IMG/VR virus record: IMGVR_UViG_3300044630_006877
DNA: 64,000 nt
Source of the DNA: an uncultured virus (IMG/VR IMGVR_UViG_3300044630_006877)
Taxonomy: Duplodnaviria; Heunggongvirae; Uroviricota; Caudoviricetes
Reading direction: 5' to 3' (one strand)
Shown: one piece after another, positions 1 to 64,000 of the stretch
Layout: each line of letters starts with the position of its first letter
Position numbering within the stretch: the stretch's first letter is position 1
Notes under the pieces: generated by a model
Seen by the model: only the letters and a program-made list of their open reading frames with translations
What the model was told of the DNA's origin: nothing
Databases searched by the model: none
Translations under genes and position numbers: made by a program

Positions 1-396
1 AAAGTGGGCGGGCCTTCAAGTTGCGGGTCGAGCACGCAAGACATCGGCAGGTACTGGTTCGATGGCGCCGACAAGGATAAGGCCATCATGGTCTACCGTG
101 GCGAAACGGGTGATCGCTCTGACCCGATTGGCGACGAGAACGCTGTTCTTGCCGAGATCTTTGAGCGCTGTGGCGACAAAGACATAGCCAAAAGGAAAAG
201 GGTTGTCCAGCAGGAAAGGCTCTATCGCATCTGGGGAGGGAAGACTGAATACTACAAGACATTCCCCTGGCTGAGAGGCGGGGATCAGTCGCATAGCGAC
301 GCCGATGTGGTGGACAACTGCTGCGTGGAGTGCGGGACGCGCGGCCTCGCCAAGAATTTGACACAGTGCGCAGGTTGCCGCAGAAGTGATTTTTAA
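1..396 (+). CDS. hypothetical protein, 5'-truncated, with C-terminal Cys-rich (CxxC...CxxC) motif
   Basis: Open frame from window edge to TAA at 394-396; CVECG...CAGC. Confidence 0.5.
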   Translation, partial: KVGGPSSCGSSTQDIGRYWFDGADKDKAIMVYRGETGDRSDPIGDENAVLAEIFERCGDKDIAKRKRVVQQERLYRIWGGKTEYYKTFPWLRGGDQSHSDADVVDNCCVECGTRGLAKNLTQCAGCRRSDF

Positions 397-509
397 ATTG
401 TCGGCGGGCACGCCAGAAGGTGAGTAAAAATTAAGATACTTGTGATCGCGGCCTTGCTGGCCACCCAATGTGTTTTTCTTTACAGGCAATGGAAACAGGA
501 GAATAATCA

Positions 510-680
510 ATGAACAAGGGATTGCTTTTGACGCGGCAGGTTGGCGAATCCTGCGTCTGCTTCCTGGGAGAAACAGAAGTCGAAGTGGTGATAGATGAGA
601 TTGTCGGAAGAAAGGTCCGCTTGCGTTTTATAGCGGACCAGTCTGTCGAGATCTTCCGGTCGGAACTTTTGGAACAATAA
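510..680 (+). CDS. csrA: CsrA/RsmA-like carbon storage regulator (56 aa, below the ORF-track cutoff)
   Basis: Manual translation MNKGLLLTRQVGESCVCFLGETEVEVVIDEIVGRKVRLRFIADQSVEIFRSELLEQ fits the CsrA pattern L(I)LTRxxGE...VRxxxxAxxxVxIxRxE; AGGAG RBS at 497-501. Confidence 0.8.
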   Translation: MNKGLLLTRQVGESCVCFLGETEVEVVIDEIVGRKVRLRFIADQSVEIFRSELLEQ

Positions 681-683
681 AAG

Positions 684-1145
684 CTATCCGTCAAAACCAA
701 CCCGCTGCTTCCAAAGATTAAGGCTTGGCCCAGCGGCGCGAAAAATTTGTGTCCCATATATCCTGACAACCGTCAGCATTTTTCTTGAAAGATTCTGGAA
801 CAACTCCTGACCGGCGGGTGAGTCCAGGGCGCCAGCCCAGACCTCCTGACCGGCCAGGTGCGCCAGATCCGCGGGCGTTTGATGTGCCGCCACCGGGTAG
901 AACATCACGCCACTCTTGTCCGGCCTCAAATGGTCGGGAATCCAACCATACAAAAAAGCGCAGTTCCAGGACCCGCAAACGTCGGGGCGGGACGGGTCTG
1001 TCCAGATACCGCATCCTCCCCCCTTTTTCCTGTGTGTGCAATCCGTGTACTCTGGCTTGCCCAGTTCACGCACTTCCAGCACCCTACAGCAAACATCACA
1101 CTCACCACAGGACTTGGTCAGCATGTTCAATGAAATCTTTTCCAT
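684..1145 (-). CDS. YkgJ-like CxxCxxCC zinc/iron-chelating protein
   Basis: CGECDVCC...C...GCGIW..RPDVC..WNC...RPDKSGV. Confidence 0.75.
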   Translation of the reverse strand: MEKISLNMLTKSCGECDVCCRVLEVRELGKPEYTDCTHRKKGGGCGIWTDPSRPDVCGSWNCAFLYGWIPDHLRPDKSGVMFYPVAAHQTPADLAHLAGQEVWAGALDSPAGQELFQNLSRKMLTVVRIYGTQIFRAAGPSLNLWKQRVGFDG

Positions 1146-1201
1146 GATATTCCTTGATGGTTCAACCGTGTCAGCCTATTGGTTATAAGTAGTTTGACAT
1201 A

Positions 1202-1465
1202 GCCCCCGGTTGGGCAAGCCGTCGCATCAACGGGACTGAGGTCAGTGGTGCAGGTCGTAGACCCCGACCGTCGTGTAGTGGTCCTTCAGATGCATATATA
1301 AAGCTATCTGTCGTAAGCTTGGTGCCCGGTAAGGTAAAGAGGAGTTCACGGCCGGGAGGGGACGCAAATCCCCGCTGCCAGAGATCAGCGTTGTCCGACA
1401 GGGCGACTTTGGCGGAAGAAGTGGATTGATCCACCCCAAGCTACCCCCCAACCTTTTCGCCGGGC
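1202..1465 (+). ncRNA. candidate structured non-coding RNA, family unknown
   Basis: Nested helices seen by eye: 1208-1214/1447-1453, 1316-1322/1436-1442, 1325-1329/1352-1356, 1358-1362/1369-1373, 1375-1383/1407-1415, 1421-1425/1430-1434; G-T pairs favour the + strand. Confidence 0.5.
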
Positions 1466-1824
1466 CTCCTCATACCCTGAACCCTAAGAAAACATAAAAC
1501 CCCCCAGCATTAAACTCTGAACCCACACCACCCTGAAGCAGCGTCGACAAGAAGAAGAGTAGGCAGACCCCCAAGCCGGTGCGCGAAGCGTTGGCGGTAG
1601 ACGCCAAAGGTAATACCGGCTTCAACTTCAATAGAAAGACTTCAATAAGACAAACGAAAGAATCAGTTGTAACAGAAGAATGAAAAAATCTACTTGACAC
1701 AAAAAAACGCAAAGAATAAGCTTGAAAAAGTTGAGGCAATTGACACTAGCAATAATCTCAATTTTGTTATGGAGAAAGTTGGTCAGGAACGACCCTTGAT
1801 TTTGTCCCCAAATCGAGGCTTTGT

Positions 1825-2376
1825 ATGGATATTTGTTTTGATGATCCGGTCGCTACTCTGTATTTAAACGGCTATCTTGATAGTATTTTCAAGAAGAAGC
1901 CCTTGGTCAAGAAAGACTGGGACGTGGAAGATTTTTGCCAGGAACTTTCGATGAGCTACATCCGCAAGGTTCCCGAAAATACCAGAAAAACCCTGTCGGA
2001 AAAACACAAGGAGTGCTTGGTCAAGCGCATGGCCTCCCAACTGCTCAACGACAAGTTGCGCCAGATACAGCGGGCCAAGCGCGACTGTCGTCGTTCTGTG
2101 TCTGCCGAATTCGACTTTGTTGCGGCGGAAGACAGCGTTCTAGAAAGCCTGTGCGACCAGGAGTCCTGGGAGTCCTTGCGTAGCCGCATCGACGACGAAA
2201 CCTGGATGGTCTTCCGGATGAGAGCCAGCGGTTTCAAGTGGGACAGAATCGCCCGTCAATTGGGCCAGGACAGCCCCAACGCCCTGCGGATGAGATACAG
2301 ACGCAATGTCAACAACCTGGTCATTCTTTCTCAGGGTGATGATCGAGCGACGCAGGGGCTTGTCCGGCCAGCATGA
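1825..2376 (+). CDS. ECF/sigma-70-like RNA polymerase sigma factor
   Basis: Region 2-like 'DVEDFCQE' and region 4 HTH 'VFRMRASGFKWDRIARQLG..PNALRMRYRR'. Confidence 0.7.
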   Translation: MDICFDDPVATLYLNGYLDSIFKKKPLVKKDWDVEDFCQELSMSYIRKVPENTRKTLSEKHKECLVKRMASQLLNDKLRQIQRAKRDCRRSVSAEFDFVAAEDSVLESLCDQESWESLRSRIDDETWMVFRMRASGFKWDRIARQLGQDSPNALRMRYRRNVNNLVILSQGDDRATQGLVRPA

Positions 2377-2460
2377 TTGGGCGGATGTCCCGCGCAAGAC
2401 AGCCCGGTTGCGCTTGATCTTGGCTCACCGAGCGTGATGACCGACCTATTATCTTGAGCT

Positions 2461-2497
2461 AAAAGGGGTGCTGCACATGGGTGCGGCGCCTTTTTTG
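2461..2497 (+). terminator. rho-independent terminator
   Basis: ggtgctgcac-atgg-gtgcggcgcc hairpin followed by a T-run. Confidence 0.6.
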
Positions 2498-2616
2498 TTT
2501 TATCCTCCCAGCACTAACTCGTCCGCATTTCCATCGTTTGCAGGGTAGTATCTGTCGAGTGATCCTTCCGTTCAACCCGGGGTATAGTCCTATGATAAAT
2601 CCAGGAGCGCCAACTA

Positions 2617-3083
2617 TGGACATCTCGGTTGAATATATGGTTAAGCGCCACCTGCAAGATGTTCTCGAAGTAGAACGTGCGGCATGGACTTACCAAGACA
2701 AAGACTTCGGCGAAATACTCCATCCTTTCCATTGGGATGAGGCCAAGTTTATTAGCGAGGTGCGTCGCAAGTCTACGGTATTTTATGTGGCGGCCGAAGG
2801 GCCGGTGGTGGGCGGGTTTGCGGTTGTCTCACGCAACAAAGACCGATCCAGCACCACGGTGGAACGCCTGGCTGTCCACCCTCTTTTCCGTCGACGCAGT
2901 CTTGGGTCGGCCATGCTCGAGGAAATCCTGACCAGAAGCGTGAGCAATCAATTCACAGCCCACGTTCGGGAACACGACGAAAATTCTATCTATTTCTTCT
3001 TGTCCAAGGGTTGGCGGGGCAAATTGGCTGTCAACCTGTATGGTCGTGACCAAGACGGAATCATTTTTTCTCGTCCAGACTAA
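2617..3083 (+). CDS. GNAT N-acetyltransferase (RimI-like)
   Basis: LQDVLEVERAA; RLAVHPLFRRRSLGSAML acetyl-CoA motif; HVREHDENSIYFFLSKGW; start uncertain (2593 or 2617). Confidence 0.8.
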
Positions 3084-3153
3084 TTACTTAACAATCGTCC
3101 CGATTAAGAATATGCTGACTTAGTCAGTTTTTATTCTTTCTTTGGGAGTTATC

Positions 3154-3645
3154 ATGCCTAACAAGCTGCTTGAAGACGCTCGAGACATTCTTGATTCCCT
3201 GCTTCAAACCACGCAGAATTCAACCTTTCACCAGCGTGTGACGGAAGCCTATGTCAATGTTTCTCGCGGCGTCGAGGAACTGAAGAAAACCATTTCCGAC
3301 CGGGAAAACGCTTTTCAGCAGCAGCTAATCCACGAAGCGATGAAAGCCACCTGGGCTTCGACCGCCGACGTGGAAAAGGCTATCGTCAGCGAAAACCCCG
3401 CTTCTCATCTGATTTCGATACGGCCCACTGACAAATTTGAGGGATTTGAGCTGACAGACGCTCTCTTTCAGACCAAAACCATCCCGATCGCGGCTATCAC
3501 AGTGCCAGCAAATGCTGCCGAGAAGCAGATCACCCTCAACTCCATCACCATCATCGATGGCGGACTCAAAATATCCTTCGGGCCTGACGATCGGTTCTAT
3601 TCCGTCGAGACAGCATCCCTTCTTGCCGTCGAGGAGCCTTCGTGA
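3154..3645 (+). CDS. hypothetical protein
   Basis: ORF with GGGAG RBS, coupled to next gene. Confidence 0.6.
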   Translation: MPNKLLEDARDILDSLLQTTQNSTFHQRVTEAYVNVSRGVEELKKTISDRENAFQQQLIHEAMKATWASTADVEKAIVSENPASHLISIRPTDKFEGFELTDALFQTKTIPIAAITVPANAAEKQITLNSITIIDGGLKISFGPDDRFYSVETASLLAVEEPS

Positions 3646-3860
3646 TACACACCTCCATCGAGGGCGACTTGATGACGATTGTTGACCGACGGATTAACCG
3701 TTGGTTTGACTCAATCGAGAAGGCAAAGAAAGCCGGTTACCGAGTTGTTTCGGTGCGGTGTGTGCGTGGTTGGTTTTTTAATTCTTATGTGGCGGCATTG
3801 ACTCTCACTTCGGGTATCAATGTCGACTTTACGATCGGTCCTGTGCGGACACGTTCTTAG
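3642..3860 (+). CDS. hypothetical protein
   Basis: GTGA overlap with upstream ORF. Confidence 0.5.
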   Translation: MIHTSIEGDLMTIVDRRINRWFDSIEKAKKAGYRVVSVRCVRGWFFNSYVAALTLTSGINVDFTIGPVRTRS

Positions 3861-3869
3861 GAGATTGCC

Positions 3870-4193
3870 ATGTCCTTGATTCTTACAGACAGCCAGGAAG
3901 TTGCCCTTTCGGTCACGCCCGTCAGCAAGGCGGGGAATGTCGTCGGGGTTGAGACCCCCGCGTGGTCCTCGTCCGACCCCTCGGTGATCGATATTCAGGT
4001 CGACGAGAACGACCCCCTGAAGGTCCTGGTCAAGACGACCGGCAAGGTTGGCTCGGCTCAGGTCAAGTTTTCCTGCGACGCCAGGATTGGCGAGGGGGTC
4101 AGCCCACTTCTATCCACGTTGGATGTCGAGGTGGTCGCCGGTGAGGCCGTCAACCTGAAGATCGACGCCGCCACCCCGACCGACAAGGCGTAA
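3870..4193 (+). CDS. Ig-like (Big_2-type) domain protein
   Basis: WSSSDPSVI...GKVGSAQV pattern; AGGAG RBS. Confidence 0.65.
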   Translation: MSLILTDSQEVALSVTPVSKAGNVVGVETPAWSSSDPSVIDIQVDENDPLKVLVKTTGKVGSAQVKFSCDARIGEGVSPLLSTLDVEVVAGEAVNLKIDAATPTDKA

Positions 4194-4201
4194 AAAATCC
4201 C

Positions 4202-4480
4202 ATGGTAAAGCGCGCGACATACATCGAAGCCCTTCAAAAGATGAATGATGATTCCTTTTGGGACGGCATCTACGATAATGTTGAACGGCTTTACCTCATG
4301 GAGCCACTCATCCATGCGATGGAGGCTTTCGCCGTCTCTGAACAGGCTCTCGCTCTCGCCAAGGAGGTCATCATCTCCTTGGTGGAGGGCAAGCCTGGGG
4401 CGAAAGCGATGGCCGAGTTGTTTCTGAAAGAGATTGCTGATGAGTCCGGCGCTCACCAAGACAAAATTCAGGGAGAGTAG
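4202..4480 (+). CDS. hypothetical protein
   Basis: ORF in operon context. Confidence 0.55.
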   Translation: MVKRATYIEALQKMNDDSFWDGIYDNVERLYLMEPLIHAMEAFAVSEQALALAKEVIISLVEGKPGAKAMAELFLKEIADESGAHQDKIQGE

Positions 4481-4481
4481 G

Positions 4482-4760
4482 ATGCCCAAGCATTGGCATG
4501 ATTCCATCAGGATTCAACAGCCCGCCGACATGAAAGCGGTCAAGGATGACATTCAGACATTGGATATCAAGGTCGAACCCGCAGACGACCGCCACTACAT
4601 CGTCATCAAGACCAAGCGGTGGGCTTTCGAGGTGGGTGAGCTGGACGACTTCATCGCCTATCTCAAGCAGTTGTGCCAGTCGGCCGACCAGGCCGTGGAT
4701 GAGGCGCTGTCCTCGACGGAATTCCCTGGCTGCGAGAACTTTCGTTTGGAGGCGAGATGA
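4482..4760 (+). CDS. hypothetical protein
   Basis: ORF with GGAG RBS; YIVIKTKRWAF motif. Confidence 0.55.
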   Translation: MPKHWHDSIRIQQPADMKAVKDDIQTLDIKVEPADDRHYIVIKTKRWAFEVGELDDFIAYLKQLCQSADQAVDEALSSTEFPGCENFRLEAR

Positions 4761-5293
4761 TGACCGAGAACGAACTGAGTATCATCCGTTGCCGGGCTGA
4801 AAAGGCGACCCCTGGACCGTGGTTCCCTTCTATCACCGATGATGACATGTGCATGAACGCCTGCTATGTCACGACCAAACCATCCGTTTTTGAGCACGAT
4901 AATCGGCTTGGCATGGCGCCGGGCCGAGATGATCACGAGGCCGTGGTTTGTATCACCTTGCTTCAGCATCCGCGTTTAGCCTGCCACAAGGCGCAGCGGT
5001 GGGAGGAAGACACCGACTTTATCGCACATGCTCGAGAAGATGTCCCGGCCCTGTTGAAAGCGGTCTGGGATTTGGAACGGCACAATGAGGAACTCAATTG
5101 TCTAACGGGACTACAAGACATGCAAATTAAAAAGCTGGAATCTTTACTGGCGATGATCGCCAGACACCCAGCCCTGTTGAATGTCAAAATCCCCTACCTC
5201 AACGACCAGGCCCTTGCCGACATCATTCAATCCGGCGATTTAGATCGTTTAACCAGCGCTGTTCACTTCATAGAAAATGGCGGTGGGAAATGA
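4757..5293 (+). CDS. Ead/Ea22-like phage protein
   Basis: AEKATPGPW...DFIAHAREDVPALL signature followed by a coiled coil. Confidence 0.7.
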   Translation: MMTENELSIIRCRAEKATPGPWFPSITDDDMCMNACYVTTKPSVFEHDNRLGMAPGRDDHEAVVCITLLQHPRLACHKAQRWEEDTDFIAHAREDVPALLKAVWDLERHNEELNCLTGLQDMQIKKLESLLAMIARHPALLNVKIPYLNDQALADIIQSGDLDRLTSAVHFIENGGGK

Positions 5294-5502
5294 ATAGCAT
5301 TCTCCAGACAGAAGTCACCGTCAAGAACCTGGAGGATGGCAACTGGAAGTGGCACGTTCAAGTTGAATACGACGATGGTGCCGACGTCTGGCAAATCACC
5401 GAAGATGGCACTGAGTCCTCGTATCTGACAGCCAGGGAAGCGGCGGCGGACTCCCTGTATCTGGCCGAGAAGGAAATTCTTGCGGAGCAACATGATGTCT
5501 GA
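5290..5502 (+). CDS. hypothetical protein
   Basis: ATGA-coupled small ORF. Confidence 0.5.
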   Translation: MNSILQTEVTVKNLEDGNWKWHVQVEYDDGADVWQITEDGTESSYLTAREAAADSLYLAEKEILAEQHDV

Positions 5503-5668
5503 TTCAGAGAAACAGCTACAGGAAGCAAGGTTGGAGATTACCAAACTGCGCCATTTGATACTTGAACAAACCAGCATCACCTGCCGTGGTCAAAAATACT
5601 GGCCCGAATGGGTAAATAAATATTTTGAATCTATCGACTCGCTGCCAAGCGAAGGGGGTGGGGAGTGA
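5492..5668 (+). CDS. small hypothetical protein ending in GGE
   Basis: GGAG RBS; ends at a junction motif. Confidence 0.5.
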   Translation: MMSDSEKQLQEARLEITKLRHLILEQTSITCRGQKYWPEWVNKYFESIDSLPSEGGGE

Positions 5669-5919
5669 GTGACCGAGACGCAATACATACTCTGACCGAA
5701 TTGCAGGAGGCCAGGGCCGAGGTCGACCGGTTGCGTGACTTGCTCCGCTGGCGTGATGCGTATGGTGAACCGCCAACGGAGGAAGGCATCTATCTTGTGA
5801 TAAATAACGACTTCGATGGTGGCACAAGCATCCACGCCACTTACTGGAAAGGCAAGTGGCCAATCGAATTTACGGTTGCTAACTGGCGGCCGATTGGTTC
5901 CAAGCCGGGAGGTGAGTGA
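5665..5919 (+). CDS. DUF551-like small phage protein
   Basis: LRW....EPPTEEGIYLV...W.PI pattern. Confidence 0.55.
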   Translation: MSDRDAIHTLTELQEARAEVDRLRDLLRWRDAYGEPPTEEGIYLVINNDFDGGTSIHATYWKGKWPIEFTVANWRPIGSKPGGE

Positions 5920-6239
5920 TGAGTCTTGACTTTTACATCAGCTATCCAGCCATTCAGAAAGACGATTTCAACATCACTCACAATGTTGGCGTAATGGCTG
6001 ATCATGCTGGTATTTATAAGTGTCTTTGGAGGCCTGAAGAAAACGGATATAAAACCGCCGCAGACATTATTCCTATCTTGGAAGCTGGTTTGCGAGATCT
6101 TAGAGCAAGACCTAAGTTTTTTAAGAAGCACAACTGTCCAAACGGATACGGGACTTATGAAGGCCTAGTCCGGTTTGTGGAGAAAGTTCTGGAATGTTGC
6201 CACCAACACCCAGAAGGTCTGATTGAGGCGTGTAGATAA
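5919..6239 (+). CDS. conserved phage hypothetical protein
   Basis: NITHNVGVMA..AGIY..LW.PEE...PNGYGTYEGLV.FV..L..C pattern recalled from other phages. Confidence 0.65.
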   Translation: MSLDFYISYPAIQKDDFNITHNVGVMADHAGIYKCLWRPEENGYKTAADIIPILEAGLRDLRARPKFFKKHNCPNGYGTYEGLVRFVEKVLECCHQHPEGLIEACR

Positions 6240-6241
6240 TT

Positions 6242-6547
6242 ATGGCAGAAGGACCACTAAGACCGCCAATTGTTCCAAAGCTAAAGAACCCACCACCGAG
6301 GCCGAACCCAGAATTGCAACCGCCGATGGTTATTCATCTAGGTGCAGACATAAAACAGGCGCCAACTTTTGCTGTTCGATTTTTAATTTCCTGCTTGATT
6401 GCTGTTTTGTTTTTGGGGGCTATTGCTGGCTTTTCTATTTTATGCACGCTTCAACCAGTGATTAGCATCGGGTTACTGGCGATACTTTTTGTTTTGGGCG
6501 CTGCCTATGCCTTGGCAACTGATGATTCACATTGGGGAGGGGAGTGA
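6242..6547 (+). CDS. small membrane protein (2 predicted TM helices)
   Basis: Pro-rich N-terminus and two hydrophobic stretches; ends in GGE. Confidence 0.55.
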   Translation: MAEGPLRPPIVPKLKNPPPRPNPELQPPMVIHLGADIKQAPTFAVRFLISCLIAVLFLGAIAGFSILCTLQPVISIGLLAILFVLGAAYALATDDSHWGGE

Positions 6548-6548
6548 C

Positions 6549-6863
6549 ATGGAACCAACACCAATGGAGAAGATTATCGGCAAGTGGCCGGGGAATGAAA
6601 CGGATGAGGAGATCCAAGCGGTAATTGATGCAATGGACCCGGTTAAGCAATTGCGTGAGGAAAACGCCAAGCTGCGTGATCAACTCCGCTGGCGTAAGTG
6701 GCCGGAGGAATCTCCAAGCGAAAGCGGATTCTATCTGGTAGGAAGGCATGGACTGAGCTATACACAGGCGAGGTATTTCCATGCTGGTTGCAACGATTGG
6801 GATGTTATGTGGAAGAATTTTTACTGGATGCCACAAATACCGTTGCCAAAGGAGGGTGAGTGA
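6549..6863 (+). CDS. DUF551-like small phage protein with N-terminal IIGKWPGxETDEEI module
   Basis: LRDQLRWRKWPEESPSESGFYLV...YWMPQIPLP is paralogous to 5665-5919. Confidence 0.6.
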   Translation: MEPTPMEKIIGKWPGNETDEEIQAVIDAMDPVKQLREENAKLRDQLRWRKWPEESPSESGFYLVGRHGLSYTQARYFHAGCNDWDVMWKNFYWMPQIPLPKEGE

Positions 6864-7042
6864 TGAACGATTGCTGCAAACAAGCCATTGCCGATTTTGT
6901 CGCAAAAATTAACGACAAATTCGGGCCAATGATGGACACGAAAGACCCCAACACTCCCATGACTGAAGAGCAGTTTGGGATGTTTAAGGTTGTGGTTTTC
7001 ATGTCTGGACTGCTTGAGGATATATCGCCGCAAGGCGATTGA
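6863..7042 (+). CDS. small hypothetical protein
   Basis: TGATG-coupled ORF. Confidence 0.45.
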   Translation: MNDCCKQAIADFVAKINDKFGPMMDTKDPNTPMTEEQFGMFKVVVFMSGLLEDISPQGD

Positions 7043-7109
7043 ACCACGGCGACACCTGCCGTTTCCAGTGGTGTGACTCCAGAGAGATGGAATGTTTGGA
7101 GGTTTAATC

Positions 7110-7406
7110 ATGTCTGAAGAGAAAAGTGTTCCGGGTTTCTGGACTAGTTCGTGCTGTGCTTATTCCGACAGCCACCAGAGGATGCCTGTACTAGCTGCTG
7201 AGCCAAACGGCGACAGCAGCAGGTACGGGTACTTGAAGTACCTTTCGTTCAAGGACAACAAGGCATCCCTGCAAGTTGGTGCGATTTCTGGCGAAAATGG
7301 CAAAAACATCAAGTTTTACGATGTGCCAGACGCTGTTGCTGAGGCTGCAATTCAAGCGGCGATGTCGATTGTGACTGCTTGGTACAACGGCAGAGTTGGT
7401 GGCTAA
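7110..7406 (+). CDS. hypothetical protein
   Basis: GGAGG RBS. Confidence 0.55.
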   Translation: MSEEKSVPGFWTSSCCAYSDSHQRMPVLAAEPNGDSSRYGYLKYLSFKDNKASLQVGAISGENGKNIKFYDVPDAVAEAAIQAAMSIVTAWYNGRVGG

Positions 7407-7484
7407 GCGGTTGTTTGTGCCCAGCTAGTCGTTGTGGCTGGCTGGGCGTTCAGCGGGAGGATGCAATGGGCGACTGGGTGAAAA

Positions 7485-7849
7485 GCTGCCGGGAGGGGAG
7501 TGATGAGTGAAGAGAAGCGTGTCCAGATTAGTGATTCTTTGAGTATCTCTGCTGACGACTGGAAGAAAGTTCAGTTTCAACTTGCGGAAAGCAAAGGCCG
7601 TTTGGATTACTATTACGGCGATGCCGAGCGCAGGTATCACGAATTGCACGAGGTGCGAAAGCGTGTTACCGCAATCGAAGGCTGGAAAAAGTCATTGATG
7701 TTCTGGCTGAAGTTTGCGGCTTGGTGCTTGTTCGCTGTTGTTGCATTTTTCTTGTTTACCACGGCATTTTTTGTGTTCGGCAACAAGGATATTAGGGTTC
7801 AATACCTAAACCAAAAAATTAGTAACCCGCTGCCGGGAGGGGAGTGATG
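7485..7849 (+). repeat. 21 bp exact direct repeat gctgccgggaggggagtgatg at 7485-7505 and 7829-7849, flanking one ORF
   Basis: Read directly from the sequence. Confidence 0.85.
7503..7847 (+). CDS. membrane-anchored hypothetical protein ending in LPGGE
   Basis: Coiled coil plus one TM segment. Confidence 0.55.
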   Translation: MSEEKRVQISDSLSISADDWKKVQFQLAESKGRLDYYYGDAERRYHELHEVRKRVTAIEGWKKSLMFWLKFAAWCLFAVVAFFLFTTAFFVFGNKDIRVQYLNQKISNPLPGGE

Positions 7850-8007
7850 TGGTTTAATCCACTTTGGTGGTCACTATTGCTTTTTGAATTGGTTAATTTT
7901 TTAGATGATTCTATTTTTGAGGCCAAGCAAAATCGTAAACGGCTGCAACAAACATCAAAATCTTCCGGACGATCAAAAAAAACTTTTCACCGCTAAGGGA
8001 TTAGCCC

Positions 8008-8550
8008 ATGATCGCTTTTGCCAAGATGGCGATTATTTATCTGATTGTCTTTGAGCGGGTTTGGCTGCCACCTGCCGCAGTTCAAGACAATCCTTTTGTA
8101 AGAAATTTGATTGCCTGGGTCGCTCAAGATCTTGAACTCTACGAATACCCCGAATGCAAAACCTTGTGGAAGGCGAGAGACGCCTACGAGCAATCGCGAT
8201 CCTGTCGTGGGCGCATAGCCGACATCCAGAAGTTTTTCTTTGTCGACTTCGGAGTGGAGGGGTCGACCTGTTACATGATCTGGATACTGAAATACAACCG
8301 CCCCTTTGAGGAGCTTTGCCGTCGCCGCATCCTGGAAAGCTACGGCGAGTCGCGCGACTTCTGGATTTCTGTCCATCGGCAAAATGATCAAATTTATCAC
8401 ATTTACGATTTGCTTGATGACATGCACCGATCCATCCCTCTTTATTGTAAGCGCCTTAAGCTAGATCGTTTGCGTCAGCTTTTGGGGGATGAGGCCTACG
8501 AGGCTGGTTGGTTTCCCAACCCCACCCCAACCTGGAGATTCTTGCCGTGA
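8008..8550 (+). CDS. hypothetical protein
   Basis: 180 aa ORF. Confidence 0.55.
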   Translation: MIAFAKMAIIYLIVFERVWLPPAAVQDNPFVRNLIAWVAQDLELYEYPECKTLWKARDAYEQSRSCRGRIADIQKFFFVDFGVEGSTCYMIWILKYNRPFEELCRRRILESYGESRDFWISVHRQNDQIYHIYDLLDDMHRSIPLYCKRLKLDRLRQLLGDEAYEAGWFPNPTPTWRFLP

Positions 8551-8722
8551 TCGAACACAATCTTTATCGTTTCTTATCTGATTTGATCTGTGTTTCCAGT
8601 TTCACATTCTTAGCTTGGATGTTACTTCGGAAAAAGTGACTAGACGGATCGGTCGGACATTTCTACCCTGTAGAGACGGTGGGGGCAGGCAGCCCACATC
8701 CTTTCTTATGGACGAGGTAATT

Positions 8723-9100
8723 ATGAAACGATTTGCTTTTGGTCTTTTGGCTTTGGCTATCCTGTCTTCTGCGGTTTCGGCCGGACCTTTTGGTCACAGG
8801 AAAGTTGCCGTTGTCTCTAAGCCTAGCGTTAATAACACGGTAACCAAAACCCAGACCACCACCACTACGACCACAACGAATACCAGCACCTCGTCAGCAC
8901 AAGGCGTTGCCAATCTGATCGTCGTGAGCGGACGTTTTCGACATTGGGGCGGTTACAATGGGTACGAGGGCATCGGTATGGGGCCTACCCCAGAGACTGC
9001 CCTAAGAAATTGCTGTTTCTTTGGACGCTTTCAAATTGCTGATGTAGGCTACGCACAAAAACCAAACGGTTCTTGGGTTGCTGTAGCTAGGTATCGGTAA
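8723..9100 (+). CDS. secreted protein with Thr linker and CAP/SCP-like C-terminal domain
   Basis: Signal peptide MKRFAFGLLALAILSSAVSA; H.GG..YEGIG...NCCF...GYAQ..NG.W.A.ARY; GAGG RBS. Confidence 0.6.
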   Translation: MKRFAFGLLALAILSSAVSAGPFGHRKVAVVSKPSVNNTVTKTQTTTTTTTTNTSTSSAQGVANLIVVSGRFRHWGGYNGYEGIGMGPTPETALRNCCFFGRFQIADVGYAQKPNGSWVAVARYR

Positions 9101-9152
9101 TTTTCTGCGTCTTGACACTAAGGTCGCTTTGCCTGTTTTGAGATCCGGCTAT

Positions 9153-9617
9153 ATGACCGAAGAAATTCTTTGGCATGATTTTTTTGAGTACTCTGACGGA
9201 TTCCTGTATTGGAAAGTCAGACCAAGCAATCGTGTCAGAATTGGTCAAAAAGCCGGATCTAAAACTTCCCATGGATATTTGATGGTTAATTTCCAGGGGA
9301 AGGGCGAAAGGCAGCCAAAATATGTGCATAGGATTGTCTGGGAAATGCACTTCGGTTTTATTCCGGAGGGTATGGTGATAGACCACATTAATCGCAATAG
9401 GTCTGATAACAGGATCAAAAATTTGCGCGTGGTTACGCCGTGTGAAAACACACAAACAGACGATGGAAAATGCGTTTATTTTGATGCTAGGAGATCCAAC
9501 CAGAAAAAACCTTGGTATGCCAAGTTTAAGCGGAACGGAAAAGGCTTCTTTAAGACTTTTGGGTCCGAACAAGAAGCTGAAAGTTGGGTTGCTTCTGTAA
9601 GAGCAGTTACAGCGTGA
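9153..9617 (+). CDS. HNH homing endonuclease (HNH plus AP2-like)
   Basis: VHRIVWEMH.G.IPEGMVIDHINRNRSDNRIKNLR; WYAKF...G.F..EQEA. Confidence 0.85.
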   Translation: MTEEILWHDFFEYSDGFLYWKVRPSNRVRIGQKAGSKTSHGYLMVNFQGKGERQPKYVHRIVWEMHFGFIPEGMVIDHINRNRSDNRIKNLRVVTPCENTQTDDGKCVYFDARRSNQKKPWYAKFKRNGKGFFKTFGSEQEAESWVASVRAVTA

Positions 9618-9803
9618 CACCTAATAAGGTGGAGATCGTTGATGCAACTCCAACCTCCCGCAATGGTTTGTTGAACGGAAGGAGTCCTTTGATGAACAAG
9701 ATCAGACAACGAATTGTACGTAGGAAGCAGATCATTGCAGCCCTGAATAAAATAGGGGCAAAGCAGGGGCCTGTTGCTCGATAGAACAAATCGAGTTCTT
9801 CCA

Positions 9804-9836
9804 GGGCGGTGACCACAAAGGTCGCCGCCTTTTTTA
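9804..9836 (+). terminator. rho-independent terminator
   Basis: ggcggtgacc-acaaa-ggtcgccgcc followed by T6. Confidence 0.7.
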
Positions 9837-9852
9837 TTGGAGTTTTTTGCAA

Positions 9853-10380
9853 ATGTACATTATGCGCCCCAACGACGGCTACAAACAGTCGCTGCGTGAT
9901 TTGGCGAAGACGCTTTTGCAGAAAGGCGAAGTGCGCCATTTTGTTGAAATTGGTTGTTTCTCCGGCGAATCCGCAGTCATCTGGCATGAGTCTTTGCCCG
10001 ACTCCACCATCTGGTGCATCGACCCGTGGATGCCAGGCTACGACCCGAACGATGTTGCCAGCAGCGAAAACATGTCTGCCGTAGAGAAAACTTTTGACCA
10101 ACGCACTTTTGATTGTCACAGACTGGTCAAGATGAAAGGCGTGTCAGAAGCCTTCAAGGATCAACCCTGCCTGCAATCAATCGATGTCGCCTACATCGAT
10201 GCCATGCACACCTACGAGGGCGTGAAGGCAGACATCGAGTTCTGGTTACCCCGCTGCAAATTGGCCATCACAGGACACGATTACAACGGTGGTTGGCCTG
10301 GCGTCATCAAGGCTGTCAATGAGGTAATTGGCAGACCTGATCAAATTTTCCCCGACAGTTCCTGGTTGAAGTGGATTTAA
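9853..10380 (+). CDS. class I SAM-dependent methyltransferase (Methyltransf_24-like)
   Basis: VEIGCFSGES, IDPW, YIDAMHTYEGVKADI, GHDY. Confidence 0.85.
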   Translation: MYIMRPNDGYKQSLRDLAKTLLQKGEVRHFVEIGCFSGESAVIWHESLPDSTIWCIDPWMPGYDPNDVASSENMSAVEKTFDQRTFDCHRLVKMKGVSEAFKDQPCLQSIDVAYIDAMHTYEGVKADIEFWLPRCKLAITGHDYNGGWPGVIKAVNEVIGRPDQIFPDSSWLKWI

Positions 10381-10459
10381 TCATCCTCGGAATTTTGTCT
10401 TGATCTTCGTGTTGATGCGCACCCATTCTCTCTTAGTGGCCCGTGTTTAAGGAGAAACG

Positions 10460-10798
10460 ATGGAAGAAATCCATTTGCGGTTGAAGAAGGCTGTCGATTT
10501 TGCCTCGCCTTTGGAGAAATTTAGAGAAGCCGTCGGTGGCGTATCCGTCGAACTCGACAAGTTTGACATTGATTTCATCCTCGTTTGCCGCGATCTACTC
10601 CCCCAGCTTCTCAAGATAAATTCCGATCTGATGGATCAGGTCGGCGAATTAGAGTGCGAGATAGAAGCAGCGGAGTGGATAGTGGAGGATGTGACCGACG
10701 AGAATCTTGGACTTATGGCCAAGATTGAAGAACTGGAAGAGCGCATCGCCATCATGTCTGAAAACCAGACCATTCATCCAGAAGGGTGGGATGGATGA
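10460..10798 (+). CDS. coiled-coil hypothetical protein
   Basis: AAGGAG RBS. Confidence 0.55.
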   Translation: MEEIHLRLKKAVDFASPLEKFREAVGGVSVELDKFDIDFILVCRDLLPQLLKINSDLMDQVGELECEIEAAEWIVEDVTDENLGLMAKIEELEERIAIMSENQTIHPEGWDG

Positions 10799-11253
10799 GC
10801 CGCAAAAAGATGGAGTATCTCAGGGCTTGCGAGAGAGGCACCCGCATGGCGGGCGTGAGATTGCTGCGTGGTCGAGCAGTCAAGGGTGAAGACGGGCGTT
10901 TCGTGACCAAGCTGACGATTGGGTATCACTCAAGCCAGGAAGATGCTGACGGCTTTTTGGAAATCATCAAGGTCATGATGAATTCCCAGGGTGGTCGGAC
11001 AACTGATTATTTCCAGTGGGGATTTGCTGTTGCTGGAGATGATGATTACGGCAATTCCTATTTCAAAGTAGTCCCGCTTGATTATTACGAACGAAATCGG
11101 TCTTTTGATGGTAACCCCTTCCCTTATTTTCAACTGCCTGGTTCGCTTGGGTTTGTCCACGAGAGCGGATCGATCTTTAGATATGGCGGCGACGAGATAG
11201 AGGGAAGGGCCATTCTTATCCGGGTGGGACTCAAGGAGCTTGACCGTGAATGA
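10795..11253 (+). CDS. hypothetical protein
   Basis: ATGA-coupled ORF. Confidence 0.5.
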   Translation: MSRKKMEYLRACERGTRMAGVRLLRGRAVKGEDGRFVTKLTIGYHSSQEDADGFLEIIKVMMNSQGGRTTDYFQWGFAVAGDDDYGNSYFKVVPLDYYERNRSFDGNPFPYFQLPGSLGFVHESGSIFRYGGDEIEGRAILIRVGLKELDRE

Positions 11254-11515
11254 TCTTGAAGGAATTCTTTTGTGTGATGGCTTAGAAGATGCTTTGATTG
11301 GGGTTTCGTATCGGTTCAATCAACCGCCGATCGCCGTTTACGACATTGAAAAAATTATTGCTCTTTACATGGATCGCGATGGCATGTCTGACGAAGAAGC
11401 TCGGGAATTTTTTGAATTCAATGTGATTGGTGCGTGGGTTGGTGAAAGAACACCAGCTTTTATTTCTGTCATGGGGGTAGATGAGTTAAATTCGGCAATT
11501 GAGGAAAGCTTCTAG
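11240..11515 (+). CDS. conserved phage protein (DGLEDALIG...EEAREFFEFNVIGAWVGERTP family)
   Basis: Motif pattern recalled from many aquatic phages. Confidence 0.7.
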   Translation: MTVNDLEGILLCDGLEDALIGVSYRFNQPPIAVYDIEKIIALYMDRDGMSDEEAREFFEFNVIGAWVGERTPAFISVMGVDELNSAIEESF

Positions 11516-11622
11516 TAATTTTTTAACTTTACTAACAAAAATCCTTGTAATCACCCCACTAAAAACATTACACTGGGTTTGTGGGGGGATGATTCGTTTA
11601 TGATTTCTATTGGAGTTTGGGG

Positions 11623-12042
11623 GTGTACCAAATTCGCTTTGATAATGGTCGTTTTTACCTGTGTGATGAATCGGGTATTCCGGCTGTTCCATCTGGCGAA
11701 AACCTAGATGAATTAACCGATGTTCTTCTGGCTATGTTCGCTGCTTTGGAAGCCTCCGAAGCTTATCAAGGCGAGCGAAATTCTCGATGGCCAAAGGTAA
11801 GGAAAGAGCATCTGGCTGCCCATCCATCTTGCGCAGCTTGTGGCTCTCACAAAAGCGTCCAGGTTCATCATAAAAAACCATTTCATTGTGAACCTTGTCT
11901 AGAGTTGGATGCTGAAAATTTGATTACATTGTGTCCTCTCTGCCACTTTTACTTTGGGCATTTGCTCAGGTGGTCAAGTTGGAATACCGATGTAAGCAGG
12001 GATTCGGCGTGGTTTTTGGAAAAGATCGGGAGTAGACCATGA
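11623..12042 (+). CDS. HNH endonuclease (Zn-binding CxxC type)
   Basis: WPKVRKEHL...CAACG...VHHKKPF...NLITLCPLCH. Confidence 0.8.
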   Translation: MYQIRFDNGRFYLCDESGIPAVPSGENLDELTDVLLAMFAALEASEAYQGERNSRWPKVRKEHLAAHPSCAACGSHKSVQVHHKKPFHCEPCLELDAENLITLCPLCHFYFGHLLRWSSWNTDVSRDSAWFLEKIGSRP

Positions 12043-12425
12043 GAAATTGGACGATGTTGTTGTTTTTGGTCGGGTGGGCTACCGCCCTGTGGTTTTTCTC
12101 AATGCGACCGCTTTTTAATTTAGAAATGCGGACAAGTGTGGCTGAAAGCAGCTTGCGTTTTGAGATGCAGCGCGGGCAGTTGCTCAATGATGAGATTTCC
12201 GAGCTTCGGTCTAGGCCGACCTACGAGGATGGCTATAGGGACGCCGTTATTCGTGCCGGTGCGCCAGAAAATGCCAGCACATACAAGGACGGTTATGAGG
12301 CGGCGCTCCTCGTTGTTGGCGACGCCACTTACGCCGAAGGCTATCACGCAGCCATCAAACAATTTGGTTTCCCCGCCCGCCCCAATCAAGCCATCGCCAA
12401 AGCTAGGAAGGAGAACGGTCAATGA
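12039..12425 (+). CDS. membrane-anchored protein with three YxxGYxxA repeats
   Basis: N-terminal TM; TYEDGYRDA / TYKDGYEAA / TYAEGYHAA. Confidence 0.6.
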   Translation: MRNWTMLLFLVGWATALWFFSMRPLFNLEMRTSVAESSLRFEMQRGQLLNDEISELRSRPTYEDGYRDAVIRAGAPENASTYKDGYEAALLVVGDATYAEGYHAAIKQFGFPARPNQAIAKARKENGQ

Positions 12426-12931
12426 GCATTGTTTGCGTTCGCAGCGTCCGTCAGGTCACAGATGAGCAGTATGCTGAGGCTTACCAAAAATATTACGCGT
12501 GTTTGTATAAATCGTCCAAGAGCTGGATCAACAGATACGGTGAGGACGAAGCCATCCACATTGCTGGCATAGCCCTTTGGCGTGCGCTTCAGAGCTACGA
12601 CGAAAGTCGTCGGATGACCTTCATCAGTTATCTGATCAACTGCATCCGCTGGTCCTTTTTGGATCAGTACGGCGACGAAGATAAGAATCTTGTGTTCGGC
12701 ACTGTCGGTGCTGTTGATCCCTCCTACTCAGTTCCAGATCCAGACGAAAGGCCAGAAGCTATCAAGCCACACCTTAATAAAACGGCCAGGAGAATTGTCG
12801 ATTTGGTGAAGGCTGGCAAGAGCACAAATGAAATTTCTGCCGATATGAAATTTTCTCGCCAGAGAGTTCATCAAATTTTTGGTGATATTCGGGCCACCTA
12901 TAACAAGCTGTGTAAGAAGGGAAGAATTTAA
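12422..12931 (+). CDS. sigma-70-like factor
   Basis: IALWRALQSYDESRRMTFISYLINCIRW (region 2); GKSTNEISADMKFSRQRVHQI (region 4). Confidence 0.8.
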   Translation: MSIVCVRSVRQVTDEQYAEAYQKYYACLYKSSKSWINRYGEDEAIHIAGIALWRALQSYDESRRMTFISYLINCIRWSFLDQYGDEDKNLVFGTVGAVDPSYSVPDPDERPEAIKPHLNKTARRIVDLVKAGKSTNEISADMKFSRQRVHQIFGDIRATYNKLCKKGRI

Positions 12932-12954
12932 TTTCTTAACCTTTTAAAAACCTT

Positions 12955-12989
12955 AATGCGCATCCTCAAAAAAAGGATGCGTATTTTTT
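12955..12989 (+). terminator. rho-independent terminator
   Basis: atgcgcatcct...aggatgcgtat followed by a T-run. Confidence 0.65.
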
Positions 12990-13206
12990 ATTGATTTTTC
13001 AATATCATCAATCGCAGTAACGCTTTGTGGAAAATCAATGCGTTCAAACAGAATGACAATTATTCACCCATTTGATCAACCCGAACAATAACCCATACAA
13101 ACATAATTTTTAAAAACCTATTGTTAAAACTGTACAGGTTACTATTATGTGAATGTCGGGAGCAAAAGTTGCAACCGCAAAAACTGTGACATAAGGAAAA
13201 GTCAGC

Positions 13207-14394
13207 ATGAACAGCAACAATGTTCTGGTGGGATCTGGCAAAAGTGGCGACTTTGTTCATCAGGATCAACAGATGGCAGACAAAAACGGATTCAAAAATG
13301 TGTCTAAAGACTGGTTGAAAAAATGCATTTCTTTTGATCAGGGACTAGAAAAACTGTATGATGGTCGCAGCCAAACCGAAGACTTTGAGGGAACCACCTC
13401 TCAGTTCCGTCCCAGTCTGACAGACACTGGCCGATTTGTGATCCGCGATCAGTCCAGCGGTCGTGATTTCAGACCCACCCCACATGCGCTCAGTCAGCTT
13501 TCCCGTTGGGCTGGGGTCGGCAATTTCTTGCCAGCCAAGCTGTTCAACAGTCAAGATGTCCAGGATCACGAAACTCTGGTCCGTGTTTTTGAGAACGGCC
13601 TTCGCCACATCGATGACAACAAGGATCTTTTCTGGCGTTGTCGTCAGGATGGCACTTTGCGCGCTGTTCTTAGTAACCGCTACATGGAAGTGGATAACGA
13701 GTGGTTCTTGAAAACCCTCAAGGAAATCATCCCCGGCGGTATGCTGTCTCACTGGCGTGGCGATTCTGACACTATCTATGGAAATATTTTGATACCAGAT
13801 TCTATCAGAGAAGAATCCGACAGCGACTACGGTGGAATGCTCAGTATCGGCAATTCTGAAGTGGGTACCCGACACCTGTTTTCGTTGCCGTCAGTTTTCC
13901 GGGCAATCTGCATGAACGGCTGCATCTGGGATCAGAAAAAGGGCGAGTCCCTCAAGATGCGCCACAACGGTGAGCCAGACTATGAAGTCTTGTATGTTGC
14001 TATCCGGCAAAATCTGGAAAGTCAAATCCCTCTCCTGCCCCGTGGCATCAATCAATTGCTGGATGCCCGCACCAAAAAGTGGGATGGTGGGATTTACCCA
14101 CTTTTCGCGGCTCTGGCAAGCGAACACAAAATCGCCAGAGAGCCTATCACCAAAGTCCTTGGCGCCTACCAAGAAGAGTTGCTGGTTTCCGACTCAAGCC
14201 GCAACAATTTGTTCGGTGTGATCAACGCCTTTACCCGCGCTGGCCAAGCCCTGTCTAACGACCAATGGTACAGTTTTGATATCCTTGGCGGAAAGCTGAC
14301 TAGCATGTCTTCCAATGAGTGGGAAGGCCTCAAGAATCGCGCCAAAGCAATGAAGTCTGAGACTGTCGATAAAGTCCTCGGATTGGCTTCCTAG
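13207..14394 (+). CDS. DUF932-like phage protein
   Basis: LRAVLSNRY..VDN; GNSEVG...FRAICMNGCIW; NLFGVINAFTRA. Confidence 0.7.
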   Translation: MNSNNVLVGSGKSGDFVHQDQQMADKNGFKNVSKDWLKKCISFDQGLEKLYDGRSQTEDFEGTTSQFRPSLTDTGRFVIRDQSSGRDFRPTPHALSQLSRWAGVGNFLPAKLFNSQDVQDHETLVRVFENGLRHIDDNKDLFWRCRQDGTLRAVLSNRYMEVDNEWFLKTLKEIIPGGMLSHWRGDSDTIYGNILIPDSIREESDSDYGGMLSIGNSEVGTRHLFSLPSVFRAICMNGCIWDQKKGESLKMRHNGEPDYEVLYVAIRQNLESQIPLLPRGINQLLDARTKKWDGGIYPLFAALASEHKIAREPITKVLGAYQEELLVSDSSRNNLFGVINAFTRAGQALSNDQWYSFDILGGKLTSMSSNEWEGLKNRAKAMKSETVDKVLGLAS

Positions 14395-14416
14395 GCTCAA
14401 AACTCAATTCAATTTG

Positions 14417-14450
14417 AAATCCGTCCGGACTATTCCGGGCGGATTTTTTT
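14417..14450 (+). terminator. rho-independent terminator
   Basis: aaatccgtccgga-ctat-tccgggcggattt followed by a T-run. Confidence 0.75.
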
Positions 14451-14598
14451 ATTGGGGAATTAAGAACTTTTTGAGAAATATTTTACTTCTGTGTTTGTTT
14501 GATCATAATGGATTGTCGGCTTGCGGGGGAAGCTGGTCGATAGCATGTTCGATTGTGTGTTAGTTATCGTATTTGATTTAGGGGGAGTATAACAGGGG

Positions 14599-14934
14599 GT
14601 GGCTATGAAGACGAACTATCAGGTTTCGCCGGAAGAGTTTATTGTGGCTTGGGAAACAAGCGAGTCTGTTCCCGAGGTGGTCGAAAACCTCAGGAGGGTC
14701 GCCAAGGCCAAGGGCGCAAAAAGCATGTCGAAAGACATTGTTTTGTCCAGAGCTTCTTCTTATCGAACACTTGGCGTCAACCTGAAAAAGATGAGACGCA
14801 AGCACGGCAAGCCCATTGATGTCAAGGCTTTGAATGTCTTGGTGTCGAGAATCAACCAGAATGGCGGTCTCTTTGACAAGGACGTTGTGGTTGTCGACTT
14901 GCGAAAAATGAGCGCCGATAAGGCCACGGCCTGA
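14599..14934 (+). CDS. hypothetical protein, possibly DNA-binding
   Basis: FIVAWETSES..EV...RASSYRTLGVNLKKM. Confidence 0.55.
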   Translation: MAMKTNYQVSPEEFIVAWETSESVPEVVENLRRVAKAKGAKSMSKDIVLSRASSYRTLGVNLKKMRRKHGKPIDVKALNVLVSRINQNGGLFDKDVVVVDLRKMSADKATA

Positions 14935-15008
14935 TTGCCTGGCGGGAGGTCTAGTTTTCTGGGTGGTGTATTGAATTGTGAACTTGCCCCACCTAGAGGA
15001 CTAGACAC

Positions 15009-15275
15009 ATGCCTGACTTGTATGGAAATCCTGTTGTTTCTGGCCAGATGATTCCGCATGGCAATGAAGCCCTGACGCAAAACACCCAGAACATCACCGA
15101 ACAATTCTTCGTCGATGCCAAATATGTGCAGAAAAAGGAAATATTCGATATTCCTTATGATGTTCTGCCCACCGTGATGGAAGCTGTCACCGTTTCCCAG
15201 ACTAGTATCAAGCAGACCAACCCTCAGGGCATTGAGTCCCAGGGGTTCTTCTGTGTTGGTGACTCCATCCGTTAA
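15009..15275 (+). CDS. hypothetical protein
   Basis: GAGGA RBS. Confidence 0.5.
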   Translation: MPDLYGNPVVSGQMIPHGNEALTQNTQNITEQFFVDAKYVQKKEIFDIPYDVLPTVMEAVTVSQTSIKQTNPQGIESQGFFCVGDSIR

Positions 15276-15289
15276 TTTCGAGGTGTCCT

Positions 15290-15643
15290 ATGGATTTTTC
15301 CATCTTGATCAGCAAGCTTTTTGAAGCTCGTCAAGTCGCCCACAATGCCCATTTAGCCACTCAATCCTATGCGGCTCACAAGGCCATGAATGAGTTCTAC
15401 GACGGCATTCTGGATATTACCGACGAATTGGCCGAGGTCATTCAGGGTGAGTTCGGTCTGCTGAATCTGAATATCCAGCCTATTCCAGCTAATGTAGACT
15501 TCGTAGCTTACCTAAAAGAATTGTGCGCCATGCTGAAGGCGTCCGGCCAAATGATTCCGGGGGTTCAGAGCTACCATCTGAATATCATCGATAACGCCCT
15601 GGCCTTGAGCTATAAGACTCTTTACCTGTTGACGCTTTCGTGA
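15290..15643 (+). CDS. Dps/ferritin-like phage protein (DUF5856-like)
   Basis: AHNAHLATQSYAAHKAMNEFYD...DELAE..QG; KTLYLLTLS. Confidence 0.75.
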   Translation: MDFSILISKLFEARQVAHNAHLATQSYAAHKAMNEFYDGILDITDELAEVIQGEFGLLNLNIQPIPANVDFVAYLKELCAMLKASGQMIPGVQSYHLNIIDNALALSYKTLYLLTLS

Positions 15644-15840
15644 GCCTGGTCGAAGGCAGAGACTATTATTTAGAAGACGGAAGTTATGTCCTGACAAGGA
15701 CTTACCTTCTTTCGCGAGGAAAATGTTGCCATGCCGGGTGCCGCAACTGTCCTTATGCGGTCAATATGGGTAGGAGGACTTCGGATGAGCCAGATTGTTT
15801 ACTTTGTGAAGGCAGCGAAAAGGCCATCGACCCGGTTTGA
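15640..15840 (+). CDS. DUF5522-like Cys-rich small protein
   Basis: DYYLEDG..VLT..YLL.RG.CC..GCRNCPY. Confidence 0.75.
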   Translation: MSLVEGRDYYLEDGSYVLTRTYLLSRGKCCHAGCRNCPYAVNMGRRTSDEPDCLLCEGSEKAIDPV

Positions 15841-16051
15841 TACCGCTATCGAGAGCTTGATTTATTCCTTGATGCCCGAGGGGCCTGTCTCAGCCCGGCA
15901 AATGGCCGAGATTGTATTGTCTTGGGTCGAGGTTCATCCAGAAGACGGACCCATCCACGGCAAGGCCAAGCAGATCAATCTAGCCATGGAAAATCTACTC
16001 ATTCGTGGGTGGATTCAGACATCTATTTTGAGGGCTATTGCGGCTGTATGA
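15785..16051 (+). CDS. hypothetical protein
   Basis: AGGAGG RBS. Confidence 0.5.
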   Translation: MSQIVYFVKAAKRPSTRFDTAIESLIYSLMPEGPVSARQMAEIVLSWVEVHPEDGPIHGKAKQINLAMENLLIRGWIQTSILRAIAAV

Positions 16052-16105
16052 CGGTGTATTTCTGGATAGGTATTCTTCCTATCTGGCGACACTGGGGGTA
16101 CGGCT

Positions 16106-16402
16106 ATGGACACACAGACTGCTCTGCAAATCCTTGAGCGATTTGGTCTGCCAATCTTTCTCCTCTGTGTCTGTGGTTTTGCCCTGTACAGGGCCGGGAT
16201 ATGGGCGGCAAACAAGATATTTGTCCCGGTCGCCGAACGACACATCAAATTCTTGGACGATGTTAGCTGCGCAGTCGACAAAATCTCCGTCAACCAAGAA
16301 AACTTGGTTCGGAACATGAACGATCTGAGCAGCCATGTCAAAAGCCACAGCCGTCGCATGTCTTCTTTGGAAAAAGTTACCGAAGAGAGCACCATTAACT
16401 AA
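16106..16402 (+). CDS. small membrane protein, holin-like
   Basis: ERFGLPIFLLCVCGFALY TM segment followed by a coiled coil. Confidence 0.5.
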   Translation: MDTQTALQILERFGLPIFLLCVCGFALYRAGIWAANKIFVPVAERHIKFLDDVSCAVDKISVNQENLVRNMNDLSSHVKSHSRRMSSLEKVTEESTIN

Positions 16403-16413
16403 GGGGGTGGCCC

Positions 16414-16587
16414 GTGTGTGCCGTTTACGAGGTGCATGGGACTCCACCGGAGAAAAATCGATCCGTCCGCCTTGCCACATTTCCCGACCGCGGTATCAAT
16501 TGGCAAAAGGCTTGGAAAAAAGCTCAGGAATTTATGGATGACGGATATCGTAATGTTCGAGTCATTGAAGTCCCAAGCAACCAATAA
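16414..16587 (+). CDS. small hypothetical protein (57 aa, not in ORF track)
   Basis: Manual translation MCAVYEVHGTPPEKNRSVRLATFPDRG...VIEVPSNQ; GGGGG RBS. Confidence 0.45.
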   Translation: MCAVYEVHGTPPEKNRSVRLATFPDRGINWQKAWKKAQEFMDDGYRNVRVIEVPSNQ

Positions 16588-16659
16588 TTGATCGTTTGTA
16601 ATATCCGACCTATCATCCTGTTAGGAAAAGCAATTTTGCTTCCTAACAGGATTTTTTTT

Positions 16660-17376
16660 GTGATCTACCCAAAGATTAGTTGCTTGTGTCCCACCTATGG
16701 CCGCCCTCACGCTTTGGAGGAGGCTGTCCACTCATTTCTGATCCAGGATTATCCTGGCGAAAAAGAACTGGTCATCATCAACGATCTTCCGGATCAACAA
16801 CTCCACTTCAAGCATCCGCAAGTCAAGATAGTCAATCTGCCCAACCGTATCACCAATCTCGGCGAGAAGTTCAACCTGACGGCGCTGGAAGCAACCGGCG
16901 AAGTTTTTGCCGTCTGGGATGATGACGATATCTTCTTGCCCCACCGCCTGACCTACTCGTTCGAGAGAATGTGGCAGGGGCTATTCCATACGGGGCTTGG
17001 CTTCTACGAGGTTGGCCCACAGCATATCGAGCATTCCCAGAACCTTTTCCATTCTTGTCTGATGCTCACCAAGAAGGCCTTTTGGGATGTCGGCGGGTAT
17101 CGACGGGTCGACTGGTGCGGGGCGGACACCCTGCTCTTTCAGGATCTGATCGCTAAATACGGCGAATTCTCCAGGATTATCCCCGACCAAGACCGCTTTT
17201 ACATCTACCGTTGGTCCACCGTGCAGTCTTATCACGTCAGCGGATGGTCTTCCGAGCAGGTTTCCTCTCTGGTCGAGGACTTCGTCAAAGAACGCATTCA
17301 GTCTGGACAGCTTCAGTCCGGCGCGGTTGAGCTTCGCCCACACTGGTCGTATGACTACACGGAGTTTCTCCCTTGA
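16660..17376 (+). CDS. glycosyltransferase family 2
   Basis: ISCLCPTYGR, ELVIIND, WDDDD. Confidence 0.85.
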   Translation: MIYPKISCLCPTYGRPHALEEAVHSFLIQDYPGEKELVIINDLPDQQLHFKHPQVKIVNLPNRITNLGEKFNLTALEATGEVFAVWDDDDIFLPHRLTYSFERMWQGLFHTGLGFYEVGPQHIEHSQNLFHSCLMLTKKAFWDVGGYRRVDWCGADTLLFQDLIAKYGEFSRIIPDQDRFYIYRWSTVQSYHVSGWSSEQVSSLVEDFVKERIQSGQLQSGAVELRPHWSYDYTEFLP

Positions 17377-18449
17377 TCAACGTCTGCTCGCCGGTCAATG
17401 AGTTGGGCTACGGAACTGTTGGCCGCAACCTCGTGAAAGCCCTGATTGAAATCGGTGCGAAGCCAGCCCTTTTCCCCATCGGCAATGCTGCGGTGTCGAA
17501 TGACGACATCGAGGCTTTTAGCAAGGCCGTGGAGAGGGCGAAGTTCTACAACTTGCGTTTCCCGTCCTTGCGGCTGTGGCACGCCTGGGATCTGGCCCAG
17601 CATCCGACCAAGGCGAAGCGTTCGGCCGCGACTTTCTTTGAGCTGGACAGCCTCAAGACGGAGGAGATTTATCAGCTCAGCCAGATGGATCATGTGTTTG
17701 CGTTTGGCAGTTGGGCCGCCGATGTCATGCGCCGTTCCGGCGTGGTCTCGGACATTCAATCCATCCACTGCGGCGTGGATCGCAAGATCTTTAGGGACAG
17801 CCCCCTCCCCCAGGATGGCCCCACCCGATTCATCAATGCGGGCAAGTGGGAACTCCGCAAGGGGCACGATGTCCTGCTCCAGGCTTTCCTGCGCGCCTTC
17901 AGGCCGGACGACGATGTCGAACTGGTCATGCTGTGCGACAACCCATTCCTGACTCCGGAGGAGACCAACGAGTGGGTCAGGTACTACAAAGACACGCCGA
18001 TGGGCAGCAAGATCCGCATCCCCATGAGGTTGGAGACGCAGGATGGGGTGGCTGACCTTTTTGCGTCGACGCACTGCGGGGTCTTCCCGAGCCGCGGAGA
18101 GGGTTGGAACCTGGAAGCTCTGGAGTTGTTGTCGATGGGGCGCCATGTCATCGCCACCGCCTGCACGGCACACCTCGACTACCTGAATATCCAAAACTCC
18201 ACCCCCATCCCGGTCGGTGTTCTGGAGCCTGCCTATGACGGCAAATGGTTCACCGGGCAGGGGAAGTGGTACCAGCTGAGGGAGCCTTCGATAGCAGCCA
18301 CGGCAGAAGCCATGCGGGCCGTCCACGAACGGCGTCAACAAGGAAAGCTGGAGCTAAACGAAAACGGAATCGAGACGGCCAAGCAGCTTTCGTGGGAAAG
18401 TGCCGCCAGAAAAATCTGTTCTGTGCTGGGAGTCGCCGATGTTGTGTGA
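17373..18449 (+). CDS. glycosyltransferase family 4 (GT-B)
   Basis: GKWELRKGHDVLL; FPSRGEGWNLEALE. Confidence 0.85.
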   Translation: MINVCSPVNELGYGTVGRNLVKALIEIGAKPALFPIGNAAVSNDDIEAFSKAVERAKFYNLRFPSLRLWHAWDLAQHPTKAKRSAATFFELDSLKTEEIYQLSQMDHVFAFGSWAADVMRRSGVVSDIQSIHCGVDRKIFRDSPLPQDGPTRFINAGKWELRKGHDVLLQAFLRAFRPDDDVELVMLCDNPFLTPEETNEWVRYYKDTPMGSKIRIPMRLETQDGVADLFASTHCGVFPSRGEGWNLEALELLSMGRHVIATACTAHLDYLNIQNSTPIPVGVLEPAYDGKWFTGQGKWYQLREPSIAATAEAMRAVHERRQQGKLELNENGIETAKQLSWESAARKICSVLGVADVV

Positions 18450-18843
18450 CCTGAAGGTGGCCATCGCTTTGGCCTGCGTGCCGTTTGGGACCGGGAACGA
18501 GATAAAGTTCCTGGTTTCCAAGAACAAGCCTTGCGAGATGCCGACCTGCCCAGCCGTGCCGGGCGAAGACGTCATTCAGACCGTCTCCGATTTCTTGCGC
18601 AGGCTGACCGGCGTTGGGGCCAGGATCATGGACAAGGGCTGGGTTGAGATGCGCCTGGGTTTTGTTGTGACGACCTCTCTTGATCCCTGGTCTATGTTGT
18701 TGATTTATGGCGGTATGGTTCCTGAAGAATTGCCTATTTGTGAGGAGGGTTACGAATGGAAAACGTGGACAAGTCTGGGAAGGCAAGGCGTGGCCGACCC
18801 GCTGCATCTAAAAAATATGCTGATGGCAGCCCAAAAAATTTGA
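18439..18843 (+). CDS. hypothetical protein, possibly a degenerate Nudix fold
   Basis: P....PGEDVIQTVSDFLRRLTGV resembles a Nudix box lacking the catalytic Glu residues. Confidence 0.4.
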   Translation: MLCDLKVAIALACVPFGTGNEIKFLVSKNKPCEMPTCPAVPGEDVIQTVSDFLRRLTGVGARIMDKGWVEMRLGFVVTTSLDPWSMLLIYGGMVPEELPICEEGYEWKTWTSLGRQGVADPLHLKNMLMAAQKI

Positions 18844-19169
18844 TGGACTCCGACATCAAGGTGCATTTCACGCTGGATGGCGACGACATCCGCTGCACCA
18901 TGGACGTCCCCGAACCCGAGACGACATCGCAAGCTGTCGAGAACGCGGAGAAGCTCGGCACGCTGCTGGCCCTGATCCAGACGGGGAAGATCCTGCCGGT
19001 CGTGAACTTTGCTCTGGCCCGCTGCGGGCTGGTCAATGACCGGATTTCCGAGTTCGAGTATGTCATGAAGGCCATGTATGTCGGGATGTCGCTGAGCCTT
19101 CCCGGCGACAGCAAGAGCGTCCCGGTCGTCAGTCCAACCGAAGCGTTTCTTTTCAAGAAAGAAGTCTGA
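18843..19169 (+). CDS. hypothetical protein
   Basis: TGATG-coupled ORF. Confidence 0.55.
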   Translation: MDSDIKVHFTLDGDDIRCTMDVPEPETTSQAVENAEKLGTLLALIQTGKILPVVNFALARCGLVNDRISEFEYVMKAMYVGMSLSLPGDSKSVPVVSPTEAFLFKKEV

Positions 19170-19170
19170 C

Positions 19171-19965
19171 ATGTCAGCAAGGATCATTGCCGATTCCATC
19201 AATCCTGCTGGCAACCGGATCACCACGCTGGTGGTTCGTTTTCCGAGATTCATCCTGGCGGAATGGAATACGCACAGAATTTTTTCCAGAAACGCGGCTT
19301 CAAGCAGAGCGATTCCGACAGCCAAGATTATCGATCAGGTCCAGAACGATCCGGCCATGCCGATCCACTGGGGCAAGAATCAGCCCGGCATGAAGGCCCG
19401 CTCCGAGCTTTCCCCGTCCGACCAGCCGGTCGCTGAAACCATCTGGTTGCAGGCGCGAGACCACGCCGTCTTCAAGGCTCAGGAAATGCTCTCTCTCGGC
19501 GTCCACAAGCAGATTGTCAACAGGATGCTTGAACCGTGGATGAAGGTCAGCGTGCTGGTCACCGCCACCGAGTGGGACAACTTCTTCAAGCTGCGCTGTC
19601 ACCCAGACGCCCAGCCTGAGATGCAGCACCTCGCCTTGGAGATCAAGGAGGCCTTTCAGAACAGCACTACGGTGGTGCTGAATCCCGGGGAGTGGCACAC
19701 ACCCTTCGGGGATCGCTGCGAGGGCCTGACCAACGAGGAGCGGCTCAAGGTTGCCACCGCCCGCGCCGCCCGCATCTCCTACGAGACCTTCGATGGCCAG
19801 ATCGATGCCCAGAAAGATTTCGCCCTACATGACGACCTGGCCCAGTCCGGTCACTGGTCACCATTTGAACATTCAGCCGTCGCCTTGATGGGGGATGTGT
19901 CCATCGGCAATTTCCGAGGCTGGAAGCAGTATCGAAAGTTTTTCGTTGGAGAAGACGGCAAATGA
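19171..19965 (+). CDS. thyX: flavin-dependent thymidylate synthase (phage type)
   Basis: THRIFSRNAASSRAIP (HR-X7-S); HKQIVNR; AQPEM; HWSPFEH. Confidence 0.85.
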   Translation: MSARIIADSINPAGNRITTLVVRFPRFILAEWNTHRIFSRNAASSRAIPTAKIIDQVQNDPAMPIHWGKNQPGMKARSELSPSDQPVAETIWLQARDHAVFKAQEMLSLGVHKQIVNRMLEPWMKVSVLVTATEWDNFFKLRCHPDAQPEMQHLALEIKEAFQNSTTVVLNPGEWHTPFGDRCEGLTNEERLKVATARAARISYETFDGQIDAQKDFALHDDLAQSGHWSPFEHSAVALMGDVSIGNFRGWKQYRKFFVGEDGK

Positions 19966-20585
19966 AAAAGAAAATTCAATGGCTGAAGTGGGTCGACCCA
20001 CTACGCTGGCAGGACACGAAAGACCCGGAGCTTTCCGGCGAACAATCCACGACGGATTCTTTTTCCGAAGACGATGGCGATCAGGATTCGGCCCGTCATA
20101 TCCGCATGATTTCTGGACCATACGGCCTTGTCCCCGTTGGCGAGCACGGCCTATCCAGCAAGCTGTACAAACTCTGGGTTGCCCACACCAATTTCGACAT
20201 CACCGATTCCGTGGTCGGGACGATCGAGGAAATTCCCGGCGTTGAGATCCTCAGGGTCTGGACTCGTTACCGCATGTGGGTCGGCATCGCCAATCTCTTT
20301 GACACGACCGAGGTGCAAAAGGCGATTGACTATGCTTTGTGCGGTGAGCCGGACCCCCCCGCTCCCCGATCCGTCAGCAAGAGAAAGGATGCCGCTGTCA
20401 GCATCCTCGTCAAGAGACTCAAAAAGGAACACCAGAATGAAGCTTGGGCTATTTGTCGATTACCAGACGGGACTCTTTGGGCTGGTACTGGAGCCGATTC
20501 TGCAACAGTCATCCAGACCATTACAGATGAAGGACTCGCCGACAACATCATTGCGTCCAGCTGGGAGAAAAGTGGTCGTGCGTGA
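19962..20585 (+). CDS. conserved phage hypothetical protein
   Basis: W.KW.DP...WVAHTNFDIT...IPGVEIL...TRYR. Confidence 0.6.
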   Translation: MKKKIQWLKWVDPLRWQDTKDPELSGEQSTTDSFSEDDGDQDSARHIRMISGPYGLVPVGEHGLSSKLYKLWVAHTNFDITDSVVGTIEEIPGVEILRVWTRYRMWVGIANLFDTTEVQKAIDYALCGEPDPPAPRSVSKRKDAAVSILVKRLKKEHQNEAWAICRLPDGTLWAGTGADSATVIQTITDEGLADNIIASSWEKSGRA

Positions 20586-21093
20586 AGTCACCGATCAACA
20601 GATTAGGGACGCCCTGAATGTTGAGGACAACCGCAATATCATGCGGAAAGTGACCTCAAAGTACTCGGCCATGATTGGCGTCGACGACCTTTACACTTGC
20701 AGTCTGTACGCCCTCTGGCGCACCTTGCAGTGTCACGATCCGAGCTACAACCAGAAGTTCACCACCAGCCTGTTTCGTTTTTGCGAGTGGGAATGTCAAC
20801 GCGAGCTTCGCAAAAAGCGGACCAAAGTGCTTTCCATGACCGTGCCGCTTGAGCAGGCGTCCCAGTCCGAGATCGGCGAGGAGACCCTGCCATCCGTCGA
20901 CAACGAGTGGGTGAGGGAGGCCATCAGCCAGCTTGATGAGGAAGACCGGGAGATTGTCCAGTTCTATTTTATCGAGAACCACAGCCTTCGCGAAGTCTCA
21001 GCCAAGTTTGGCCTGTCAAAACAAGCTGCCCGCAAACGCAAGGCCGAGGCCATGCAAAAATTGAAGGAACGACTCGAAGGTTATTCTGGTTAA
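20578..21093 (+). CDS. sigma-70-like factor
   Basis: YALWRTLQCHDP...KFTTSLFRF; LDEEDREIVQFYFIENHSLREVSAKFGLS. Confidence 0.8.
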   Translation: MREVTDQQIRDALNVEDNRNIMRKVTSKYSAMIGVDDLYTCSLYALWRTLQCHDPSYNQKFTTSLFRFCEWECQRELRKKRTKVLSMTVPLEQASQSEIGEETLPSVDNEWVREAISQLDEEDREIVQFYFIENHSLREVSAKFGLSKQAARKRKAEAMQKLKERLEGYSG

Positions 21094-21133
21094 TATCGAT
21101 AGCCCAAAGGTATGTGTCAAACGGGAGAGATAT

Positions 21134-21391
21134 ATGGCTACTAATGTGGATCAAGTCAAGCGTTATGTCGAGATCGTTGTGAGTGCAGCCGCCTGGATTG
21201 AGAAGATGATCCCGGGCCAGGCTGACGACAAGGTCATTGCCGCCTTGTCCAAATTGGCCACCCAGCCCTGGTTTGCAGAATTCGCAACCTACATCCTGAA
21301 CCTTTTTGAGGACGGCAAAGAACCCTCCTTGGCCGAACTGAACCTGGCCCTGACTCAATTTGTTCCCACCAAGATTGGCCCAGTTAACTGA
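21134..21391 (+). CDS. hypothetical protein
   Basis: GGGAG RBS; amphipathic helices. Confidence 0.55.
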   Translation: MATNVDQVKRYVEIVVSAAAWIEKMIPGQADDKVIAALSKLATQPWFAEFATYILNLFEDGKEPSLAELNLALTQFVPTKIGPVN

Positions 21392-21399
21392 GGTGCTTT

Positions 21400-22212
21400 G
21401 TGCGTAAGGCTTTGTTTGCCCTGTCATTCGTTCTGTTTTTTGCGTTGAGCGTCTCGGCGCAAGACAAATTTCCCTTGCCCAAGCAGTCGATTGTTGGGGC
21501 GGAAAAGCCTATCCCACTTGGCGAACTGGTTGATCTTGGCCTCTCCCCCATCGAGAGCAAGCCAGCCAATCTTGTTTCTTCCGCCGTGGACTGGAAGGTG
21601 TTTGAGGGCGGCGTCCTCAAGCGCGTCCGTCCGACCGGGGAGGGGATTTTTTTCGGTGCTGGCGTTCAGCCTAAAAAGTTACTTGTCATTGCGTCCGTCA
21701 GCTACCTATATGTAACTAAGGAAGGCGACAAGATCACAGATGCTCAGACTAGGATTCAAGTCCTAACCGCTGAGTTACAAATTGGCCAGTCCGAACCAAT
21801 CCCGGGTCCAACTCCCACACCCACCCCAGGCCCGGGACCTGCTCCGACCCCCACCCCCACGCTGCCGGACGGGCGGTTCGGGCTGGCCAAAACTTCCTTC
21901 CTTCTCGCCACCTCCAAGGTAGCCGCCCCAAGAGATAAGGCCGCCCTGCTCATGGCCGAGGCCTTTGATTCCATCGCCTCTTCGGTTGCGGCAGGGGCCT
22001 ACAAGACCGCCGACACCATCCTGAAGGCGACCAAAGACGCCAACAATGCCGCTCTCGCTTCGGCGAACCTCAGCCCGGAACCCTGGGAAGAGTTCGGGGC
22101 GGAGATGCAAAAGGTTCTGTACGAGATGTACAAGACCAAGAAGATAGCCACCGTTGAAGATTATGCCGACGCATGGCGTGAAATTGCAACCGGTCTGAAG
22201 GCGGTGAAATAG
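21400..22212 (+). CDS. secreted two-domain protein with Pro-Thr linker
   Basis: Signal peptide; PIPGPTPTPTPGPGPAPTPTP; helical C-terminal domain ending WREIATGL. Confidence 0.7.
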   Translation: MRKALFALSFVLFFALSVSAQDKFPLPKQSIVGAEKPIPLGELVDLGLSPIESKPANLVSSAVDWKVFEGGVLKRVRPTGEGIFFGAGVQPKKLLVIASVSYLYVTKEGDKITDAQTRIQVLTAELQIGQSEPIPGPTPTPTPGPGPAPTPTPTLPDGRFGLAKTSFLLATSKVAAPRDKAALLMAEAFDSIASSVAAGAYKTADTILKATKDANNAALASANLSPEPWEEFGAEMQKVLYEMYKTKKIATVEDYADAWREIATGLKAVK

Positions 22213-22213
22213 C

Positions 22214-23149
22214 ATGGATACTGAGATTATCGACGCTTATCGTAGCGGTAAAGAATCTGGCTGGCCAGGCGCTGAACAGGCCGCCATCGGCTACCAGATG
22301 GTGAAGGACGACTACAACTTCATCGACTTCCAGATTGTCGGAGCCATCGGTGCCCCGCCCCAATTCTCCGAGAATTACCGGGTCGCCCGCAAGGTTTTGG
22401 GCCAAGATGTCGGCGGAAAATCGAGCGTGCAGCTGATCGGGGACTGTGTCTCCTGGGGGATGAAGCACGCCATTGAGTATCTCTCCTGCGTGGACATCCT
22501 CATGCGTAAAGACGCCGAGGAATTCCACCATGTCTTTGCCCCCTACATCTACGGCATCAGTCGCGTTCAGGTCGGAGGCGGTCGCATGTCTGGCGACGGC
22601 TCGATCGGCTCGTGGGCTGCCGCTGGCGTGATGAAGTACGGCACCATTTTCGCCGACAAGGATGAGTGTCCACCCTACGGCAAGGACATCGCTCGCAAAT
22701 GGGGCAGCAAGGGTCCGGACGCCAAGTTTGTCGACATTGGCAAGAAGTATCTTGTCCAGTCCGCCGCCAAGGTAAAGACCTGGGACGAGTTGATTGCCGG
22801 TCTGGCCAACGGCTATTCCTGCACGGTGGCCAGCAACCAGGGTTTTGAGATGACCCCCGGCGCTGACGGCTACCACGACCCCAGCGGTTCTTGGGCGCAT
22901 CAGATGTGCATCTATGACTACTGCCTGGTCGATCAGGAACACGCCTACATAGGCAACTCCTGGGGTGATTCCCACGGCGTGGTCAAGAATCCGGGTACTG
23001 GCGAGGAAATGCCGCGTGGAACGCTGAAGGTCAAGCGCAAGATCATTGAGCGCATGATCGGTCAGGGCGACACCTTCCTGATCTCCCAGTTCAACGGCTT
23101 CCCCAACCAAGACATCCCGTCTGCCCTGTTTGATCTGGTGGGCAAGTGA
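22214..23149 (+). CDS. papain-like (C1) cysteine protease
   Basis: QLIGDCVSWG (Q/C), WAHQM (H), NSWG (N). Confidence 0.8.
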   Translation: MDTEIIDAYRSGKESGWPGAEQAAIGYQMVKDDYNFIDFQIVGAIGAPPQFSENYRVARKVLGQDVGGKSSVQLIGDCVSWGMKHAIEYLSCVDILMRKDAEEFHHVFAPYIYGISRVQVGGGRMSGDGSIGSWAAAGVMKYGTIFADKDECPPYGKDIARKWGSKGPDAKFVDIGKKYLVQSAAKVKTWDELIAGLANGYSCTVASNQGFEMTPGADGYHDPSGSWAHQMCIYDYCLVDQEHAYIGNSWGDSHGVVKNPGTGEEMPRGTLKVKRKIIERMIGQGDTFLISQFNGFPNQDIPSALFDLVGK

Positions 23150-23373
23150 AATCCATCGCCCTAAGCATGTTTCTGGTGGGGGCTGCGCAGCCCGCAGAGA
23201 CTTTCAATTTGATTCCTTCGGCCGACTGGATAGCCCCCTACGGCTCGGCTCTGGCTCAAAACCCAGCCAATCTTGAGCATTGGTGGTGGGATGGCAGATT
23301 GAAGTGTTGGTGGCGACGCGGACCCAAGAGGCCTATAGATGAGCGATTCTCAGCAAGACAACTCAAAAACTGA
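23146..23373 (+). CDS. small secreted Trp-rich protein
   Basis: Signal-like N-terminus; HWWWDG..CWW. Confidence 0.45.
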   Translation: MKSIALSMFLVGAAQPAETFNLIPSADWIAPYGSALAQNPANLEHWWWDGRLKCWWRRGPKRPIDERFSARQLKN

Positions 23374-23686
23374 ACCGGCAAAGAGCGGCCAGTACCCCGT
23401 ACTTCAAGGGTATCTGGAGGAAAATCTGGTCGGTTTTGATCCGTTTACAATTCTGATGATCATTTCGATCGGAATTCAGGCTCTTCGCCTGCTGTGGGAG
23501 TGCAAAAAAGCCCGCGCCACCCTCCAAGCCTTGGCTCGTGGTAACGGCCCAGTCACCCGGATGTATGTTCACCATAAGGTGTATAAGCAGTTAATCCGGG
23601 CCGGATTTGAAGAAGAAAAGGCGCACGCAGCGTCGCAGGCCCTCCGACTAGCATTTGCCGAGGGGCGGTTCGACGATGGCGGATGA
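23339..23686 (+). CDS. hypothetical protein with one hydrophobic helix
   Basis: GFDPFTILMIISIGIQALRLLWEC. Confidence 0.55.
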   Translation: MSDSQQDNSKTEPAKSGQYPVLQGYLEENLVGFDPFTILMIISIGIQALRLLWECKKARATLQALARGNGPVTRMYVHHKVYKQLIRAGFEEEKAHAASQALRLAFAEGRFDDGG

Positions 23687-24761
23687 CTTTCGACGATTTG
23701 GGGGCAGCGCAGCATTCCTAAAGGTCTCTGTTGACGCAGCTGCTGAATATTTAGTCATCGAAGGTGTAAATCCTTTTCCTACCGCATACCCATTCGATAT
23801 TGTCATAGATTCTGAAATCTTAAAAGTTTATAATGTTTCATATAACTACGGGCTTGACGGTCGTTCTCTTTTTGTGCGCCGTGGCCAAGAATCTACAGTT
23901 GCGACCAAGCATCTCAAGGGTCGTCCGGTAATCCCGGTTCTCACCAAAAAAGCTCTTCTGACCGTGACTGACAACAAGGGGTATTCCTCTGTTCGTCCCG
24001 TCGCAGACACTTCTATCGTTGTCAAAACCGTTGAAGGCAACGGGATTTTTCTGATCGATCCAATAACAAACGACTGGCGACAATTTAAGGCCAGGGAAGA
24101 AGTTTTACCGCCCCTTTTGAGTGATGGCGAGTGCGCTGATATTTTTGCCTACTGGAACGAGATAGCCCAAGAAACCCGATACTTTATGGTGATCTGGTCT
24201 GGTGGGGTTGTGCGTCCAGCCAAAACCCTGAACAGCGGCGTGCCGGTCAGGTCAGACAGCTTCAGCATCACGCCAAGGCGTTACATTGGCACGGTTCAGA
24301 GGCAGGGAAGTCTGTACACGCCGACAGCATACAGGGTCAATCTGGCGACAGCCAACAATCTGACTGCGCGTCACGAGGGGTTCAAGGTTGTCAGGCTTAA
24401 TCCAACCGTAAGCGGCGCTGTCCTGCATGGCTTGCAATCAGCCCGGGATGGCAAAGCAATAACCCTGAGCAATATCTCTTCCTCGCAGGCAGTCCTGCTG
24501 AAACACTTCTCCTCGTCGGCGTTGACCAACGAGAAGTTCGTACTTCCAAGCGGTGGAGATTTGACCATCCCGCCCGGAGGTGGGGTGGTGTGCGTTTACG
24601 ATGTTGTGACCAGAGCTTGGCGAATCGTCAATAACTGCTTTATCCGCCCGCCCAGAAACAACGACCCCGACCTGGTCATGAACGCTCTGGAAGATGGCCT
24701 GGGTAATCTGCTGGCTTATTCCGACGGATCAGGCGATCTGATTCTTTATCAAGGAAATTAA
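23676..24761 (+). CDS. putative virion fibre/appendage protein
   Basis: IDSEI.....RGQEST.A..H motif typical of tail-associated domains; paralog of the next gene's N-terminus. Confidence 0.6.
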   Translation: MADDFRRFGGSAAFLKVSVDAAAEYLVIEGVNPFPTAYPFDIVIDSEILKVYNVSYNYGLDGRSLFVRRGQESTVATKHLKGRPVIPVLTKKALLTVTDNKGYSSVRPVADTSIVVKTVEGNGIFLIDPITNDWRQFKAREEVLPPLLSDGECADIFAYWNEIAQETRYFMVIWSGGVVRPAKTLNSGVPVRSDSFSITPRRYIGTVQRQGSLYTPTAYRVNLATANNLTARHEGFKVVRLNPTVSGAVLHGLQSARDGKAITLSNISSSQAVLLKHFSSSALTNEKFVLPSGGDLTIPPGGGVVCVYDVVTRAWRIVNNCFIRPPRNNDPDLVMNALEDGLGNLLAYSDGSGDLILYQGN

Positions 24762-24763
24762 AA

Positions 24764-27700
24764 ATGGCCGGGAAACTACATCGTTTTTCTAACCAGGCTG
24801 TCACCTACCTTGCGACCCCTATTAGCTCGACAGATACCGAAATCACGGTCGCCAACATCCTGCGTTTCCCGCCCCCTCCTTTTGAGATCAGCTGCGGGCA
24901 AGAGGTGATGCGGGTCACCGCCGTAGACGAACAAACCAACACCCTGACGGTTTTGCGTGGTCAAGAAGGCACCAGTGCCGTGCTGCACTATGCCAGCGAT
25001 CCCATCGCCCACACAGTCACCCGAGACGGATTGCTCGACACCGTAGACAATAACGGGTTGGCCAACGCCGCCCTGTCGTTCTCTGCAACCGACACGGAAG
25101 CTGCTGGTTCAGGCACGGTCTATCTGGCGCCCCTTCAAGGGAACAATATCGCTTTGTGGGATTCAATTGAGAGCCGCTGGCGCAAGATCACCCTCGACCC
25201 AGCCCCTTCGGTGTCGGCGTCTGAGCCTGCTGGCAAATGCGTGGATGTTTTCGCCTATTGGGACGGCGCCTTCTCTATCGTTTTGCAAAAGGTCGTCTGG
25301 GATCGGAGCGCGGGTCGTCCTTCGGGGTACAACCTTGTCCGGGTAGATGGCGTTCTCGTCAGTGAGTTTTCGACCACCTGGCGTCATGTCGGCAGCTACC
25401 AAATGCTGGCCAACTCGGCAGTCGCCCTGTCTTCGCACACCCCTGTCCTGTCAGGGGCAAGCACCAACGAATTGATGCGATACGACAAGACCATCGTTCG
25501 CATAGACCCACCCATCAACGGCTTTGAAATCAACGGTGTGCAAAAGATCGCCGACGGAGAAACGGTCTATCTGCTGAATATCAGCGGTACAGACAGCTTT
25601 TACCTCAAGCACAACTCAGGACTGACTCCGGCTGGTTGCAAGCTGCTCATTCTTGACCAGGATGATTACCCGGTTTATCCCCTGAGCGGCGTCACGCTTG
25701 TGTACGATGCCGTGGCTGCTGGCTACAGGGTGTTGGGGGCTTGCTGCACCACGACCACGACGACCACAACCACCACAACCACTAGCACAACCACCACCAG
25801 CACGACCACGACGACATCGACCACACCGTCTCTCGGCACGACCACCACCACGACCACAGCCGACCCGAACACAACCACGACATCAACCACCACCACATCG
25901 ACCACGACGCCTTCCCCCGTCATCGTTCAAAACTGCTTGTCGGAAACAACCTATGTCCGCGCGGTGAACGCCAATAACGGCTCCTATCGTTTTGAATTCA
26001 GCGACAACAACACCAATTGGTATGAGGTCACATCTGCAAGCTCGAAGTGGGTGGCCAATAAAACTTATTTGTTCCACTTGACCAATGGTTCGACCCACCC
26101 CTGGCGCGTGTTTGACAGCCAGGGCTTCAGTCGTCTGGTCAAAACGACCACCAATGGTGCCAGCGGGAATGTGGCTGATGGCTTTTACGGTGGGGATGTG
26201 ACCCTGACCGTCACTTTGAACGACAACGCCCCATTCAGTTTTGATTGCGGCACGCACAATCAGGAAGGCCAAAACAACGCTTTCCTTTACAACGGCACTT
26301 GCACGGAGTGCGCTCAGCCGAATATGTATGTGCGTTTGAACATGGACCCGGCCACCCTTCCCGCCCCACCGGCCTGGCCTTCAAATGTTCCCGAGGTTCA
26401 GGTTCGCTTCAGGAACGATGGTGACTTTTATTTTGGTCCACCGGACAGCGTCGGAAACGCTCTGGCTCGCGGCAAAATAGATTTTCCAAATACTGCTGGT
26501 GTCATCTCGGGTTTGGTTTTGAGACTGTACGGCGTCACGGCCTCTCAGAATACCACAAGCACAGTGCTGCTGCTTCGTTCTCCGACAGGCAAGGATCTTC
26601 TTGTCGCCGGAGAATTGTCTGTCCCGCAAAACAACACGGGCGTGGATTACACGATCAACAACGACTCGGGCAATGCCCTGTTGTCTTTCGGGACCACAGG
26701 CTCTTTCAGGCCAAATCCAAACAGCAATCAAGGCGAAAACTACTGGACTGATTCTTCCAGCCCCTACGGCACTACTTTCCCCGATCTGTTCAGCGACTCT
26801 CCAACCGGCGAATGGACCCTTGGCTTGATCTCCAACAAAACCGGAGGCACCGCCGAAGTAAAAATTAAAAGCTGGTCTTTGGAGGTCCTTGTTTCGACCG
26901 GTGAATCGCACACGGTTTGGTCTGTCGATCGTCAAGACGCCGGAAAAACACCTCTTTCTGCTTGGCCATACCAGCCAGATACCGTTGTTCAAAACGGGTC
27001 GATCGATGGATTCGCTACTTATCCAGCAAGCTTGGGCGCAAACAGTATCAGCTATTTCCGCTTCCGTTCCCAGTATGCGGCGAATTACTATCTCAACGCA
27101 GGCGGCGTCAATACCGGCGGCATTCGGCTGGACATCTACAGGAACTGGGACGCTTCCGGCAGTCCGGATACGACCTACACAAACCTGTTTGACTCGCAAC
27201 AGAAAAGGTTGTCCTGCACCGCTGGCGAGTTCATCACGTTCAAATTCACCAACACCGTTGATTCGTCGAAACAAATACGCCTGAAAATGCAAACTCCAGG
27301 CGTGCATTACGAGATCAGCGCCGACGAACAGAACTGGTTCATGCCGAGCAGGTGGAAGTGGGGCGGGAGTAGTGCTACCGCTGCGGCCACCTACAATCTG
27401 AATTTAAAACGGCTCACCAACAGCAAGTTCGCCATTCGGTTGCTTGAGGGTACGGTCACGACGAGCTTTACCCCCATGCCTGGAGGTGGTGGCGTTGGGC
27501 AGACGACCAGCGAATCCAATACGTTCTACTATTACAATTCCATCAAGTCTGATACGCAGGAATTGGTGTTCACGATGGGGGGTTCCAGCCCTGCCACACG
27601 CCATATGGAAACCCTGACGGGCGTTCTACACACCGACAATGACGCCAACGACCCAGAACGCCAAGCAATTAAGTATGACAACGCCTGTCGTGGCGGTAAT

Positions 27701-28795
27701 CCGCCTGAAGATACGACTCCTCCTCCGACGACTACTGGTCAACCCTGGACAGTTGGCTACTACTGTGTGAATGACGCTTATCAATCAACAAAGACTTGTG
27801 GTTATATAGACAGTCGTCCCGCAGAGAATCCGCTGGTTACTTATGAGGGGCCATACAATTCATTGTCGGCGTGCAATGCGGCTTGTACTTATCCGACCCT
27901 TGCCCCGACGACTACGACCGGCGACCCTAATACCACAACGACAACCACTACCAGCGCCCCTATTGCTGCTGGATATTATTGTCTATTTGAAAATTATAGC
28001 AGTATGCCAAATGGAATAGTTCGTTTTGTTTGTAGATATATTAATCAAGGTGGTTATATAGACTATCCATACACTCAAATTTACTCTGGGCCTTATGATA
28101 TTATGGAAGGAGGTTGTCCCGATGGTTGTCCTTCAAATACCACTACGACGACAACAACGACCACAACTACCACGCCAGCCCCTACTACGACAACCACCCA
28201 ACCTCCAGCAAATTATGGTTGTGTTAAGTATGTCTCTGTTGGAAATCCAGACTATTATTTGTGTGTTGCGCCGGGCGGAAGCTATCCAGGTAGCACGACA
28301 TATAATGGGATTAGCTATACCGCTCAATCGGTCACTATGGTTTTGGACTGCTCGACTTGTGGCGATGGCGGTGGCGGAGGAGGTGGCGGAGGTGGGGTAA
28401 CTACTACAGCTGCGCCGGAAGATCCGACAACGACGGCTGCGCCGACAACGACGACAACAAGTACGACAACTACAACAAGTACGACGACTTCGACAACTAC
28501 AACTACGACTACCACGCCAGCCCCGACCACTTCTGGGCCGACCCCAAGCCCGACCACCACAGGACCAACCCCAAGCCCAACAACAACCGGTGCTGGCACA
28601 ACCAATGATCCGACCTTAACGACTCAGCCGGGCACAACCAGCGGAACTTCATACAGATATAATTGCACAGTATCAGCTCTGTCTGGGAGCAACACTTATT
28701 ACGACTGTAACTCAACTGGTAGCACAACAAACGGCACTTATGCCACACTTCAAGATTGTTTGAATGCTGGCTGTCAGGGTTGGAGACCCAATTAG
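24764..28795 (+). CDS. large modular virion/adhesin protein with Thr-rich linkers, P-domain-like region and Cys-rich modules
   Basis: RGQEGT.A..H N-domain; poly-Thr tracts; LLLRSPTG...PTGEWTL..D/S...IKSWSL resembles a proprotein convertase P domain. Confidence 0.7.
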   Translation: MAGKLHRFSNQAVTYLATPISSTDTEITVANILRFPPPPFEISCGQEVMRVTAVDEQTNTLTVLRGQEGTSAVLHYASDPIAHTVTRDGLLDTVDNNGLANAALSFSATDTEAAGSGTVYLAPLQGNNIALWDSIESRWRKITLDPAPSVSASEPAGKCVDVFAYWDGAFSIVLQKVVWDRSAGRPSGYNLVRVDGVLVSEFSTTWRHVGSYQMLANSAVALSSHTPVLSGASTNELMRYDKTIVRIDPPINGFEINGVQKIADGETVYLLNISGTDSFYLKHNSGLTPAGCKLLILDQDDYPVYPLSGVTLVYDAVAAGYRVLGACCTTTTTTTTTTTTSTTTTSTTTTTSTTPSLGTTTTTTTADPNTTTTSTTTTSTTTPSPVIVQNCLSETTYVRAVNANNGSYRFEFSDNNTNWYEVTSASSKWVANKTYLFHLTNGSTHPWRVFDSQGFSRLVKTTTNGASGNVADGFYGGDVTLTVTLNDNAPFSFDCGTHNQEGQNNAFLYNGTCTECAQPNMYVRLNMDPATLPAPPAWPSNVPEVQVRFRNDGDFYFGPPDSVGNALARGKIDFPNTAGVISGLVLRLYGVTASQNTTSTVLLLRSPTGKDLLVAGELSVPQNNTGVDYTINNDSGNALLSFGTTGSFRPNPNSNQGENYWTDSSSPYGTTFPDLFSDSPTGEWTLGLISNKTGGTAEVKIKSWSLEVLVSTGESHTVWSVDRQDAGKTPLSAWPYQPDTVVQNGSIDGFATYPASLGANSISYFRFRSQYAANYYLNAGGVNTGGIRLDIYRNWDASGSPDTTYTNLFDSQQKRLSCTAGEFITFKFTNTVDSSKQIRLKMQTPGVHYEISADEQNWFMPSRWKWGGSSATAAATYNLNLKRLTNSKFAIRLLEGTVTTSFTPMPGGGGVGQTTSESNTFYYYNSIKSDTQELVFTMGGSSPATRHMETLTGVLHTDNDANDPERQAIKYDNACRGGNPPEDTTPPPTTTGQPWTVGYYCVNDAYQSTKTCGYIDSRPAENPLVTYEGPYNSLSACNAACTYPTLAPTTTTGDPNTTTTTTTSAPIAAGYYCLFENYSSMPNGIVRFVCRYINQGGYIDYPYTQIYSGPYDIMEGGCPDGCPSNTTTTTTTTTTTTPAPTTTTTQPPANYGCVKYVSVGNPDYYLCVAPGGSYPGSTTYNGISYTAQSVTMVLDCSTCGDGGGGGGGGGGVTTTAAPEDPTTTAAPTTTTTSTTTTTSTTTSTTTTTTTTPAPTTSGPTPSPTTTGPTPSPTTTGAGTTNDPTLTTQPGTTSGTSYRYNCTVSALSGSNTYYDCNSTGSTTNGTYATLQDCLNAGCQGWRPN

Positions 28796-28937
28796 AAAAT
28801 AAGGACTTTTGTCCCTATTCTTTCATCGTCGTTTGACAGGTCCCAAGTCGTGGTCTTGGTGTACTTTCCTTTCGCCGCAATTATTTAGCTAATTACATTG
28901 GGTCGGGTCGGCACCGCCCTGTGGAGGGTTTTTTGTC

Positions 28938-30587
28938 ATGTCTGTTAATGTTTTTCGCAATAAGTTTTCAGAAGATATCTTTAACTATAAGTATAGGCAC
29001 GAGGGATGTGAAAACTGGGAAAAATTGGCTGCTGTGCTGGTCCAAGATGTCTGTCGGGAGTGGATGACCGCCGACGAAAAAGAGACATTGACGCAAGCTA
29101 TTGCTAGCATGAAGTTTATACCTGGAGGACGATACATATATTATGCTGGCAGAGACATTAAAGCATTTAATAATTGCTATCTGTTGCGAGCAGAATCTGA
29201 CACGCGTGAAGACTGGGCTATGCTTAGCTGGAAAGCTGAAAGCTGCCTGGCTACGGGTGGCGGTATTGGCGTGGATTATTCCATTTATCGCCCCAAGGGT
29301 ACGCCTTTGAAGAGGACGGGCGGGGAGGCCTCCGGCCCTGTCTCTAAGATGAGGATGATTAACGAGATAGGTCGCGAAGTCATGCAGGGCGGTTCCCGAC
29401 GGTCGGCAATTTACGCCTCGTTGAACTGGCAACATCCAGATATCAAGACCTTCCTGTACGCCAAAGACTGGCACTCCATGAAGGTGCCGGGTACGGACAA
29501 GACTATCTGGGACTGCAAGGTAGCCGACTTTAACTACCCAGCCCCCCTAGATATGACCAACATCTCGGCCAATTATGACGACGCCTGGTTGAACTTGCCT
29601 GATCGTCACAAAAACGAGATTTTTCAGATCAACTGTCGTCAGGCTATGGAGACTGGCGAGCCGGGATGGTCGTTCAATTTCGGCGACAAGCAAAACGAGA
29701 CCCTGCGCAACGCTTGCACCGAGGTCACCTCCGAGGATGATTCGGATGTTTGCAACCTTGGCTCCCTCAATATGTCTCGCATTGAGACCGCTGAAGAGTT
29801 CCGTCAGATTGTGGAACTAGCCACGAAGTTCTTGATTTGCGGCACCATGGTGGCGCACCTGCCCTACGCCAAGGTCTACGAGGTGCGGGAGAAGAATCGC
29901 CGACTCGGCCTCGGACTCATGGGCATGCACGAATGGCTGGTTCAACGCGGAAGCCGGTATGAGGTCACCGACGGCCTGCACGAATGGTTGAGCATTTACC
30001 GAGACGAGTCGGACGCTGTCTCCAAATCGTTCTCCGCCCATCTTGGCATCAGCGAACCGGTCGCCAAACGGGCCATCGCCCCCACCGGCTCCATCGGCAT
30101 TCTTGCTGGCACCACGACCGGCATTGAACCGGTGTTTGCGGTGGCCTACAAGCGCCGCTATCTGAAGAACGGCACCCAGTGGCACTATCAGTATGTGGTG
30201 GACAGCGCCGCCAAGGATCTCATCGAGCGATACGGTGTTGATCCAACCAAGATTGAGTCCGCCATCGATCTCGCCAAGGACTACGAGCGACGGCTCAAAT
30301 TCCAGGCTGATACCCAGGACTATGTTGACCAGTCCATTTCGTCGACGATCAACATGCCCAGCTGGGGATCGGAGCTGAACAACGAGGACAAGATCGACGA
30401 TTTTGCCCGAACTCTGTCCAAGTACGCCCCACGCCTGCGTGGCTTCACCGTTTACCCCGACGGCGCCCGTGGTGGCCAGCCTCTGGTCTCCGTTGACTAC
30501 GACGAGGCGGTCAAGCAGCAGGGCGTGGAATACCTTGAGCATGATGTTTGCGTGATCGGCGGCAAGGGCGGTACTTGCGGCAGCTAA
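28938..30587 (+). CDS. nrdJ: ribonucleotide reductase, class II (adenosylcobalamin-dependent)
   Basis: PGGR, NNCY, GGSRRSA, RNACTE...CNLGS, IAPTGS, DQSISSTIN, C-terminal Cys pair; no adjacent NrdB. Confidence 0.85.
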   Translation: MSVNVFRNKFSEDIFNYKYRHEGCENWEKLAAVLVQDVCREWMTADEKETLTQAIASMKFIPGGRYIYYAGRDIKAFNNCYLLRAESDTREDWAMLSWKAESCLATGGGIGVDYSIYRPKGTPLKRTGGEASGPVSKMRMINEIGREVMQGGSRRSAIYASLNWQHPDIKTFLYAKDWHSMKVPGTDKTIWDCKVADFNYPAPLDMTNISANYDDAWLNLPDRHKNEIFQINCRQAMETGEPGWSFNFGDKQNETLRNACTEVTSEDDSDVCNLGSLNMSRIETAEEFRQIVELATKFLICGTMVAHLPYAKVYEVREKNRRLGLGLMGMHEWLVQRGSRYEVTDGLHEWLSIYRDESDAVSKSFSAHLGISEPVAKRAIAPTGSIGILAGTTTGIEPVFAVAYKRRYLKNGTQWHYQYVVDSAAKDLIERYGVDPTKIESAIDLAKDYERRLKFQADTQDYVDQSISSTINMPSWGSELNNEDKIDDFARTLSKYAPRLRGFTVYPDGARGGQPLVSVDYDEAVKQQGVEYLEHDVCVIGGKGGTCGS

Positions 30588-30604
30588 AGCAACATTAAAT
30601 CAAA

Positions 30605-30647
30605 CCACCAGAGGCCCGATCGAGTCATTCGGTCGGGCCTTCTGGTT
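30605..30647 (+). terminator. terminator hairpin after RNR
   Basis: ccagaggcccgatcgag-tca-ttcggtcgggccttctgg. Confidence 0.55.
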
Positions 30648-30684
30648 ACTATCGATAGGATTCAATACCCAAATAGGAATTGCT

Positions 30685-31203
30685 ATGAGCCGCAAGAAAC
30701 GCCCATCGCCCCTTGAGACTTTCATCGCTGAAGTTGAGACCTATGTTAAATCCTTCGATCTTCCAGCCGAATCGATTGAGGTTGTCGACGAAAAGAAGGT
30801 GGATCAGGCCATGAGCGCCATCAGGAATGAGATCGTCAATGTCCTGACCAGGGCATCAGAAGGATACGACGCTCCTGAATCCGCCCGCAACAACGCCAGA
30901 AAAGTCCTCAAGTGGAAAGAAAAGTACGGCAAAGAATGTCGTGGTATGACCGCTGTCGGGTGGGCGAGAGCGCGGGACTTGGGGAACGGATCTAAGCTGT
31001 CAGCGTCGACGGTAAAAAGGATGGCCAGTTTCAACCGCCATCGTGGCAATTATGAGAAAGCCCGCAACAAACCCGAGTCGAAGAGCAAGCCGTGGACTAT
31101 ACCGGCCATTGTGGCTTGGCTCGGGTGGGGCGGAACTTCCGGCGTGGAGTGGGCGATCCGCACCTCCCAGTCGATCCAGAATAAATCCAAGAAGAGGAAG
31201 TAG
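30685..31203 (+). CDS. conserved phage protein (G.ARA..L.....LS..TVKRM.SF.RH...AW.GWGG domain)
   Basis: Motif recalled from head-morphogenesis-associated phage proteins. Confidence 0.6.
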   Translation: MSRKKRPSPLETFIAEVETYVKSFDLPAESIEVVDEKKVDQAMSAIRNEIVNVLTRASEGYDAPESARNNARKVLKWKEKYGKECRGMTAVGWARARDLGNGSKLSASTVKRMASFNRHRGNYEKARNKPESKSKPWTIPAIVAWLGWGGTSGVEWAIRTSQSIQNKSKKRK

Positions 31204-31205
31204 TC

Positions 31206-31919
31206 ATGCACAAGATAGCCTTTATCGTTCCAGCCTCTCAGTCTGCCGACATCAGTGGGTTCCTTGACGCATTGGCAAAGCAGATTGCCAGCAAGAATCC
31301 CGACCTGAATTACGAGGTCGTCGTGATTCGTCAGGCGGAAGAAAAAGCGCTCAATGCTGGCTGGCTGTGCAATGTCGGCGTTCAGGTGACTGACGCCGCC
31401 TACTTTGCCTTCCATTCCCCCGAGCTTACCCCGGGCAAAGACGCCGACTATAGCCTTGAGGACGCTTTCGTCCAGATGGGCGATGTGCAGATCATGCCGA
31501 TGGAAATCTACAGCCAGGTGAACGGGTACTCCAACGAATACCCTGGCACCGATGTCCACATTGGCGACATGTTCAATCGCTGTATTCGTGGCGGCATTTT
31601 CATGACTCGACGGGAAGCCACTTTCCCGCCGTTGACGCAAGATGTCATGGAGCACTTCAACGCCAGCAAACGGGTGAGCACTGCGTATGACCGCTCCAAA
31701 GATGGCTTGAGCAATTTGTTCTACAAGGTCGTTTCCACCAAGCAGCTTGACGCGTGCGCTGGCAAGGAGGTTGTCGTGACCTCCGCCGAACCACCAGCGA
31801 CCACAGAGGCGCCCACCACCACCCAGGCTCCTGTGGTGGTTGAAGCATCGGACACTGAGGAATTTCATACTTTCTGGCGCACGCGAGGGGATGAAGATGG
31901 GACAGAACGAGGGATTTGA
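31206..31919 (+). CDS. GT7 (beta-1,4-galactosyltransferase)-like protein with degenerate catalytic motifs
   Basis: N.GWLCNVG, VNGYSNEY, DGLSNL.YKV present; DVD and WGGEDDD motifs absent. Confidence 0.6.
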   Translation: MHKIAFIVPASQSADISGFLDALAKQIASKNPDLNYEVVVIRQAEEKALNAGWLCNVGVQVTDAAYFAFHSPELTPGKDADYSLEDAFVQMGDVQIMPMEIYSQVNGYSNEYPGTDVHIGDMFNRCIRGGIFMTRREATFPPLTQDVMEHFNASKRVSTAYDRSKDGLSNLFYKVVSTKQLDACAGKEVVVTSAEPPATTEAPTTTQAPVVVEASDTEEFHTFWRTRGDEDGTERGI

Positions 31920-32136
31920 GCTTGGGGATGTTGTCTGTCTAAACAGCGGCTCGCCGCCGATGACCGTCGTCTCGTTCTCAAGCGATGGTGCTCTGGTGTT
32001 GGTCTACGCCGATCTCAATGGCAACATGATGCGGGAAAGCCTACCTCGTCAGGCTGTCAATTTGACCGAATCGCGCTGGTGTATTGATATCACCAATGCG
32101 GATGTCGATTATGATGATGAGGAAGAGGACTACTGA
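31891..32136 (+). CDS. DUF2158/YodC-like protein
   Basis: FELGDVVCLNSGSPPMTV. Confidence 0.7.
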   Translation: MKMGQNEGFELGDVVCLNSGSPPMTVVSFSSDGALVLVYADLNGNMMRESLPRQAVNLTESRWCIDITNADVDYDDEEEDY

Positions 32137-32510
32137 TGCCGACTTACGACTATCGCTGCAATCGCTGCGGTTACGAGTTTGAGCTTTATCAGTCGTTTAA
32201 CGATAAGATCAAGCGCACCTGCCCCGACTGCAAGAAGAAAACGCTCGAGCGTTTGATCGGGTGCGGGCTGGGCGGTTTCTGCCAGCAGGATGCGACCACG
32301 ATCGGCCAGATGGGCGAACGCAACGCCAAGGCTGTCGGCAAATCCAAGATCGAAGAACTTGGGGCGACGAACAAAGAGAACAACAAGAAGGCGCAGCAAC
32401 TGCTGGGCAAAGAGCCTGGCAAAAAGCCGTGGTGGCGCACCACCGACAAGCCTCTCGACCTCAAAAAAATCAAGAATGTCAAAAAGTATATTGAAGAAGG
32501 GAAAGGCTGA
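32136..32510 (+). CDS. FmdB-family zinc-ribbon protein
   Basis: MPTYDYRC..CG..FE..Q.F......CP.C....L.RLI. Confidence 0.85.
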   Translation: MPTYDYRCNRCGYEFELYQSFNDKIKRTCPDCKKKTLERLIGCGLGGFCQQDATTIGQMGERNAKAVGKSKIEELGATNKENNKKAQQLLGKEPGKKPWWRTTDKPLDLKKIKNVKKYIEEGKG

Positions 32511-32725
32511 TGTCTAGCGTCCCCAACGATCCCACAAACCCGCACATAGCCGTGATCTATATTTTTTCCGAGGTTCACGAGAGGTTGCCGGATGGTTCGG
32601 CCTCTGGTAATCCCGTGGAAAAGAAGAGAATGACTCTTCACCTAAAGGGTGTCGACAGATGGACTTGTGAGCGCCGATTGAACGAGGCCATTGAGGAGCT
32701 GATGAAATGCTGCGCGACGTCGTGA
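32510..32725 (+). CDS. hypothetical protein
   Basis: TGATG-coupled ORF. Confidence 0.5.
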   Translation: MSSVPNDPTNPHIAVIYIFSEVHERLPDGSASGNPVEKKRMTLHLKGVDRWTCERRLNEAIEELMKCCATS

Positions 32726-33039
32726 ACACGCAAACCCCCACCAAATTCGGTTTTCAGGATGGCGGCCATGTGATCCTGGAATGCTCCAGCTGCAACAAGC
32801 CGCTGGTAGATGTCTGGTCGGTGCAGCCAGACCAACCGTTTGAATGGAAAGTCAAAGCCAAGTGCTGCTACTGCGGCGACTCCTCCTTTCAAAAAGAAGT
32901 GAAGGGGCTGTTCAGGTATTCAGGAGCGCAGAAGCCCAGCGACACCGACACGGAAGACACGACCCTGGTCACGCAGGTCACGCACCTTGAGGCCAACGGT
33001 CAGGACGTGCTCTTTTACACGGCGCCAGGGGAGAAATGA
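32707..33039 (+). CDS. zinc-binding hypothetical protein
   Basis: CSSCNK...CCYCGD. Confidence 0.55.
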   Translation: MLRDVVNTQTPTKFGFQDGGHVILECSSCNKPLVDVWSVQPDQPFEWKVKAKCCYCGDSSFQKEVKGLFRYSGAQKPSDTDTEDTTLVTQVTHLEANGQDVLFYTAPGEK

Positions 33040-33404
33040 TGGCACGCATAAGTGACGAGGCTAAGAAATTCCTCGAGCAAAAAGCCAATCCGATCAAGGT
33101 GGTTTCCTACGACAAGAAGGCCAATCCGATCGACTCGGAAAATCACGGGTGTGTTGCGCGTATCACCATACATGAGAAGACAGGCCTTGAGAAATGCGAG
33201 GTGCGCGTCTGCACCCGCGGTATCGACTCCGGCCTGTTCTTCAATCCCCTCTCGCACCATCACGATGAGCTTGTCCGGTTCGACAGCCACACCGGCAAGA
33301 TGCGTTTTTGTTGGCGGGAAGTGAACAGGACTTCTTTCGACCAGTATGTCCAGTTTTTGCAAAACGAGAACCAGGCCATGTTGCGCATGGCCCAGAGGAG
33401 CTGA
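33036..33404 (+). CDS. hypothetical protein
   Basis: Coupled ORF. Confidence 0.55.
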   Translation: MMARISDEAKKFLEQKANPIKVVSYDKKANPIDSENHGCVARITIHEKTGLEKCEVRVCTRGIDSGLFFNPLSHHHDELVRFDSHTGKMRFCWREVNRTSFDQYVQFLQNENQAMLRMAQRS

Positions 33405-33406
33405 TC

Positions 33407-33712
33407 ATGGCTAAGAAAAAAGTGGAAAGCAAGACTCTGTCCAAGGCCGAACAATACTATCTGGAATCTCTGGTGGGTCTGAAGGGCCTCGCCGAAGTCG
33501 CAGAAGATCTCGGATGCCAACCCGAGGAAATTGCCGACGCCTACAAGAAAGCCAAGGCTAAGTCGTCAGGCAAGTTTGGTCGCCCCTCCCAAGGCGTCAC
33601 GGTGATGACCGAAGCCGCCGCCATCGAGGGGGACGAACACGGCAAGGCTAGTCGCGCTGGCAACAAATTCATGACCCGCTACGCCAAGGATCTCTACCGA
33701 GGTGAGGCATGA
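33407..33712 (+). CDS. hypothetical protein, HTH-like
   Basis: LAEVAEDLG; GVTVMTEAA. Confidence 0.55.
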   Translation: MAKKKVESKTLSKAEQYYLESLVGLKGLAEVAEDLGCQPEEIADAYKKAKAKSSGKFGRPSQGVTVMTEAAAIEGDEHGKASRAGNKFMTRYAKDLYRGEA

Positions 33713-34119
33713 TTTGGGGAACATTGGAGCAGGTATTGGCCAATGTCACGCTAGATCGCAGTTTTCTCCTGGTCGAACTGGACGATGGTAGTTTTGCTGT
33801 CGTCGAAGGCACCAATGAAGACTGGGAAAAGCTATCTAATATATCACAAAAGATTACAAAAGTTTGTGTGCGATTTAGATCGTCACGACTGGAATTGAGT
33901 CCACACAACGCCAAGGGTTATTTCTTCCGGCCTGGGGTGGGAGCTTCGCTGTCGGCGCAAATTCAACAGTACAACCTGTTTGTTATTGGGCACCTTGAGG
34001 AAGATGGGGAAACTGTACAAACCTTCACTGTGGTTGTTCCCGAGCTTTTAGTCGTGAATTCTGACCGGCGTAGTCGTTATGACCAAGAAACTGTCGGTTC
34101 GTCCTTGATAACATCCTAG
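33709..34119 (+). CDS. hypothetical protein
   Basis: ATGA-coupled ORF. Confidence 0.55.
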   Translation: MIWGTLEQVLANVTLDRSFLLVELDDGSFAVVEGTNEDWEKLSNISQKITKVCVRFRSSRLELSPHNAKGYFFRPGVGASLSAQIQQYNLFVIGHLEEDGETVQTFTVVVPELLVVNSDRRSRYDQETVGSSLITS

Positions 34120-34153
34120 TTATCCGCCTATGCTCTCACCTGAGGGGTGGGAA

Positions 34154-34609
34154 ATGGCAAAGCAAGCTTCTGAGCATAGTCGTTACGAAAGCCGTTACGG
34201 TGGTGGATGGGTTGCGCCGCAACAAATCCTTGCCGAGGTTATGTGCGAACGACAAGCAGCCAAAGAAAAGACTTCCTTGCCAGCCAAATTCTGGGAGTTG
34301 CCACGCTGGAAGAAAACATTTCTTCACCAGCTTAGATTGGCCCTCAAGCTTTTGGAAAAATATCACCCTTCTGTCGTGTCGAGAGCCATCCGTTCACAGG
34401 CTGGCAAAAAGATATTTTCTTTTGGCGCTCCTTTTTTTAAGGATGCTCTGGCCCAAGAGCAGGAAAAATACGATGCGGAAATAGCCAATTTGGCCGTCTC
34501 CCCGCCGCCACCGCCGGTCGAACCGAGCATCGACGCAGAGAAACCAAGACCAGACTTTACCCCCCGTCGTTCTTTACGCAGCAAGTTGGAGGATTTTGAG
34601 CGTGAGTAA
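34154..34609 (+). CDS. hypothetical protein upstream of recA
   Basis: ORF overlapping the recA start. Confidence 0.55.
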   Translation: MAKQASEHSRYESRYGGGWVAPQQILAEVMCERQAAKEKTSLPAKFWELPRWKKTFLHQLRLALKLLEKYHPSVVSRAIRSQAGKKIFSFGAPFFKDALAQEQEKYDAEIANLAVSPPPPPVEPSIDAEKPRPDFTPRRSLRSKLEDFERE

Positions 34610-36701
34610 AAGCAAGCAGGAAAATCAAACCCAAGAAACGCAACTACAGAAAGAGCTGATCAAGCAATATGGCGAGGGGGTGTCTGTCTCTGCGCGCGAA
34701 ATGCTTGAGGAAGAAAGCTTCAAGAAGATGGTCGTGCCTGTCGGCCCAGCATTGAATGTGGGTCTGCATGGCGGCATACCAGAGGGGTCGTGGATCACTT
34801 GTTCAGGCCAGCCAAAAACCGGAAAGGAGCAGCCCGTCTCCGCAACCACCTACACGCCGAGCGGCCCCCGCAGGATTGGCGACCTGAAGGTCGGCGATGC
34901 GGTTTGTCATCCAGATGGTAACGCGGCGACTGTCGTTGGCGTTTTTCCACAAGGCATCAAGCCAGTTTACAGGGTCACTTTTGACAACGGCGATACGGCT
35001 GAGTGCGGCCTTGAGCACCTCTGGGAAGTCTCCGCAAGGTTTCGCAAGAATGCTGAGGTCATATCGCTCAAAGAATTCAAGGATGATCTTTACTACAAAG
35101 AAAAGAACAATCGGTGGGGGCAGAGACCGAAGTGGCATGTCCGTTTAAACAGCCCTGTTTTCTTTAATTCTCGTCCCGTGCCTGTCCATCCCTATGTTGT
35201 CGGGCTGATGCTGGGCAATGGGCACATGGGTGAAAAGCAGCTATATTTTTCCGCGTTCGACCGGGAGCTGGCTGTCGCTGTCGCCGATCATGCTGGCTGC
35301 GATATCTCCGCTGTCAAATCCAACAATCACGATTACCGCTTGACCGGAGCCAAACAGCTCAAGACAGCCCTCAAGCGTTTGGGCCTGATCGGCAGGAAAT
35401 CTCATACCAAGTATGTGCCGGATTGCTACCTGTACAACTCCGTCGAGGTGCGCCAGGCTGTGTTGCAGGGGCTGATGGACACCGACGGCACGGTTGACAA
35501 GGCGGGCGGCGCAGAGTTCACCAGCGTGTCTCAGGCTCTGGCCGATCAGGTCAAATGGCTGGTGCAGTCGTTGGGAGGCTTGTGCTCGATAAGGGCTTGC
35601 AGGCGCATCTTGAACGGAAAGCTTTTCAGGTCGTACCGCTGTCATATCCGCATGGTCGACATGTCTATGATTTTCCGCTTGCCACGGAAAAAGAACCGCT
35701 GCCAAAAGCGCACCTTCAGCATGACTCGCAGGATAGTCGCCGTCGATTATCTGCGTGACGAGCATTCTGTCTGCATCAAGATCGACCGTGAAGACGGGCT
35801 TTACCTTACCGATCATTTCATCGTCACCCACAACACTTCAACGGCCCTGTCCTTTGCCGCCCAGTGTCAGAAGCCGGAGTATGGTGGCCGTCATGTCTAC
35901 TACTTGAATATTGAAGGTCGTCTCAAGGAGATGAATCTGAAGGGTACTGCGGGACTCAATCTGGATAAGTTCACCATTTTCCGATCCACGCCAGACCGCA
36001 TACTCTCGGCCAAAGACTATCTGACTCTGGCAATGAAATGCATCAACACCGACCCCGGCTGCTTGGTGATCATCGATTCGGTCTCTGCCTTGTGTGACGA
36101 GAAGGAAATGGACGAAGGCGTCGGCTACGAGAATCGTGGCGCTGGCAACAAGATTTTTGCCGGTTTCTGTCGGCAAGCATCCAATGTTGTTCCAGTTCGC
36201 AATTGCTTTGTCTGGGCGATCTTGCATCTCACCCAGTCGCAGGGCATGTATGGCGGCTTTGTCGAAAAGGGCAGTCGCACATTGCAATATCAAGCCGATG
36301 TCCAGATGCGCGTGAAGTTTGATCGCGCCTGGAAGGTCGGGTCTGGAGGCAATGAAAAACAAATCGGCCAGCAGGTTCACTGGCTGATTGAGTCCTGCGC
36401 TCTCGGCCCGCCCCAGATGGAGGTGGACAGCTACATCCGCTACGGAATTGGTATCGACAATGTCTACGAGGCTATCAATCTTGGCGCCCAACTTGGTCTG
36501 ATTGGCAAGGCCGGGGCGTGGATGACCCTCGATTACATGGAGCGGCACTTGAGCCTGATGGGCGTCGACAAATGGAATGATGAGGCGGTCAAAAGAGTCA
36601 AGACCCAGGGGGCTGAAAAGCTGTACAAGCTGCTTCAGGACAATCCTTTGTGGATCGCCGCTCTGGAGTCCGAAATCAACACCATGCTGCGCCCGTCATG
36701 A
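34596..36701 (+). CDS. recA: RecA/UvsX-like recombinase containing an intein
   Basis: GGIPEG...GQPKTGK|T Walker A split by the intein; NIEGR; IIDSVSAL Walker B; KAGAW. Confidence 0.9.
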   Translation: MSVSKSKQENQTQETQLQKELIKQYGEGVSVSAREMLEEESFKKMVVPVGPALNVGLHGGIPEGSWITCSGQPKTGKEQPVSATTYTPSGPRRIGDLKVGDAVCHPDGNAATVVGVFPQGIKPVYRVTFDNGDTAECGLEHLWEVSARFRKNAEVISLKEFKDDLYYKEKNNRWGQRPKWHVRLNSPVFFNSRPVPVHPYVVGLMLGNGHMGEKQLYFSAFDRELAVAVADHAGCDISAVKSNNHDYRLTGAKQLKTALKRLGLIGRKSHTKYVPDCYLYNSVEVRQAVLQGLMDTDGTVDKAGGAEFTSVSQALADQVKWLVQSLGGLCSIRACRRILNGKLFRSYRCHIRMVDMSMIFRLPRKKNRCQKRTFSMTRRIVAVDYLRDEHSVCIKIDREDGLYLTDHFIVTHNTSTALSFAAQCQKPEYGGRHVYYLNIEGRLKEMNLKGTAGLNLDKFTIFRSTPDRILSAKDYLTLAMKCINTDPGCLVIIDSVSALCDEKEMDEGVGYENRGAGNKIFAGFCRQASNVVPVRNCFVWAILHLTQSQGMYGGFVEKGSRTLQYQADVQMRVKFDRAWKVGSGGNEKQIGQQVHWLIESCALGPPQMEVDSYIRYGIGIDNVYEAINLGAQLGLIGKAGAWMTLDYMERHLSLMGVDKWNDEAVKRVKTQGAEKLYKLLQDNPLWIAALESEINTMLRPS
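34827..35834 (+). mobile_element. class 3 intein (336 aa) with LAGLIDADG homing endonuclease
   Basis: Starts EQP; block B CGLEHLW; LAGLIDADG-like GLMLGNG and GLMDTDG; block F VCIKID; block G IVTHN followed by T(+1). Confidence 0.85.
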
Positions 36702-37102
36702 AAGTAAAAGGGCTTGATGGCAGGACCTACACCTGGTCCTTCACGGGAAGATCGCACTCTGGGGCCGAGACAGCCCCGACCCGTTCTGGCCTGCACGGTA
36801 GGACAAGATCCTTGCTGCGGAAGATTTATCCTGTCGATCGGATCATGGAGGAGGTCGGTCTGCCCGGCTCAAATGGGTTGAGGGTGGATTTTTATCTCCC
36901 CCTCCGCAACTTGGTGGTTGAGGCGCACGGCGAGCAGCACTATCGTTTTGTGGCCCACTTTCATGGCACCCTGATGGGGTTCCTTGAATCCAAAGCCAGA
37001 GACCAGAAGAAAATAGAGTGGTGCCTTTTGAACGGCATTCAGGTTATTGAGTTGCCACACAATGAGGAGGATGAGCAATGGGAGAAGAGGTTGAGGCAGT
37101 GA
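36698..37102 (+). CDS. PD-(D/E)XK / Vsr-like endonuclease
   Basis: VDFYLP...VVEAHGEQHY...RDQKKIEWC. Confidence 0.75.
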   Translation: MKVKGLDGRTYTWSFTGRSHSGAETAPTRSGLHGRTRSLLRKIYPVDRIMEEVGLPGSNGLRVDFYLPLRNLVVEAHGEQHYRFVAHFHGTLMGFLESKARDQKKIEWCLLNGIQVIELPHNEEDEQWEKRLRQ

Positions 37103-37548
37103 AGTCTGCTTCTCAGTCTGCCGACGAGATGCTGGACAATTACGAGAAGATGGTTTTGCCCGGCGAAGATACTGGGGCGATGCGGTACATCAACGCCTCT
37201 CAGCATGAATTGAATGCGATGTCCGCCGGGGAGTGCAATGAGGCCGCCGTCATGCTGGTCGGTCTGGCCTTCCATGTGGCCAAGGCCTGCAACAAGCTGC
37301 GCGCAAAAATTCGCTATTGCAACGAAGCCATTCTCAAGTGTATCGCTAGCAAAACGGCGAACCACAGATACAACTCGCCAGACGAGAGGAAGGCTTTGGC
37401 CATTCAGGAGGACGACTTTGCCAGCAATATGAAAAGGCAGGAGGTTTCTCTGTCTTGTCGGCTGGAAAGGATCGACTATTTGTCGCTTCGGCTTGAAAAA
37501 ATAGCCGATATGTATGCATCTTTGGCAGCAACCAAACGGAGACAGTAA
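37078..37548 (+). CDS. helical hypothetical protein, possibly a recombination mediator
   Basis: Position between recA and dnaB; coiled coil; function is a guess. Confidence 0.5.
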   Translation: MGEEVEAVKSASQSADEMLDNYEKMVLPGEDTGAMRYINASQHELNAMSAGECNEAAVMLVGLAFHVAKACNKLRAKIRYCNEAILKCIASKTANHRYNSPDERKALAIQEDDFASNMKRQEVSLSCRLERIDYLSLRLEKIADMYASLAATKRRQ

Positions 37549-37967
37549 TGAGAGACAAGGATCTTTTGAAAAAGATGGCTATGGCCATGGCTTCTGAAGA
37601 CTGGGCGACGGTTGCTCAGGTGGCTTCACAGATGGCTGGCGGAGACGCGGACCCGCCCGCATCCGAGGCAAAGAAAACGGCCAAGGCCAAGAAGACGGCG
37701 AAGGTGGTGGAGAAGCCAGCGTCAACGTCAACCAATCAGTTCAAGGATGATTTGTCCTTGGAGAAAGTGCATATCGCAACGGACAAGAAGCTGAACAAGA
37801 AGATCCGTCCGGCAGCCCGCAGGCCTCCGTCTCAAAACCTGAGGATGGTTGATGTTGTCTGTCCGAAGTGCAGCAAGTCTCACCAGGTTACTGCGATACA
37901 GGCCTCGATGCGACGAGAAATTGATTCCGGGGTGGTCTGTGCTGGTTGTCTGAGGAGGGGGAGATGA
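37548..37967 (+). CDS. hypothetical protein with C-terminal zinc ribbon
   Basis: CPKC...CAGC. Confidence 0.55.
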   Translation: MRDKDLLKKMAMAMASEDWATVAQVASQMAGGDADPPASEAKKTAKAKKTAKVVEKPASTSTNQFKDDLSLEKVHIATDKKLNKKIRPAARRPPSQNLRMVDVVCPKCSKSHQVTAIQASMRREIDSGVVCAGCLRRGR

Positions 37968-39415
37968 ATCAAGATCCGGCAGCGGAGAGGGCTGTTCTTG
38001 CAGCTCTTCTCAGGGGTGGTCACGAGGCGTGGGTGGACGTCTCGGATGTGCTTTCTGCGGCATGTTTCACTTGTGGAACAAATGCCGTTTACTATCGTTG
38101 CTTGGAGAAGGTTCTGACCGAGCCGAACTCCAAGGCGGACATACCCTCTATCGTGTCGGCGGCTGGCACGCTGGGGTTTTCCGACACATTCAAATCTCAG
38201 GAGGAGCAGAAATATCTGCGGGCCTTGGCGGTCACGCCGGTTGAACCATCCAACCTACGCCGGTTAGCCGCCCGCTTGGTGAAATTGCACAAGGCCAACG
38301 AATTCTCCGAAGTGATGAAGGATTCGGCAGAGAAGCTGGCTAATATCTCCGGTGATGAAACCCTCGGGGAAATCCTGGGGATCGGCGAGGAGGCCGTCTT
38401 CAATTTCGTCGGCAATCTGGGCAACCAGTCCGAAAGTCTGGCCCACATCTCCAAGGACCTGGACGAATACATTGATTACCTAGCCGCCAACCCGTCGGAA
38501 GTGATGGGGATCTCTTCTGGCTTGCCTCAGTATGACGCAGCAATTGGAGGTGGGTTTCAACGCGGCACAGTCAATGTGATCGGCGCCAGGCCGAAAACCG
38601 GCAAAACCCAATTGGCCGACAACATCGCTTTGCATGTCGCCTCCAAGCTGAACATTCCTGTCCTGAACATGGACACAGAAATGTCAGCGAAAGAGCACTG
38701 GCATCGCATGTTGGCGAACATGGCCGATGTGGTGGTGGACGACATCAAGAGTGGCAAGTTTGCCGCCGACGAGATGAAGTCCAAGGCTGTGTACGAGGCC
38801 AAGGAAAAGCTCAAGAGCATCCCCTACCACTACGCCTCCATCGCCGGTCAGCCCTTTGAGGAGACGGTCGGCTCCATGCGACGATGGTTGTACCGTCATG
38901 TCGGCTTCGATGAGTCTGGACAGACAAAGCCAGCCCTCATCGTGTTCGACTACATCAAGCTGATGGACGACCGCAGCATCACCAAGAACATATCGGAATT
39001 CCAGGCTCTGGGATTCTTGATGACCAACCTGCACAATTTTGCGGTGCGTTATCAAGTTCCCGTTCTGGCGTTTGTTCAGCTTAATCGTGACGGCATCAAT
39101 GCCGAGGACACTTCCACGGCGTCGGGTTCCGATCGCATCATCTGGCTGTGCTCCAACTTCTCCATCTACAAGTGGAAAAGTCAGGAGGAGATGGCCGAGG
39201 AAGGGACGGGGCCTGGCGGCGTCCGCTACAACCTGAAGTTAATTCCGGTTGTTTCGCGCCACGGCAAGGGTCTTGAGGGTGGGGACTACATCAACATTCA
39301 GGGGCAGTACGAATATGGCAGACTCAAGGAAGGACCGACACGGAACAGCTTACTCCGGAGCAAACCGACACGGTCAGGCTTCGACAATCCCCCCCAAGAC
39401 TCCCCAGAGTTTTGA
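37964..39415 (+). CDS. dnaB: replicative DNA helicase
   Basis: AERAVLA, GARPKTGKT, DTEM, FDYIKL, QLNR. Confidence 0.9.
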   Translation: MNQDPAAERAVLAALLRGGHEAWVDVSDVLSAACFTCGTNAVYYRCLEKVLTEPNSKADIPSIVSAAGTLGFSDTFKSQEEQKYLRALAVTPVEPSNLRRLAARLVKLHKANEFSEVMKDSAEKLANISGDETLGEILGIGEEAVFNFVGNLGNQSESLAHISKDLDEYIDYLAANPSEVMGISSGLPQYDAAIGGGFQRGTVNVIGARPKTGKTQLADNIALHVASKLNIPVLNMDTEMSAKEHWHRMLANMADVVVDDIKSGKFAADEMKSKAVYEAKEKLKSIPYHYASIAGQPFEETVGSMRRWLYRHVGFDESGQTKPALIVFDYIKLMDDRSITKNISEFQALGFLMTNLHNFAVRYQVPVLAFVQLNRDGINAEDTSTASGSDRIIWLCSNFSIYKWKSQEEMAEEGTGPGGVRYNLKLIPVVSRHGKGLEGGDYINIQGQYEYGRLKEGPTRNSLLRSKPTRSGFDNPPQDSPEF

Positions 39416-40436
39416 GCGTCTACGGAAGATAGCAGCAGTAGCGACTCAAAAGCTTGAGACAATTTTCGACGCCCTTGGTTTGGAATACAAGCCCGCCGAG
39501 AATTCGTTCTTCACGGCGTGTCCCGTGCATGGCGGCGATAATCCGACCGGCTGTCGGGTTTATTACAACGCACCCATGGGATATTGGCAGTGCTTCACTC
39601 GCGGTTGCGAAAAGGTTTTCCGGGACGACGCCTTTGGCTTTGTGCGGGGCGCTTTGTCTCGTCAGCGTTACGGGTGGGTGACAGAAGGAGACAAGGTGGC
39701 GACAGTCGGCGAAACAGAGAAGTTTCTCTCTGCTCTGCTGGCTCTCACTCCAGGCGCAGAAATTCCCCAGATTGACAAAAGCAAGCGGGAGTTCGTCACG
39801 GCCACGCGGATCATGCAGGTTGAGAGCGGACCCGTCGGCAAATGGGGGCGTGATCTGGTGCGTAGCCGCATGGAGATCCCTAGCGGGTTTTTCAAGGAGC
39901 GCGGCTTTGGCGATGAGGTGCTCAATCACTTCGATATCGGCGACACGAGACAGGGGCCGTTCGCTGGCAGGGCCGTCGTCCCCATCTATGACCACACCGG
40001 TCGGATGGCGGTCGGTTTCTCTGCTAGGGCGATTGGGGATATGCAGCCGAAGTGGCGGCACTCCGAGGGATTTTCCCGATCCCGTGTCCTCTACAACCAG
40101 TTTGTCGCCTTCAGGGAGGCTCGACGCTCAGGCACCATCATCCTGACCGAGGGGCCTTGTGATGTTTGGCGCCTTTGGGAGGCCGGTTACCACAATGCGG
40201 TGGCGCTGTTTGGTGTCACCCTCAGTGACGCCCAGCAGGTGTTGTTGGAGTCTTCTGGAGCCAGCCGCGTGGTCGTGTTCATGGACGACGATGAGGCTGG
40301 GCAGATTGCCTCTCAGAAGATCGTTGCTCAACTTTCAAGATCTTTTCGTGTGGTTGCGGCTCGAGCTGGACAAGGTAAAGACCCAGCCGATTTGTCTGTC
40401 GACGAGGTCAAGCAGGTATTAGGGAGACTCAAGTGA
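39315..40436 (+). CDS. dnaG: DNA primase (zinc finger plus TOPRIM)
   Basis: CPVHGGDN...WQCFTRGC; EGPCDV; MDDDEAG; start uncertain. Confidence 0.85.
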   Translation: MADSRKDRHGTAYSGANRHGQASTIPPKTPQSFERLRKIAAVATQKLETIFDALGLEYKPAENSFFTACPVHGGDNPTGCRVYYNAPMGYWQCFTRGCEKVFRDDAFGFVRGALSRQRYGWVTEGDKVATVGETEKFLSALLALTPGAEIPQIDKSKREFVTATRIMQVESGPVGKWGRDLVRSRMEIPSGFFKERGFGDEVLNHFDIGDTRQGPFAGRAVVPIYDHTGRMAVGFSARAIGDMQPKWRHSEGFSRSRVLYNQFVAFREARRSGTIILTEGPCDVWRLWEAGYHNAVALFGVTLSDAQQVLLESSGASRVVVFMDDDEAGQIASQKIVAQLSRSFRVVAARAGQGKDPADLSVDEVKQVLGRLK

Positions 40437-41053
40437 TGTTAATCGGCATTGCAGGCAAAAAAGGGGCTGGCAAAGACACCATCGCCCACGACCTCGTGGA
40501 ACATTGCCATTGGATCAACAACTACTTGGCTGTTGGTAAGGTCTTTCATTTTGCCGACCCCCTCAAAAAAGTGGCTGTCGAACTGTTGGGTATCCCCATT
40601 GAGATGGTCTATGGCACACAAGAAGACAAAGAGCAGAAGTGTCATCTTCACTGGGAAGACATGCCAACCTATGAGCTGATGGGAGATTTGCGTCCAACTG
40701 GGCGGATGTCTGTTCGCGAAGTGCTGCAATACTTCGGCACGGAAATCTTGCGCAAGATGTACGCCCGCGTTCACATCAACGCTACCCTCAACGCCATCGC
40801 CCAATACGAGGAAACGCAGCTTAGCCAGGCTCTTTCCGTCGTCGCAGACTTACGCTTCCCCAACGAGTGTCGGGCCATAAAAGAGGAAGGAGGTATCGTC
40901 ATAGGTTTAACTCGTGGAGAAAAAGGCGATAATCATGCTAGCGAAAACGCTTTAGATGACTATCCTTTTGATGTACTCATTGACAATATTGGCATGACTC
41001 GCGAAGAGCAGCTTGAAGCGGCTCTTAAATCTTTGCGGAGGAGCTACCGTTGA
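40433..41053 (+). CDS. deoxynucleoside monophosphate kinase
   Basis: GIAGKKGAGKDT, FADPLK, REVLQYFGTE, DLRFPNE, HASE. Confidence 0.85.
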   Translation: MMLIGIAGKKGAGKDTIAHDLVEHCHWINNYLAVGKVFHFADPLKKVAVELLGIPIEMVYGTQEDKEQKCHLHWEDMPTYELMGDLRPTGRMSVREVLQYFGTEILRKMYARVHINATLNAIAQYEETQLSQALSVVADLRFPNECRAIKEEGGIVIGLTRGEKGDNHASENALDDYPFDVLIDNIGMTREEQLEAALKSLRRSYR

Positions 41054-42111
41054 TTGTAACTTTTTTGCGGTCTAGCTCCGTAGGATCTTATGGCTGGTGT
41101 CCACATAAGTTCTTTATTACCAGCAACTTAGGTCACAGAGAACCTTCTGGTAAAAAAGCCGAATCTGGAAACATTGTTCATAAGGCCCTGGAACTTCTAG
41201 CCCGCAAAAAACTGGCTCATCAAAATAAAGAAAAAACCTTTTCTGATCCGGAAGTAGAAAGAGAATTTGACACGGCCACCTTCACCCCGGAATTAGCCAT
41301 AGCTGCTGGCTGGGATCACTACACCAACCCCGAACGCACCATTCATCCTTGGACTAACAGCGATCGCAAGAAATGCGAGCAGTGGACCTGGGATGTTCTG
41401 CTATTCAACGACGGCATGTTTTCTCCTGTGAATCGCAATGTCGTCATGCCGGAAGAATACTTTGAGATAACCCTGCCGCACGAGTGGGCTAAGTATGAAT
41501 ATTCTTTGCCAGATGGTCGTAACTATCAGGGACAATTGATCTTGCGTGGCACGATGGATCTTGTCACCAGAGTGAAACCTGGACTGATTGAGTACATCGA
41601 CTGGAAGACTGGTAAACGTCGATGTTGGGTAAAAGATAAAGTCAAAGAATATGATGATATGTATGAAGATTTTCAGCTTCGTTTATATCATTATGCATTA
41701 TGTGAGCTTTATCCAGAAGATGATATCTTGATGACTATATTTTTTGTTCAGGACGGTGGCCCTTACTCTTTGTGTTTACAGCGATCCGATTTGCCAGAAA
41801 CACTTCAGATGATTCGTCGTGAGTTTGAAAAGATCAAACATGACAATCATCCACGTCGCATTCTTGATCGTGATCCAAAGAACTGGAAATGCAGTCGCTT
41901 ATGCTCTTTCTTCAACGACAAGCATCCTGTTTCTAGTCTGTCGACTTGTCAGCATTTTAAAAACGAAATCGTTGAGTTGGGTATCGACAGGGTTGTCTCT
42001 AAGTATGCGGTTGGGGAACCCTGGGCTGGTTATGGTTCCGGTGGTGGCAGAACAGAAAGGGTTGACGAGACCACCGATCAAGCCGTAGTATCTTCAGGAG
42101 TGGTATCGTGA
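41050..42111 (+). CDS. PD-(D/E)XK exonuclease (Cas4/AddB-like, possible Fe-S cluster)
   Basis: CPHKF, GNIVHKALE, RGTMDL, IDWKTG, QLRLY, C-terminal Cys cluster. Confidence 0.8.
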   Translation: MIVTFLRSSSVGSYGWCPHKFFITSNLGHREPSGKKAESGNIVHKALELLARKKLAHQNKEKTFSDPEVEREFDTATFTPELAIAAGWDHYTNPERTIHPWTNSDRKKCEQWTWDVLLFNDGMFSPVNRNVVMPEEYFEITLPHEWAKYEYSLPDGRNYQGQLILRGTMDLVTRVKPGLIEYIDWKTGKRRCWVKDKVKEYDDMYEDFQLRLYHYALCELYPEDDILMTIFFVQDGGPYSLCLQRSDLPETLQMIRREFEKIKHDNHPRRILDRDPKNWKCSRLCSFFNDKHPVSSLSTCQHFKNEIVELGIDRVVSKYAVGEPWAGYGSGGGRTERVDETTDQAVVSSGVVS

Positions 42112-42608
42112 CTAGTTGCCTTTTAAGAATCGGGACTAAGATCGTATTGAACGAGGCTGAGCAAAGATTAGCCAAATTCTTAGCGAAGTCCAGATACATG
42201 AAAAACAGGCAGTCTAACACGAAAGACGGCAAGGTGGGGCCGCAAAACTGTGAGACGACAGATTTGGAAGGAATCGCAGCAGAAATTGCATTTTGCAAGA
42301 TGGTCAATGTCTATCCAGATTTACAACTGGAAGAGCGACCAGAGCACGATGCGACATTGCCGTGTGGCACCACCATTGATGTCAAAGCAACCAAATACAA
42401 GAACGGCAAGCTTTTAGCTGTGCCAGGCAAAGTGAATAAGTCTGACGGACTTGACACCTACTCGCTTGTCGTGGGCGAGTTTCCAGGCCCTTATGAGTTT
42501 AAGGGTTTTTGTAAGCGTGAGGAGTTGTTGCGGCAGGAGCGACTCACGAATCTGGGGTACGGCCCCACCTATGCTGCGGAACAAAAGGAGCTTTCTGAAC
42601 AGCCATGA
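42108..42608 (+). CDS. PD-(D/E)XK-like hypothetical protein
   Basis: GIAAEIAF...D......IDVKAT. Confidence 0.55.
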   Translation: MTSCLLRIGTKIVLNEAEQRLAKFLAKSRYMKNRQSNTKDGKVGPQNCETTDLEGIAAEIAFCKMVNVYPDLQLEERPEHDATLPCGTTIDVKATKYKNGKLLAVPGKVNKSDGLDTYSLVVGEFPGPYEFKGFCKREELLRQERLTNLGYGPTYAAEQKELSEQP

Positions 42609-43528
42609 AGCTAACGCCAGAGCAATCAGAGCGCCGTTTTAGTGGCGAAGATAGGCTTTATCAGGCTGTTGAGGAAGGTCGTCTTTCGGTAGACACTAAC
42701 GGCAAGGTGTGGAGGCTTCATAAAAATGGGAGTATTACTTCGGCAGAAAAAAGAATGACGAATGGATATTTGATGGTTCGGATCTGCATTAAAGGAAAAG
42801 CGGAATGCACTATGGCCCATCGGTTGGTGTGGCGTGTTTTGCGTGGACCCATCCCTCAAGGACTAAGTGTCAACCACAAAGACGGCGTAAAAACCAATAA
42901 TCATCCAGATAATCTGGAGTTGGCGACCAACCACATGCAAGCAATGCACGCAATCAGAGTGCTTAAAAGATATCAGCCGGTTGGAGAAAATTGTGGTCGT
43001 GTAACTCTGACAACTGACCAAGTTGAAGAAATGCGTCGACGTCGCCTTGTTGGGGAAAAGGTGGCTGTGTTGGCAAAGGATTACGGCGTCAGCAAAGCTC
43101 AGATTTCAAGAATCACCCGGGGCGTGCAATGGGGGCATGTCGAGGGCAATCTAACTAAAACCCCATCTAAGTTCAAGGAAAGGCGCAAAGAAATGGATTT
43201 TAACTACTACCAAGAACAAGCCGCTAAAACTGCCGTTTATCCCGGTAGTGGCACAACAACCGGATTGCTTTATGTTACGCTTGGCCTAGCTTCAGAAGCC
43301 GGAGAAGTAGCTGGAGCAGTTAAGCGCATTATTCGTGATGACGGTGGCGTTTTAACCGAAGAACGACGCAAGCAATTAATATCAGAAGTTAGTGATTGCA
43401 TCTGGTATATATCTCAATTGTGTACGGAGCTTGGAGTAACTTTTGAGGAGGTGGCTCATCGCAACCTAATCAAGTTGAACAACCGCAAAGAACGTGGGAC
43501 TCTCACGGGTAGTGGGGACAATCGCTAA
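42605..43528 (+). CDS. HNH endonuclease fused in frame to a MazG-like nucleotide pyrophosphatase
   Basis: HRLVW...NHKDGVKTNNHPDNLE; then MDFNYYQ..A..TA.YP...GLASEAGEVAG..K...E.SD..WY...N..KL..R. Confidence 0.8.
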   Translation: MKLTPEQSERRFSGEDRLYQAVEEGRLSVDTNGKVWRLHKNGSITSAEKRMTNGYLMVRICIKGKAECTMAHRLVWRVLRGPIPQGLSVNHKDGVKTNNHPDNLELATNHMQAMHAIRVLKRYQPVGENCGRVTLTTDQVEEMRRRRLVGEKVAVLAKDYGVSKAQISRITRGVQWGHVEGNLTKTPSKFKERRKEMDFNYYQEQAAKTAVYPGSGTTTGLLYVTLGLASEAGEVAGAVKRIIRDDGGVLTEERRKQLISEVSDCIWYISQLCTELGVTFEEVAHRNLIKLNNRKERGTLTGSGDNR

Positions 43529-43537
43529 CCTGTCTGG

Positions 43538-43576
43538 GCGTGATCCTGGCCAATATGGCCGGGATCATCGCTTTTT
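43538..43576 (+). terminator. rho-independent terminator
   Basis: gtgatcctggcca-ata-tggccgggatcat followed by a T-run. Confidence 0.65.
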
Positions 43577-43660
43577 ACGATTTAGTGCCATGTTTTCTTG
43601 GGGAAGAATAACTATAGGTTTTTACTTGATGTTTTACTTCCATAGTTACTACTATTGACT

Positions 43661-44341
43661 ATGGAGGTGAACATCATGAAGCTTGAAGCTGATCAAATTG
43701 AACGGTTTTGGTCTAAGGTTGAAAAGTCCGATGGTTGTTGGTTGTGGACAGCCGGACAAAAGAACCCGGAAGGATACGGTGGTTTTTATGTACGGCAGAT
43801 TAACAATACAGTCTGTTGTCACAAGATAGCTTTTTGTATCGAACACAATTTTGGGTTGTATGACATCCCAGAGGGAATTGTTGTCCGTCATCTTTGCAAT
43901 AACCACCCTTGCGTAAACCCTGACCACCTTGCTCTCGGAACTTACAAAGACAATAGTCTGGATATGGTTGCTGCTGGCAATTCGGTGGCTGGAGAAAAGA
44001 ACTGGAAATCTAAAGTTAGCTGGGACAAGGTTAAGGAGATGCGTCGCCTTTGGGGTACTGGCGACTACACAAAAACCCAACTAGCCAGTTTGTTTCAAAT
44101 CACTGACTGCACTGTTTGGCAGATCCTTTCCAACAGAACGTGGAAGGACCCATCTTATGTTCCGGTTGTTTTTACTGAGACAAAAAACAAAGCTTGTAAG
44201 TTTACTAACAATCAAGTGCAGGAAATAAAAGAAAAGTATAAGAGTGGAATTCCTGTTCGCATGCTTGTCACGGAATATAACATCAGCCTTTCTCAGGTTT
44301 ACAACATGCTTCACGGACGACAACGGAAAGGTGGGGTTTGA
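43661..44341 (+). CDS. HNH homing endonuclease with C-terminal HTH domains
   Basis: RFWSKVEK..GCWLW; VRHLCNNHPCVNPDHL..GT..DN; start 43661 or 43676. Confidence 0.85.
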   Translation: MEVNIMKLEADQIERFWSKVEKSDGCWLWTAGQKNPEGYGGFYVRQINNTVCCHKIAFCIEHNFGLYDIPEGIVVRHLCNNHPCVNPDHLALGTYKDNSLDMVAAGNSVAGEKNWKSKVSWDKVKEMRRLWGTGDYTKTQLASLFQITDCTVWQILSNRTWKDPSYVPVVFTETKNKACKFTNNQVQEIKEKYKSGIPVRMLVTEYNISLSQVYNMLHGRQRKGGV

Positions 44342-46254
44342 TGAGCTGGGTACCACTTCATTGCCACACTTATTTTTCCTTGCTGGACTCGCTATCTAAG
44401 CCAGACGCCGTAGCTTTGCGTTGTGAGAAGCTGGGTTATAAGGCGTGCGCCATCACAGATCATGGTACGCTCTCTGGTGTCGCCGCTTTTTCCAAGGCTC
44501 TTCGCAAGCGTGGTATCAAGCCCATCCTTGGATCTGAGTTTTATTTATGTTCCGGCCCAGCCCATGACAAGCGTCCTGAGAACGGATCTTTGTCGCACCT
44601 TTGTGTTCTAGCTAGGGGAGAGGAGGGCTGGAAAAGACTCGTCCAGGCATCCAACGCATCCAACGACCCTAATCACTTTTACAGGAAGCCGAGGTTGGAT
44701 CTCGACCTATTGGCAAAACACGCCGACGGCAAACTGATCGTCTTTTCTGGCCACCCCGGCAGCGATTTTTGCAACGCTTTGTTTCAAAATCCCAAGGCTG
44801 CGTATGGCTGTCAAACATATGATCAGGCAAGAGCCATGGTGCCAACCGACTGGGAACAGCGACTGCTCAAGATAACCAACCGCTACAAGGATCTCTTTGG
44901 AGCAGAGAATTTTTGGATTGAAATCCAGGCTGTTGACCAGGAGAACCTACCGGCTGCTGCTGTCGCCGTCAAAGGCCTCAGGCATTTTGCCAAAAAATAC
45001 GGCATCAAGACTCTGGGAACCCCTGACGCCCATTATCCGGCAAGTGAGGATGCGGCGGATCAACGGGTTCTGTTATGTTCTGCCATGCAAACGACTTTGC
45101 CGACTATTCATTCCGCTCTGGCTAGACAAGAGGATGTTTCCCTTGGCGGCTTTTTTCGTTCCAATCGCTACCACATTCCCGACTTTGACGAAGTAAAAGG
45201 GCTGCATACTGCGGCTGAGATCGAGGCGTCTCTTGAGATCAGCGATCTTTGCGGTGACTACGACATTCTGTCGAAGCCCCATTTGCCGGAATTTGCCTGC
45301 CCCAACGGCATGGGTGCTGATGAATATGTCCGACATCTGTGCCGTGAGGGCTGGAAGCGCAAGTTGAAACAGACAACCGAACGCACAGTCTATGGCGACC
45401 GTGCCAAAAAAGAGTTGGGCGTTATCACCGAAGCGGGTCTTTCGGCCTATTTTCTGATCGTGTCTGAATATTGCGAGTGGGCTAGGAATCAAGGGTGGTT
45501 AGTTGGCAAAGGGCGCGGTTCAGGTGCCGGGTGCCTTGTGAGCTATCTGCTTGGCATCACCGATGTTGATCCTGTCAAATACAGCTTGCTGTTTGAGCGT
45601 TTCTACAATGCTGGCCGTAATCAGCCTGGTCGCGTCAGTCTTCCCGACATAGATTGCGATTTTCCAATTTCTCATCGTGATGAGGTTGTACAACATATGC
45701 GTGATCGCTACGGCGATGACAAAGTAGCGCAGATGGTAACCTTTTCCAGATTGCAGGGTCGCGCAGCCATCAAGGATGTTTTACGAGCGCATGAAAAAGG
45801 CACTTTTGATGAAATCAACAAGATTACAGATCATATTCCTGATGAGGCCGCTATTTCTGACGAACTTCAGGAAATGCGTGAGGAGACAGGCGAAGCTTCC
45901 ATTCTGATGTGGGCTTTGGAAAATAACCCGAAGGAATTGGCTCAATGGTGTCGCATTGGCGACGACGGCAAACTGGAGGGTGATCTGGCTGTGGAGTTTG
46001 CCCAGGCTATCCGTCTTGAGGGAACCAAGAGAAATCAGTCAAAACATGCCGCTGGTGTGGTGATTGCGCCTAGATCGTTGGCCGATTGCTGTCCTATGGT
46101 ATTCGACAAGTCTACTAACCGTCGCATTTGCGGTGTGGAAATGTCCGACTTGGAGGCCATGGGCTTCGTCAAGTTTGACATTTTGGGGGTTGCGGCTCTC
46201 GACAAGATGCAAGGAGCTATTTCTTTGTTGAAGGGGGGATCTGTCCGTGTTTGA
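44341..46254 (+). CDS. dnaE: DNA polymerase III alpha, N-terminal fragment (PHP, palm, thumb)
   Basis: LHCHTYFSLLD, TDHG, DAHY, GRGSGAG, FERF, PDIDCDF, HAAGVV, KFDILG. Confidence 0.9.
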   Translation: MSWVPLHCHTYFSLLDSLSKPDAVALRCEKLGYKACAITDHGTLSGVAAFSKALRKRGIKPILGSEFYLCSGPAHDKRPENGSLSHLCVLARGEEGWKRLVQASNASNDPNHFYRKPRLDLDLLAKHADGKLIVFSGHPGSDFCNALFQNPKAAYGCQTYDQARAMVPTDWEQRLLKITNRYKDLFGAENFWIEIQAVDQENLPAAAVAVKGLRHFAKKYGIKTLGTPDAHYPASEDAADQRVLLCSAMQTTLPTIHSALARQEDVSLGGFFRSNRYHIPDFDEVKGLHTAAEIEASLEISDLCGDYDILSKPHLPEFACPNGMGADEYVRHLCREGWKRKLKQTTERTVYGDRAKKELGVITEAGLSAYFLIVSEYCEWARNQGWLVGKGRGSGAGCLVSYLLGITDVDPVKYSLLFERFYNAGRNQPGRVSLPDIDCDFPISHRDEVVQHMRDRYGDDKVAQMVTFSRLQGRAAIKDVLRAHEKGTFDEINKITDHIPDEAAISDELQEMREETGEASILMWALENNPKELAQWCRIGDDGKLEGDLAVEFAQAIRLEGTKRNQSKHAAGVVIAPRSLADCCPMVFDKSTNRRICGVEMSDLEAMGFVKFDILGVAALDKMQGAISLLKGGSVRV

Positions 46255-46537
46255 ACAAGATTGCGAAGAAATGGACCTTTCCAAGCGCATGGTTGCGCAC
46301 AATCTGGCTTTGCTCGACGCTTTGGCCGAGGCTTCTGAAGCTAAAAAGCGCCTGACTGAAGAGATGGGCAATGTCATCAAGGCTATCTTGATCAAGTTTG
46401 GCGGTGAGATCACCCTTGACGGGATGTTCATTGCGGCTGCCGAGTCTCCCACATGCGTTTTGAGCCATGAGGTTTCCAACGACGGCCAGACGCTTCGTTT
46501 CTGGGTCGAGGAATCAGAGGAGGTGGACGAGGTATGA
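46247..46537 (+). CDS. small acidic hypothetical protein between the dnaE halves
   Basis: Overlaps both neighbours. Confidence 0.55.
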   Translation: MFEQDCEEMDLSKRMVAHNLALLDALAEASEAKKRLTEEMGNVIKAILIKFGGEITLDGMFIAAAESPTCVLSHEVSNDGQTLRFWVEESEEVDEV

Positions 46538-47190
46538 CGAACAACATCATCATTTGTTTTGATTTTGAGACCGGCGGACTTGATATCAAGACCACCGAGC
46601 CGATTGAGATAGCTGCCGTGGCAATCAATCCGCGCACCTTGTCGATCGTCCCAGACGGGACCTTCTATAGTCTGTGCAAGCCGACTGATTTTTCGTTGTT
46701 GCAGGATCAGGCACTGGCCGTCAACGGCAAGACGCGTGATCAGCTCAAGCAGGCTCCCGAGCAGGAAGCCGTTTGGAGAAGCTTTGCCAGCTTTATCAAG
46801 CGGTTTAACTCAAAAGGCAATGGGTTCATGACAGCGCCGATTGCTGCTGGCAAAAACATTCGCATGTTTGATCTGCCGATATTCAGTCGTCTTTGCGCCA
46901 AGTACGGGTTTGCCGACAAGAATGGGGATCAAAACCTGTTTCATCGTCGGAAGGTCTATGACTTGGAAGACATCCTTGAGTATTGGTTCCACGACAGCGA
47001 TGAATTGCCGGATCGCAAGATGGACACATTGCGCGGATACTTCGGGCTATCAAGAGACGGTGCTCACTCGGCCATGATTGACACCAAGCAAACCGCTGAG
47101 TTGATTGTAAGGTTCTTGAAGGTGCATCGTTACTATGCCTCCAGAATTCCATTCCGTGGCGCCTGCGCCAAGAATGCGGTGATTGTTTAA
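46534..47190 (+). CDS. DEDDh 3'-5' exonuclease (DnaQ-like)
   Basis: FDFETGG, FDLP, AHSAMID. Confidence 0.85.
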   Translation: MTNNIIICFDFETGGLDIKTTEPIEIAAVAINPRTLSIVPDGTFYSLCKPTDFSLLQDQALAVNGKTRDQLKQAPEQEAVWRSFASFIKRFNSKGNGFMTAPIAAGKNIRMFDLPIFSRLCAKYGFADKNGDQNLFHRRKVYDLEDILEYWFHDSDELPDRKMDTLRGYFGLSRDGAHSAMIDTKQTAELIVRFLKVHRYYASRIPFRGACAKNAVIV

Positions 47191-48821
47191 TGGCTGAATA
47201 CTTCATGCCATGTGGTTGCTGCTGGCCGATAGCCGGAGAAGCGCCCCGTGTAGGTGCCTTGCCGCTCCTCGATGTTGATATTGCCAGTCTGCCAGATTGT
47301 GATTTGGCTTGGGATATCATGTCGGTCGGCAACACCAAGGGCGTGTTCCAGCTTGAGAGCAGGCTGGGGGCAACCTGGGCAAAGAAGTTGAAGCCAAAAA
47401 ACAACGAGCACCTTTCAGCTTTGGGCGCGCTGCTGCGCCCTGGCTGTCTGGCCGCCAAAGATGAGCATGGCATTTCCCTGACCGAGCACTACTGCCGTCG
47501 CGTCAACAAGGAAGAGCCTGCTGACTCCTTCGATCCTGCGCTGGATGATATTCTTGGTCCGACTGAGCAGATCCTCGTCTACCAGGAACAGTCCATGCAG
47601 ATCGGCGCCAAGCTGGCCGGGTTTGACCTCAAGGAGGTGGACCGGTTGCGTAAGGCCATCGGCAAGAAAGATCAGAAGGAGATGTCAGAGGTCAAGAAAT
47701 TGTTTCTACAGGGTGCGGAAAAAGTTAAGGTTGTTTCTATGGAGGTGGCAGAAACTGTTTGGGGTTGGATTGAAAAGGCAGGAAGGTACAGCTTCAACCG
47801 CAGCCACAGCATGTCCTACGGCATGACCGGTTACGACACCGCCTACCTGAAATCTCATTTCCCCGTGCAGTTTTATACTTCGTGGCTAGCTTTTGCCGAG
47901 GACAAGGTTGATCCCGATCAAGAGGTCATGGAGTTGGTCGAGGACGCGCGCAGGGCTGGTATTCTGGTTCTCGCCCCCGATGTCCGCCACCAGAAAATGA
48001 TCTTTTGGACAGACGGTGTTGATATTCATTTTGGTCTGGGCAACATCAAGGGTCTTGGTCAGTCCAACCTGAACAAGTTGTTCGAGGTGATCGGAAAGGC
48101 CGAAAGCGAACTGGGCAAGAAGTCCACGGATTTCATTTGGATGGAGTGGCTTGTCCATGTCGCCTCAAAAATCCCCTCGGTCAACCACAAGTTGATCATG
48201 GCTGGAGCGTTGGACTGGGCGGGCATCAAGCGTCAGCGCATGTTGGCCGAAGTCGATGTTGTCGCCTCCCTCACCGAAAAAGAACAGCAGTGGATCTTGA
48301 AGAACTGCGTTGGAACTGACGGTCTCATTGACATCCTTCGCAGGCTGGCCAAGCCCAAGAAGGAGGGTGGTGGTGTGGCCAATGTCAAGCGCGGCTCCTT
48401 GGTGAACGGTCAGGCTACTCTGCTGGAGAATCCACCGACCCCACTCAGTGATCATCCAGCTTGGATGGCGTGGGCCGAAGAGCAGGTGTTTGGTTTCGCC
48501 CTGACCTGTTCTCGCGTCGACGGCTGTGATCTGGGTGATGCCAACACGACCTGTGGCGAATTCTTGGCGGGCAAGGCGGGATTTCTCCTGCTGGGCGTCG
48601 AGGTGCGCGGCGTCAGGTCTTTCAAAACAAAGAAAGGAACCATGATGGCTTTCCTTTCTATATCGGACTCGTCCGGGATGCTGGACGATGTGGTGTGTTT
48701 CTCTGAGCCTTGGGAGGAGCACAAGCACCTCCTGGCTGAGGGTAACACTATTTTAGTGCAGGGCGAGCGAGATCCTAAAAAAGGCTCGTTGGTCGTGCGC
48801 AAAGTTTTTCAGATGTCATGA
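47190..48821 (+). CDS. dnaE: DNA polymerase III alpha, C-terminal fragment (fingers, HhH, OB)
   Basis: TKGVFQLES, LLRPG, VYQEQ, LRKAIGKK, YSFNRSH, YLKSHFP, GLGNIKGLG, TKKG.MMAF...D. Confidence 0.9.
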   Translation: MAEYFMPCGCCWPIAGEAPRVGALPLLDVDIASLPDCDLAWDIMSVGNTKGVFQLESRLGATWAKKLKPKNNEHLSALGALLRPGCLAAKDEHGISLTEHYCRRVNKEEPADSFDPALDDILGPTEQILVYQEQSMQIGAKLAGFDLKEVDRLRKAIGKKDQKEMSEVKKLFLQGAEKVKVVSMEVAETVWGWIEKAGRYSFNRSHSMSYGMTGYDTAYLKSHFPVQFYTSWLAFAEDKVDPDQEVMELVEDARRAGILVLAPDVRHQKMIFWTDGVDIHFGLGNIKGLGQSNLNKLFEVIGKAESELGKKSTDFIWMEWLVHVASKIPSVNHKLIMAGALDWAGIKRQRMLAEVDVVASLTEKEQQWILKNCVGTDGLIDILRRLAKPKKEGGGVANVKRGSLVNGQATLLENPPTPLSDHPAWMAWAEEQVFGFALTCSRVDGCDLGDANTTCGEFLAGKAGFLLLGVEVRGVRSFKTKKGTMMAFLSISDSSGMLDDVVCFSEPWEEHKHLLAEGNTILVQGERDPKKGSLVVRKVFQMS

Positions 48822-48829
48822 GGTGAATT

Positions 48830-49252
48830 GTGAACAATTGCGTTTTTATCGGGAATTTTGTGCGTGACCCCGAAGTTCAACAGGTCGGGGCCGAGCACCG
48901 CGTGGCAAAGTTTGCTATTGCCGTCAATGGCGGTCGCAAGAACCGCAACGGCGAAGAAGAGGTCGCTTTCGTTGAATGCGAAGCCTGGGACAAGTCTGCT
49001 GACACAATCAGCAAGTACATGAAAAAAGGCTCCAAGATCGCCGTTCAGGCGACCGCGCGCACCGAAACCTGGACCGACAAATCGACCGGCGGCAAAAGGT
49101 CGACCCTGAAGTTTCGCGTCAACAATTTCACTTTCCTCGGAGCGAAGATCGGCGAAACCCGTTCCGACAAGCCGGTGGCTGCTGGGGTTGCTGTGGACGA
49201 TGAGGACACAGGTTTTTCCAGCATTAACGACGGCGAAGAAATCCCTTTCTGA
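48830..49252 (+). CDS. ssb: single-stranded DNA-binding protein
   Basis: N...IGNFVRDPE, CEAW, KGS, acidic tail ending EEIPF. Confidence 0.9.
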   Translation: MNNCVFIGNFVRDPEVQQVGAEHRVAKFAIAVNGGRKNRNGEEEVAFVECEAWDKSADTISKYMKKGSKIAVQATARTETWTDKSTGGKRSTLKFRVNNFTFLGAKIGETRSDKPVAAGVAVDDEDTGFSSINDGEEIPF

Positions 49253-49260
49253 GAAAAGTA

Positions 49261-50862
49261 ATGGCACGCATTCTTCTGGTTGGTGAGGCAACTTGGTTGC
49301 AGACTGGTTACGCCACTTACGCGGCTCAAATCGCCCGTAAGCTTCAGGCGGCCGGTCACGAGATTGGGGAATTGGCCTGCTACGGCAGTCCGAAAGACCC
49401 GGGACGCGGCGAAAGCCCGTGGTCCGCCTTCTTTGTGACCACCAATGCGGACAACTATCCGCCATTGGCCATCAACCAGTCGAATCCGGCCTTGGGTTCC
49501 ACGGTGTTTGAGGAAACCATCTTGCGTTTTCAGCCGGATGTTGTGGTCTCGCTGCGTGACCCATGGCAGGATTCGTTTATCGCCTACTCGCCCCTGCGTC
49601 ACTACTATCGCTGGGTGTTCATGCATCCGGTCGATGGTGAGCCGCAGGATGACGAGTGGATTGCGGTTCTCAACCAGACGGATGCGGTGCTGGCTTATTC
49701 AGAATACGGACTGGAAGTTTTGCGGAAGTATCCCGGCCTGAACCTGGCCGGGGTCGCTTCTCCGGGTGCTGAACCGGACGTGTTCTTCCCGCACGACCAG
49801 AAAGAGTCGCGCGAGGCCCTGAACATCCCCCAAGACGCCCTCGTGGTTGGGACGGTCATGCGCAACCAGGGGCGCAAGCTTTACCCAGATCTTTTTGAAA
49901 GTTTCAGGAAGCTTTTGGACACGGCCCCGTCCCATATAGCCAGTCGACTTTACCTGTATTGCCACACTTCGTGGCCTGATGTTGGCTGGGATCTGCCAAA
50001 ATATTTGATAAAGCACAGAATTGGCCACAAAACCCTGTTCACTTTCGCCTGCAAGGCCTGCGACAGGGCTTCAGCATTACTCTGGCAGCTGCCAGCCGGG
50101 TACTGCCCGTTCTGTGCTAGTGGCGATTTATCCACCCCCACCGTCTCCTCTGGGCTGCCTCGATCGTTCATGCGCCCGGTGTATTCATCGATGGACATAT
50201 TCGTGCAATACTCAGTGTGCGAGGGATTCGGAATGCCACAGGTTGAAGCAGCCTGTTGTGGTATACCGGTGACCTCGGTCGATTTTACCGCCATGTCTTC
50301 CGTGGCCTCCGCAATCGGGGCCGAAACCATACCAGTACAGCGAACCTTCCCGGAACTGGAAACAGGCCGTGGGCTAGCGTTGCCAGACAACGACGCTCTG
50401 GTCGCCAGCCTAACCAGCTTCTTTATGTTGCCGCCAGCCGCCCGCAGGGCCAAGGGTCAAAAACATAGAAGTATGGCCGCTGCTACATTCAGTTATGATA
50501 AAGCTGCACATGTATGGTTAAAAACTATAGAAAGCTTAGATAAACCAATCAAAAGCTATCAAGATAATAAAAAAGTATTGCCAAGTCTAGTTAAGCCAGA
50601 CGAATATCTATCAAATAAAGAATGGGTAGACAAGGCTTTTTCTTCAGCCCTTGGCATTTCTGCCGCACAGGCTGGCTTTGTTGCTCAACGAATGACCCGG
50701 GATCTTTCTCGTGGTTATTGCGATACAACTTTTGTTCCTTCCCGATACACAAGCTTCGGTCCCGGCGGGAAGCTTGGAGCTTTTACTCGTGATCACGCAT
50801 GGGCACAGCTGTGCGGTGAGCGCGAGAGGGTAGAGTTCTGGGAGACCAAAAGAACATCATGA
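49261..50862 (+). CDS. glycosyltransferase family 4 with zinc-ribbon insertion
   Basis: TGYATY; MRNQGRK; CKAC...CPFC; EGFGMPQVEAACCG. Confidence 0.85.
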   Translation: MARILLVGEATWLQTGYATYAAQIARKLQAAGHEIGELACYGSPKDPGRGESPWSAFFVTTNADNYPPLAINQSNPALGSTVFEETILRFQPDVVVSLRDPWQDSFIAYSPLRHYYRWVFMHPVDGEPQDDEWIAVLNQTDAVLAYSEYGLEVLRKYPGLNLAGVASPGAEPDVFFPHDQKESREALNIPQDALVVGTVMRNQGRKLYPDLFESFRKLLDTAPSHIASRLYLYCHTSWPDVGWDLPKYLIKHRIGHKTLFTFACKACDRASALLWQLPAGYCPFCASGDLSTPTVSSGLPRSFMRPVYSSMDIFVQYSVCEGFGMPQVEAACCGIPVTSVDFTAMSSVASAIGAETIPVQRTFPELETGRGLALPDNDALVASLTSFFMLPPAARRAKGQKHRSMAAATFSYDKAAHVWLKTIESLDKPIKSYQDNKKVLPSLVKPDEYLSNKEWVDKAFSSALGISAAQAGFVAQRMTRDLSRGYCDTTFVPSRYTSFGPGGKLGAFTRDHAWAQLCGERERVEFWETKRTS

Positions 50863-51989
50863 ATGACATTCTCTATATCGGCAACTTCCATGACGGCACA
50901 GGCTACTCCAGAGCTTGCTGTGAAACGGCCATCGGCCTGGAAGAGGCTGGCGCCCGAGTCGTCTGTCGGCCAATCACATTCAACGGCGGTCGTCAGCCGT
51001 GCCCCGAAAAAATCTACGAGCTGGAGGAAAGGGCGACCCCGGCCAGATTCGATGCTGTCGTACAGCACACTCTGCCGCCGGTTATGAAAATGGATCGTCG
51101 GCTCGGACTGAATGTCGCCAATTTTTATTACGAGGCCAGCAAATTCAACAGCGCAGGTTGGGATTTGCGTCTCAACATGATGGATCTGGTAGTTACCACG
51201 CCCGGGATCTCGACGGTCGCCTGCTCCAACAGTCGGGTCAAAAGGCCGGTCGTCAGCATGCCCCTGCCAAGCGATCCGCACCGCTACCTGAAGAAATATC
51301 CCGTCCCAGATTTTCTCAAGGGATACGTCAACGAGAAAAAGTTTGTCTTCTACACGATCAGCGAGAATGTTCGCCGCAAGAATTTGGGCGGGCTGATCAA
51401 GTCTTACTACAGCGAATTTCTGCCAACCGAAAATGTCGTGCTCATCATCAAGACCGACGGCGATGTTCAGCGTGTTCAAACGATGATGCGGGAAATCGGC
51501 CACGGCATGAAGCTGAGCTATCTTCCCGAGATTGTCGTGGTTGCGGAAAGATTGAGCGAGGATCATTTGATGGGGCTTCACGCCCACGCGACATGTTTTG
51601 TTCAGGCATCCTGCGGTGAGGCGTGGTCTTATCCGGCTTTTGATGCGATGGCGATGGGAAAGACACCGATTGTCCCAGACACCGGAACCTATCGCTCTTA
51701 CATGTCGGACGACATCGGTTATCTTGTCCCCACCTACGACGAGCCTTGCTCGGGCGGGCAAGACGAGTCGATCGAGCTTTATCGCGGTGACGAATACTGG
51801 GAGGTTCCTTTTACCAATGAACTTTCTCAGATGATGCGAAGGGCTTACAGGGAGGACGACCTACGCCAGGCGAAAGCCTTGCTGGGTTTGGATGTGGCAT
51901 ATCAATTCACCCCCCTGAAGGTCGGTGAGACCTTCCTGGAGGCTCTTAGCCATGCGACGCAAAAACAAACTGTGGACCGATTTCATTAA
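50859..51989 (+). CDS. glycosyltransferase family 4
   Basis: TGYSRA; RRKNL; SCGEAWSYPAFDAMAMG. Confidence 0.8.
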   Translation: MNDILYIGNFHDGTGYSRACCETAIGLEEAGARVVCRPITFNGGRQPCPEKIYELEERATPARFDAVVQHTLPPVMKMDRRLGLNVANFYYEASKFNSAGWDLRLNMMDLVVTTPGISTVACSNSRVKRPVVSMPLPSDPHRYLKKYPVPDFLKGYVNEKKFVFYTISENVRRKNLGGLIKSYYSEFLPTENVVLIIKTDGDVQRVQTMMREIGHGMKLSYLPEIVVVAERLSEDHLMGLHAHATCFVQASCGEAWSYPAFDAMAMGKTPIVPDTGTYRSYMSDDIGYLVPTYDEPCSGGQDESIELYRGDEYWEVPFTNELSQMMRRAYREDDLRQAKALLGLDVAYQFTPLKVGETFLEALSHATQKQTVDRFH

Positions 51990-52695
51990 CGAAGACAGGG
52001 AGCCGGAACTTGTTCCGTGGCAACAACTTAGGGATGCCGATGTCGAAAAAAGGTTCGAGGTTAAAAAGCCCGCCAAGAAGCTGAAGGCGAGGACGCCCAA
52101 CCAGCAGAACTATATCAACAACATCGAGGCTTGCACGCTGACCATCTGCACTGGGCCAGCCGGTTGCGGAAAGACCTACATCCCCTGCGGTCTGGCGGCC
52201 AATTGGTTGCACGAGAACAAGATTGAAAAAGTTATCCTGACTCGTCCGATCGTGGAATGCGGCCAAAGGCTGGGCGCACTGCCCGGCACGCTGGGTGAAA
52301 AGACCGATCCCTACATGGCTCCCATGTTCGACGCCTTCGGCGACTTCCTCGACCCGAGCTTCCTGAAGCACTGCCGGAACAAAGAATCGATTGAGGTCGT
52401 GCCTTTGGAAACCATGCGCGGGCGCACTTTCCACAATTCCGTGATTATCCTTGACGAAGCCCAGAATGTCACCCGTCGACAGATGAAGATGTTCCTGACT
52501 CGCTTTGGCGAAAACTCCAAGGTTATTGTTTGTGGTGATGTGACCCAGACAGACCTGCCCCACTCCGAAGGCAACCCCCTCATGTGGGTATGGGACAAGC
52601 TGGGCCATCCCGATATCGCCAAAGTCATTCTGGGGCCTGAGGATATTCAGCGCCACGGCCTGATTCGTCACATCCTTGAGCGTTTGGGAGACTGA
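51952..52695 (+). CDS. phoH: PhoH-family ATPase
   Basis: GPAGCGKT, RGRTF, DEAQN, GDVTQTDL. Confidence 0.9.
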   Translation: MRRKNKLWTDFINEDREPELVPWQQLRDADVEKRFEVKKPAKKLKARTPNQQNYINNIEACTLTICTGPAGCGKTYIPCGLAANWLHENKIEKVILTRPIVECGQRLGALPGTLGEKTDPYMAPMFDAFGDFLDPSFLKHCRNKESIEVVPLETMRGRTFHNSVIILDEAQNVTRRQMKMFLTRFGENSKVIVCGDVTQTDLPHSEGNPLMWVWDKLGHPDIAKVILGPEDIQRHGLIRHILERLGD

Positions 52696-52761
52696 CCCCC
52701 ACTCGGCGTGGGTAGGATCGTTAGCGGCGACCAATGCGGTTTCCAAAGACGGATCTTATCC

Positions 52762-53784
52762 ATGCCGAATATTGCCAGTATTCTGAATTCAGCCGTTGGC
52801 AAGACTGACAGGATTAATGTCCTGACTTTCGCCACCCACGAGCGGTATCAGAGCGCCTGGTCAAAGGTCAAAGCCAACTTCTTCCTGTGGAACGACGAGA
52901 AGTCCAAGCCTTGGGTGCATAAGTATGCTCCCATGCCAGAAAATCACATCCTGCTACCCTTTCATTCGTCGACGCCAGCCATTCCGGTTGGTGTCGACAT
53001 CGATCTCGTCATCACGCATCATCTTAGCCAGTATGACCGGGCTTTGCAGGCTGCGACGCACCTGAATGTGCCCCTGCTGCGCCTTGAGCACTGTTTGCCG
53101 GACGAGGTTTGGTCTCCCGAACAACGCAAATTTTTAATAACAAAAAAAGGCGATGTCAATATTTTCATCACGCAACACCAGTTAAGCTCCTGGGGCGGCG
53201 ACAAAAACGATTCCATTATTTACAACGCAATCGATACCACCCTCTTCTCTCCGGGCGAAGACTCGCAGCGGGAACCTGTCTGTCTGAGCGTGGTCAACGA
53301 CTGGGTGAAGCGCGATAGCGTCTGCGGCTTCAGTTTCTGGAAGCTGGCCAGCAAGGATTTGCCCGTCAAAGTTCTGGGGGACACGCCGGGGGTTTCCAAA
53401 GCAGCCGCCAACGTGGGAGAGCTGGCAGCCGCCTACCGCAATTCTCTTCTTTTCCTCTGCACCGCCACCAACAGTTCGCTGCCGACGACCGTCCTTGAGG
53501 CCATGTCTTCGGGCTGTTGCGTGATCGCCTACCGGGCCACGGCAATCGAAGAGGCCATTGAGCACGGCGTAGACGGATTCCTGGTGGACAGCCCCGAGCA
53601 AATGAACGCTCTGGCCAAAAGGTTGTTGACCAATCCGGCCTACTGCGAGGCTATCGGGAAAAAAGCAAGGGAGAAAGCTCTCAATCGCCACAATCTTGAT
53701 GTGTTTGTTGAAAAATGGAACCAGACTTTGTGTCTGGCCGTGAATGCGCCATGGTGGAGGAAGCAATGGTTAGATTACGCTTGA
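52762..53784 (+). CDS. glycosyltransferase family 4
   Basis: THERY; IDTTLFSP; PTTVLEAMSSG; IEHGVDGFL. Confidence 0.8.
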   Translation: MPNIASILNSAVGKTDRINVLTFATHERYQSAWSKVKANFFLWNDEKSKPWVHKYAPMPENHILLPFHSSTPAIPVGVDIDLVITHHLSQYDRALQAATHLNVPLLRLEHCLPDEVWSPEQRKFLITKKGDVNIFITQHQLSSWGGDKNDSIIYNAIDTTLFSPGEDSQREPVCLSVVNDWVKRDSVCGFSFWKLASKDLPVKVLGDTPGVSKAAANVGELAAAYRNSLLFLCTATNSSLPTTVLEAMSSGCCVIAYRATAIEEAIEHGVDGFLVDSPEQMNALAKRLLTNPAYCEAIGKKAREKALNRHNLDVFVEKWNQTLCLAVNAPWWRKQWLDYA

Positions 53785-54218
53785 GTGTCGGCGACTCCAC
53801 CGTGAGCCTGCCGGGATTCGTTCAGATAGATCCGCTCAATCAGAACCGTCCAGGTAATCCTGCCGATCTGACCAAGTATGCGGAAGAGGGCGAGGCGGTC
53901 GAGATTGTCGCCGCCGATGTCCTCGACTACTACCCCTGCGAGTTTCGCTCAAAACTTTTGGGGCATTGGGTTTCCAGGCTGAGCCGTGGCGGCATGATTA
54001 TTATCGGGACTCGTGAGATCGTCGAAGTTTGCCGGTATGTCATGCTTGGGGAGGCCGCCAGTTTCGACAAGCTTGTTTTCGGTCCTGTTGGTGGCCAACG
54101 CCGTCAAAGCGCGGGGACTTTGCCAGAACTTAAATCAATGCTTTCCCTGATGGGGACGACCCTGGTTCGTTCCTATGTGAAAGATTTCATGAGTTATGTG
54201 GAGGCTATTCGTGATTAG
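53766..54218 (+). CDS. methyltransferase-11-like protein with divergent motifs
   Basis: L.VG....LPGF..ID...EI.A.DVLDY...W...L..GG. Confidence 0.55.
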   Translation: MVRLRLSVGDSTVSLPGFVQIDPLNQNRPGNPADLTKYAEEGEAVEIVAADVLDYYPCEFRSKLLGHWVSRLSRGGMIIIGTREIVEVCRYVMLGEAASFDKLVFGPVGGQRRQSAGTLPELKSMLSLMGTTLVRSYVKDFMSYVEAIRD

Positions 54219-55005
54219 CACATCTTGTCGTAGTTGCCGATTCGCCGTCAAGGACATGGGCGGGGATCAAACCGGCTGTCAAGCCGACATGCTCAAGCGT
54301 TTTCAGGAAGAAGGCCGGGTCGAGCTGGAGGCCGTCGAGGGTGTCGAGTCGTACAAGACGATCGACTGCTTCTGCCCGATGTTTCGTCCGGCCAACTGGA
54401 TGGGCGAGCTGTCCTACGAGCAGGCTGTTGTCGAGGCCCGTCGGGAGCGCGCCCTGACCGTCGCCGCAATTGTCTCTTGCGAGAAGGGCGAGCTGTCCGA
54501 TGTTGCCCGGACTGCCGAGATGCTGGAACAGCAGACCATCAAGCCCAACGAGGTTGTGTTTGTCATCACCTCACGCTCTGCCGTCAAGCCAAAGGATGTT
54601 TTGTCGACCCTGCGCGACCTTGAGCCTTCCTACCAATACTCGTTGCGTTTTGTCTTGGATGCCTCCTACACCGAGATGGACGCCATCCAGGAAGGGATCG
54701 GCAACAATCTGAAGTCAGTCTTTATCCTGCTCGTCGAAGCTGGACAACCTCTGGAGAATTACTATCTGGCCGATTTGGATCACCTGATCAACGATCAGAA
54801 TCAGCGAGTCGTGCTGGTTGATCCCGGCAAGATTCACGGCATGCTCATCCAGACCATGGCCTTTGATATGGTCGGCGGATTCCACGAGGTGGTTTGGCAA
54901 GAAACAGAAGATAAAATCGCCGACGTTTCCGAAAAGCTGAGGCGTATCGCCAAGGATCAGAATTCTCAACATCTCATTCTCAGCGAGCTACCCCATGTCT
55001 CTTGA
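54211..55005 (+). CDS. divergent GT-A-like protein with N-terminal Cys motif
   Basis: TSC..C.F...C; QTIKPNEVVFV; no DxD motif. Confidence 0.5.
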   Translation: MISTSCRSCRFAVKDMGGDQTGCQADMLKRFQEEGRVELEAVEGVESYKTIDCFCPMFRPANWMGELSYEQAVVEARRERALTVAAIVSCEKGELSDVARTAEMLEQQTIKPNEVVFVITSRSAVKPKDVLSTLRDLEPSYQYSLRFVLDASYTEMDAIQEGIGNNLKSVFILLVEAGQPLENYYLADLDHLINDQNQRVVLVDPGKIHGMLIQTMAFDMVGGFHEVVWQETEDKIADVSEKLRRIAKDQNSQHLILSELPHVS

Positions 55006-55744
55006 TGGGGTCTCGGTAGTCATCGCCAACCATAACTACGGCCATTTTTTGGCTGGCGCCCTGGATTCTGCCGCAGCAGAAAAGCCGGGGCGGATCATCG
55101 TGGTGGATGATGGCTCAACCGACGATTCCATTGAGGTCGTGGCCAGGAAGATGGAGGGTGGCACTCAGCAGGATTGCCGTGGCGTCCCTTCTTTTGTCGG
55201 CGCTATCCGCGGCGTGCCGGTGCGTTTGTTTTCGGCGGATGAGTCTTGTGGCCCGGCTGCCGCAAGAAACTGGGCCATGCAGGTTGCCTGGGATGAGACG
55301 GATTATTTCGCCGTCCTGGATGCGGATGACCGCTTCTTGGCCGGTAGGATCAGGGCCTGTGTCAATCTTTTGGAGAAATACGGGGAGGTGGCCGGTGCGG
55401 TTTATACGGACTATCACCATGTGCGCAATGGTATGCATTCTCGTCACTGCAAAAAATCTTTCGTGAAGCGCGAATTGGCTTTCGACAACATGGTTCATTC
55501 GGCCTGTGTCATTCGCAAATCGGTATTGGCCGAAGTTGGCTTGTACGACGAGTCGATGCCGCCAGCGGAAGACTACGAGTTATGGATGCGAATCGCCAAG
55601 AATCACATCATCTTGCATCTTCCCGAAGTCATGATGGATGTCAATGAGGGCGCGTATCAACTCTCGCGTCGCACGCCGTCTGACTTTTACGCCAAGCAAC
55701 TTCAAACTCTCAGGGGGCGACATTGTCAGAGCTTGCTGTCGTAA
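54995..55744 (+). CDS. glycosyltransferase family 2
   Basis: VSVVIANHNYG, VVDDGSTD, GPAAARN, LDADD, EDYELW. Confidence 0.9.
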   Translation: MSLDGVSVVIANHNYGHFLAGALDSAAAEKPGRIIVVDDGSTDDSIEVVARKMEGGTQQDCRGVPSFVGAIRGVPVRLFSADESCGPAAARNWAMQVAWDETDYFAVLDADDRFLAGRIRACVNLLEKYGEVAGAVYTDYHHVRNGMHSRHCKKSFVKRELAFDNMVHSACVIRKSVLAEVGLYDESMPPAEDYELWMRIAKNHIILHLPEVMMDVNEGAYQLSRRTPSDFYAKQLQTLRGRHCQSLLS

Positions 55745-56427
55745 TATCGGCTGCTGGCGCCGGGCGCCGCATGAAGGCGCGCGGGCCGAAAGCCCTCATA
55801 GACATCGGTGGTGGCGAGACCGTTCTCAGCCGCCAGTTAAGCATGGCCAAAAAAGCCCTGCCGAACGCCGAGGTGGTAGTCGTCGTGGGCTATCAAAAAG
55901 ACCGAGTCATCAAGACCCTCCCGAAAGATATCCGGTGGGTTGAAAATCCCGAGCACGAAGAAACCAATGTGGCACGATCCCTGCTGATTGGTGTCTCTGG
56001 CCACCCGGCGCGCAGGGTGATCCTGATGTGCGGCGACCTCGTGTTCGGGCCTGACTTTTTGTCCAGCCTGCCGACTGTCGGCTCCGCCGTCGTCATCGAT
56101 GAGAATCCCAACCATCGTTCTTCCGAGGTCGGTTGCAATATCGACCGGGAACGCGTTTGCCATTTTAGTTACGGGGTTTGGCCGAAGTGGGGCCAGGCTG
56201 TTGTCTTGGCGGACAAAGAACTGGATCTCTATCGACTGATAGCCTCCCGTGATCAATGCTCGCGCTGGTTTGCCTACGAGGTCTTGAATGAAATCATCGA
56301 TGCTGGCGGCGTGATCGCCCCAGCCTATCCAGAGAAATCCTATCTGGTCGAAATCGACAGCGCGCAGGATATCGACAGGGCGAAAAGCATGGTCAGCAAA
56401 TTGCGCCGCAAGGGAGTTGTCGCATGA
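55723..56427 (+). CDS. NTP transferase (LicC/sugar-phosphate nucleotidyltransferase-like)
   Basis: AAGAGRRM...PKAL, VVGY, GDLVF, EIDS..D. Confidence 0.8.
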   Translation: MSELAVVISAAGAGRRMKARGPKALIDIGGGETVLSRQLSMAKKALPNAEVVVVVGYQKDRVIKTLPKDIRWVENPEHEETNVARSLLIGVSGHPARRVILMCGDLVFGPDFLSSLPTVGSAVVIDENPNHRSSEVGCNIDRERVCHFSYGVWPKWGQAVVLADKELDLYRLIASRDQCSRWFAYEVLNEIIDAGGVIAPAYPEKSYLVEIDSAQDIDRAKSMVSKLRRKGVVA

Positions 56428-57218
56428 ATATCTTGATTGTCAATGATGACAATGGGGTCGGCAGCGGCGCTCTCGCCAATGGTTTTGCCACGCTGAGGCA
56501 TGATGTGGCCTTGTGGACACCGGGCAAAATGCCGATTTACCAGGCTTTTGACAGGCAGAAACCGGATCTGTTCATTGGGCCGACTTCGTCCGTCACGCCC
56601 GCCCTACTGCGCAATCAGGGCAAATGCCGCCTCGCCCTCTGGCAGGATGAGGTGGTGCTTGACGAGATGCCTGATGGCGCATTCGTATATGCCACCGACG
56701 ACAACAACAAAGAGCTGCCTGTCATCCACTGGCCCTTCCTGCCTCTCGACGGAAAATCTTTCTACAAAGACGCTCTGGCTACCGATGTTGTTTTTCTGGA
56801 CGGATATCGGCCTGGCTATGACTCGTTCTTCATGCCGCTTTTTGAGGACGCTGGCTTTGCCTCCAGAGTCCATTGCGATACCGTCTGGCCGATTCCCTAC
56901 TACGCCGGTTCTCTGACCGCACAAGAGCGGATGCAGGCGCTGGCTTCTTCTACAGTCAGAGCCATGACCGCTGAAGATGCGAGCGATGTGCGGGCGATCT
57001 ACGAGACCATCAGGGTGGGATCGATACCAGTTGTGGCCGGGGACGAGAACCTTTTGTCTTACGGTGGCACGGCAGAAGGCTATCTGTCCATGGTCAAGAC
57101 TCTCATATACGAAGAAGAGACACGCAAAAAAACCATCGATATTCTGATCGATCTGTTCTCTCGGCGCGAGCCGGTCGATGCTGCTCAATCCCTACTGAAA
57201 GCGATGTTGACATGTTGA
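56424..57218 (+). CDS. divergent GT-B-like protein
   Basis: MNILI...F...KPDLFIG; cluster context. Confidence 0.5.
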   Translation: MNILIVNDDNGVGSGALANGFATLRHDVALWTPGKMPIYQAFDRQKPDLFIGPTSSVTPALLRNQGKCRLALWQDEVVLDEMPDGAFVYATDDNNKELPVIHWPFLPLDGKSFYKDALATDVVFLDGYRPGYDSFFMPLFEDAGFASRVHCDTVWPIPYYAGSLTAQERMQALASSTVRAMTAEDASDVRAIYETIRVGSIPVVAGDENLLSYGGTAEGYLSMVKTLIYEEETRKKTIDILIDLFSRREPVDAAQSLLKAMLTC

Positions 57219-57838
57219 GTCTTGTTCTTGACAAGCCACATAATCTTGATGTGCTTTGTCGATGCTTGTCCATGATTGCCGCCTACCGCCCATCCTCCGA
57301 AACGGAAGTGATCGTGCCGTGGGATCGTAAGCCAAGGGAAATACTGCCGATCCTCAAGGCGTTCAGCTCGCGCTTCTACTGGAAGATCGGAATTTGTCCC
57401 GAGGGAACGGCTGGGTATCTGGCCGTCGCCCACCTCGCCAAGTCTGAACGGCCCATCTTCCTAAGTCATCGCCTGTTGATGACCGGGGAGACGCTGGCGA
57501 GTCTGGAGAGCGCAACGTCCGTGCGGGCCTCCGTCTACAAGACAGACGGCATGCTGATGGAATACGACCCCTACAGCTACTGGTTTCCCGATGGCTACCG
57601 GCAGAACTGCCTGAAGATGCCGTATCAGGTCAAGGAAGTCCAGGTGGATAACCTGCCCTACTGCGTGGCTGGCACCAAGGATCTGCTGGACAAGGTGGCC
57701 GAGCTTCCTTTTGTCGACGCCCAGGTCTTCCTGATGGAAGGCCCGCCTGTTTCGCTAGGCAAGTATTCCGGCGAAGAAATCCCCCGCCTGTCCAGCACCG
57801 ACACCCCGTGTTTTCCCCCCGATGAAGATCGAGTTTGA
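57212..57838 (+). CDS. hypothetical protein, possibly a degenerate GT-A fold
   Basis: EVIV...LAKSERPIFL; cluster context. Confidence 0.45.
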   Translation: MLSLVLDKPHNLDVLCRCLSMIAAYRPSSETEVIVPWDRKPREILPILKAFSSRFYWKIGICPEGTAGYLAVAHLAKSERPIFLSHRLLMTGETLASLESATSVRASVYKTDGMLMEYDPYSYWFPDGYRQNCLKMPYQVKEVQVDNLPYCVAGTKDLLDKVAELPFVDAQVFLMEGPPVSLGKYSGEEIPRLSSTDTPCFPPDEDRV

Positions 57839-58499
57839 CCACATCGAGGGTTGGGGCAAGACTACCCAACACGATCTGATTCACGCTCCCTGCTGGGCGA
57901 TTCCCGAGCGGGAGTCTCCAGACGAGATGCTGGAGTCCGGCTTCTTGCCGTGGGCCGGACGCTGGTTCCCCGCTCGTTCCGTGCGCTACGATCTGGAGAA
58001 AATGAACTTCAGGCGCACGACCATCAAGAATTCCGCCAAGGTGACATGGGTCGAGAACAGACTTGCCGACGAACACTACGACAGGATTGTCAAAGCCTAT
58101 GTCGAATTCAGAAAATTTGATAGCGCGCATGTTTTTGAAGAGCTGAAAAACAATCAGGATTTTAGCTGGCTCGCCTACAAGCATGCGGCTGATGTGGTCG
58201 CCTTCCTGGCGTTCCTGCGTTATGAGCGATCTTTCGTTGGCGTTCAGTTCGCCTGGGACTATGTCACGCCCAGCCTGTCTCTGGGATCTGTGAGCACCTT
58301 TGTCGAAGCCCTTCTGGCCCGGTCGTCTGGGTGCCGGTGGTATTACGTTATGGGAGGATACGAAAATGCAAGCGCCTACAAAGCAAACCACGAAGGCTTC
58401 CAGTTCTGGACAGGCAAGGAATGGTCGGAAGATCGCAAACTCTACTCTGAACTTTGTGTCAGGGACTCAAGAATCGAGTACTCCGATGGTCATCCATGA
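57822..58499 (+). CDS. ATE1/Bpt-like aminoacyl-tRNA-dependent transferase (GNAT fold)
   Basis: MLESGF; WDY..PSLSLGSVS...E...AR..G.RWYY.MGGY.....YK matches the ATE C-terminal pattern SLG...E...A...G..Y.YLGY.....YK. Confidence 0.6.
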   Translation: MKIEFDHIEGWGKTTQHDLIHAPCWAIPERESPDEMLESGFLPWAGRWFPARSVRYDLEKMNFRRTTIKNSAKVTWVENRLADEHYDRIVKAYVEFRKFDSAHVFEELKNNQDFSWLAYKHAADVVAFLAFLRYERSFVGVQFAWDYVTPSLSLGSVSTFVEALLARSSGCRWYYVMGGYENASAYKANHEGFQFWTGKEWSEDRKLYSELCVRDSRIEYSDGHP

Positions 58500-58692
58500 A
58501 TGTCGTCAGCCAGTTGAGGTGGACACGCCTCGCGGCAGGGGCAGGGTCTGGCTGGTCACCGACTACGGCACCGAGATCGAGAAAGTCTTCACCGTTGTCC
58601 TGGCTGATTCCGGAGAAATCTGGGAGTTCAGCAACAAGGACATCAAGGCCACCAAGAATTTCACCATGGGACGGGGGACCTGGCCCAAATGA
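58486..58692 (+). CDS. small conserved phage protein
   Basis: V.TP.G.G..W...DYG.E....VV...GE.W...N..I...N.T.GR. Confidence 0.6.
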   Translation: MVIHECRQPVEVDTPRGRGRVWLVTDYGTEIEKVFTVVLADSGEIWEFSNKDIKATKNFTMGRGTWPK

Positions 58693-59423
58693 GAATCGCA
58701 TTCGCGCCCTACAATTTCACTCTGGTGGGCACCGACCAATCTGGTGTCGTCGACGGAGAAATCCACAGCATACGGGTATCGTTGCTGGCTGGCGTCTGGG
58801 CCGTCCGCCACAAGGAGCGGGTGGAATGCTTCCAGGATTTTCCCGACGCCAATCTGGGCGGGGAATTTTCGTGCAAATTGGCGACCAAGATACTACAGGA
58901 CGACAGTTGGTATCCCGGCAAGATTGACCAGTCTGAAACCCTTGAGGAATTATCCTCCCGTGCTGGCGGCCTGGTCTCCATCGCCAAGGACAGCGTCGGC
59001 CTGAACGGGCCGTTTGTGCTGCCGTTCAGCGACGGCCTGGAAAAGAACGGTATCCTGCTCCGGGTGGACGGCAATTCCACAGAATGGAAACGCCCCCAGC
59101 ACCCGCAGCATGCCACCAGCCTGACCATCATGGCCGGAATGCTTGTGAAGAATATGGCGAGTGGGAATTGGGAAAAGGCTGGGGAGGTACTTGAGCAGGC
59201 GTGGCGGCTGATCCGCGAGGAGGCTCCTCCAGAGATTATCCGGGCTTACGCCGACGCAAGGATGCATGGGGCGTCTGGTTGCGTCTGGTGCGGAGACAAC
59301 ACCCTGTTCTGCATAGCACCCTCCGAATGGCACGGGGCGATTTCCAGCATTGTCGGCGTGGAAAAGCTACCGTTCCAAATCAGCTACCAGGGGGCTGGCC
59401 TGCGGGCGGCTTTGAAGCCATGA
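58689..59423 (+). CDS. GHMP sugar-kinase (HddA-like) homolog lacking catalytic motifs
   Basis: N-terminal AP....VGTD and C-terminal A...GA.G.......F......PF.....G; no PxxxGLGSS or GAGGGG. Confidence 0.45.
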   Translation: MRIAFAPYNFTLVGTDQSGVVDGEIHSIRVSLLAGVWAVRHKERVECFQDFPDANLGGEFSCKLATKILQDDSWYPGKIDQSETLEELSSRAGGLVSIAKDSVGLNGPFVLPFSDGLEKNGILLRVDGNSTEWKRPQHPQHATSLTIMAGMLVKNMASGNWEKAGEVLEQAWRLIREEAPPEIIRAYADARMHGASGCVWCGDNTLFCIAPSEWHGAISSIVGVEKLPFQISYQGAGLRAALKP

Positions 59424-59872
59424 GAATCCACTTTCTTGTCCAGACGCTTGCGTCGGCCCATCAATCGCTGGCCCTTGTGCATTGCTGCAACGAGCTTGTG
59501 TCAAAAGACCATGAAGTCCAGGTTTTCGTCGAGGACAAGGGTTCCCCGCCCATCAGACCGAACTTCCCAATTTTTGACGCCTCCTACGCCTACACACAGA
59601 ACAATCCGCTGGTTGTCACATCGCTTTCCAGCTTGGCCGTGGCGATCAACTCGCCTGTCAGCAGAAAAATTTGGTTCTATGTCTGGGACATGGAGTGGTT
59701 GAACGGCGAACCTTTTGCCTGGAGCAATTTGCAACCGATGTACACCGCTGTTCCGCTGTTGGCGAGATCAGAGCATCACCGTCGCATTTTGCAAAACACC
59801 TGGGGCAAAAACATAGAGACGGTTATTGACGATTTTAGTGCAGAACAGATCGAGAGGCTTTTGTGCTCATGA
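59420..59872 (+). CDS. single-domain GT-B-like protein
   Basis: FYVWDMEW; LLARSEHH. Confidence 0.5.
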   Translation: MRIHFLVQTLASAHQSLALVHCCNELVSKDHEVQVFVEDKGSPPIRPNFPIFDASYAYTQNNPLVVTSLSSLAVAINSPVSRKIWFYVWDMEWLNGEPFAWSNLQPMYTAVPLLARSEHHRRILQNTWGKNIETVIDDFSAEQIERLLCS

Positions 59873-60645
59873 ACTATGACTATCTGGTCGATGAATATGT
59901 CACCAAGCAAAGGTCAACACACGAGATTGCCGAAGAGCTAGGGACTTATCCCAATCGCGTCCGCAGGGCGCTGAACAAGTTCGGCATCCCCGTCCGCAGT
60001 CGTTCAGAAGCCCAGTTGGTCGCTCTGGAGCAGGGCAGGCAAGAACACCCCACCAAGGGCAAGCAGCTTTCCCCAGAAAGGCGCGCGCAGATCGGGGAGC
60101 GGATGGCCGAGCAGTGGGGCACTATGTCTGACGAGGAACGGAAGCGCCGATCGGACATTTCCAAAAAGCAATGGGAGACGATGGACGAGGGACATCGGGA
60201 ATCTTTGCAGAAGAAAGCCTTGGACGCTGTGCGTGTCGCCGCCGACACCGGCAGCAGACTGGAGAAGTATCTGATCCGCGGCCTGACCCAGGCCAAGTAC
60301 CCGGTGGATTTTCATGTCCAACTTGAACGCCAGCATATTGACATGGTGGTTAGTCGTAAGGTCGGTTCCTTTAAGGGGATAGCGATCGAAGTCAACGGCC
60401 CCTCCCACTACAAGCCCATATGGGGTGATGAATACTATGAAAAAAGGGCAGCTTCCGACGCAAAGAAGGTCGGATTGCTCGTCGGAAGTAACTTCCTTGT
60501 GATCATCATCAAGGACATAAAGGGAAGCCCTTCCGAAATTCGCATGAAAAACACTTTACAAAAACTTTTGAGCGTCATAGAATTAGCTAAGACCGACCCC
60601 GGGGTGGGGTCATATCATGAGATTGAGGTGGCGGTCGATGGCTAA
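59869..60645 (+). CDS. putative homing endonuclease (HTH, NUMOD3-like, Vsr/DUF559-like)
   Basis: EIAEELGTYPNRVRRAL..FGIPVR; KGKQLSPE.R; IDM...IAIEVNG.SH. Confidence 0.7.
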   Translation: MNYDYLVDEYVTKQRSTHEIAEELGTYPNRVRRALNKFGIPVRSRSEAQLVALEQGRQEHPTKGKQLSPERRAQIGERMAEQWGTMSDEERKRRSDISKKQWETMDEGHRESLQKKALDAVRVAADTGSRLEKYLIRGLTQAKYPVDFHVQLERQHIDMVVSRKVGSFKGIAIEVNGPSHYKPIWGDEYYEKRAASDAKKVGLLVGSNFLVIIIKDIKGSPSEIRMKNTLQKLLSVIELAKTDPGVGSYHEIEVAVDG

Positions 60646-61492
60646 AAAGAAAACTGTTTCTATTTCTGATTTGGACGGCGAAAGCGTTTTGGATACTGTT
60701 TCTTTGGATGCGCCTGTGGCGATCGAAGACAATATCCAATTCGGCAGCGATGTTCTGGTTGCTCAGGTCGGGAATTCTCAACCGTCTGAAATTTCGGAAT
60801 TCAACGCCGACAACTACAAGGAGCACTGCCCAACTGATCCTGACTGGACCGAGTATGTGCTATCCAAGCTTTCGCCCGACGAGCTGTCACCCGAAGGGCG
60901 CCCAACCTGCGACGGCCTTCGTCGAGTGGCCGAGTTGGTGCTGGGGGCGACTATTAATTCCAATGTCCGTATTGTTCAGGCCCCAAGCCCCGAAAACGCC
61001 ATGACTGCTGTGGCCGAGTTCAGCTACACCTACGAGTCGATACACACCAACCGTGAAGTGACATTCACGGCGGCTGCGGACTGCAACTCCGGCAATACCG
61101 ATGGGATGTTCTCCAAGTTTGCCACGGCCATGGCAGAGACCCGGGCTGAGGGGCGGGCTTTGCGTAAAGCGTTGCGCCTGCGCAGGATCATCACGGCTGA
61201 AGAGCCATCCGCCCTCTTTCACGATGTCGATCTGTCCAACGGCGGCAAGTCGACTGAGATGCAGCACTCGTTCATCAAGACCTTGTGCGAACGCAACGAC
61301 ATCAATATCGACGCCTATCTTGGCTCGTCGAAATCCTTCAAGTGGGACGGAAAGCTAGAGAACATACCGCACAAATCGGCTGTTCTCATCATTGCGCATC
61401 TCAACGAGTTGCAGCGGGATCGCAGCAAAATCGACCCCAAATTCAAGGGGTATGATTCTGACTGGAAAAAGAATGTTTCAAACCAGGAGTAA
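60638..61492 (+). CDS. Rad52/Sak-like single-strand annealing protein
   Basis: GLRRVA; AADC...N......AMAETRAEGRALRKAL....AEE. Confidence 0.6.
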   Translation: MAKKKTVSISDLDGESVLDTVSLDAPVAIEDNIQFGSDVLVAQVGNSQPSEISEFNADNYKEHCPTDPDWTEYVLSKLSPDELSPEGRPTCDGLRRVAELVLGATINSNVRIVQAPSPENAMTAVAEFSYTYESIHTNREVTFTAAADCNSGNTDGMFSKFATAMAETRAEGRALRKALRLRRIITAEEPSALFHDVDLSNGGKSTEMQHSFIKTLCERNDINIDAYLGSSKSFKWDGKLENIPHKSAVLIIAHLNELQRDRSKIDPKFKGYDSDWKKNVSNQE

Positions 61493-61495
61493 ACA

Positions 61496-61861
61496 ATGAA
61501 AGCGCATATCCCAACCGCCCACGGCACCATTGAAATTGATGCCACCGATGTGAAAGAGTTGTTCAGGCAGATTGCCTCAACCCAAGAAGTCTTTGGGGAT
61601 CACCGCTGCGGAGCCTGTGGCGAGGATCGCATCGCCCCCCGTGTGCGCCGCGTGACCAAGGGCAAGGTGGAATACGAGTACTTTGAGATCTGTTGCAACA
61701 GCCCGAAATGTCGGGCCAAGCTGGCTTTTGGTCAGTATCAGGATGGATCAGGTTTGTTCCCTGTTCGCAAGCTGGACAAAGATGGCCAGCCCGATCGCGA
61801 AAACGGCACCTACGGCCCGCATAACGGCTGGAGTCGGTACCGGGGCGAACATAAGGATTAA
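61496..61861 (+). CDS. zinc-binding hypothetical protein
   Basis: CGACG...C....C.A.L.FGQ...LFP; AGGAG RBS. Confidence 0.65.
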   Translation: MKAHIPTAHGTIEIDATDVKELFRQIASTQEVFGDHRCGACGEDRIAPRVRRVTKGKVEYEYFEICCNSPKCRAKLAFGQYQDGSGLFPVRKLDKDGQPDRENGTYGPHNGWSRYRGEHKD

Positions 61862-61883
61862 GGGGCCTTGGCGGGACCCTTTT

Positions 61884-61922
61884 GAAGAGGGCGGGGGACT
61901 TGTCGTCCTCCGCCCTTTTTTA
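61884..61922. terminator. terminator between convergent gene blocks, possibly bidirectional
   Basis: aagagggcgggggac-ttgtc-gtcctccgcccttttt. Confidence 0.7.
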
Positions 61923-61927
61923 TGTGA

Positions 61928-62101
61928 CTACGCTTCAGGAAGTTCGCTCTCGACCACCACCAAATCGAGTGGGTGGGCGACGACCTGGAACGGCAAAAAG
62001 ACCCGAGGGTCGATCAGCACGCTCTGGTCTACCGTTGCCGTATACTCCGGAGTCGGAGATTCGAGGGCCGGAGTGATATCGATTTCTTCTGGACTTGTCA
62101 T
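61928..62101 (-). CDS. small acidic hypothetical protein (57 aa, not in ORF track)
   Basis: Manual translation MTSPEEIDITPALESPTPEY...ELPEA; ATGA overlap with upstream ORF. Confidence 0.4.
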   Translation of the reverse strand: MTSPEEIDITPALESPTPEYTATVDQSVLIDPRVFLPFQVVAHPLDLVVVESELPEA

Positions 62102-62331
62102 GATTCAATCCTCGTTCGTTCATCTGTTTCACCTTTGATTGCCCCACCGGTTAGGGCATTACGCGCATTACGCAAAATGCCTGCCACCAGAGGGCCAATC
62201 TCGGGTTGGTATCCACCCCATTGACAAAGGGGCAGTCTTTGCTCGAGCGTCGACAGAAAAGCGTCTGCTGCTGTCCAGCTGGCTATTTCCACGGCGTCCC
62301 GAATGTCCTTTGGGAAGTCTTCGATTTTCAT
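62098..62331 (-). CDS. hypothetical protein
   Basis: TGATG-coupled to the GT2 gene; MKIEDFPKDIRD... Confidence 0.5.
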   Translation of the reverse strand: MKIEDFPKDIRDAVEIASWTAADAFLSTLEQRLPLCQWGGYQPEIGPLVAGILRNARNALTGGAIKGETDERTRIES

Positions 62332-63386
62332 CAGACTTCCTCGTAGTCGTTGCAGTTTTGGCAACAACGAATGCCGTCGCCGTTGTCCGTGAACGGTCGG
62401 CATTTTTCATGGAGTTCGCACTTGTAGACAAATTTGAGAGGGCAGTTGCAGCTTGCCGTGTCGATGGGGGTCGTGCTTTTGTGGAAGCAGGGCAAGGTCC
62501 GCCTGATATTGCCGACAGAGCGGAAACGCTCCGGAAAAACGCCTTCGTTGGGATTAACAAACTCGGCTTCCGCAAGAACGGTTTTGAGATTGGCCTCGGC
62601 AATTCTGGGAGTGAAATGCTCAACGACATCGTTGTAGGGCAGACCGAGTTCGCGGCGACCGACGACATAGTTGAAAATTCTGTCTTCCAGAAACAGGCGA
62701 TAGGGAACACCCTTGGGTCGGCCGAACCGGTGCAGCCACGTCATCCAAGGAACACACATCGCTTGACCGCCGAACTTGCGGACCTTGGAATGTATATACC
62801 CCTCTTCCCCGCCGAAGCCCCTGAACAGGGTGTTGAAGCCCGGCCATTCTTCCTTGTTCATCATGAACTGACCAAGACCCTGCATGGGGATGGGGAAGGG
62901 TTCGCCGAGCTTCACCCTCTCGTCGGTGGCCCAGGTCCCATACATGCTGTCACGCCAGACGGGATCGAAGTGTGTGGCTAGGTTGATGTGATCGTCATAC
63001 ATCAACGGACCCTGATACATGCTTTTCTTGTCGGCGTTGCCGGAACGGATGAATTCTTTTGTCTTGGCCACAACCCCTTGCGTCAACAGGACATGGCTAT
63101 CAATACACATGACCCATTCGCCCTGAGCTTCTTCAAACACAAGCTGCCTGGGCAGGGAAGTGCCGGTTGCATGGCCTCGATGGAGATAGCGCGCCTTGGC
63201 CCATTCCGCCGCGCTCTTGGTGTGGGGACATCCTGCGGGTAGATTGTCCACCACCACCAACTCGACATCAGTTAGATCGTGGTAGGTCCGTAGCGCCTGT
63301 AGGGTGAAATAGACCCCGTCGTAATCGTCGTAGGTCGCCATTCCGATAGTGAGAAGTGGTCCGGCCATAGATTCCTCCTGCGTCAT
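62331..63386 (-). CDS. glycosyltransferase family 2 with Cys-rich C-terminal tail
   Basis: LTIGMATYDD, VVVDN, CIDSHV, GFGGEE; CxH...C.C...C..H..C...CC.NC. Confidence 0.85.
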   Translation of the reverse strand: MTQEESMAGPLLTIGMATYDDYDGVYFTLQALRTYHDLTDVELVVVDNLPAGCPHTKSAAEWAKARYLHRGHATGTSLPRQLVFEEAQGEWVMCIDSHVLLTQGVVAKTKEFIRSGNADKKSMYQGPLMYDDHINLATHFDPVWRDSMYGTWATDERVKLGEPFPIPMQGLGQFMMNKEEWPGFNTLFRGFGGEEGYIHSKVRKFGGQAMCVPWMTWLHRFGRPKGVPYRLFLEDRIFNYVVGRRELGLPYNDVVEHFTPRIAEANLKTVLAEAEFVNPNEGVFPERFRSVGNIRRTLPCFHKSTTPIDTASCNCPLKFVYKCELHEKCRPFTDNGDGIRCCQNCNDYEEV

Positions 63387-63441
63387 ATGGTTTTATGCGT
63401 GGTGGCAGGGGGACGGGTTAGTATGGTAGGAGGATATTGAG

Positions 63442-64000
63442 ATGGCAGCGACGACAGTGATTATTGGCGAACCCCTGACTGGCTTTGGCGGCAATAGCAT
63501 TGTCAGCCAGGTCGAGACTGGGCCGTATCCGTATGTGGTCGTGGAGAACACTTTCGACACCCAGGTTCTTAATGAGGTTTTTTACACACTGCCGCCGTCC
63601 AACTGGTCGAACTGGGCGACCTACAACAACGACTTTGAAAGAAAGCGCACAAGCCGTGATCTGCCTTCGCTGTCGCCGTTCACGCGCAATTTGCTGGAGG
63701 CGATGCAAACCCCATCGTTCGTCAACATTGTCAGTTCCGTCACGGGCATTCCCAATCTGATCTCTGACCCGGGCCTGCATGGCATGGGTATCTATCGCTA
63801 CGACAACGGCGGCTTCCTCGCCCCCCACATGGGTTACGAGCTTCATCCCGTGTTGAATCTGGAACGCCGGGTCAATGTTTTGTTGTTCTTGACGCCAGAA
63901 TGGAACGTCGGTTGGAAGGGGCAGCATTTGCTGTGGGACGATGTCGGCTTCAATGTCATCCGAGAGATTGAGCCGAGACAAGGACGCATGGTTATTTATG
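63442..64000 (+). CDS. Fe(II)/2-oxoglutarate oxygenase, 3'-truncated, HxG variant
   Basis: Manual translation: PYPYVVVEN...DPGLHGMG....GGFLAPHMGYELHP...RRVNVLLFL.PEW...W.G...LW; AGGAGG RBS. Confidence 0.75.
   Translation, partial: MAATTVIIGEPLTGFGGNSIVSQVETGPYPYVVVENTFDTQVLNEVFYTLPPSNWSNWATYNNDFERKRTSRDLPSLSPFTRNLLEAMQTPSFVNIVSSVTGIPNLISDPGLHGMGIYRYDNGGFLAPHMGYELHPVLNLERRVNVLLFLTPEWNVGWKGQHLLWDDVGFNVIREIEPRQGRMVIY

Follow-up and report, generated by a model that had tools for sequence, protein, structure and literature searches.

A conserved double-pseudoknot RNA in a clade of uncultured large dsDNA phages

A structured RNA conserved beside a phage cysteine-protein gene

We identified a structured noncoding RNA in the window, that is, the 64,000-nt stretch of DNA from an uncultured Caudoviricetes phage (IMG/VR record IMGVR_UViG_3300044630_006877) analyzed here. 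Alignments and pair counts make us highly confident that it is under selection on the + strand and adopts a two-domain fold, with an H-type pseudoknot at the 5′ side, a core of 30 nt that never varies, a five-way junction, and a 3′ tail that folds back onto a loop of the junction (Table 1). The sequence comparisons indicate that the RNA is a real, uncatalogued family of double-pseudoknot phage noncoding RNAs with a narrow known range. An earlier note on this DNA had proposed a new phage noncoding RNA on this strand, and the proposal is borne out by covariation, by the preference for the + strand, by the absence of an Rfam match, and by the lack of conservation of the minus-strand open reading frame (ORF).

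Four distinct homologs (L001, L005, L013, and L138) were found among the matches listed from pattern scans of viral and metagenome sequences, giving five sequences with the window; the RNA of L005 is sequence-identical in L002 and L085. The pattern-scan matches were mostly chance ones, with real matches amounting to 4/7, 4/18, 5/12, 4/28, and 2 of at least 120 listed, 80 of which were rescreened with model R1. The RNA was intergenic in 5/5 loci and present in single copy, with one R1 match each in the window, G001, and G002. The gap that holds it, from 1147 to 1825, is the biggest between + strand ORFs of at least 70 aa, in agreement with its earlier description as the largest intergenic gap.

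The homologous RNAs showed DNA identities to the window of 87.6, 90.0, 74.8, and 89.4% (L001, L005, L013, and L138, respectively). The corresponding values in the same four loci were 83.9, 77.4, 72.0, and 80.9% for the neighboring gene of a cysteine-rich protein, and the GNAT gene gave 87.4, 77.9, and 70.5%. The RNA (75 to 90%) is therefore conserved as strongly as, or more strongly than, its flanking genes, in a clade without a close cultured relative, and the identity of the downstream sigma-like protein falls to 48%. Conservation begins with an invariant TGGTTATA at 1180 and stops sharply at 1472. The ~260-nt candidate first placed at 1195 to 1465 was thus correctly located, but its 3′ end had been set too early. 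One more locus, L003, equals that of L005 except that 89 nt are missing, which removes most of the 5′ domain (around L003 2060 to 2070); this gap is either an assembly artefact or a natural deletion, which would be a sign that the 5′ domain is dispensable.

Outside these records the RNA was not encountered. A blastn search of 50,697 annotated phages gave no match, an exact 24-mer of the RNA had 0 occurrences in GTDB genomes, and model R1 matched 0/151 genomes of Planctomycetota (a phylum that is only a guess at the host) and 0/4 unrelated large records. The model also matched 0/19 fragmentary related phage records, an absence that is uninformative because they are 3 to 49% complete.

Table 1. 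Positions of the RNA, its structural parts, and neighboring features in the window
Feature	Position	Strand	Description
Cysteine-rich protein gene	684..1145	-	153-aa protein; CxxCxxCC-like, with 8 invariant cysteines; lies head to head with the RNA in 5/5 loci
Probable sigma-70-type promoter of the RNA	1161..1189	+	Weak -35 at 1161-1166; -10 TATAAG at 1184-1189 within invariant TGGTTATA
Structured noncoding RNA	1197..1472	+	~276 nt in the window (264-276 nt in homologs); from alignments and pair counts
5′ hairpin GCCC/GGGC	1202..1215	+	4 pairs invariant in 5/5; loop varies in sequence and length; no covariation
PK1, H-type pseudoknot	1219..1251	+	Stem 1 1219-1222/1230-1233; 1-nt loop; stem 2 1224-1229/1246-1251
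Invariant 30-nt core	1260..1289	+	Identical in 5/5; holds GGTCG/CGACC hairpin strand
Hairpin CAGA/TCTG	1287..1310	+	Loop length variable; GCAA tetraloop in L013
Five-way-junction domain	1316..1442	+	Closing helix 1316-1322/1436-1442; branches 1325-1356, 1358-1373, 1375-1415, 1421-1434
PK2	1339..1471	+	Loop GAGGAG (1339-1344) with 3′ tail CTCCTC (1466-1471)
Second conserved noncoding block	1540..1611	+	Kept in 4/5 loci; L013 keeps a short motif only
TTGACA-17-TAAGCT promoter (1694-1722) and ECF-sigma-like gene (1825-2376)	1694..2376	+	Separate from the RNA

Covariation and folding energy

The nine inner helices of the earlier note, which were drawn from the window alone, were examined in the four homologs. 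Of the distinct changed pair types, 19/22 were canonical (4 gap cells were set aside), and 9/10 double changes were compensatory. As a control, the predicted pairs of two neighboring genes on both strands kept 154/484 changed pairs (Fisher p = 3.7e-7 versus 19/22), with 38/76 double changes compensatory (p = 0.019 versus 9/10), although the nine helices were hand-picked and the control used all predicted pairs. When all minimum-energy pairs of the RNA were used instead, like for like, the + strand kept 23/45 (p = 0.013) and the minus strand 17/54. The consensus fold had an energy of -92.8 kcal/mol on the + strand with a covariation term of -3.9, whereas the minus strand gave -78.8 and +2.0.

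In a refined model of 68 pairs, partly fitted to the alignment, 98.8% of cells were paired and double changes occurred in 12 pairs, with 0/500 shuffles as good. The 16 pairs of the two pseudoknots were 100% paired with 4 double changes and 1/500 shuffles as good. Both results come from a test in which related sequences can beat shuffles; the distinct sequences number five, and most double changes come from the L013 lineage.

Folding energy alone fails to single out the whole region, and it is the homologs that settle the reality of the RNA. The folding z-score, which had been suggested as a check, favored the 3′ domain at 1316 to 1442 (z = -3.2, 0/200 shuffles as good; -3.5, -2.6, -1.3, and -4.6 in the homologs) but not 1195 to 1465 as a whole (z = -0.36, 69/200 shuffles as good). 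The values were -1.5 for 1208 to 1453 and about 0 for the 5′ domain.

That whole-region score and the existence of an 83-aa ORF are what would speak for there being no RNA here at all, only a minus-strand protein gene at 1183 to 1434 or a chance structure. However, this ORF, whose conservation had been named as the finding that would count against an RNA, is frameshifted or stopped in 4/4 homologs and has no Pfam match. The smaller share of pairs kept on the minus strand and the covariation argue against this explanation as well, and we regard it as scarcely credible. Neither strand of the RNA holds an ORF conserved across the homologs.

Architecture of the RNA and a possible second fold

All helices named in the earlier note exist in the sequence at or beside the places given there. 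However, the helix GGTTGGG/CCCAACC, proposed to close the whole structure, is intact (with wobbles) in L001 and broken in L005, L013, and L138, and the 5′ hairpin takes its place in the refined fold. Furthermore, two covarying pseudoknots had been missed, the 5′ H-type PK1 and the loop-to-tail PK2. In PK1, 100% of the cells were paired, with one double change in stem 1, two in stem 2, and additional wobble changes; it is not an out-of-sample test because it was derived with the L013 sequence already seen. PK2, on the other hand, was predicted before that sequence was seen, and L013 then showed a compensatory change from G-C to C-G, the one double change in this pseudoknot.

The five-way junction was also supported by double changes, two in its closing helix and 2, 2, and 3 in three of its branches, while the stem at 1325 to 1356 never varies. 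A pyrimidine linker lies between the junction and the 3′ tail. Invariant runs of 30 and 14 nucleotides stand amid varying surroundings, and strands of the 30-nt core could pair over a long range with 1347 to 1356, a pairing compatible with 5/5 sequences.

The 3′ tail carries a second invariant CCGGG (1460 to 1464), a copy of that in the first junction stem, and therefore all five sequences allow a second fold. In this fold, the tail takes over 1325 to 1329, and 1347 to 1356 pairs with 1263 to 1275 of the core. As the invariant CCGGG and the CCCG each occur as two strands, two mutually exclusive folds are possible in 5/5 sequences. The pairings of the second fold are without covariation support because nothing varies in those strands. 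We consider it unlikely that the RNA is a two-state machine of a new class, in which the 3′ tail would swap strands with the 1325 to 1356 stem, the junction would be locked on the core by a 10-bp long-range helix, and the resulting triple-pseudoknot active site would make a new ribozyme or an RNA-only modifier of the host RNA polymerase.

The GAGGA of the PK2 loop is invariant and resembles a Shine-Dalgarno sequence, and a phage CsrA gene lies nearby (510 to 680). An RNA serving as a CsrA sponge, as the earlier note had suggested among other roles, or as a ribosome decoy through this loop is nevertheless very improbable. Sponges such as CsrB and RsmZ carry many GGA motifs in repeated hairpin loops, as opposed to the 5 to 8 GGA per RNA found here, which lie mostly in stems or the pseudoknot, and the sole conserved loop GGA is paired in PK2. 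The same burial argues against the decoy, as the loop GAGGA covaries with the tail.

Promoter, transcript, and neighboring genes

A probable promoter of the sigma-70 type precedes the RNA. The TGGTTATA around its -10 element is invariant in 5/5 sequences, with the -10 region lying six bases before (G)GACA, and the homologous site in L013 reads TTTACA-18-TATAGT, matching the consensus in 10/12 positions on the RNA strand. The TATAAG element had been noticed before and is present, although one position downstream of the 1183 to 1188 first reported. In a promoter scan of the window, the RNA's own upstream site did not pass. We infer a start of the RNA near 1196 to 1197. One sequencing run labeled RNA-Seq covers 1463 to 1732 only; it is probably DNA and is uninformative on expression.

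Behind the RNA, a variable, unstructured, A/C-rich linker (1473 to 1539) leads to the second conserved noncoding block, which has a weak consensus fold (-5.6 kcal/mol) and may or may not be on the same transcript. Telomere-like repeats in the linker were considered and rejected, since neither L005 nor L013 retains them. Stops or the lack of a start likewise led us to reject an ORF behind PK2 or within the second block.

The gene after the RNA is sigma-like in four loci, in all of which a separate promoter lies between the two, whereas a different gene of 143 aa follows the RNA in G002. In G002, the sigma gene and its promoter are ~8 kb away, and the RNA is still beside the cysteine gene. The RNA is therefore not a leader of the sigma gene, which has its own TTGACA promoter at 1694. 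A hairpin at 1794 to 1818 sits just before the start of the sigma-like gene, over the likely ribosome-binding site, and a similar one occurs in L001 and L016.

A cis-acting leader of a more general kind, heading the long co-directional gene array as a put-like processive antiterminator or a co-transcriptional switch, is possible but rather unlikely. In the 3 loci scanned, the RNA is not directly followed by a terminator-like site, which would fit a leader as well as a stand-alone RNA, and a terminator-like hairpin lies further downstream; nearly all downstream genes of the window are on the RNA's strand. According to PMC9378689, the put RNA of phage HK022 acts just downstream of its promoter, free of protein factors, over at least 10 kb; it is about 70 nt long, has two stem-loops, and occurs in two copies per genome. 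Our RNA resembles it as a phage RNA just behind a host-type promoter and upstream of a long gene array. However, it is four times larger than put, pseudoknotted, and single copy, relatives do not all have the same gene downstream, and a separate promoter intervenes in four loci. In the switch version of such a leader, equally doubtful, the last-made tail would invade the 1325 to 1356 stem with the duplicate CCGGG and free 1347 to 1356 for the core at 1263 to 1275. The duplicated CCGGG/CCCG strands make this feasible in 5/5 sequences, but the alternative pairings never vary and so bring no covariation support.

The constant neighbor on the other side, the divergent cysteine-rich protein, belongs to a large unnamed family with 8 invariant cysteines (3968 clusters at E <= 0.001). 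PF03692 matched weakly in 1/18 relatives scanned. Its predicted structure had a pLDDT of 93.9, and a Foldseek search of the PDB with it gave no match at E <= 0.001. The protein is only a candidate partner of the RNA, solely by constant adjacency, which is no proof of an interaction because the protein family is much more widespread than the RNA.

Comparison with known RNA classes

We searched Rfam 15 with the window and with three homolog loci. The window gave 0 matches at the gathering score and none over 1197 to 1472 at E <= 10, and the RNA in the 3 homolog loci gave none at E <= 10 among families including GOLLD, ROOL, raiA, OLE, HEARO, 6S, SRP, riboswitches, and ribozymes. The earlier failure to match the RNA to tRNA, tmRNA, RNase P, SRP, or 6S RNA therefore holds: besides Rfam, ARAGORN found 0 genes in the window, and class motifs were absent in 5/5 sequences. 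The T-arm motif of tRNA and tmRNA is among these absent motifs, and there is no conserved ORF. The helix-8 motif of SRP RNA, with its GNRA loop, is also absent in 5/5, and the hairpin that could be compared with it carries GACA as an invariant loop. Motifs of group I and group II introns and of the hammerhead (P7, domain 5, and the CUGANGA core) occurred in 0/5 sequences, and no gene is interrupted.

RNase P RNA was examined more closely. The likeness is superficial and consists of a multi-way junction that has hairpins next to it and is joined to the 3′ region by a pseudoknot (as in the P7-P9 region). The CR-I/CR-V motifs (P4 pseudoknot) were found in 0/5 sequences on either strand. Local alignment to Escherichia coli rnpB beat shuffles for 2/5 sequences and failed for L013 (295/300 shuffles as good), and in its register the core of RNase P falls on a loop that varies.

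Other origins of the RNA were also rejected. A fragment or mimic of 16S or 23S rRNA gave at best 7/100 shuffles as good (window against 23S), with 25 to 89/100 for the other four sequences. For a retron, DRT, or DGR template, PF00078, the reverse transcriptase family searched for, was found in 0/2 near-complete relatives and in none of the 76 window proteins scanned. For a TnpB or Cas12f guide RNA, PF07282 was found in 0/2 near-complete relatives, and the 94 of 168 G002 ORFs scanned against Pfam held no IscB or Cas9 match. A search for antisense targets in the window and in G002 gave only chance matches of 11 to 15 nt.

If the RNA were a new kind of ribozyme that cleaves itself or processes RNA, its active site would be formed by the invariant core and the long-range pairings, and the duplicate CCGGG would be an exchanged substrate or product strand. 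The 30 + 14 invariant nucleotides, the two pseudoknots, and the exchangeable strands fit such an activity, and the tRNA-Met and odd tRNA-like RNA of the relatives would need processing. However, no Rfam ribozyme matched at E <= 10, the RNase P, hammerhead, and intron motifs scored 0/5, the RNA interrupts no gene, and the window itself is without a tRNA. We therefore regard a ribozyme as quite unlikely.

Likeness to orphan RNAs and proposed mode of action

The RNA has the features of an orphan ornate phage noncoding RNA, namely a complex pseudoknotted fold supported by covariation, a phage origin, and a noncoding sequence. Its closest counterparts in manner of working may be GOLLD and ROOL, which PMC12286853 describes as large, highly structured, multi-pseudoknot noncoding RNAs of phages and prophages with unknown function; the lengths given there are 659 nt for ROOL env-120 and more than 800 nt for many GOLLD RNAs. 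Our RNA shares with them the phage origin, the structure, and the pseudoknots. However, it is ~276 nt long and has no Rfam match. In addition, it is not in a tRNA island, as the sole tRNA of G001 and of G002 is ~10 kb off.

The raiA-motif RNA, a monomer of 205 nt according to PMC12286853, is similar in size class. As described in PMC10861870, it is also like our RNA in having two pseudoknots with covariation, a domain of several stems, many invariant bases, and its own promoter. In contrast, raiA RNAs are chromosomal in Bacillota and Actinomycetota, whereas our RNA is known only in one phage clade, lacks a helix closing both ends, and has no Rfam match. Our literature searches found no description of it. 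A catalogue of 10,006 viral RNA candidates (PMC10690425) could hold this RNA; in those of its supplements that were compared, neither contig identifiers nor the core sequence matched.

By analogy with GOLLD, ROOL, and raiA, the RNA may work as a stand-alone, stable, trans-acting RNA, a reading to which we give an about even chance. The sigma-70 RNA polymerase of the host would transcribe it from the conserved promoter, and trimming, not a terminator, would define its 3′ end. The pseudoknots at both ends would make it compact and resistant to exonucleases, and the end-protected RNA would accumulate as a stable RNA. It would then act in trans, serving as a scaffold or decoy that in its folded form binds a host or phage protein through the invariant junction and loop bases; this action is modeled on proposals for GOLLD, ROOL, OLE, and raiA-motif RNAs.

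Large pseudoknotted RNAs are rare in bacteria and phages, and the solved ones are ribozymes, ribonucleoprotein cores, or RNA cages. The RNA would add an uncatalogued family of the GOLLD/ROOL/raiA kind, and its 276 nt suit in vitro transcription, probing, imaging, and assay. The five natural variants already supply compensatory mutants. Together with a second uncatalogued, tRNA-like RNA in the relatives, it suggests that the clade may use an undescribed RNA toolkit.

The phage clade and its replication genes

The RNA-bearing clade is one of uncultured dsDNA phages of roughly 145 to 150 kb. Two relatives with the RNA measure 145 kb (97% complete) and 149 kb (100%, with direct terminal repeats), and the window belongs to the genome of a large dsDNA phage, with genes for Pol III alpha, DnaB, primase, ribonucleotide reductase, SSB, RecA, and PhoH. 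Its other genes include glycosyltransferases, HNH nucleases, and sigma-like proteins. The window DnaB is 98 and 87% identical to those of the two near-complete relatives and less than 30% identical to those of cultured phages among the best matches listed. The sequencing runs that match the window best are lake-water metagenomes.

Planctomycetota is only a presumed host phylum. PhoH matches are spread over many phyla at 44 to 50% identity, and Atlas matches are mostly viral clusters; neither gave a host assignment.

The replication genes bear on the proposal that the RNA is a replication-origin element or the primer RNA of an R-loop origin, placed before the AT-rich stretch at ~1620 to 1790. 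The RNA is single copy per genome, a promoter is followed by a G+C-rich transcript and then an AT-rich tract, and the skew of G002 deepens from -0.06 to -0.18 just past the locus. However, the phage has its own DnaB, primase, Pol III, and SSB, and the skew does not change sign at the locus. Short repeats are two-copy only and none is common to the homologs, leaving no conserved iterons, and G002 has a gene within about 210 nt instead of an AT-rich tract. A primer RNA, another role suggested in the earlier note, is therefore disfavored, and an origin function of either kind seems improbable.

Other genes, RNAs, and conserved gaps in the clade

A CsrA homolog is encoded at 510 to 680 of the window, and sigma-factor-like genes are located at 1825 to 2376, 12422 to 12931, and 20128 to 21093. 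The RecA-like gene at 34596 to 36701 contains a LAGLIDADG domain, probably an intein. DNA polymerase III alpha, at 44338 to 48821, is encoded by two separate genes, one for the PHP/NTPase part and one for the finger/OB part, and a gene for an exonuclease lies in between. Downstream of the RNA, almost every gene of the window shares its strand.

A tRNA-like RNA of about 163 nt, also uncatalogued, was observed in G002 (L016 2656 to 2818) and G001 (L320 about 8335 to 8497); it was sought in the window and not found there. It has an acceptor stem, a T-arm with a TTCGAGT loop, and two long extra arms. The G001 and G002 copies are 73% identical over 95 nt, with no Rfam match of note at E <= 1. The single tRNA-Met of the relatives is absent at the syntenic place of the window (about 9620), where an HNH gene lies upstream.

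Three gaps of the window (16403 to 16587, 58500 to 58688, and 63243 to 63441) are 70 to 78% identical to G002 over about 170 nt and could represent small genes or additional RNA elements. Finally, the region from 125000 to 145000 of G002 shows a strong strand bias, with a GC skew of -0.09 to -0.18; it is a region of small genes that starts just past the RNA locus.
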